Origin: an uncultured archaeon
GTDB taxonomy: Archaea; Asgardarchaeota; Thorarchaeia; Thorarchaeales; Thorarchaeaceae
NCBI GenBank assembly: GCA_964631415.1
Contig: CAZVZC010000024.1
Coordinates: 1-31,020, forward strand
DNA length: 31,020 nt
Reading direction: 5' to 3'
A program made the translations under genes and the position numbers. Under the pieces are notes generated by a model. It saw nothing but the letters and a program-made list of their open reading frames with translations. It did not search any database and was not told where the DNA came from. Shown one piece after another: positions 1 through 31,020 of the stretch. Position 1 is the first letter of the stretch; each line of letters opens with the position of its first letter.

Positions 1-251
1 GATATGCTGTCCAAGCCGACAGTTCCGAGGAACTGCCCGCTCTTCTTGTCCTCGATGGCGAGAACCATGTTGCCACTCTTCCATGGTGTAGAGGTTGTTG
101 CTTCCTCGAGCCACTTTCGTTCATGCTCCTGCGAATGAGGGGTAGCTGAGTAGAGGAATCGTCGTGTTTCGTAAGTGTTCCAGTGTTTCATGATCTCTTC
201 CAGATCACTCATCTCCATGGCTCTTAGCAGGACCTTGTCGCCATAGTACAT
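1..251 (-). CDS. GNAT family N-acetyltransferase, RimJ/RimL-like (partial, runs off the left edge)
   Basis: Not in the ORF track. Manual translation from ATG at 251: MYYGDKVLLRAMEMSDLEEIMKHWNTYETRRFL...MVLAIEDKKSGQFLGTVGL, a typical Acetyltransf_3 N-terminus (LR-x-x-x-x-D...W). Confidence 0.8.
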   Translation of the reverse strand, partial: MYYGDKVLLRAMEMSDLEEIMKHWNTYETRRFLYSATPHSQEHERKWLEEATTSTPWKSGNMVLAIEDKKSGQFLGTVGLDSI

Positions 252-376
252 GGTTTCGAAACACACTTGTGGTACAGATAAGCATGGTTGCCTCATTAGC
301 CCAAGTTTCAGGGATGTGAGCATCCGATTCAGTCACTCAAGTTAAATACGAGCCATCCCCCCGGACACGGCTGGAC

Positions 377-778
377 GTGATTCACGTGGACAGAGGTAAA
401 CACCACAGAGTAATGTTTCTCATCGCTGCACTTTGGAACTGGATTCTTGCGGTAACCTTTCTGCTACTACCGCGGATTGACATCAACTACTTCCTTTTGT
501 CTGGTGTAGAGGCCCCTCCTACGCTGCTCTGGTTTGACAGCTTCATGGGTCTGGTCTTTGCATTTGGGGTTGGGTTCTACATCGTCAGTCGAAGTACTAA
601 GGAGAACCATGGTCTTATTGAAATTGCCATCTTCGAGAAGATATGGGTCTTCGTCGTAGGCCTCTGCTACTTTGTTGTAGGACAGGCATCTGCGCTCTTG
701 CTCGTAGTGGTGACCGTGGACCTCGTTTTCGGATTCCTATTCCTTGAAGACCTGTTGGCTATTCGCAAAACAACATAG
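377..778 (+). CDS. Small integral membrane protein (about 4 TM), function unknown
   Basis: 133-aa ORF with four hydrophobic stretches; TTAAATA box at 342-348 upstream. Confidence 0.7.
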   Translation: MIHVDRGKHHRVMFLIAALWNWILAVTFLLLPRIDINYFLLSGVEAPPTLLWFDSFMGLVFAFGVGFYIVSRSTKENHGLIEIAIFEKIWVFVVGLCYFVVGQASALLLVVVTVDLVFGFLFLEDLLAIRKTT

Positions 779-940
779 CAGATCTCTCCTCGCCCATCGA
801 ATGCTCACTGCCGACGAACTCTCCCGTATGACGTGATGGTCCAGACAGGCCTGTGACTTTCAGTCTTGGTGTCTGCTACCCACCTGTCGAACCATTTAAT
901 AGGAACTGGGCCAAATCAGGGACTCTGGAGTAAGAGCGAC

Positions 941-1579
941 TTGACTGCGGCACCCACAATCAGGTACCTCGGACATGCGGGCTTCCAGTTGCAGAAAGAC
1001 TCCCACCGCCTCGTCATTGACCCGAGAAACAAGGATGTGGCGAATGCCCCATGCGACATGGTGTACTGCACGCACAAGCACTTCGATCATGTTGGAGGGG
1101 TGAATGCAATCCTTGAGCACAACCCCGATGCCATCTTGATAGGTAACAGACAGGTCGCAGCGAGATTCTCAAAGTGGGGGGACCGCGTTGTCACGGTGAG
1201 TGCAGGTGAGGTATTCAACCGAGGACCATGGAAGCTCGAGTTCATCAACTGCCAGCATGGGCTCCTCAAGGGTGCCATCGACCTTGGACTGCTGGCCCGT
1301 ACAAGTGGGTTGGCTTTTGGACATTGTGGGGACACTGTTTCCTTCGATGGATTCGTTGGGACTCAAATGGATGTCTTTGCTATCCCTATCTGTGGAGTGT
1401 TCGCGGCATCCCCCAAGAGGGCAATTGCGGAGATGGAGAAATTCAATGAGCAGATGCCCTATGTGATCGTGATGCATTGGCTCTGGCGCAGTCCTAATGG
1501 TTTCGCTCGCAGATTCGCAAGTCAGTTCCCTGATTCGCGTTGTGCAGTGCCAAGCGACGGTGAGATGATCTCCTTCTGA
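941..1579 (+). CDS. MBL-fold metallo-hydrolase (UPF0173/UlaG-like)
   Basis: YLGHAGF, IDP, THKHFDH, H, HCGDT and MHW motifs. Start placed at TTG 941 rather than 866 because homology begins at IRYLGH. Confidence 0.85.
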   Translation: MTAAPTIRYLGHAGFQLQKDSHRLVIDPRNKDVANAPCDMVYCTHKHFDHVGGVNAILEHNPDAILIGNRQVAARFSKWGDRVVTVSAGEVFNRGPWKLEFINCQHGLLKGAIDLGLLARTSGLAFGHCGDTVSFDGFVGTQMDVFAIPICGVFAASPKRAIAEMEKFNEQMPYVIVMHWLWRSPNGFARRFASQFPDSRCAVPSDGEMISF

Positions 1580-1613
1580 AACACCATGCGCTCTGGGAGC
1601 TCGGATGAGCTTG

Positions 1614-2288
1614 TCACTCTATCGAGAACTCTTCGCCCTCGTGTAGTGTCTTCACCTTGATGCCTGCTCCGGACCCAGCTCTCTTCTCGAACTCGACAGT
1701 TCCCTTGTCCCAAGTGTGCATGGGCACCGCTATCCGTGGCTTGATGACCAGTGCCGCCTCAGCCGCTTCAACATTGTCCATGGTATACTTGTCACCGCAG
1801 GGAAGGAGAGCCACATCCACCCGTCCAATCTTCTGCATCTCCGGTATGAGATCAGTGTCTCCCGCATGATATACTGTCTTTCCATCCATAGTTACTACGT
1901 AGCCAACACCCAAACCCTTGGGATGGTATGGGTTCCCCGGAGACCGGAATCGTTTCAGATTGTATGCTTCGACGGCTTTTACTTTGATGCCTTGGACTGC
2001 AATCTCCTCACCGGGCTTGAGCGTCGTGACTGTTCCACCGATATCCTTCCAGCAGTCCTCCGGAGCGACTACTATCGTCTTGCTCGTGCGAACAGAGGAG
2101 ATCGCTTCCGGAAAGCAGTGATCATTGTGAGAATGAGTCACAAGTATCAAAGTCGCTTGCTCAGAAACAGCAGGGACTTTCTCTATGAGTTTCTTGGGCC
2201 GGTAGTAGTCGACATAGACGACCTTTCCACCAGCCTTGATCTGAAAGCCTGAATGGCCGAGCCATCGTACAGTAACGGTCATTGCCAT
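1614..2288 (-). CDS. MBL-fold metallo-hydrolase (UPF0173-like)
   Basis: WLGHSGF, THSHNDH, HAGDT and PMH motifs. Start placed at ATG 2288 (MAMTVTVRWLGH); the track start at 2423 overlaps the divergent ORF. Confidence 0.88.
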   Translation of the reverse strand: MAMTVTVRWLGHSGFQIKAGGKVVYVDYYRPKKLIEKVPAVSEQATLILVTHSHNDHCFPEAISSVRTSKTIVVAPEDCWKDIGGTVTTLKPGEEIAVQGIKVKAVEAYNLKRFRSPGNPYHPKGLGVGYVVTMDGKTVYHAGDTDLIPEMQKIGRVDVALLPCGDKYTMDNVEAAEAALVIKPRIAVPMHTWDKGTVEFEKRAGSGAGIKVKTLHEGEEFSIE

Positions 2289-2475
2289 CGCTGGGTGGTC
2301 AGAATGGTACTCCCGATATAACGCCTTCTCCGTAGGCAAGGGATTCCACGGTGGCGATTCCTCACAGGACTTGTCTGCGGCAACTGAGCGTGGACCTTGT
2401 CCCGCCCATTTCTCGCAGTCCACAAGGCTTTTGTTTCCGGCTCACAGTAATGAAGCGGCTATCAGGCCATGGACA

Positions 2476-4884
2476 GTGACAACCTTGGCGCAAACGTGTG
2501 CACCCCCTAACGCAGTCTGGCAACCGTCGAAACAGCTCTCCCCCCGAATCAAGCGGCTCAGGGACGAGTATTTCGCATTCGACCAGCGGTCCCGATACTT
2601 CACGAATGAGGTTCGAGCATACACGACAGGAAGGCCATGGGATCAAGTATACAGTTTCAATGAATGGGGCGTGACCCCCGAGGCAGTCCCCTTCATGCGG
2701 GGATTTCGAGACAGCCTGCGGGCACTTGCGGAAACAGTTGATTTTGGCGATGAGTCATTCAAGCTCTCCATCGCTGAACGACGGGCGCACTTCTTCAACA
2801 CAGTGTTGACGAAGCACCTGCCCGTGGCAATCCTCGAGGGAGAGCTTGTTGTGGGGAGCTACTTTAACACAGCCCTCAGCAAGGTCCTCACTAAGGATGA
2901 GCAGAAGGAATGGGACAAGGGACAGGCTCGCTTCTATGAAGAGCTGAAGCACAGATGCGAGACCGGGGAGTTCAACTACGGTGCCATTCCCGGTCATCTT
3001 GTTCCCAACTACCCGAAGATACTGCAGAAAGGGTTCCGGGGAGTCCAAGAAGACCTAGAGGCACTGTCAGCCAAGATCACTGACCCGAAGCACCAAGCAT
3101 GGCTCAGGGCACTGATACTCTCGTGTGAAGCCCCGCGAATACTCTCCGAGCGCTACGCTGCGGAGGCCGAGCATCTTGCCAAGAAGGAAAGCAACCCAGA
3201 ACGTCGTCATGAGCTCGAAACGATCGCTCGCGTCTGTCGGAAGGTCCCTTGGGAGCCTGCTGAAACCTTCTGGGAGGCAGTCCAATCCGTATGGATGAGC
3301 CACATGCTGGTGATGGCCGCAGAGAGCTATCCTGGGCCCGGAACAAGCCCCGGCCGCATCGATCAATACCTTTTGCCCTACTATGAACACGACCTAGAGA
3401 AGCATACTATTACTCGCGAGTTCGCGAAGGAACTGCTCGAGTGCTACTGGATCAAGCACAACTATGCCTACGATTTTCAAGCCAGAGTAGGCAACTCCCA
3501 GGGCATCAACTCCAGCTTCGGCCAGCTGATTACCATCGGCGGGATTGACCGCAACAGTGAGGACAGCAGCAATGACCTGACTTGGCTTATTCTCGAGGTC
3601 ATTGAAGAGATGAACCTACTCGAGCCTAAACCCAATATCCGCCTTCATGCAAAGACGCCTGAGCCTCTTGTTCGCCGTGTCGCTCAGATGGTTGCCCGGT
3701 CTCAGGGCAGTCCTTTCCTCGTGAATTTCGATGAAACCTCAATGAAGGGACTGGTTTGGCAAGGGGTTCCGCCTGACGAGGTCTGGGACTACGCCCCAGT
3801 GGGCTGCTTGGAGAACACAATGATTGGTAATGATGTTTCGGGTACAGTGGATGTCAATCCGAATCTTGCCAAGGCGGTCGAACTGGCTCTCAGTGATGGC
3901 AAGGACATACGGCTGGGTCTCCAGCTGGGCCCGAAGACCGGAGATCCACTCACCTTCAAAGCATTCGACCAGTTCCATGACGCCTTCAAAGAACAGGCCC
4001 GGGCACTTCTCGACCGGGCGATTAAGGCGAACAACTTCGCTGATGCCTTGCGTGTTAATTTCGAGCCAGTCCCCTATCTCTCACTGCTTGTAGACAACTG
4101 CGCCGAGTCAGGCAAGGACTGCAGAGCAGGAGGAGCCAAGTACAACTTCATCACGGTTGAAGCGATGGGGCTTTCGACAGCGGCGGACTCCCTTGCAGCA
4201 GTCAAGAAACTTGTTTATGACGAGGGACGCGTGCCCATGGGTAAGCTTCTCCATGCTATTCGGACCAACTTCGAGGACGACGAGGAACTCCGCCAGCTCC
4301 TGCTCCATCATGGTCCCAAGTTCGGCAATGATGACGCAGACGCTGATCAGCTCGCACGTGAGGTCTCTAGGTTCTGGGGTGAGTACGTGTTCAAGCATGT
4401 TGCCCCAGCTAGCGGCCGACGATACAGAGGCGGCTATTTGAGCTGGAACTACTTCATCAGCTTTGCTCCCAAGACTGCTGCAACCCCAGATGGTCGAAGG
4501 CGCGGCGAGTACCTGTCGAATGGTGTTTGCCCAGCTCAAGGACGAGATATACGAGGCCCGACAGCGGCCGCTATCAGTGTGGGCAAGCTCGGACTTGAAG
4601 CTCAGCCCAACGGATCATCCCACACGATTACCTTCAGCCCATCTTCGCTTCGTGATGAGGAACACCTCAACAAGCTTGTTGCGTTCCTACGCACCTATGG
4701 CAAGGTTGGCGGCACTGCCATCCAGACTAATGTGGTCAGTCCCGGGACTCTTCGTGCGGCTCAGGAGCGTCCCGAGGAATATCGCAACCTCCTAGTCCGA
4801 GTCACCGGTTACAACGCTTATTTCACCACACTAGGCAAGGAACAGCAGGACGAAATTATCAATCGCGTAGGCCACCAGCTGTGA
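2476..4884 (+). CDS. Glycyl radical enzyme (PFL2/GRE family), substrate unknown
   Basis: C-terminal glycyl loop LLVRVTGYNAYF, single-Cys loop PVGCLEN, PAETFWEAVQ, GRIDQYL, PKFGND and ATPDGR. Start GTG 2476 is estimated. Confidence 0.92.
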   Translation: MTTLAQTCAPPNAVWQPSKQLSPRIKRLRDEYFAFDQRSRYFTNEVRAYTTGRPWDQVYSFNEWGVTPEAVPFMRGFRDSLRALAETVDFGDESFKLSIAERRAHFFNTVLTKHLPVAILEGELVVGSYFNTALSKVLTKDEQKEWDKGQARFYEELKHRCETGEFNYGAIPGHLVPNYPKILQKGFRGVQEDLEALSAKITDPKHQAWLRALILSCEAPRILSERYAAEAEHLAKKESNPERRHELETIARVCRKVPWEPAETFWEAVQSVWMSHMLVMAAESYPGPGTSPGRIDQYLLPYYEHDLEKHTITREFAKELLECYWIKHNYAYDFQARVGNSQGINSSFGQLITIGGIDRNSEDSSNDLTWLILEVIEEMNLLEPKPNIRLHAKTPEPLVRRVAQMVARSQGSPFLVNFDETSMKGLVWQGVPPDEVWDYAPVGCLENTMIGNDVSGTVDVNPNLAKAVELALSDGKDIRLGLQLGPKTGDPLTFKAFDQFHDAFKEQARALLDRAIKANNFADALRVNFEPVPYLSLLVDNCAESGKDCRAGGAKYNFITVEAMGLSTAADSLAAVKKLVYDEGRVPMGKLLHAIRTNFEDDEELRQLLLHHGPKFGNDDADADQLAREVSRFWGEYVFKHVAPASGRRYRGGYLSWNYFISFAPKTAATPDGRRRGEYLSNGVCPAQGRDIRGPTAAAISVGKLGLEAQPNGSSHTITFSPSSLRDEEHLNKLVAFLRTYGKVGGTAIQTNVVSPGTLRAAQERPEEYRNLLVRVTGYNAYFTTLGKEQQDEIINRVGHQL

Positions 4885-4890
4885 CAGAGA

Positions 4891-5892
4891 GTGAATGTCT
4901 TGTCCTCGTCGAGTCCCAGTGAAACGGGCATGGTACTTAACATCCAGCGGTTTTCTACTGAGGACGGTCCTGGAATTCGGACGACAGTGTTTCTGAAAGG
5001 TTGTGCATTAAGATGCAAGTGGTGCCAGAACCCAGAGTCTTGGACAATGATGCCACAGGTCGTCTGGTACCAGAACAGGTGCATCGGTGCGCGGCATTGC
5101 CTGTCAGCCTGTCCCCAGCAAGCTCTTGCGCTTATGCCCAAGGGAATGTCTATTGACCGCCAGCGTTGCGGTGGCTGTGGGGACTGTGCCCCGGTATGTC
5201 CTGCCAAGGCCATTGAGGTACTGGGAGTGAGGCGCACAGTAGAGGACGTGAGTGCAGAAGTGTTGCGGGACCGCCCCTTCTATGAGGAATCATGCGGGGG
5301 CGTGACACTGAGTGGCGGCGACCCACTGTTCCAGTTCTCCTTTACCCAAGCGCTCCTGACTCGCTTCAAAGCCGAAGGCCTACATACCGCCTTGGATACG
5401 GCGGGGTATGGGGCACTCGACAAGTTCCGAGCCTTGGTGACGCACTCCAACCTCGTCCTATATGACTTGAAGATTGTGGACCCCGAGCAGCACCAGAGAT
5501 TCACTGGTGTACCCGTCGAGCCCATTCTACGCAACGCAAAATGGCTTGGCGCTCAGCCCAAGTCTGTGTGGATTCGAACTCCAATCATACCCGGGTTCAC
5601 AGACAATCCGGGCAATGTCCAAGGGATTGCTGCATTCATTCGCGATAATATGTCCTCTGTGGAGAGGTGGGATCTTCTTGGATTCAACAGGCTCTGCTTG
5701 CCGAAATGGCAACGCCTTGACACGCCTTTCGAATGTGCCGAAACCCCCTTGGTCACTGAACAACAAATGACTCAGCTTGTGGAAATCGCGAACGAGTCAC
5801 AGGTTCCGAAGATTACTTGGTCGGGTGTTACGCGCGAAGCGGCAGCGCCCAATCCGATAGAACATCCGTATGTAGGCTGTGATGTAAGATGA
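4891..5892 (+). CDS. Glycyl-radical enzyme activating enzyme (radical SAM with ferredoxin insert)
   Basis: DGPGIRTTVFLKGCALRCKWCQNPES (CxxxCxxC), ferredoxin insert CIGARHCLSACP / CGGCGDCAPVCP, GGVTLSGGDP; 6 nt after the GRE stop. Confidence 0.95.
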   Translation: MNVLSSSSPSETGMVLNIQRFSTEDGPGIRTTVFLKGCALRCKWCQNPESWTMMPQVVWYQNRCIGARHCLSACPQQALALMPKGMSIDRQRCGGCGDCAPVCPAKAIEVLGVRRTVEDVSAEVLRDRPFYEESCGGVTLSGGDPLFQFSFTQALLTRFKAEGLHTALDTAGYGALDKFRALVTHSNLVLYDLKIVDPEQHQRFTGVPVEPILRNAKWLGAQPKSVWIRTPIIPGFTDNPGNVQGIAAFIRDNMSSVERWDLLGFNRLCLPKWQRLDTPFECAETPLVTEQQMTQLVEIANESQVPKITWSGVTREAAAPNPIEHPYVGCDVR

Positions 5893-6707
5893 ACACCAAA
5901 CTTCCCGATGCAGCGCATGATGCATTCGATTTGGATCTGGCTGCAAAATTCCTGGCAACATTGAATGCTCAAGGTGAGCCGAACATCGCCCCCGTCATCA
6001 CCACGTATCCGTGGGATGATAATACGCTCGTTTTTGGAGATTTCCTCATAAGGAAGACGAAGGAGAACCTGCTCTGTCAACAGGAGAGTCCAGTTTCCGT
6101 TGCCGTGATGACTCAGGACTTTAGAGCCTTTGAGGTGCGGGGCCGCTTTCTGGGTTTTGAAACAAAAGGCCCGAAGTTCGATCGAATAAGCAGCAAGGAC
6201 CTCTTTCGGTATTCTGCGATTGGCCTGCTTCGCAGTGTTGGGACTATAACTGTTGATGAAGTCTATGCCATGCCAATGACCAAGATGGGCATCGCATTCG
6301 AGTGGTTGACCACCCGATTGGCTGCGCGGCGACCCTCAGACGCACGGCCCGGCAAGGTAATTCATCCTGTTGTTAGCGCCAAGGTCGGCGCACTGATGGG
6401 TGCCAAGTTTCTCGCCGTTTCTCGACAAGGCTCTGTAGAGCAGTTTCCGGCTCTATGCCTCCAGCCTGCAGGGAATGATCATGTGGTGTTTCGCACGAAG
6501 TTGGTCCGAGAGCGGCGCAGATCTCTCAGCGAAGGCGACCATGTGGCCATTTCCGTGTTCACATTGGATCCCCAAGCCTACCAGCTCAAGGGTGAGTTTG
6601 TCGGATACCGCCGGTCACGTGGCTTCGAGGTTGGGTTTGTACGAGTCACGAGCATATGGACTCAAGTTCCGCCGATTCCCGGGGCTGAGATCACATACAA
6701 GACCTGA
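5889..6707 (+). CDS. Tandem pyridoxamine-5'-phosphate-oxidase-like (FMN/F420 split-barrel) protein
   Basis: LATLNAQGEPN...KTKENL motif; internal duplication AKFLAT/AKFLAV and FEVRGRFLGF/YQLKGEFVGY; ATGA overlap with the activase. Confidence 0.75.
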   Translation: MNTKLPDAAHDAFDLDLAAKFLATLNAQGEPNIAPVITTYPWDDNTLVFGDFLIRKTKENLLCQQESPVSVAVMTQDFRAFEVRGRFLGFETKGPKFDRISSKDLFRYSAIGLLRSVGTITVDEVYAMPMTKMGIAFEWLTTRLAARRPSDARPGKVIHPVVSAKVGALMGAKFLAVSRQGSVEQFPALCLQPAGNDHVVFRTKLVRERRRSLSEGDHVAISVFTLDPQAYQLKGEFVGYRRSRGFEVGFVRVTSIWTQVPPIPGAEITYKT

Positions 6708-6737
6708 CCTGTGGTGTTGAGGTTTCGTGAGGGCTGC

Positions 6738-8369
6738 CTAGTATTCGACAATGACATCGAGGGCAATATTGTCTGCGTGATCCCCAATCCTCTCTAGGTT
6801 TCTGACGGTTTCGACAAAAACGGTGTCTGCTTGGGGATTACAGATTCCGGCTTCCATGCGTGCTATGTGGCCTTCTGTGAGTTCCCTCTCCATGGCATCG
6901 ATTTGCTCCTCGAGCTTCCCGGCCTGCTTCGCCAGACTCTTGTCCCTTGTCTTCAATGACTCGATCGTGATTGAGTATGTCTCCTCTGCGAGATGGAACA
7001 TCCTCTGCAGGTCGGATATTCCCGCATTTGAGAAGACAATGCCTCGGCTCACCTTGTCGAGCGCAAACTCGGCGATGTTAGCGGCAAGATCACCTATCCT
7101 CTCAACATCCACATTGACGGCGAGGAGCTTCATACGCCACTGGGAGTCCTTTTCACTCAGTTGTTCTTCCTTGATCTTGCCAATGAATCGTTCAATTGCC
7201 TGACAGCTCTCGTTCACACCGTTCTCCATCTTGATCACTCGCTGAGCTTGCTCCACGTCTCGTTCAAGCAATGCCACTCTGCTCGTCTGAATCATCTCAA
7301 GAGTGATTCCGGCAGTCTTTGTGAGTTCCCGTTCCGCCTCGAAGAGTGCAGCCTGAGCGAAGTACAGCATTTCCTCATCATAGAAACGTCTGCCTACTAC
7401 CTCTCCTGGCTTGTCACGTATGACGAACTCGCAGAACCTGACGAGCAACCCCACAAGCGGGATGAACATGAAGCTGACTAACACGTTGAATACGGTATGG
7501 GCATTCGCTATCTGTCTTGGCAGGTCGCTGGAGGTCCCTGAGATGATACCTGCAAACGGTCCAAGAAACGGAAAGAACACAGTCACGCCCACTACGTTTA
7601 TCATGGCCTGAGCAAGCGCTGTTCTCTTTGCAGGGGAGGTGGCGCCTATCCCGGCGAACAGTTCAAGGAAACAGGTCCCTATGTTTGCCCCCAACACAAG
7701 AGCGATTGCGGCAGGGAGCTCAATCAGACCACCTCGTCCCAGAGCAATCACAAGGCCGACGGTTGCAGCGCTGCTCTGCGTGATTCCTGCGATGGTTGCT
7801 CCGACCAAGACTCCTACAGCGGGGTTCGTTCCAAAGGAGGCCATGATCTCTATGAATGCAGGCCCTGCACTGTGACTCATTAGCTCCTCAGCACCCTGTT
7901 TTATGAAGTCCATGGCAAGGAAGAGCATGCCCATACTGAATGCCACATCACCAACCAGCTTGTATCTCTCCTTCTTTGAGATCTTGGAAACGACGAAGCC
8001 AATTGTCAAGAGTGGCCAGAATGTCAAGCCTATGTCGAAGGCAACGATCTGGGCGACAGCAGTCGTGCCAATCTCAGAACCCAGCATGATGTTGACGGAC
8101 TGCCTAAACGTCAGAATCCCTGCATTTACGAAGCCAATCAGAGTCAGAACCGTGATGCTTGAGCTCTGCGTCAGAACGGTCGCGATGGTGCCTGCGCCCA
8201 TCCCCTTCACTGGGTTGTTGGAAACCTTTTCTAGGATTCTCGTGACTCGCGCACCGGAAACCTTTCCCAGGGTTTCTCTCATCAGATACATGGCATACAT
8301 GAAGAGAGCAAGACCACCAACGACTCGGAAGACTATGTCTATGGTCTGCCCTATGTCGATACCCTGCAT
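6738..8369 (-). CDS. Na+/phosphate cotransporter (NptA/YjbB family) with C-terminal PhoU domain
   Basis: Two QSSS/QSSA plus G(S/A)(E/N)IGT repeats, IANAHTVFN, and PhoU motifs DVERIGDLAANI and NLERIGDHADNI. Confidence 0.93.
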   Translation of the reverse strand: MQGIDIGQTIDIVFRVVGGLALFMYAMYLMRETLGKVSGARVTRILEKVSNNPVKGMGAGTIATVLTQSSSITVLTLIGFVNAGILTFRQSVNIMLGSEIGTTAVAQIVAFDIGLTFWPLLTIGFVVSKISKKERYKLVGDVAFSMGMLFLAMDFIKQGAEELMSHSAGPAFIEIMASFGTNPAVGVLVGATIAGITQSSAATVGLVIALGRGGLIELPAAIALVLGANIGTCFLELFAGIGATSPAKRTALAQAMINVVGVTVFFPFLGPFAGIISGTSSDLPRQIANAHTVFNVLVSFMFIPLVGLLVRFCEFVIRDKPGEVVGRRFYDEEMLYFAQAALFEAERELTKTAGITLEMIQTSRVALLERDVEQAQRVIKMENGVNESCQAIERFIGKIKEEQLSEKDSQWRMKLLAVNVDVERIGDLAANIAEFALDKVSRGIVFSNAGISDLQRMFHLAEETYSITIESLKTRDKSLAKQAGKLEEQIDAMERELTEGHIARMEAGICNPQADTVFVETVRNLERIGDHADNIALDVIVEY

Positions 8370-8455
8370 CTTGACGTGAGGGGTTCCGGCATCCTACATA
8401 TGAAAGTTTGGGATGACCGATGCTGTGGCACTGTAATCGTCGGCCAAGAAGGGTT

Positions 8456-9865
8456 TCAAGGTACGGCCTTAGCAGATGCCTCCAGCTCCTGCACGCTGAC
8501 TCTGGGCTCAATGCTCTTTCTGACCAAGACTATCAGAATGACGACGTTGAGAACCAGTGCCATGTATAGAAGAGGAATGCCCCGGTACAGTTCATAGATC
8601 ACGCCTGCTGGAATGGGCCCGACCGTGACGAACAACAGGACCACGACAGTGGCAAGGCTGAGCATCTTGCCCAAATCTTGGCGCGGCAATGACTTCTGTA
8701 TGTACGTATTGATTACACTGAACCACAAGACGTCGTTGATGGACTTGACGGCAGTGGCAATGAACGCAAGTGAGAAGATGACACTCAGGCCGGCGTAGAT
8801 AGAATCAGCTGCGGTTATCCACTCTGGTGGTGCCACATACGGGACTGACTGAGCGAGTATCAGGAGGACCATCGCCACCGGCATGACAGAGTACACTACA
8901 GTAGTGAGTCTGCGTCCGCCATGCTTGTCGAAGAACCGACCCAGGAGTAGTGTCAGTGGGATCGAGATTGTCAACGTGAGCAGCATCATGAGGTTGATGT
9001 CAGCAATTCCGAAGCTCAGGGTTTCGTTGACGTAGTACAGGCTGCTAAAACCATAGAGCGTGTCACTGAGAGCGTCCAGAGAGAGAACGGCGATGAAGAC
9101 TGGAAAGACCTTGACAAGAGTCTTCAACCCTCTCACATTCTCCCGAAGGAAGTCTCTCACTATATTCTTAGAACGATCCGGCCTCTTCTGTCCGGATGTC
9201 GGATCCAGCCATACGATTCTGATAGCTGCACAGACGATGTACGCAACACCAGAAACAAAGAACATAATTCTCATCACAGTCACGAATGTCTGTCCGATGT
9301 TCAATAGAACCCCTAATGCGAACAACGGGACAAGGCCGAAGACTGTACCTAACGTGAACAGGCTGATCGCAACTCCTCCATGACGTCTATCGATCTGTTC
9401 CATTATGTAGGCTGTTCCACCCTTCCCTGTGAATGATGATAGGGCAAACATCAGCCAAGCGATGGCAATCGACCAGATGTCGAATGCAAACACGAACAAG
9501 AAGTAACCAACCCCGTTGATGGCCATCGTCACGGATGCCAGTTTCTTGCGGTCGTGGTTATCAGCGAGGTAGCCAGAAACAAACTCTCCAACCAGAACGA
9601 CTACCCCTACTCCTGACGTTAGCACGCCAATCAAGACATATGTTAGGCCAAGGTCTCTGAAGTAGAGATTGAAGTACCTGTTTACAACCTGTACGCTCGA
9701 GTAAATCCAGCTCGTGATTAGGAAGATTGTGAAGTTCTTGTTCCGCAGCGTTGCCCGTACGGACTGCAACCAAGTCGTTTCGGCGACCTCTGTTCTATCC
9801 TGCACATCAGCAGCGGGGGTTGAGTCAGTTTCTCTCTGAGCGTTCGTGTCGGCCACAAGATTCAC
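8456..9865 (-). CDS. MFS transporter
   Basis: About 12 hydrophobic segments; motif A in both halves (GYLADNHDRKK, GRFFDKHGGRR). Confidence 0.88.
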   Translation of the reverse strand: MNLVADTNAQRETDSTPAADVQDRTEVAETTWLQSVRATLRNKNFTIFLITSWIYSSVQVVNRYFNLYFRDLGLTYVLIGVLTSGVGVVVLVGEFVSGYLADNHDRKKLASVTMAINGVGYFLFVFAFDIWSIAIAWLMFALSSFTGKGGTAYIMEQIDRRHGGVAISLFTLGTVFGLVPLFALGVLLNIGQTFVTVMRIMFFVSGVAYIVCAAIRIVWLDPTSGQKRPDRSKNIVRDFLRENVRGLKTLVKVFPVFIAVLSLDALSDTLYGFSSLYYVNETLSFGIADINLMMLLTLTISIPLTLLLGRFFDKHGGRRLTTVVYSVMPVAMVLLILAQSVPYVAPPEWITAADSIYAGLSVIFSLAFIATAVKSINDVLWFSVINTYIQKSLPRQDLGKMLSLATVVVLLFVTVGPIPAGVIYELYRGIPLLYMALVLNVVILIVLVRKSIEPRVSVQELEASAKAVP

Positions 9866-10051
9866 CTGCAGCTGCCATGACGAATTCGGACGTCATTACA
9901 GACCCGCTTTTGGGGTTAATATCAGTATGTCTGTTCGAGCACGAATCAAGGGATGAGGAGCTTCAGGCAAGGCTCCGAAAGGCAAGGGCATAATACCAAG
10001 GGATGAATCAAGGCAGTGCGCCCTGCGTTCAACGGAACAAGGAAGGTATGA

Positions 10052-11140
10052 GTGTTGTCGAGCGATGTCTACGAACGGCTGGCGGCCACGCTGAACAAGA
10101 TTCCGCTTGGGTTCCCCTCTGTAGAGGATGGAACGCATCTGAAACTGCTCAAGTGGATATTCACTCCGGAGGAGGCCGGGATTGCTGGTCGGATGAAGCT
10201 CAGAGGTGAAACAGCGGAAGAGCTAGCTAGTCGACTTGGACGGCCGCTCGAAGGCTTTCGAGAGCTGCTCGAAGTCATGGCCACGAAGGGCCAGATACGT
10301 GCTTGGAACTCAAGCACGGGCCGGCGGTATGCTCTGCTCGTTTTTGTTGGAGGGATTTGGGAGAATCAGCTCAAGAGAATGGACCGGAGATTCGCTCGAC
10401 TTGCTGAGGACTATTTCAACAAGAGTCATTGTAGAGGATTGTTTGATACTGAACCCGCACTCTTCAAAGTGATTCCAATCAACCGCGTCATTCGTCCTGA
10501 GCTGGAGGTGTACCCGTATGAAATTGCAGAAGGCATGATTGGGAGTGCGAAGTCTTGGGGACTAAGGGACTGCATGTGCAAGAAACAGCGAGAAGCAGTT
10601 GGAGAGCCCTGCAGGTTTCCATCCTCGGTCTGCATTCTCATCAATCCGAACAAGGAACATGCGTACGAGGGCGACTCATTCACCAAGGCTATTACAAAGG
10701 AGCGGGCGCTTGAAGTCCTGCGCCATGCTGAGGAGGCAGGACTGATTCATTGCTCAATGAACGTACAGGCCGGACACTCCTACATATGCAATTGCTGCAC
10801 CTGTTGTTGTCTTATGCTCAGAAGCCTTGTCAAGTGGAAACAGCCACATGCATTCATCAAGTCAGATTACCTCGCGCAAGTTGATGAAGAATCCTGTCTT
10901 GGTTGTGGCAAATGCAACGATAGGTGTCAGTTCGGCGCGTTGAGCGTCCCCGAAACCACCTGTCAGGTCGACTCGAATCTGTGCGTTGGATGCGGCGTCT
11001 GCTGCATATCTTGTGAACAAGGTGCTCTGAGTCTGGCTTCAAGAAACCTCGAGGGAAGAACAACGCCTCCAGCATCAGTTCAAGACTGGAGCATTCAGAA
11101 GGCATCTTCTAGGGGCGTTGATCCGTCAGATCTTCTCTAG
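10052..11140 (+). CDS. Cys-rich 4Fe-4S protein (N-terminal wHTH-like region, CNCCTCCC motif, 2x[4Fe-4S] ferredoxin), copy 1
   Basis: IFTPEEA, CMC...C...C, HC...CNCCTCCC, CLGCGKCNDRC, CVGCGVCCISC. Confidence 0.85.
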   Translation: MLSSDVYERLAATLNKIPLGFPSVEDGTHLKLLKWIFTPEEAGIAGRMKLRGETAEELASRLGRPLEGFRELLEVMATKGQIRAWNSSTGRRYALLVFVGGIWENQLKRMDRRFARLAEDYFNKSHCRGLFDTEPALFKVIPINRVIRPELEVYPYEIAEGMIGSAKSWGLRDCMCKKQREAVGEPCRFPSSVCILINPNKEHAYEGDSFTKAITKERALEVLRHAEEAGLIHCSMNVQAGHSYICNCCTCCCLMLRSLVKWKQPHAFIKSDYLAQVDEESCLGCGKCNDRCQFGALSVPETTCQVDSNLCVGCGVCCISCEQGALSLASRNLEGRTTPPASVQDWSIQKASSRGVDPSDLL

Positions 11141-11330
11141 GCTGGACACAGCGCTATATCAGGAAATGCGATGGCCACTCTGAGCGGCTGAGGGTGGTGG
11201 ATGAGTCTCTTGCTGCCCGACATTCAGTGCGGCGAAAGACCTTTCAGCATTCGCTGACCGATGTCTAATTGAGATGAGCTGGGGGTCTGCTTCAGCCTGT
11301 AAATACCCGCCTGTAGGTGGTCCTGTCTGA

Positions 11331-12194
11331 ATGAGAATAATCGAGATTGTACTCTCGAGGGATGTCTTTGCTCCTGGGGGAAGGATTGATGGCAAAGTCG
11401 TGTCCATGTGTGACAAGAGCTTCAACTGCAATAGAGTGACTCTGGCGTTACAGGGAGAAGAAATGAGCAGGATTGTTCATGGTTCCGGAAAGAGCCGTCA
11501 TGTACATACGGAGAAGAGGGAGCACATGAACGAGCAGTTGGAACTACTTGGATCCTGCGAAGTTCCCGAGGGCGAAAACGCCTGTGACTTCAGTCTGGTC
11601 CTCCCGGAACACCTGCCTGCGTCTTTTGCCGGCACGTACAGTCACATCGAGTACATCCTGAAGGCCAACATCGAAATCTCTCGAGCCCTTGATCAGGGGT
11701 GCAAGAAGGCCATCTATGTGCAGCATACAGTACCACCCTTGATGCCTTCGGAGGACAGAGGAGTAATCGAGCAAGATGGGACTCCAATTGTTTCAGTTGA
11801 ACTTGAGAAAGACATCGTACAGCCGGGGCAGTTACTCCCTGTAAGATTCATGGTTTCTGGCGACCAGAAGTTCCGAGCGGTCAGAATGCAGATCATCACA
11901 CGTGAGTCTGTAGCCCCGAATGGCAACCATGCACAATACGATACCGCTCTTGCAGAGGTATATCGTCGGAAAGAGGACATAGATCTGGAGAGCTGGAACG
12001 AGATTGCTCTGGGCGTGCCCCTGCGTTGCACTCCTCCCTTCAAGACGGACTTGATCGACTTCGCATACTGGCTCAAGGCCACACTTGACATCGCGTGGCA
12101 GCTCGATAAGGTTCTGTTCATGCCCCTCCGATTCTCTCTAGAGAGTCATCAACTGGACGACAGTGAGGGACAGACGAAAGTCAAGCCTTGGTGA
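11331..12194 (+). CDS. Arrestin-fold protein (arrestin N and C domains; alpha-arrestin/Vps26/SpoOM clan)
   Basis: N lobe: FAPGGRIDGKV...LQGEE...DFSLVLPEHLPASFAGTYSHIEYILKA. C lobe: VELEKDIVQPGQ...VP...PPFKTDLIDFAYWLKA. TAAATA at 11300-11305. Confidence 0.8.
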   Translation: MRIIEIVLSRDVFAPGGRIDGKVVSMCDKSFNCNRVTLALQGEEMSRIVHGSGKSRHVHTEKREHMNEQLELLGSCEVPEGENACDFSLVLPEHLPASFAGTYSHIEYILKANIEISRALDQGCKKAIYVQHTVPPLMPSEDRGVIEQDGTPIVSVELEKDIVQPGQLLPVRFMVSGDQKFRAVRMQIITRESVAPNGNHAQYDTALAEVYRRKEDIDLESWNEIALGVPLRCTPPFKTDLIDFAYWLKATLDIAWQLDKVLFMPLRFSLESHQLDDSEGQTKVKPW

Positions 12195-12321
12195 TTAATC
12201 GATGGCAATCTTCAGTTGAATGATCGCCAGAGTGCAGATTCAATCGTCCCGGAATGGATAAATCCTACTGCGCAAGAGATACTCTTTCAGCATTCGAGCG
12301 AGCACCGAGGAGAGGATTCCA

Positions 12322-14046
12322 TTGACGAAGTTCACCGGCGGCGAGATTCTGACGAAATGCCTGATCGAAGAGGGTGTGAGGTATGTCTTTGGCGTTCCCG
12401 GAGACCAGCTCTACCCCCTGTTGGATGCAATTGGCAGATCGGGCAAGATTCAGTTTGTGACGTTTCGACATGAGCAGGCGGCGGCACATGCGGCAGACGC
12501 GTGGGCTAGGACCACAGGAGAACCCGGGGTGTGCCTAGGGACGGTTGGACCCGGAGCGGCTGACCTTGTGCCCGGAGTGTACGCCGCTTTCGCAGACAGC
12601 ATCCCAATGATTGTGCTTTGCGCCCAGAATCAGTCATGGCGCATCTATCCGGACCATGGGAGCACACAGGGGCTAGACCAGATTGACCTGTTCCGCCCAA
12701 TCACGAAGTGGAGGGCAAACATATCTCACTGGCAGAGAATTCCACATCTCGTCCACTGGGCATTCAGAGAGGCGACATCTGGGCGACCAGGACCAGTCCA
12801 CTTGGACATCCCGTCCGATGTGCTCTACCTCAAGTGTGAAGATAGTATGCTGGAAGATGGTGTGGTCTCTCGTGATAGATATCGCATGACACGGCCTCCT
12901 GTTGGAGATCCCGAACTCATCAAGAGAGCAGCCAAGATGCTGCTTGAGGCGAAGTTTCCACTGCTCCACGCAGGAGGGGGCGTGCTGGCCTCTGCTGCTT
13001 CGAGAGAACTGGTCGACCTAGCCGAGCATCTTCAGGCGCCTGTCACAACGTCAGTCTGGGCAAGAGGTGCAATCCCTGAAGATCATCCGCTGTCACTGTT
13101 TCCAGCTGGTTTTGGGGCTATTGCTGCACAGAGCCAAGCCGACGTCGTGCTACTTGTGGGCGGCAGACTCGGAGATCTCGACTTCTGGGGCAGACCTCCG
13201 GCATGGGGCGAAAGTGCCAAGCAGAAGCTGATTCAGATTGACATCGCTCCTGAGATGATCGCCCACAACCGGGTTGTCGACCTTCCCATAGTTGGCGATG
13301 CCAAGAGCACACTTTCAGAGATACTGAAGCTCGTCAAGGCGAAGCCGAAGGCAAAACCAAGACCCGAGATGAAGGATTGTCGCGAGGCGCAGGAAAGCTG
13401 GCTCGCGGACTACATCCAGCAGGGAAAGTCTGACCAAGTACCAATCCATCCCCTAAGAATGATCCGGGACGTACGCGACTTCTTTCCACGTAATGCCATC
13501 TCAATTGTTGATGGAGGCAACATCGCTGTCTGGGCCGTGTACCTGAACCGGATATATGAGCCGCGGACGTTTCTCTGGCCGTCTGACTCCGGACATCTGG
13601 GCGTGGGAACGGGCTACGCGATTGGTTCCAAGCTAGCCCACCCAGAGAAAGAGGTCTACGTCATCTCTGGGGATGGCGCGTTCATGTTCAACGTCCAAGA
13701 GCTAGAGACTATGAGAAGGCTGAAGCTGCCCCTCACAATAATCATTGCAGATGATAGAGCCTATGGCATGATTAAGGCGGGGCAGAAAGGTCTCTACGAA
13801 GGGAGATATGTCGGTGTTGACTTCATCGACATCAGATATGACAAGATTGCTGAAGGGATGGGGTGCTTCGGTGTTCGTGTGGAGAAACCCGGCGACCTGA
13901 AGCCCGCGCTTGAGAGAGCCAAGGCCTCCGGACTCCCTGCTGTAATAGACGTCGTCATCGACCCTGATGTGAACTTGGCGCCACCCGACTTCGAATCAGT
14001 GGCCTCTGTCTGGTTGGAGGGCTGCCAGCTGCCAGGTGGTGACTAG
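12322..14046 (+). CDS. Thiamine-diphosphate-dependent enzyme, acetolactate synthase/HACL-like family
   Basis: FGVPG, RHEQAAAHAAD, GPG, GRPGPVHLDIP and ThDP motif GDGAF...DDRAYG; TTG start. Confidence 0.92.
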   Translation: MTKFTGGEILTKCLIEEGVRYVFGVPGDQLYPLLDAIGRSGKIQFVTFRHEQAAAHAADAWARTTGEPGVCLGTVGPGAADLVPGVYAAFADSIPMIVLCAQNQSWRIYPDHGSTQGLDQIDLFRPITKWRANISHWQRIPHLVHWAFREATSGRPGPVHLDIPSDVLYLKCEDSMLEDGVVSRDRYRMTRPPVGDPELIKRAAKMLLEAKFPLLHAGGGVLASAASRELVDLAEHLQAPVTTSVWARGAIPEDHPLSLFPAGFGAIAAQSQADVVLLVGGRLGDLDFWGRPPAWGESAKQKLIQIDIAPEMIAHNRVVDLPIVGDAKSTLSEILKLVKAKPKAKPRPEMKDCREAQESWLADYIQQGKSDQVPIHPLRMIRDVRDFFPRNAISIVDGGNIAVWAVYLNRIYEPRTFLWPSDSGHLGVGTGYAIGSKLAHPEKEVYVISGDGAFMFNVQELETMRRLKLPLTIIIADDRAYGMIKAGQKGLYEGRYVGVDFIDIRYDKIAEGMGCFGVRVEKPGDLKPALERAKASGLPAVIDVVIDPDVNLAPPDFESVASVWLEGCQLPGGD

Positions 14047-15060
14047 TTGCGGGCTGCAGTCTATGAAGGCACTCGGGAGCTCTACGTTAGGGAAGTCCCC
14101 GAGCCTACGATGGGACCGCATGATGTCCTTGTGAAACCGAAGTACGTGGGCATATGTGGGAGCGACTTGAACGCATGGCAATATGGTATGTTCGAGCCAG
14201 GCGTCATAATTGGGCACGAGTTCTCAGGAGAAGTTGTCGAGGTAGGGAGAGAAGTCGCCGCGTGGTCAACCGGCGACCGGGTGGTGCCCAACTCCCTCAT
14301 TCCATGTGGAGAGTGCAAGTTCTGCTCTCAACAGAAACACTCTCTCTGCGAGAATATGCAGATGGTTGGGATCTCCATGAACGGGGGTATGGCCGACCTA
14401 GTTTCACTCCCGGAGGGCACTCTCTACCGTCTTCCGAAGTCTATCGACGACAAGATGGGCGCAATGGTCGAGCCTCTCGCCGTTGTGCTCAGAGCATTTG
14501 AACGGGCACGATTCGCTAAGGGCGTGAGTGTCTTGATACTGGGGGCCGGACCCATTGGTCTTCTCTCTCTGCTCGTCGCGAAGGAAAAGGGCGCTGAGCA
14601 TGTTCTCGTGTCTGAGGTCAAGCCGGCTCGGCTCAGCCTAGCAAAGAGCTTGGGTGCCGACGATGTGGTGAACCCGCTGGAAGAGTCAATCTCGCTGCGG
14701 CTTGAGAGTTTGACCAAGGCGCAGGGGACTGACCTTGTTATCGAATGCACTGGCGCGCCCGGCCCGAGTTCAGAGACTTTCAGACTTGTGAAGAGAGGTG
14801 GCACAATACTTGTGCTTGGAATCTGTGAGGAGCCGGTGGAAGTGGACTTCATGACTGGAGTTCTGAATGAGCTCAGCATACAGTTCAGTTATCTCGGATA
14901 TGCCGAGTTTCCAAAAGCTATCAAGCTCATCGCCAGCGGGAGGGTCAACCCTGCTCCTCTCGTGACAAGAGTGATCCCGCTGGAACGAGTTGTTGAGGAT
15001 GGATTCGAGCTGCTGACTAGCCCGGGCAGCTCGGATGTCAAGGTACTTGTACAAATATGA
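14047..15060 (+). CDS. Zn-dependent medium-chain alcohol dehydrogenase (butanediol/threonine DH-like)
   Basis: GICGSD, GHEFSG, structural Zn CGECKFC...C, GAGPIG; abuts the upstream stop codon. Confidence 0.92.
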   Translation: MRAAVYEGTRELYVREVPEPTMGPHDVLVKPKYVGICGSDLNAWQYGMFEPGVIIGHEFSGEVVEVGREVAAWSTGDRVVPNSLIPCGECKFCSQQKHSLCENMQMVGISMNGGMADLVSLPEGTLYRLPKSIDDKMGAMVEPLAVVLRAFERARFAKGVSVLILGAGPIGLLSLLVAKEKGAEHVLVSEVKPARLSLAKSLGADDVVNPLEESISLRLESLTKAQGTDLVIECTGAPGPSSETFRLVKRGGTILVLGICEEPVEVDFMTGVLNELSIQFSYLGYAEFPKAIKLIASGRVNPAPLVTRVIPLERVVEDGFELLTSPGSSDVKVLVQI

Positions 15061-15512
15061 CAGGAGGATATGTTGCGATGGCAAATAGGATGAAGCTGGC
15101 CAGTGACGAATACCTGGCCGAGTTCGAGAAGAGAATCAACGCTGACAAGCAGTATGCAGAACTGGGAAAGACGGTGGACGATTCCTACACGCTGGTGTTG
15201 CAGGCCGAGCCTGACAAAGGAATCAGTGAAACAGCGACAGTTGGCTTTGTGATAAAGGCGGGAAAGCTAAGCTCGATGTGGAAAGGCGAGCGCGAAACAT
15301 CTTTCATCCTGAGTGCTCCCTATGGTGTCTGGGTCGACATACTGCTAGGCAGGATAGGAGCGAACAGGGCCTTCATAACACGAAAACTGAAGATCGTGGG
15401 TAATATGCCTCGACTGCTGAGGACAGCTAAGGCCACCGATCGTCTCGTTGAGGTTCTGAGAACTGTGCCGACAGAGTTCAATGGCAAGTACGTCGACCAG
15501 TCATTCGGATAG
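15057..15512 (+). CDS. SCP2 sterol/lipid-binding domain protein
   Basis: APYGVWVDILLGRIGANRAFITRKLKIVGNM matches the SCP2 C-terminal signature; ATGA overlap with the ADH. Confidence 0.82.
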   Translation: MTGGYVAMANRMKLASDEYLAEFEKRINADKQYAELGKTVDDSYTLVLQAEPDKGISETATVGFVIKAGKLSSMWKGERETSFILSAPYGVWVDILLGRIGANRAFITRKLKIVGNMPRLLRTAKATDRLVEVLRTVPTEFNGKYVDQSFG

Positions 15513-15547
15513 GTCTGTGACAAGAGAAACGATTGGCCTGCAGGTCC

Positions 15548-16411
15548 TCATTGTTCCTGAAACCTAGCCAACATCGACGCAGCGACAATGATGCAGCCCG
15601 CACCCAGCCAGAAGAACAACGGTTGGCTGAGGACTTGGCCGAAGATCCATAGCCCTGCCGCTATAGGAATCAGGTTCATCGTAATCTGCATGAACGGGAT
15701 GATGTTCACTCCACGTCCTCGCTTGAACGCTTCTTGAGTCGTCAAGATACCGAAAACAGTCCCGAGCACAGTACCCACAAGTCCCAAAGTGAACATCAGC
15801 ACTGCAGGGATCTGCGAGAGGTCTTCAAGAGAAACGATGAACACTTGCATAGAAACAGAAACAATAGCATAGCAGGTCCCGGATAGTAGCCCCAGAGTGA
15901 CAAGCTGTACTCTAAAGACGATGACAGACAGCACCGCAAGTATCGCAGATAGGACAAGAACGCACATCACCAAGTAACCGAGCCGCACGGACGATTCGGG
16001 ATTCAGCACCGACTGCAGCGTGATGTCGCCTGAAACCCCTCCGAGTCCTATGCTGATCATGCTCAGAACCAGGAGGACTACAGCGAAACCCTCCAAGCGC
16101 TTCAGCTTCTCCCCCAGAAAGTATACCAGACCTAACACAAGAACGATAATGCCTGAGTTGCTGAGAGGCTGTGCCAGAGTCACGCCAATTGTGTCTAGAG
16201 CATACAGAAAGAAGGGCCAGATAAGCAGGGTCTGCATGGCGACCCCCATGACCCATATGGGATCTCTCAGAAAGAGTCTGATATCGGAAACTTGCTTCTT
16301 CTCCCCAGGTCTCGATTTGAGATTGACTTGGCGCTTCTGTAGTACGATGCCTAAGTTGTTGATTGCTGCGCCTGTGAGCATCGACAGTACTCCTAGGATT
16401 GCCACAGCCAT
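15548..16411 (-). CDS. DMT-superfamily transporter, NIPA/Mg2+-transporter-like
   Basis: About 9 TM; G-x-V-L-Q-K after TM1, FLRDPIWVMG, TLAQPL, FLGEKL. Confidence 0.75.
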   Translation of the reverse strand: MAVAILGVLSMLTGAAINNLGIVLQKRQVNLKSRPGEKKQVSDIRLFLRDPIWVMGVAMQTLLIWPFFLYALDTIGVTLAQPLSNSGIIVLVLGLVYFLGEKLKRLEGFAVVLLVLSMISIGLGGVSGDITLQSVLNPESSVRLGYLVMCVLVLSAILAVLSVIVFRVQLVTLGLLSGTCYAIVSVSMQVFIVSLEDLSQIPAVLMFTLGLVGTVLGTVFGILTTQEAFKRGRGVNIIPFMQITMNLIPIAAGLWIFGQVLSQPLFFWLGAGCIIVAASMLARFQEQ

Positions 16412-16460
16412 GCTAGAGTCATAATACTCAACGTGGCTTTATTGTTTTAGGGCAGATCCG

Positions 16461-16889
16461 ATGGCCTTGCGCTGTGCGCAGCATTTATCCAGATGGATAC
16501 ATATACAAACCGTGGTTGCAGTTATGTACCCAGACGGGGAGCAGAAGGAACCTTGGCTGCTATCGAAGAGGGCAAGAGGACCAATACTAAGGCGCCTGGT
16601 CGTAGTCGTTCTGCTGATTTACCTAGTGGCGCTGGTCCCATTTGCTCGGGGGATAGGGGGCGATTTGGCCGGAGGCTTTTATTGGACTTACCCTGGCTTT
16701 GTGCTGTTTCCAATCCCGGGTGACTCTGGTTCAATGATACCTGTGACGGAGCCGCTCACTCCGATTGACCAGTTTGTGTATGTCGTTTTCATATGGAATG
16801 GTATGTGGGTGGCATGGACTGCAGTTGCCGTTCTCTATATTGTCTATCCCTTTCTGCTGAAACTCAGGTCCGAACGCAAGAAGAACTAG
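16461..16889 (+). CDS. Hypothetical two-TM membrane protein (true start possibly ATG 16524)
   Basis: ORF fills the gap; two hydrophobic helices and a basic C-terminus. Confidence 0.55.
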   Translation: MALRCAQHLSRWIHIQTVVAVMYPDGEQKEPWLLSKRARGPILRRLVVVVLLIYLVALVPFARGIGGDLAGGFYWTYPGFVLFPIPGDSGSMIPVTEPLTPIDQFVYVVFIWNGMWVAWTAVAVLYIVYPFLLKLRSERKKN

Positions 16890-17015
16890 ACGGCACATTA
16901 TTGTGCGACGACGGCGGAGCTAGATGCATCGGTGTCGTGCACAATCTTCAAGTGAGCTCTATGGTTACATTGAAGTCCATCTGGATTAGAACAGTACTCT
17001 CAAGAGGTCACAGCC

Positions 17016-18098
17016 ATGTCCACGAATCCATATGAGCGACTTGCCGCGACACTCGATAAGATACCCAACGGCTTCACCCCCACCAAGTCTGGGTCGCATC
17101 TCAAGGTACTGAAGTGGATATTCACTCCTGAAGAGGCTGACATCGCCAGTCGGATGAAACTGAAGGGTGAAACCGTAGCGGAGATGGCGCTCCGGATTGG
17201 AATGAAGGAGAAAGGCCTCGAGATTCTCCTTGATCGGATGGCCAGCAAAGGCCAGATACGTTCTTGGGTGTCGAGAACGGGCAAGCGCTATGCTCTCATG
17301 CCTTTCGCAGTGGGCATATACGAAGAGCAACTCGGCAGGATGGACAAGACCTTTGCGCGGATCGTCGAGGACTACTTCAGAGAGGCGCGAGGTGGCGGGT
17401 TGTTCGAAGTGCAGCCCGCGATATTCAGGGTTGTTCCAGTCAACCGAGCAATCCATTCCGAGCTTGAGATTTACCCGTATCAGGTTGCAGAACAGATGAT
17501 TGACAGTTCCCAATCTTGGGGTGTCCGTGAGTGTATCTGCAAGAAACAGCAGGGACTACTTGGAAAGCCGTGTAAGTACCCGACTTCTGTGTGCATCACT
17601 CTTTCGCCCAAGGTAGAGGGTGTGTTCGACGACGACCCCATAACGAAGCCTGTCACGAAGGCCGAGGCACAAGGCATCTTGCGTCAGGCGGAGGAGGCTG
17701 GTCTCGTCCATTGTTCTATGAATATTCAGAAGGGTCAGTTCTTCATCTGTAACTGCTGTACTTGCTGTTGTGCAGTTCTTCGTGCAGTTTCAAAGTGGGA
17801 GCGGCCTCAGGCTCTGGTGAAGTCGGACTATGTCGCCCATGTGGATCCCGACTTGTGCGCAGGGTGCGAAACGTGTCTGGACCGTTGTCAGTTCAAGGCT
17901 CTGAAAGTCGTCGATGGTACGAGCCAAGTTGATGCTTCTAGATGCGTAGGGTGCGGTGTCTGCACAATCACGTGTCCACAGAATGCCCTCACGCTCGTCA
18001 GAAAGGATTCGACAGAATCTGCTCCTCCAGAAACACTGATGGACTGGATGGTTGAGAGGGGCACTGCAAGAGGTGTGGATCCTTCAGACCTGCTTTGA
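17016..18098 (+). CDS. Cys-rich 4Fe-4S protein, copy 2 (paralog of 10052..11140)
   Basis: Same motifs (YERLAATL, KWIFTPEEA, CNCCTCCC, two ferredoxin motifs) and identical C-terminus RGVDPSDLL. Confidence 0.87.
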   Translation: MSTNPYERLAATLDKIPNGFTPTKSGSHLKVLKWIFTPEEADIASRMKLKGETVAEMALRIGMKEKGLEILLDRMASKGQIRSWVSRTGKRYALMPFAVGIYEEQLGRMDKTFARIVEDYFREARGGGLFEVQPAIFRVVPVNRAIHSELEIYPYQVAEQMIDSSQSWGVRECICKKQQGLLGKPCKYPTSVCITLSPKVEGVFDDDPITKPVTKAEAQGILRQAEEAGLVHCSMNIQKGQFFICNCCTCCCAVLRAVSKWERPQALVKSDYVAHVDPDLCAGCETCLDRCQFKALKVVDGTSQVDASRCVGCGVCTITCPQNALTLVRKDSTESAPPETLMDWMVERGTARGVDPSDLL

Positions 18099-18239
18099 CA
18101 TGGCGCCTTCAGTGGAAGCTGTCACACTTCATAGAACCAGCTCAGAGGAGCCAATCACAGCACTTGGTGAAGGCTGACCAAACACTTTAAGGACAGTCAG
18201 ACAAGAATAGGTCGAATCTCGTGGACTGCGAGCACCTGA

Positions 18240-19214
18240 ATGGAGCATGATCAGCGGGACATGAATCAGCGCCGCTCCCGGAAGTACATTCCCCATCTGG
18301 CCCGGTTCCATTTTAGACCAACATATGACTGGACGATCGAAGAGGCGTGTCGACTCTACGCGAGTCGGGGTCCAACCTCAGACGACATGCCCCTAGATCA
18401 GGTGTTATATCAGGACTGCATAGCTGGCATGAAGCATCTTCCTCAGGGCTGCATAGATCTGGTAATAGCCGACCCGCCGTTTGGAATCGACTTCGATGGG
18501 AAGAGTGGGGTCTACAATCGTGACAGTGGACTCGTCCTAGAGGGGTACGAGGAGATTAGGGAGTCCTATGAGGACTTCACAAGCAAATGGCTCCGTGAGC
18601 TTCCGAGAGTCCTGAAATCAAACGGCTCTGCATACGTGTTCAGCGGGTGGAATAATCTCGAGTCCGTTCTCAGGGCTGGGCGAGAGGCCGGTTTCACACT
18701 TTTGAACCACATCATTTGGCACTATCCCTTTGGTGTGTACACGAGAAAGAGGCTTGTCAGTAGCCACTATCACATCCTCTTGTTCGTTAAAGACCAGCGA
18801 TTATGCTTTTTCAACAAGTTCGAACACTACCCGGAGGATGTCTGGCGCATAAAGCGGCGGTATCGCATCGGCCAAGCAAAGAATGGGACTCGACTCCCAC
18901 TCAAAGTTGTGGCTCGTTGTATTGACTTCTCATCCATACCAGGTGATGTTGTCCTTGATCCGTTCATGGGAAATGGCACGACAGCGCTTGCGGCGAAGTC
19001 GAACTGGAGACACTACATCGGTTTCGAAATCAACGAGCAGTTGAGAGCGCTGATTGAGAGCGAGATTAAGATGACAAAACCGGGTGATTCATATCAGCCG
19101 TACAGCCAGCGGCTACCAACAACTGAAGACTTGGCCCGAGAGTATCCTCAGGCTCACAAGGAATTCCTTCGTGGCCTGAATGAGGACGACAGAGTGACTC
19201 GCCCACAAGAGTAA
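18240..19214 (+). CDS. Site-specific amino-DNA methyltransferase (N6A/N4C, beta class), apparently orphan
   Basis: Motif IV DLVIADPPF precedes motif I VLDPFMGNGTT; IGFEIN. Confidence 0.92.
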   Translation: MEHDQRDMNQRRSRKYIPHLARFHFRPTYDWTIEEACRLYASRGPTSDDMPLDQVLYQDCIAGMKHLPQGCIDLVIADPPFGIDFDGKSGVYNRDSGLVLEGYEEIRESYEDFTSKWLRELPRVLKSNGSAYVFSGWNNLESVLRAGREAGFTLLNHIIWHYPFGVYTRKRLVSSHYHILLFVKDQRLCFFNKFEHYPEDVWRIKRRYRIGQAKNGTRLPLKVVARCIDFSSIPGDVVLDPFMGNGTTALAAKSNWRHYIGFEINEQLRALIESEIKMTKPGDSYQPYSQRLPTTEDLAREYPQAHKEFLRGLNEDDRVTRPQE

Positions 19215-19261
19215 CGTCGGTAGACAATCAGCCCAGCAACCCGCAAGGTGGTCAAGCACGC

Positions 19262-20701
19262 ATGGACCTTGATAACATGTTCTTGAAGCACGGCCTCCGC
19301 CACGACCGGCTGTCCGACACATCAGGTCGAAGTGACGTGTTCGACAGACAGTTCGGTGCCGAACTTGCGGGCTGGGAGCTGAGTCTTCAGAAGGGTTTCT
19401 GTGAAAGATTGGCTGGTCAGAAGTACCATTACCGGGGTTTCGTGCACCACACCCGTGATGCGTCTTTGGTGATGTTGACGCCCAGCCCTTGGCTGATTGA
19501 GGGGGTATTCGTAGTCCTCGCGGATTTGAAGCAGATGCCGTCAGATGGCTCATTCGTCGATGTCACCGGACGGACTATCGCAGTGCCATCTCTAATGTAT
19601 CGCAGTCAGAGTGCTGTACGGGCAGTCCTCGCAGACAGTATTGAAACTGAGCCGATTGATCTTCTGAAGATGGTAACTCCCCCGCTTGACCTCAAAGAGC
19701 TCTCCGATATGCTGTTTGAACACGTTGGAATGGCCGAGGCCAGTAAGAGGGTGTTCGCCCGGCTCTTTGCATCAAGCCCACCGTACGAAGGTGCAGTTGG
19801 GGGTCTCACCACAGGGATTCAAGCAGTCACGTCCGAATCTCAAGTCAAGAGGTTTCTAGGCTTCATTCACAGGATCTTGCCTCCAGCTCTCAGAGGTAAG
19901 TATGCGGCACATCGGACTGTCAATGGTATCGGCGTGACTATGCCAAAGCTATGGCGAATAGAGATAGGCAAGACCTCTGAGCCAAGGATGAAGTCTATCT
20001 GCGTGGACCGCTCGGACCCACTCGACTTCAGGGAACTGTCTCTGGGTGCTCTGACAGACGCAGGGACGGCAGCACTCCCCGATGTTCCCCTGGCGATAGC
20101 GTCCGAGGACTTCTGGGTAGAAAGTTCCGACCCCTCACAGCTAATGCTCCCTATCACGAAGTCGGCAATAACATACCAGCTTCTCACACCGAGTGTTTCG
20201 CAGCGGTCAGTCGGGACAAGCACCAAACACGTACTGTCGCGCTTGGAGTCCATCCGGGACAGCTTCGGCCTAGAGGACTCGGCTCTGGCTCGGGGCCATG
20301 TTCTTGATGCGGATGCTCTTGGCCGACCTCTCAGTGTCTTGAGAATTGCACGATCGACTGCTAGGGCCGAGTGGCATGACAGTGTCACCAGTGCAGATCT
20401 GAAGCGGTCATGGGATATGATCTTGGAGCCTGCTCTGAAGGAGTTCATCGAGCTCGCTGAACTTAAGACCGCCACTGAGAGCAGATGGGGTCAAAGCGGC
20501 AGGCTTGACAGATTCAACACGAGAGTACTCCGTGCACTCAGGAAACTTGACCTTGGTACGACTGGCTCTCTGGGGCCTACACTCGAAGAGATCGCAAGTG
20601 AGGCGGGTGTGGAGAAACACGTGGCTGCTGAGAGTCTGATGTCGATGAAAGACGAGGGGGTCATCTATGAGCCTCGAACTGGCCACTATCGGCTAGTGTG
20701 A
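19262..20701 (+). CDS. Degenerate MCM-like protein (OB fold, inactive AAA+, lid, C-terminal winged helix)
   Basis: PSDGSFVDVTG...LADSIE (OB); RPLSVLRIARSTARAEWHDSVTSADLKRSWDMI (MCM lid); MKDEGVIYEPRTGHYRLV (archaeal MCM WH). No Walker A/B. CDS is certain; the family call is by eye. Confidence 0.65.
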   Translation: MDLDNMFLKHGLRHDRLSDTSGRSDVFDRQFGAELAGWELSLQKGFCERLAGQKYHYRGFVHHTRDASLVMLTPSPWLIEGVFVVLADLKQMPSDGSFVDVTGRTIAVPSLMYRSQSAVRAVLADSIETEPIDLLKMVTPPLDLKELSDMLFEHVGMAEASKRVFARLFASSPPYEGAVGGLTTGIQAVTSESQVKRFLGFIHRILPPALRGKYAAHRTVNGIGVTMPKLWRIEIGKTSEPRMKSICVDRSDPLDFRELSLGALTDAGTAALPDVPLAIASEDFWVESSDPSQLMLPITKSAITYQLLTPSVSQRSVGTSTKHVLSRLESIRDSFGLEDSALARGHVLDADALGRPLSVLRIARSTARAEWHDSVTSADLKRSWDMILEPALKEFIELAELKTATESRWGQSGRLDRFNTRVLRALRKLDLGTTGSLGPTLEEIASEAGVEKHVAAESLMSMKDEGVIYEPRTGHYRLV

Positions 20702-20740
20702 CACTGCTTGCCGTGTCGATGACCCACTCAACCACTGCTT

Positions 20741-21337
20741 TCAAGGCATAACTTTCTTGAAACTGGCCGGCTCGTCGCCCTCATCAATGATCTCTATGTC
20801 TTGGTGTCCAACCCGCTCTGCATCATAGCTGCGGGCTATTATTGTTCCATCGAGCTTCTCGCGAGCACTTGCTTTGCTACCACGCCAGACATAGATGTCG
20901 TCCCATGTATCAAGGATGAACACGTCGTCCGTGCTCAGCGAAGCACGCTTGAGAGGTACTTCGGCAAAGAATGTCTGACCTTTGACGTTACTCACTCGCC
21001 AAAGCTTGTATTCGTGCTTCTGAAGCTGCACCTTCTTCAAGATGCCTTCTGTGTCTTGGTCTGTGATTTGGAACTTCTTGAAGAGCACCTTGAACGCTGG
21101 TGGCTCCTTGCCACCCTCAATGCGTGTCAGCTTAGCTTGGCCCTTCCTCTCTGTGTCTTTGAAGACAGACTCTGCCGCAGCCATGAACTGTTCGTCGACT
21201 GTGGACTTTGGGCCAACCCATGCGTACAGAGTGGCACCAGCATCAATCAGGTAACAGTCACCCCGTCCAAAAGTGCCCGGTTCCGGCACCTTGACGAGCT
21301 TACCTTTCTGAACGTGGAATACTATCGGTTCGGGCAT
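20741..21337 (-). CDS. Two-domain gelsolin-like protein (Asgard 2DGel type)
   Basis: Two gelsolin repeats: GDCYLIDAGATLYAWVGPKS..DE...EGGKEPPAF and DDVFILDTWDDIYVWRGSKAS..E...EGDEPASF. Confidence 0.93.
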   Translation of the reverse strand: MPEPIVFHVQKGKLVKVPEPGTFGRGDCYLIDAGATLYAWVGPKSTVDEQFMAAAESVFKDTERKGQAKLTRIEGGKEPPAFKVLFKKFQITDQDTEGILKKVQLQKHEYKLWRVSNVKGQTFFAEVPLKRASLSTDDVFILDTWDDIYVWRGSKASAREKLDGTIIARSYDAERVGHQDIEIIDEGDEPASFKKVMP

Positions 21338-21363
21338 GAGAAAGCGGAATGCACGAGGAGACT

Positions 21364-21376
21364 GTTAAGTTATATC
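21364..21376 (-). promoter_or_regulatory. Putative TATA box for the gelsolin gene (divergent gelsolin/Fpg intergenic region)
   Basis: Minus strand GATATAACTTAAC about 30 nt upstream of ATG 21337, in otherwise GC-balanced DNA. Confidence 0.45.
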
Positions 21377-21431
21377 CGTGCGAACCTCGTCTTGACATCC
21401 ACGGATTCAGGCTGGCCTGGTGACCGAATTC

Positions 21432-22238
21432 ATGCCCGAGATTCCTGAGTTGGAGGCGATTACACAGAGGCTGACCGAAGTGCTCTACGGAAGAGTTGTA
21501 CAAAGTCTGTCCATCCACAACCACTTGGTCATCCATGGCACAACCGTGGAACGGTTCGAACAGCTGGCAAGAGGTAAGGTTCTCCAATCGTTCACAGCCG
21601 ACGGCAAGTTCATCATTGCGGGCATGAGTGACTCACTTCAGATAGTGATCAACCCAATGCTCACTGGACGCTTCCGCATCTCGACCCGCCCGAGAAAACC
21701 GATGAAGTCAGATGTGCTCTCGGTCTGTACTGACGGTCCGACTCTCTGGTACGATGATAGGAAGTTCATGAGTCGTGTGTACTTGGTTTCGGATGACGAC
21801 TACAAGCAGGTTGCAGGTTTCGTAGGTCGAGGACCATCTGCTCTCGATCCCGAGCTGACGCTTGAGAGCTTCAGAATGCGCATACGCAGCTTCCATGGAC
21901 AAACAAAGAACGTGCTTCAGAACCAGCGTTTCGTGAAAGGCATCGGGAACGCCTATGCTGACGAAATACTCCTCTACGCAGGCATACTGCCATTTCGTAG
22001 ACGTGGGTCACTTGATGATGGCGAGGTGGAGCGTCTTTACGTTGCCATGAGAAGTGTTCTCAGCCGATACCGTGACATGCTCTCGACTCGCAGCCTTACT
22101 GATCTTGGGCCAGAGAAGCGCGATTTTCTAATGATTCACGGGAAAGGCGGCGGTATCTGCCCGCTGTGTGGGGGACGAGTATCAGAGGTCACAGCCAACC
22201 GTTTCAAGACTAACTACTGCCAGAACTGTCAGAGATGA
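21432..22238 (+). CDS. mutM: Fpg/Nei family DNA glycosylase/AP lyase
   Basis: Catalytic N-terminus MPEIPE fixes the start at ATG 21432; GK, H2TH GIGNAYADEIL, Zn finger CPLCG...YCQNCQ. Confidence 0.9.
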   Translation: MPEIPELEAITQRLTEVLYGRVVQSLSIHNHLVIHGTTVERFEQLARGKVLQSFTADGKFIIAGMSDSLQIVINPMLTGRFRISTRPRKPMKSDVLSVCTDGPTLWYDDRKFMSRVYLVSDDDYKQVAGFVGRGPSALDPELTLESFRMRIRSFHGQTKNVLQNQRFVKGIGNAYADEILLYAGILPFRRRGSLDDGEVERLYVAMRSVLSRYRDMLSTRSLTDLGPEKRDFLMIHGKGGGICPLCGGRVSEVTANRFKTNYCQNCQR

Positions 22239-22309
22239 GTGTCGGGCGATACGCTAATCTGAGGGCTGGACCTGACACTTGGGCAGGAATTGTGCAGAGC
22301 TGATACCAG

Positions 22310-23491
22310 ATGGACAAGTGGGAAGAGAGCTTCCTCAGGGAGATTGTTGAGCTGGACACCGAAACTGAACCGAAGAAGAACTATGTTGAGTGTGCCAGAA
22401 TCATCAAGAGGTACTGTGAAGAGGCAGGTCTCAAGGTCGATGTCTTCGACTCGAAACACGATGGCATACCTCAACCGAATGTCGTGGCAACACTAGATGC
22501 AGGAGCCAAGCAGACGATACTGCTATGCACTCACTATGACATAGTCCCAGCTGGCGATGTGGCCTCATGGACTCGACCACCTTTCAAACTGACAGTCCAA
22601 GGTGACAAGGTCTATGGTCGCGGAGTGACTGACAACAAGGGGAACATTGTGGCCTCAGTGAGTGCTGCTCGCGAGCTCATCAAGAAACGAAGCTCCAAGG
22701 TGAACTGGAAGATACTCATCTCTCCCAACGAGGAGATTGGGGGCGAGTGGGGGATTGACTACCTCATAAACGGTCCCCCAAAGATCAGGGGTGACTTCGC
22801 ATTGGTGGTCGACTCTGGACCTGCGTACGTGAGCATTGGAGCCAGCGGCATCGTGTCAGGCACCATCACAGTGCATGGCACTCAGGGACATGCAGGATAT
22901 CCATTTGCATTCAACAACGCCATCCATCTGTCCCTTCCACTGCTCAATGTCATGTTGGACTATGTAGATGTCCGACGCAAGATTGAGTCGAAGCTCCCTG
23001 CTCCTCCTGGCAGTCCATACAAGAACCTATGGGGGCGGTTCTCCATCACAGTGTATCATGCTGGCACAAAGACGAATGTCATACCCGGGAAGGCGGAGAT
23101 ATCATTTGACTGCAGGCTGATTCCGGAGGAGAACCCTGATGACGTTGCCAGAAACCTAGAAGAGTTCTTCGAGAAGGCCAAAGAGGAAACCTCCGTTGAA
23201 GCCACACTCGAAATCAAGACGAAGGCGAGCGGTTGGGGCTCAGACCCCAACAACAGGTTCATGAAGGCATGGCATGCCGCTGTGAAAGAAGTTGTGGGTC
23301 CGAGTATCCCCCTAGCTGCAGATCTTGGAGGGAATGACGGACACTACTTCGTAAAGGTCGGAATACCCACGGCATGCTTTGGCACGATTGCCGACGATAC
23401 AAATTTCCATGGGATTGACGAGTTCATGCGAACTGGGGACTACGAAAAGGTGAAGAAGTCTCTCATCTGCTTCTCTGAGAAGTGGAAGTGA
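22310..23491 (+). CDS. M20 family metallo-amidohydrolase (ArgE/DapE-like)
   Basis: HYDIVP, YGRGVTDNKG, NEEIGG, GHAG, NVIPG, HGIDE. Confidence 0.92.
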   Translation: MDKWEESFLREIVELDTETEPKKNYVECARIIKRYCEEAGLKVDVFDSKHDGIPQPNVVATLDAGAKQTILLCTHYDIVPAGDVASWTRPPFKLTVQGDKVYGRGVTDNKGNIVASVSAARELIKKRSSKVNWKILISPNEEIGGEWGIDYLINGPPKIRGDFALVVDSGPAYVSIGASGIVSGTITVHGTQGHAGYPFAFNNAIHLSLPLLNVMLDYVDVRRKIESKLPAPPGSPYKNLWGRFSITVYHAGTKTNVIPGKAEISFDCRLIPEENPDDVARNLEEFFEKAKEETSVEATLEIKTKASGWGSDPNNRFMKAWHAAVKEVVGPSIPLAADLGGNDGHYFVKVGIPTACFGTIADDTNFHGIDEFMRTGDYEKVKKSLICFSEKWK

Positions 23492-24616
23492 ATGGTCGAC
23501 CTGAGTCTTCTCAAGATAGGAAGTCCGGGGCCTTTCCTACCCCCTTGGGATAATGCCTTGAAGAATGCCAAGCTCATTGACTCTTTGGGCTATGACAGCA
23601 TGGCATTTCCAGATCACTTCGCTGGTTTTGTGCCTGAGAGCATCTGGACGCCCGACATAACACCCCTAGCGCTGATCCAGCAGTCTCCTCATACCTACTA
23701 TGAGATGAGTACGATAATGGCGGCCTGTGCCGTAGTAACAGAAAGAGTCAAACTCATCTCAAGTGTGACGGAGCCCATTCGCAGGAACCCTGTGCTTCTT
23801 GCGCAGACCTTCTTGACGCTTGACCATGTCAGTCACGGTCGCACGATAATGGGAATCGGAGCCGGTGAGATTGAGAACGTCACGCCTTATGGACTGGACT
23901 ACTCTGGCCAAGTGGCCCGTCTGAGGGAGGCGCTCGAGATCATCGGAAGGATATGGACGACCCAAGAGCCGTTCGACTATGATGGCAGATTCTACACACT
24001 GAGAAACGCCGTCATGTCGCTGCGGCCTGCAGTTGAGGGCCAGCCTCCACAGATGTGGATTGCCGCACATGGCCCGAAGATGCTCGCGGTTGCTGCCGAG
24101 TTTGGTGATGGTTGGCTGCCCACAGTGCTTCGTCCTGTAGACTATGGCGCACGGCTCAGAGAGATAATGCGGTACAGGAAGAAGCTCAACAGGACCGGCC
24201 AGTTCACGGCGGCACTCTGGAACTGGTGCATACTGGATGATGACCCCGCAGAGTGCGATCGCATGATGCGTACACCTCTCGCGAAGGCGTTTGCTCTTCT
24301 CTATCCCGCGAGTGAGTGGAAGCGGTTAGGGTTCGCTCATCCGTTCGGAAGCGACTTCTACTCGCTCCGCGATTACGTGCCGATGGGTATCAGTCGCGAA
24401 ACAGCTCTGCGTGCAATAGACCAAGTACCGGACAAAGTGCTGCGCGAGTTCTACATGTGTGGCGACGCCGATAGCATCGTAGGGATGCTTGAGGAATATG
24501 CACGGCAGGGACTTCAACATATGATTCTGTGGAACAGTACTGGAATGTTCGACTTGGAGAAGACACGTAGCTCCTACAAGGTGATGAAAGACGTCCTCGC
24601 ATGCGTCAAAGGATAG
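23492..24616 (+). CDS. Luciferase-like (LLM) flavin/F420-dependent oxidoreductase
   Basis: GYDS..FPDH, RNPVLLAQTFLTLDHVSHGRTIMGIGAG, WIAAHGPKML, GDGW. Confidence 0.9.
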   Translation: MVDLSLLKIGSPGPFLPPWDNALKNAKLIDSLGYDSMAFPDHFAGFVPESIWTPDITPLALIQQSPHTYYEMSTIMAACAVVTERVKLISSVTEPIRRNPVLLAQTFLTLDHVSHGRTIMGIGAGEIENVTPYGLDYSGQVARLREALEIIGRIWTTQEPFDYDGRFYTLRNAVMSLRPAVEGQPPQMWIAAHGPKMLAVAAEFGDGWLPTVLRPVDYGARLREIMRYRKKLNRTGQFTAALWNWCILDDDPAECDRMMRTPLAKAFALLYPASEWKRLGFAHPFGSDFYSLRDYVPMGISRETALRAIDQVPDKVLREFYMCGDADSIVGMLEEYARQGLQHMILWNSTGMFDLEKTRSSYKVMKDVLACVKG

Positions 24617-25166
24617 TTTAGTCATTGTGACCCAGAATCAGCACAAGTTGACAGAGGTCCAGCCTCTCTTCGAGAAACATGGCATTAGACTGGAAACCTC
24701 TCCAGTGGAGAAACTCGAGGTCCGGTCTGACGATGTGGTGGTTGTAGCATTAGAAGCCGCCAAGGCCGCGCACAAGATAATAAAACGCCCGCTCGTTGTT
24801 GATGACACTGGCCTGTACATTAGTGCGCTGAACGACTTCCCGGGAGCATATGCAGCTTTTGTTCAGAAGACGATTGGGAACCAAGGGATACTACGTTTGT
24901 TGGAGAATGTCACTGACAGGAGAGCCAGTTTCATAACTGCAGTCGCCTATTCTGATGGAAAACATCTTGAGGCATTTGTGGGCGAGATGCCGGGGCATAT
25001 AGCCCTCATCGCCCTAGGGGAGGAGGGCTTCGGATACGACCCCATTTTTGTTTGCGACGGCGAGGCAAGGACCTATGCTGAGATGAGTTTCTCAGAGAAG
25101 GTGGCTGTTTCTCATAGGACACGTGCCTTTAGCTCATTCTTAGAGTGGTATGAGCGATTCCGCTAG
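24612..25166 (+). CDS. rdgB: Non-canonical purine NTP pyrophosphatase (HAM1/ITPase); start uncertain
   Basis: VT.N.HK, DDTGL, FPGAY, GFGYDPIF, SHR. First standard start is GTG 24627, but homology extends upstream. Confidence 0.92.
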   Translation, partial: DSLVIVTQNQHKLTEVQPLFEKHGIRLETSPVEKLEVRSDDVVVVALEAAKAAHKIIKRPLVVDDTGLYISALNDFPGAYAAFVQKTIGNQGILRLLENVTDRRASFITAVAYSDGKHLEAFVGEMPGHIALIALGEEGFGYDPIFVCDGEARTYAEMSFSEKVAVSHRTRAFSSFLEWYERFR

Positions 25167-25211
25167 CAACGCTTAAGACAGTGTGCGGACCCGTTTCGGA
25201 CGGTGTCCTAG

Positions 25212-25976
25212 ATGTCTGTAAGCGAGACCACGATGAGGGCTTTGAAGGACCTTGGTCTCACCGACTACGAAACGAGTTCGTATCTTGTGCTCGTGGAGGG
25301 AGCTCAGATGTCGGCCTCGGAGGTGAGCACTAAGTCCAAGGTACCCTACTCTCGCATATACGATGTCCTTGGTAGGCTGGAAGAGAAGGGCTTCATCCAA
25401 GTCATGCGAGGCCGCCCCACTCTCTACACTGCGAAAGCACCCACGGAGGTTGTGCGTCTCGTGCGACTGGCCTGGGAAGACAAGATTGATCGGTCCAGCA
25501 AGACTGTCGTCGATGAGCTTCAGCCTAGGTTCGAAAGAGAGAGCCATGCCAGCCCGAAGGACGTCTGGGTGATGCATGGAAGAGCAGCAGTGTTGGCCAA
25601 GGCGATCGAGATGGTGAACTCTGCTAGGGAAGAGATCAAGTTGTCGATTCCCAGTCTGGACCTAGACGAAGATGACGCCGTATCAGTAGCCGAACGTGTG
25701 TTGCAGACAAAGGCAGAGCGAGTGTACCTCCTCACATCTCATGTCACCGACTCTGTAAGGAAGCTTATCCCCAAGAACTTCGAGGTTCGAACCCGCGACA
25801 GGGTGTTTGCGGCCGGTCTCGTTGTGGACGGCAGACAGACGTTGATCATGCTTGCCGGGCCTGAGGAGGAGAAAGAGTTCTTGGGCATCTACTCCAGCCA
25901 TGCTTTGTTCGCGGCGATGGCCGGTGCGTATTTCGATTCGCTTTACTCCGACTCGCAGTCCATACGAAGAGTCTGA
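25212..25976 (+). CDS. TrmB family transcriptional regulator
   Basis: LKDLGLTDYE...SKVPYSRIYDVLGRLEEKG...GRP..Y.A..P, followed by a PLD-like effector domain. Confidence 0.92.
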   Translation: MSVSETTMRALKDLGLTDYETSSYLVLVEGAQMSASEVSTKSKVPYSRIYDVLGRLEEKGFIQVMRGRPTLYTAKAPTEVVRLVRLAWEDKIDRSSKTVVDELQPRFERESHASPKDVWVMHGRAAVLAKAIEMVNSAREEIKLSIPSLDLDEDDAVSVAERVLQTKAERVYLLTSHVTDSVRKLIPKNFEVRTRDRVFAAGLVVDGRQTLIMLAGPEEEKEFLGIYSSHALFAAMAGAYFDSLYSDSQSIRRV

Positions 25977-26062
25977 GGTTTCTCCTCGCTCTTTATATCA
26001 TGTATCTCTGTCAGAACTGGTGGGACTGAATCCTTACGTAAGGGATAATCCGCAAGGACACG

Positions 26063-27439
26063 ATGGTCATGCCTAGCACGCTGGACGACACGATTATCGA
26101 AGTGAAGCTGTCGCCCTCTGCTAAGGCTGTTCTCCAGGCAATGCGTGAGATTGAAGATGGCCGAGATGCCAACGTCTTCCAAGATGGTCCCGACACGGAT
26201 CATCTCAGGGTGATGACGAAGACGTTTCGTGGTAGCATGTACTCGGCACTCACGAAGCGACTGGCAGAAGTAATTGATATGGGCGGCGTGTCAATAGTAA
26301 CTCAGTCAGATCTCATGTCTTTGGCTGCCGATCTGTGGAATCAGAATGCTTCCCGATTGAGCGAAACAGAGGTCGCTGTGATAAAGGGTGTCACCGAGTC
26401 ACCCGGCTTAGCTCTGAACGACCTTGCATTGAAGGTGGGGCTGAGTTATCCTCAGGCAAGACGGGCACATCAAAGACTCCGCGAACGTGGTGTACTCCGG
26501 GTCTTAGGGTCACTGAATCTCGATGCGATGGGCCTTGAGAGGGTCCTCCTGGTCATGAAGTCCCCACAGCTAGTCCTGACCGGGCCCTATATAGAGAAGA
26601 TGCTCTTTGTTGATGGGTCTTCGCCCACAGTGTATCTTGTGGCGGTCATCGCCCGCGAACAGAGTGCCAACCTTCTCCATCTTGTCAGATCGCTTAGAGG
26701 TGCCGCGGAGGGTATCTTTCTATGGCGTCTGTCTGCAGGTAAGCTGGGCTTCTCGGACCTGTACCTCAACACAAGGACTGGCTTATGGGAACCCGATCTC
26801 CTCCACTTTCGTCTCATGCTTCGAGGCGGGGGTTCCCCCATCGTCCTAGGGGACGCCGCTTCTGCGCCCCAACCAAGAGTCAGTTACACACCTGCGGACC
26901 TCACAATGATTGATCAGCTCCGTGTCAACTACATGAAGACTGCGCATGAAATCGTTGTCTCAACCGGGCTTTCTGGAAGCACGGCCTTTCGGAAGCGGCA
27001 GCAGATCCTGAACAGCGGAATCATACTCCCTCGAGCGGGGGTACATGTGCCTAGTCTGTGTGAACGCGCCTTTGTGATACTGCCTCCAGACCTTGCAGGT
27101 GATGTGCTCCCTGCTTGGTCTATGCTTCCAGTCACCTACGTTTCGAGGGTATCTGGCATCGAGGACGCATCGCAGGAGCGAGTCCTACTGCTTGCTGCTG
27201 TCCCGAGAGGGGTCGGTAGAGCAGTCGTCGGAGTGCTGAGTTCTGAGCTGAGTCGCGTAGAAGACTATACGGCACATGTCGTTTCGAGTGGCTCCGACGG
27301 CTCTGTTTCGATGGCGGCCATGTTTGATCGCAGGTCCGGAACTTGGAAATGGAGTCACGGCGACTTCTTCGATGTGCGGCCATACAGTGTTGTGCGTCGT
27401 GAGGTCGATGATGCGTCATTGCCAATAGACTTGGCTTGA
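26063..27439 (+). CDS. Protein with two tandem Lrp/AsnC-like wHTH modules
   Basis: LNDLALKVGLSYPQARRAHQRLRERGVL...LNLDAMGL and AHEIVVSTGLSGSTAFRKRQQILNSGII. Confidence 0.7.
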   Translation: MVMPSTLDDTIIEVKLSPSAKAVLQAMREIEDGRDANVFQDGPDTDHLRVMTKTFRGSMYSALTKRLAEVIDMGGVSIVTQSDLMSLAADLWNQNASRLSETEVAVIKGVTESPGLALNDLALKVGLSYPQARRAHQRLRERGVLRVLGSLNLDAMGLERVLLVMKSPQLVLTGPYIEKMLFVDGSSPTVYLVAVIAREQSANLLHLVRSLRGAAEGIFLWRLSAGKLGFSDLYLNTRTGLWEPDLLHFRLMLRGGGSPIVLGDAASAPQPRVSYTPADLTMIDQLRVNYMKTAHEIVVSTGLSGSTAFRKRQQILNSGIILPRAGVHVPSLCERAFVILPPDLAGDVLPAWSMLPVTYVSRVSGIEDASQERVLLLAAVPRGVGRAVVGVLSSELSRVEDYTAHVVSSGSDGSVSMAAMFDRRSGTWKWSHGDFFDVRPYSVVRREVDDASLPIDLA

Positions 27440-27500
27440 ATCACGCCGAGGCACAAGCAATATCTGCGACGGGATGGACAGTTGAACACAAGGCTTTCTC

Positions 27501-28439
27501 ATGCTGGATGTCATCTTCCTAGGAACTGGCGGTTCCATGCCTACCGAGGGTAGGAACCTGCCAGCCATCGCCGTACAGTACGGCGGCTCGGTCCTTCTCT
27601 TCGACGCCGGAGAAGACATCCAGAGACAACTTGGTAGAGCAGGCATAGGTGCGAACAACAGGCTTTCAGTCTTCATCACACACATGCACGCTGATCATGT
27701 ACTCGGACTGCCCGGACTCCTCCTCAGGTTTTCGCTCTTAGGGCGCACAAGGCCTCTCGCGATATATGGTCCTGAGGGCCTCATTGAGTACGTCAGAGTC
27801 AACCAGCAGACAATTCATCTCGGTACTTCATTCGAGTCCATGGTCTACAAGATTGACAAAGGTCCGGTCTTCCACTCTGAGCACATAACTGTCAGTGCCT
27901 TTGAGGTCGACCACAGAGTGTTTGCCTTTGGGTATGAGATCGTGTACCAGCGGCCCACTGGGGCATTCCTTCCAGACAGAGCAGTGGAGCTTGGTGTCCC
28001 AAGAGGGCCTCTCTGGAGGACTCTGGCATCCGGGGAAGATGTAAAGCTTCAGGACGGACGAACAGTGTCGCCCTCTGATGTGACTGCTGCCAAGCCACCT
28101 GGCTTGAAGATTGTATACTCAGGCGACACTCGCCCCTGCAGAGCTCTCAGTGAGGCGGCGATGGATGCAGATCTACTCATCTGTGAGGCAATGTACACAT
28201 CAGAGGACTCGCAAATGGCAAGTGAGAGAGGCCACATGACTGCCTCGGGGGCAGCACGAATTGCACTGGAGTCAAGAGTCCGTCTGTTGGCACTGACTCA
28301 CTACAGCCCGAGATATGGTGACGGGTCGCCGATTCTTGCTGAGGCGCGTGGTATCTTTCCCGAAGCTGTCTTGGCTCGAGACCTGATGAGGATTGAACTT
28401 GGCAACTCAGAAAGCCCAAAGGTAGCCGACAATAAATGA
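27501..28439 (+). CDS. rnz: Ribonuclease Z
   Basis: FLGTGG, FDAGE, THMHADH, exosite LGVPRGPLW, YSGDTRP, CEA, THYSPRY. Confidence 0.96.
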   Translation: MLDVIFLGTGGSMPTEGRNLPAIAVQYGGSVLLFDAGEDIQRQLGRAGIGANNRLSVFITHMHADHVLGLPGLLLRFSLLGRTRPLAIYGPEGLIEYVRVNQQTIHLGTSFESMVYKIDKGPVFHSEHITVSAFEVDHRVFAFGYEIVYQRPTGAFLPDRAVELGVPRGPLWRTLASGEDVKLQDGRTVSPSDVTAAKPPGLKIVYSGDTRPCRALSEAAMDADLLICEAMYTSEDSQMASERGHMTASGAARIALESRVRLLALTHYSPRYGDGSPILAEARGIFPEAVLARDLMRIELGNSESPKVADNK

Positions 28440-28451
28440 CACGCTTGCATT

Positions 28452-29657
28452 TCATCCCAAGCCTATCTTGATGGTCTGCAGCGTATGATGAATGAGCATT
28501 TGTTTCAACAAGCGGCCCTTCACCGACTGTGCAGGCGTGGCACCGATGACCAAGTCGATGATCAGGTCCCGCACGACCGGGTCAGCGGCGGCGACATCGC
28601 ATATGGTCTGTAGGCTCCTCTTTGACCCATAGAGTCTCTCTGCAACGAACCTCAGCACATTGAGTTCGGGCCTCAACAACTCCCCTATCTTCTGTTCGTA
28701 TGTGAGTATGAGCCTTGGATTGCGAGTCTTGACCATTTCGATTGCCGTGTCAGCTGCCAGCAGCCCCGAGGTGACTCCATAGAGTATTCCCTCCCCAGTG
28801 ATAGGCGACACCAGACCAGCAGCATCTCCCACGAGCATGGTCCTAGGATTGATCAGTTTCCAGCGGGGTGGACCCAGCGGCACTCTATACGCACTCGTTC
28901 TAGGCAGGCTGATTTCGACACCGGCATCAGCCTCAAGTTTTCCAACGAACCTAGTCCACTCTCCCCTCAGGTCTGTGAGTCTGTCTACCCTGCATCCGAC
29001 CCCGATGCTGATATTGTTTCTCTTGGGAAAGCACCAAGCATAACCCCACCTTGTTGCACCGAAGTAGATGTGCATGGCAAGCTCATTGTCCTCTTCTGGG
29101 ACCATTGTGATTCTTTGGATCTCAGACGGGTCCAGGGGCACATCTGCTGAGATGCAGAGGCCGACTCTGTCAGATGGCCAACTATTGCGAATACCAGTCG
29201 CACGGGCCACAATGCCATTCACGCCATCTGCCCCAATCAGGATGTGTGACTTGTGGGAGTCACCCAGGCAGAGGACGCGTACTGCATTTCCTGTCCGTTC
29301 TATGCCCACAACTCTCGTATCTTGAACCACTTCTACGCCTGCGTCCTCGGCCATGTGAAGCAAGTAGTGATCAAACCTTGACCTAGTGACCATGTTTACA
29401 GTAAGCCCTCTTCGCACTACTACAAAGCCCCGACCCGAAGGCGTATGGAAACTGACAGCACGGACATCACGGTCAACAACAGGTGCGATATCAAAGTCCA
29501 GAGTCTGCGATACACGAGGACTGAGAGCCCCACCACATGGCTTCTCTCTGGGGTGTACCGACCTGTCAAGGAGGAAGACATCCAACCCCCTGAGAGCGGC
29601 TCTTCTCGCGCAGGTTGCTCCGGCGGGTCCTCCTCCGACGACTATCAGGTCGTACAT
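28452..29657 (-). CDS. Geranylgeranyl reductase family FAD-dependent oxidoreductase
   Basis: GGGPAG, KPCGG, R..FD..L, GADG, GYAWCFP, VGDAAG..SPITGEGI. Confidence 0.92.
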   Translation of the reverse strand: MYDLIVVGGGPAGATCARRAALRGLDVFLLDRSVHPREKPCGGALSPRVSQTLDFDIAPVVDRDVRAVSFHTPSGRGFVVVRRGLTVNMVTRSRFDHYLLHMAEDAGVEVVQDTRVVGIERTGNAVRVLCLGDSHKSHILIGADGVNGIVARATGIRNSWPSDRVGLCISADVPLDPSEIQRITMVPEEDNELAMHIYFGATRWGYAWCFPKRNNISIGVGCRVDRLTDLRGEWTRFVGKLEADAGVEISLPRTSAYRVPLGPPRWKLINPRTMLVGDAAGLVSPITGEGILYGVTSGLLAADTAIEMVKTRNPRLILTYEQKIGELLRPELNVLRFVAERLYGSKRSLQTICDVAAADPVVRDLIIDLVIGATPAQSVKGRLLKQMLIHHTLQTIKIGLG

Positions 29658-29740
29658 CTCAGTTCCTCACAGATACGATGAGTCTTATCATCACAACATC
29701 AATAAATCGATGTTCATGGACTACTAGTGGGGCGTCAAGA

Positions 29741-30793
29741 GTGTCGGCAGGCAATAAGGCCTCAAAGGTCTGTATCATAACCACTGGAGGAACGATTTCG
29801 AGCATATACGATCCCAGTATCCAATCGTTGAGGCCCGGCCTTTCTGTGGATGCGCTCCTTGCTAGTCTGCCAAGGGGCATGGGAAACATCAACGTCGTCA
29901 AACAAGAGTTGTTTCAGCTTGACTCTGCTAACGCACAGCCGCATCATTGGCAGGAGATAGCGAGCGCTATCAAGGAAGCAAGTGACACCATACCAGACCT
30001 TGAGGGCATTGTTGTGACACATGGAACAGACACGATGGTGTATTCAGCCTCCGCAGTGAGCTTCATGGTACAAGACTTCGGGCGTCCGATTGTATTCACC
30101 GGCTCTCAGATTCCTGCCTCCACGCCTTGGAGCGATGGTCCTCGAAACCTGATTGATGCACTGCGCGTCGCTGCCTTCGGCGACCTTGGTGAAACCTGCA
30201 TAGTCTTCAACGGCGAGATACACAGGGCAACGAGGACCAAGAAAGTGCGTGTGAACTCCTACGATGCATTTGACTCGGTCGACCCGTCTCCCCTCGGTAC
30301 ACTGGCTCGCGACATAATCCTCTACGAGGGTAGGAAGAAGAGAAATAACCTGGTTCCCCGGTTCGACACAAGACTCGATGACCGAGTGTTTCTTCTCAAG
30401 GTGTTCCCGGGCATGCTTCCGGGTATCTTCTCACACATCATTGACATGGGTTATCACGGGATTGTGATCGAGGGCTTCGGAGCCGGCAACATTCCGACTG
30501 AGGAGAACGCGCTCACAGGGGCAATCCTCCAAGCCATTGCTAGGGACTGCGTCGTAGTGGTCAGTTCACAGTGTGCCTTCGGACAGGCCGATCCGCTGAC
30601 GTACGAAGTCGGACGCGCTGCGCTCGATGTCGGTGCCTTGAGCGCGTATGACATGACCTCAGAGGCCACAGTGGTCAAGCTCGCGTGGGTCTTGGGCCAC
30701 ACTCGCGATCCTGAACGGGTGCAAGAGATGATGTTGATAGACTACGGCGGCGAGATTCAGTATAAGAGTCCAGTAGAAGAGCATGAGACTTGA
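29741..30793 (+). CDS. ansA: Type I L-asparaginase
   Basis: TGGTI, HGTDT, TGSQIP, GFGAGN, SQC, DMTSEA..VKL. Start placed at GTG 29741; no GatD N-terminal domain. Confidence 0.88.
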   Translation: MSAGNKASKVCIITTGGTISSIYDPSIQSLRPGLSVDALLASLPRGMGNINVVKQELFQLDSANAQPHHWQEIASAIKEASDTIPDLEGIVVTHGTDTMVYSASAVSFMVQDFGRPIVFTGSQIPASTPWSDGPRNLIDALRVAAFGDLGETCIVFNGEIHRATRTKKVRVNSYDAFDSVDPSPLGTLARDIILYEGRKKRNNLVPRFDTRLDDRVFLLKVFPGMLPGIFSHIIDMGYHGIVIEGFGAGNIPTEENALTGAILQAIARDCVVVVSSQCAFGQADPLTYEVGRAALDVGALSAYDMTSEATVVKLAWVLGHTRDPERVQEMMLIDYGGEIQYKSPVEEHET

Positions 30794-30820
30794 TGAGCTT
30801 GAGATGAGTCATCGTCAGGC

Positions 30821-30826
30821 TTAAAT
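30821..30826 (+). promoter_or_regulatory. Putative TATA box of the tRNA gene
   Basis: TTAAAT 26-31 nt upstream of the first tRNA base (30852). Confidence 0.55.
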
Positions 30827-30851
30827 CAGCCGCTCCCAGTCATGAGGTTGT

Positions 30852-31020
30852 GCCCGGATAGCCAAGTGGTTCGACCACGACACTAGGTCGTAGACCTTCA
30901 AACGGCGGTAGCCTGGAGCTAATCCCCGGGACTGAACCCGGGATGAACAGCCAGCTACTCTCCCTTTGGGAGGCACGAGGGCCGATCACTTCGTTCGGCT
31001 CTGCCAAAGTTCGAATCTCG
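30852..31020 (+). tRNA. tRNA-Ser(GGA) with three introns (3' end beyond the window)
   Basis: Acceptor 5' GCCCGGA-TA; D stem GCC/GGC; anticodon stem GTAGC/GCTAC with loop CT-GGA-G^A; long variable arm CTCCC-TTT-GGGAG; T arm ACG^AG-TTCGAAT-CTCG. Introns at about 30871-30899, 30919-30952 and 30978-31007. Confidence 0.88.

Follow-up and report, generated by a model that had tools for sequence, protein, structure and literature searches.

A tRNA-Ser(GGA) gene with three probable endonuclease-type introns at a contig end of a Thorarchaeota archaeon

The window analyzed here, i.e. the whole stretch of 31,020 nucleotides, is the entire contig C24 of a Thorarchaeota (Asgard) MAG (G000; 2.16 Mb in 81 contigs, 85% complete). 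At its 3' end we found a tRNA-Ser(GGA) gene split by three inserts. The first (30 nt) separates U20a from A21 in the D-loop, the second (34 nt) occupies the canonical position 37/38, and the third (30 nt) interrupts the T-stem at position 51/52 (Table 1). The original prediction of a tRNA-Ser(GGA) with one canonical and two non-canonical introns was borne out by ARAGORN on the spliced sequence, by the boundaries seen in orthologues and by covariation. In exon 1, the portion of the D-loop that follows the D-stem strand GCC reads AAGUGGUU. This exon shares 19 of its 20 bases with the orthologue in genome G005, and it is identical or nearly identical in most of the remaining orthologues.

Table 1. 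Positions of the tRNA-Ser(GGA) gene parts, the flanking features and other tRNA loci of the same genome. Positions refer to the window unless a contig of the assembly is given.
Feature	Position	Strand	Description
Upstream gene	29615..30793	+	Encodes 392 aa; N- and C-terminal asparaginase domains; candidate GatD or L-asparaginase
Putative promoter TTAAAT	30821..30826	+	TATA-box-like, -31 to -26 from tRNA 5' end
tRNA-Ser(GGA) gene	30852..31020	+	Four exons, three inserts; 3' end incomplete
Exon 1	30852..30871	+	Acceptor 5' strand GCCCGGA, U8 A9, D-stem GCC, D-loop to U20a; ARAGORN cloverleaf
Intron 1	30872..30901	+	30 nt, D-loop U20a/A21; boundaries from intron-less orthologues
Exon 2	30902..30918	+	A21-G37: ACGGC with D-stem 3' strand, G26, anticodon stem 5' strand GUAGC, C32 U33, anticodon GGA, G37
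Intron 2	30919..30952	+	34 nt, canonical 37/38; hBHBh'; ARAGORN i(38,34)
Exon 3	30953..30977	+	A38-G51: anticodon stem 3' strand GCUAC, variable arm CUCCC-UUU-GGGAG, GC, A49 C50 G51
Intron 3	30978..31007	+	30 nt, T-stem 51/52; HBh'; covariation and minimum-energy fold
Exon 4, incomplete	31008..31020	+	A52 G53, T-loop UUCGAAU, C61-G64 (CUCG)
tRNA-Gly(CCC)	C5:64442-64544		Insert in T-arm/T-loop
tRNA-Thr(UGU)	C5:13288-13425		Insert in T-arm/T-loop
tRNA-Glu(UUC)	C1:73147-73203		Insert in T-arm/T-loop
tRNA-Phe(GAA)	C1:182823-182899		Insert in T-arm/T-loop
tRNA-Leu(UAA)	C5:20671-20738		Insert in T-arm/T-loop
tRNA-Tyr(GUA)	C35:2947-3010		Called by ARAGORN after deletion of BHB insert
Further weak Rfam tRNA match	C60:4581-4669		
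Further weak Rfam tRNA match	C9:7-58		
Further weak Rfam tRNA match	C79:1-60		

For in silico splicing, the 12 bases absent from C24, i.e. C65, the acceptor 3' strand UCCGGGC, G73 and the encoded CCA, were supplied from close relatives of the same genus (G002/L028). Deletion of all three inserts then left an 87-nt class II tRNA, called tRNA-Ser(gga) by ARAGORN, just as a type II tRNA had been claimed to emerge upon their removal. All class II tRNA-Ser features were present in this product, namely a 7-bp acceptor, a 3-bp D-stem, a long variable arm, the T-loop UUCGAAU, G73 and a serine anticodon. The same tRNA, now with a canonical 34-nt intron reported as i(38,34), was called when inserts 1 and 3 were deleted, while ARAGORN gave no tRNA with zero inserts deleted or after deletion of insert 2 alone, of inserts 1 and 2, or of inserts 2 and 3. 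Thus, tRNA-Ser(gga) is called only after deletion of inserts 1 and 3, and all three inserts must hence be removed, as had been seen in the original prediction. In the raw window, no tRNA was detected by ARAGORN, nor by the Rfam model RF00005 at the gathering threshold or at E values up to 10. The RF00005 miss is expected on unspliced genomic sequence, because two of the inserts interrupt the D- and T-arms. The misses on the raw window are a limit of the scanners and no argument against the gene.

The 3' part of the gene was recovered from the same-genus genome G002 with 97% identity, continuing as UUCGAAUCUCG-C-UCCGGGC-G-CCA. Furthermore, two JGI metagenome contigs, L028 (9 kb) and L029 (from a 105-kb contig), hold the complete gene with its three inserts, ending in C-TCCGGGC-G-CCA. 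The continuation had been predicted as T followed by TCCGGGC. The acceptor strand TCCGGGC, complementary to GCCCGGA, indeed lies downstream in G002, L028 and L029, but all close relatives have C instead of T as the first base. With C as the base following the window, the first T-stem pair becomes an A49.C65 mismatch (A49 at position 30975). This mismatch is seen in every copy from the genus (L003, L017, L020 and L028) and is common to G001, G002, G003 and the strain of the metagenome contigs, while other genera have A-U or G-C at this place. Between the window and L028, the only differences are at position 37, in intron 2 and in the variable loop, the exons and introns 1 and 3 being otherwise identical.

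No continuation of C24 was found among the other 80 contigs of the assembly by exact or fuzzy pattern. However, C24 and C33 could both be placed on L028, where C33 starts ~96 nt beyond the end of C24, and the truncation of the gene is therefore an assembly gap and not biology. On L028, rps13-rps4-rps11 follow directly downstream of tRNA-Ser(GGA), and C33 carries the S13-S4-S11 operon. The contig break was also considered as the possible mark of an element integrated at the 3' end of the tRNA. This idea was rejected, as the genes downstream encode TiaS, a protein of ribosome biogenesis and the ribosomal proteins S13, S4 and S11. The tRNA gene has a housekeeping neighborhood.

A contig break falls inside the gene in the window's MAG and in the same-genus MAG alike (in G002 within intron 2), which might suggest that the inserts arose as artefacts of assembly or from chimeric joining. 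We regard this as extremely improbable, as the three-insert sequence recurs in independent assemblies, i.e. in the 9-kb and 105-kb JGI contigs and in Logan contigs of two studies, which cover the whole stretch, and as over a dozen further genomes have homologous inserts. In the four DNA runs analyzed, contigs extend beyond the end of the window; among the sequencing runs recorded for the stretch, none was listed as RNA.

The gene with asparaginase domains stops 58 nt 5' of the tRNA, and its 3' end is situated upstream of the tRNA in the metagenome contigs as well. The putative promoter lies within this interval. Orthologues of the genus and the metagenome contigs preserve it as GCTTAAAT, and A/T-rich hexamers are found at about -37 to -27 before other tRNA genes of the genome. 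Most genera of the family have a conserved GAAAAGNTGAAAAGCA at about -38 to -23 of tRNA-Ser(GGA) (L004, L007, L009-L016 and L019), while the window's genus has GCTTAAAT in its place, at equal distance. It looks as if the promoter element had been swapped in one genus.

The gene was compared with 45 orthologues from a family of 86 genomes and 16 genera, all with one to three inserts at the same sites. Intron boundaries proposed by a sliding BHB scorer were rejected, as this often favors registers giving no tRNA, and intron-less orthologues were therefore used to set the boundaries by homology. The D-arm GCCAAGYGGTTACGGC is seen in more than 30 orthologues that lack intron 1, and intron 1 can consequently be fixed at 30872-30901 without recourse to any motif. 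Intron 3 is placed at 30978-31007 by the orthologues in the same way. A D-loop position had been rightly predicted for this intron, but its length is 30 nt and not 27-29 nt. Motifs were evaluated with the BHB geometry of PMC4090602, in which the intron pairs with positions 32-35 and each 3-nt bulge is cut after its second base. In the strict form (hBHBh') a 4-bp helix separates two 3-nt bulges with the splice sites, while the relaxed forms (HBh'/hBH) have a single bulge between two helices. Introns 2 and 3 conform to this geometry.

The central helix of intron 3, GGCA/UGCC, is paired at all 4 bp and lies between the bulges CG^A and AA^A, and the inner stem (GGGCCGA/TCGGCTC) comprises 7 bp. The outer helix of this intron begins only beyond an A.G mismatch, giving an HBh' type, and the minimum-energy fold is the motif itself (z -2.04). 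In intron 2, the anticodon stem serves as a 5-bp outer helix. The central helix CUGG/ACAG is paired at 3/4 positions, the exception being G35.A; the bulges read AG^C and CC^A, and the inner stem belongs to a CCCGGG hairpin (z -3.62). The G35.A mismatch is found in most orthologues as well, and a 3/4 central helix is therefore evidently accepted by the enzyme of this lineage. For both introns the earlier description, i.e. the coordinates, helix (GGCA/TGCC), bulges and inner stem of intron 3 and the 37/38 position, 34-nt length and CUG/CAG helix plus G.A mismatch of intron 2, proved exact.

For intron 3, covariation was assessed on 14 distinct homologous sequences from six genera. In these the inner stem is 100% paired, with changes on both sides in five of its seven pairs; none of 500 shuffles reached the observed score, and slid controls paired at 12-61%. 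BHB-like motifs as good as that of intron 3 numbered 46 in the window and 48 in shuffles. The motif count alone hence proves nothing, and the weight is carried by the match to homology-defined boundaries, by covariation and by the contrast between exons and introns, which are 89% and 62% identical, respectively, between the window and G005.

Intron 1, for which the original prediction had offered no motif, has a BHB that is degenerate in the window's lineage. Its helix GUGG/CUUC has an internal U.U (3/4), the bulges are UU^C and AA^A, the inner stem is interrupted (7/9 paired), there is no thermodynamic signal (z +0.31), and the minimum-energy fold differs from the BHB. Moreover, a similar score is reached by an alternative register (helix GGUU/ACCU, bulges CG^A and UC^A), and in a 2026 preprint (bioRxiv 10.64898/2026.10.13.758758) canonical motifs are reported for no more than 33% of the D-arm inserts. 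All this would fit a situation where introns 2 and 3 are spliced while insert 1 is cut elsewhere, leaving a longer D-loop, is cut inefficiently or is kept as an enlarged D-loop. We nevertheless consider such an outcome improbable. The D-arm of the orthologues lacking insert 1 is restored by the boundaries at 30872-30901 only, a 3/4 central helix is evidently tolerated in the canonical intron of most orthologues, and a tRNA with a D-loop of 40 nt would not be functional, none being found by ARAGORN. Furthermore, homologous 30-nt inserts are situated at the same site in G005, G014, G084 and G093, and those of G014 and G005 form good BHBs at identical boundaries, with covariation. Taking the five sequences together, 86% of the cells are paired and five pairs have compensatory changes; within the central helix, every cell is paired except the U.U of the window. 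Intron 1, like introns 2 and 3, would then probably be excised, with its putative cuts at 30872-30901.

Most orthologues, including those of the same-genus genomes G001 and G003, have the canonical intron only. Homologues of intron 3 are distributed over genera g1, g3, g5, g6, g8 and g13 and those of intron 1 over g1, g3 and g12, and all three introns occur together only in the window's lineage and in G005 among the 45 orthologues. Genus g4 combines the canonical intron with a different one in the T-loop. The latter (L014/G021, L015/G006) is 29 nt long, lies at about 59/60 and forms a good BHB with the helix GUUC/GAAC and bulges GA^A and AU^A. Genus g3 covers each of the four possible combinations of presence and absence for introns 1 and 3 (L004/G005, L036/G079, L041/G084 together with L042/G093, and L056/G020), which points to a fast turnover, by loss or gene conversion, of homologous introns.

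A BLAST search of the three introns against the window's genome gave no paralogous copies, only chance 11-15-mers, and hence nothing that would indicate transposed introns or a mobile element. This differs from Thermoproteales, where intron transposition has been reported. The 2026 preprint on Asgard tRNA inserts stresses repeated gains, while the non-canonical inserts are here shared across genera, fitting old introns that were repeatedly lost. Tentatively, and with considerable doubt, the introns at 20a/21 and 51/52 may then be old and vertically inherited, with hairpins kept by selection and with repeated losses.

Pattern searches (exact and fuzzy, over the other 80 contigs), ARAGORN and Rfam found no second tRNA-Ser(GGA) in the assembly, which is 85% complete; the intact copy that the original prediction named as a sign of a pseudogene was thus not found there. 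Being the sole tRNA-Ser(GGA) found in the assembly, this gene should be what UCY decoding depends on. The incompleteness of the genome, together with the weak motif of intron 1 and the A.C at the first T-stem pair, leaves some room for a decaying pseudogene, with a functional tRNA-Ser(GGA) in the unassembled part. This seems very unlikely to us given that the A.C pair is present in all four other copies of the lineage, two of which (G001 and G003) have neither intron 1 nor intron 3, that exons, promoter box and neighborhood are conserved, that a second strain, although differing in intron 2 and the variable loop, has introns 1 and 3 of identical sequence, and that one orthologue is found at such a locus in every related genome examined. 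In our judgment the locus is, with high probability, the functional gene for tRNA-Ser(GGA) in a Thorarchaeota archaeon, present in a single copy, and its three endonuclease-type introns would be removed by the EndA of the host.

Two EndA paralogues are encoded in the genome, one on C16 (188 aa) and one as an ORF on C5. The alignment of the C16 protein, an EndA alpha, with Aeropyrum pernix 3P1Z_B covers 178 residues (E 8e-49) and has no gaps in the region of the specific loop. According to this alignment the protein keeps the catalytic Tyr, His and Lys as Y126, H134 and K165, and its K43 falls opposite K44 in the Crenarchaea-specific loop of A. pernix (GQPVGIRKPKSAEF vs GQPLDVEKPRGADF), i.e. 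the lysine that gives a broad substrate range (PMC5829648). The C5 paralogue has Thr where Methanocaldococcus (M.) jannaschii has the catalytic His, and this beta ORF is full-length, with N- and C-domains, unlike the short beta of Pyrobaculum EndA. RtcB is encoded as well. Asgard archaea, including a Thorarchaeota genome, have been found to carry an (alpha-beta)2 EndA with an L1/CSL loop (Kaneta et al. 2018, PMC5829648). The proposal that the host has a splicing endonuclease of relaxed specificity is supported by these predicted features, namely the loop lysine, the catalytic triad and the second subunit devoid of the His, which together suggest a broad-specificity (alpha-beta)2 enzyme. The likeness extends to the (alpha-beta)2 EndA of A. 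pernix (PDB 3P1Z, 3AJV; Hirata 2011, as presented in PMC5829648), which likewise has the catalytic Tyr/His/Lys and the loop lysine; the Thorarchaeota enzyme is known here by sequence, its activity and substrate range being predicted.

The gene for serine is not the only interrupted one. In the genome as a whole, ARAGORN identified 25 tRNAs and Rfam gave 33 matches. When single BHB candidates around weak Rfam matches were deleted and ARAGORN was rerun, at least six further tRNA genes (Gly, Thr, Glu, Phe, Leu and Tyr), each called only after deletion of a BHB-flanked insert of 27-32 nt, came to light in the survey that had been suggested (Table 1). The Thr(UGU) and Phe(GAA) genes carry a canonical intron in addition. 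With T-arm inserts in other tRNA genes, non-canonical introns are therefore routine for this organism.

Taken together, the likely route to the mature tRNA would start with transcription from the TATA-like box at about -30, giving a precursor of roughly 180 nt with endonuclease-type introns in the D-loop (20a/21), the anticodon loop (37/38) and the T-stem (51/52). Together with the adjoining exon bases, each intron would form a bulge-helix-bulge motif or the relaxed HBh' variant, and a heterotetrameric (alpha-beta)2 EndA, the alpha subunit of which has the lysine of the Crenarchaea-specific loop, would cleave two bases into each 3-nt bulge. RtcB would then ligate the four exons into the 87-nt class II tRNA with G73 and the encoded CCA. 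On the strength of the restored cloverleaf, the covarying homologues and the presence of the enzymes, the introns are very probably removed by this tRNA-splicing machinery.

Triple-intron tRNAs were described in the original prediction as known mainly from Thermoproteales, a view that is by now outdated, since Asgard archaea have been published as even richer. In Atabeyarchaeia and Freyarchaeia, 92-95% of the tRNA genes are interrupted (PMC11291895), and up to five inserts per gene, together with a widespread two-paralogue EndA in Asgard, were reported by Goswami et al. 2026 (bioRxiv 10.64898/2026.10.13.758758). The same preprint finds that D-arm inserts are systematically missed by tRNAscan-SE and that non-focal Asgard families average 0.91 inserts per gene. 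The systems in these two studies resemble the present one in belonging to the same phylum, in having several BHB-type inserts per gene in D-arm and T-arm positions, in D-arm inserts that escape standard scanners, and in their two-paralogue EndA. They differ in that both studies are centered on other classes, the word "Thor" being absent from the main text of the preprint, and in that a tRNA-Ser(GGA) gene with three inserts is exceptional among the Thorarchaeota orthologues compared here. Multi-intron Asgard tRNAs are thus already published (2018, 2024 and 2026), and this gene adds a Thorarchaeota example.

Among the Thermoproteales cases treated in the review of Yoshihisa 2014 (PMC4090602, citing Sugahara 2007/2008), the tRNA-Pro(UGG) of Pyrobaculum islandicum, with introns at 25/26, 37/38 and 56/57, likewise combines one canonical and two non-canonical introns, and the multi-intron tRNAs of this order, as presented there, share the BHB/HBh' motifs and a host with an (alpha-beta)2 EndA. 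P. islandicum differs in phylum (Thermoproteota), in the tRNA concerned and in the intron positions. An intron-position list in this review names 20/21 and not 51/52; as the list ends in "etc.", no claim of a novel position is made here. A eukaryote tRNA gene with introns in the same three arms offers, as far as its description goes, another parallel, with a Sen-type endonuclease and no sequence relationship.

The biological weight of the finding is modest, and no new question is opened by it. For annotation, the ARAGORN and Rfam misses mean that the genome would be scored as having no tRNA that reads UCU and UCC. The predicted EndA, with its (alpha-beta)2 organization and broad-specificity loop, would belong to the enzyme type for which kinship with the eukaryotic Sen2/Sen34 complex has been discussed. 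The set of 45 orthologues with one to three homologous introns may help in the study of intron retention and loss. Lastly, if the introns at 20a/21 and 51/52 should indeed prove old, inherited and selectively kept, this locus would be a natural system where loss, not gain, dominates the dynamics of tRNA introns, and there would be room for an intron role, e.g. in guiding modification or in controlling the maturation of the only UCY decoder.
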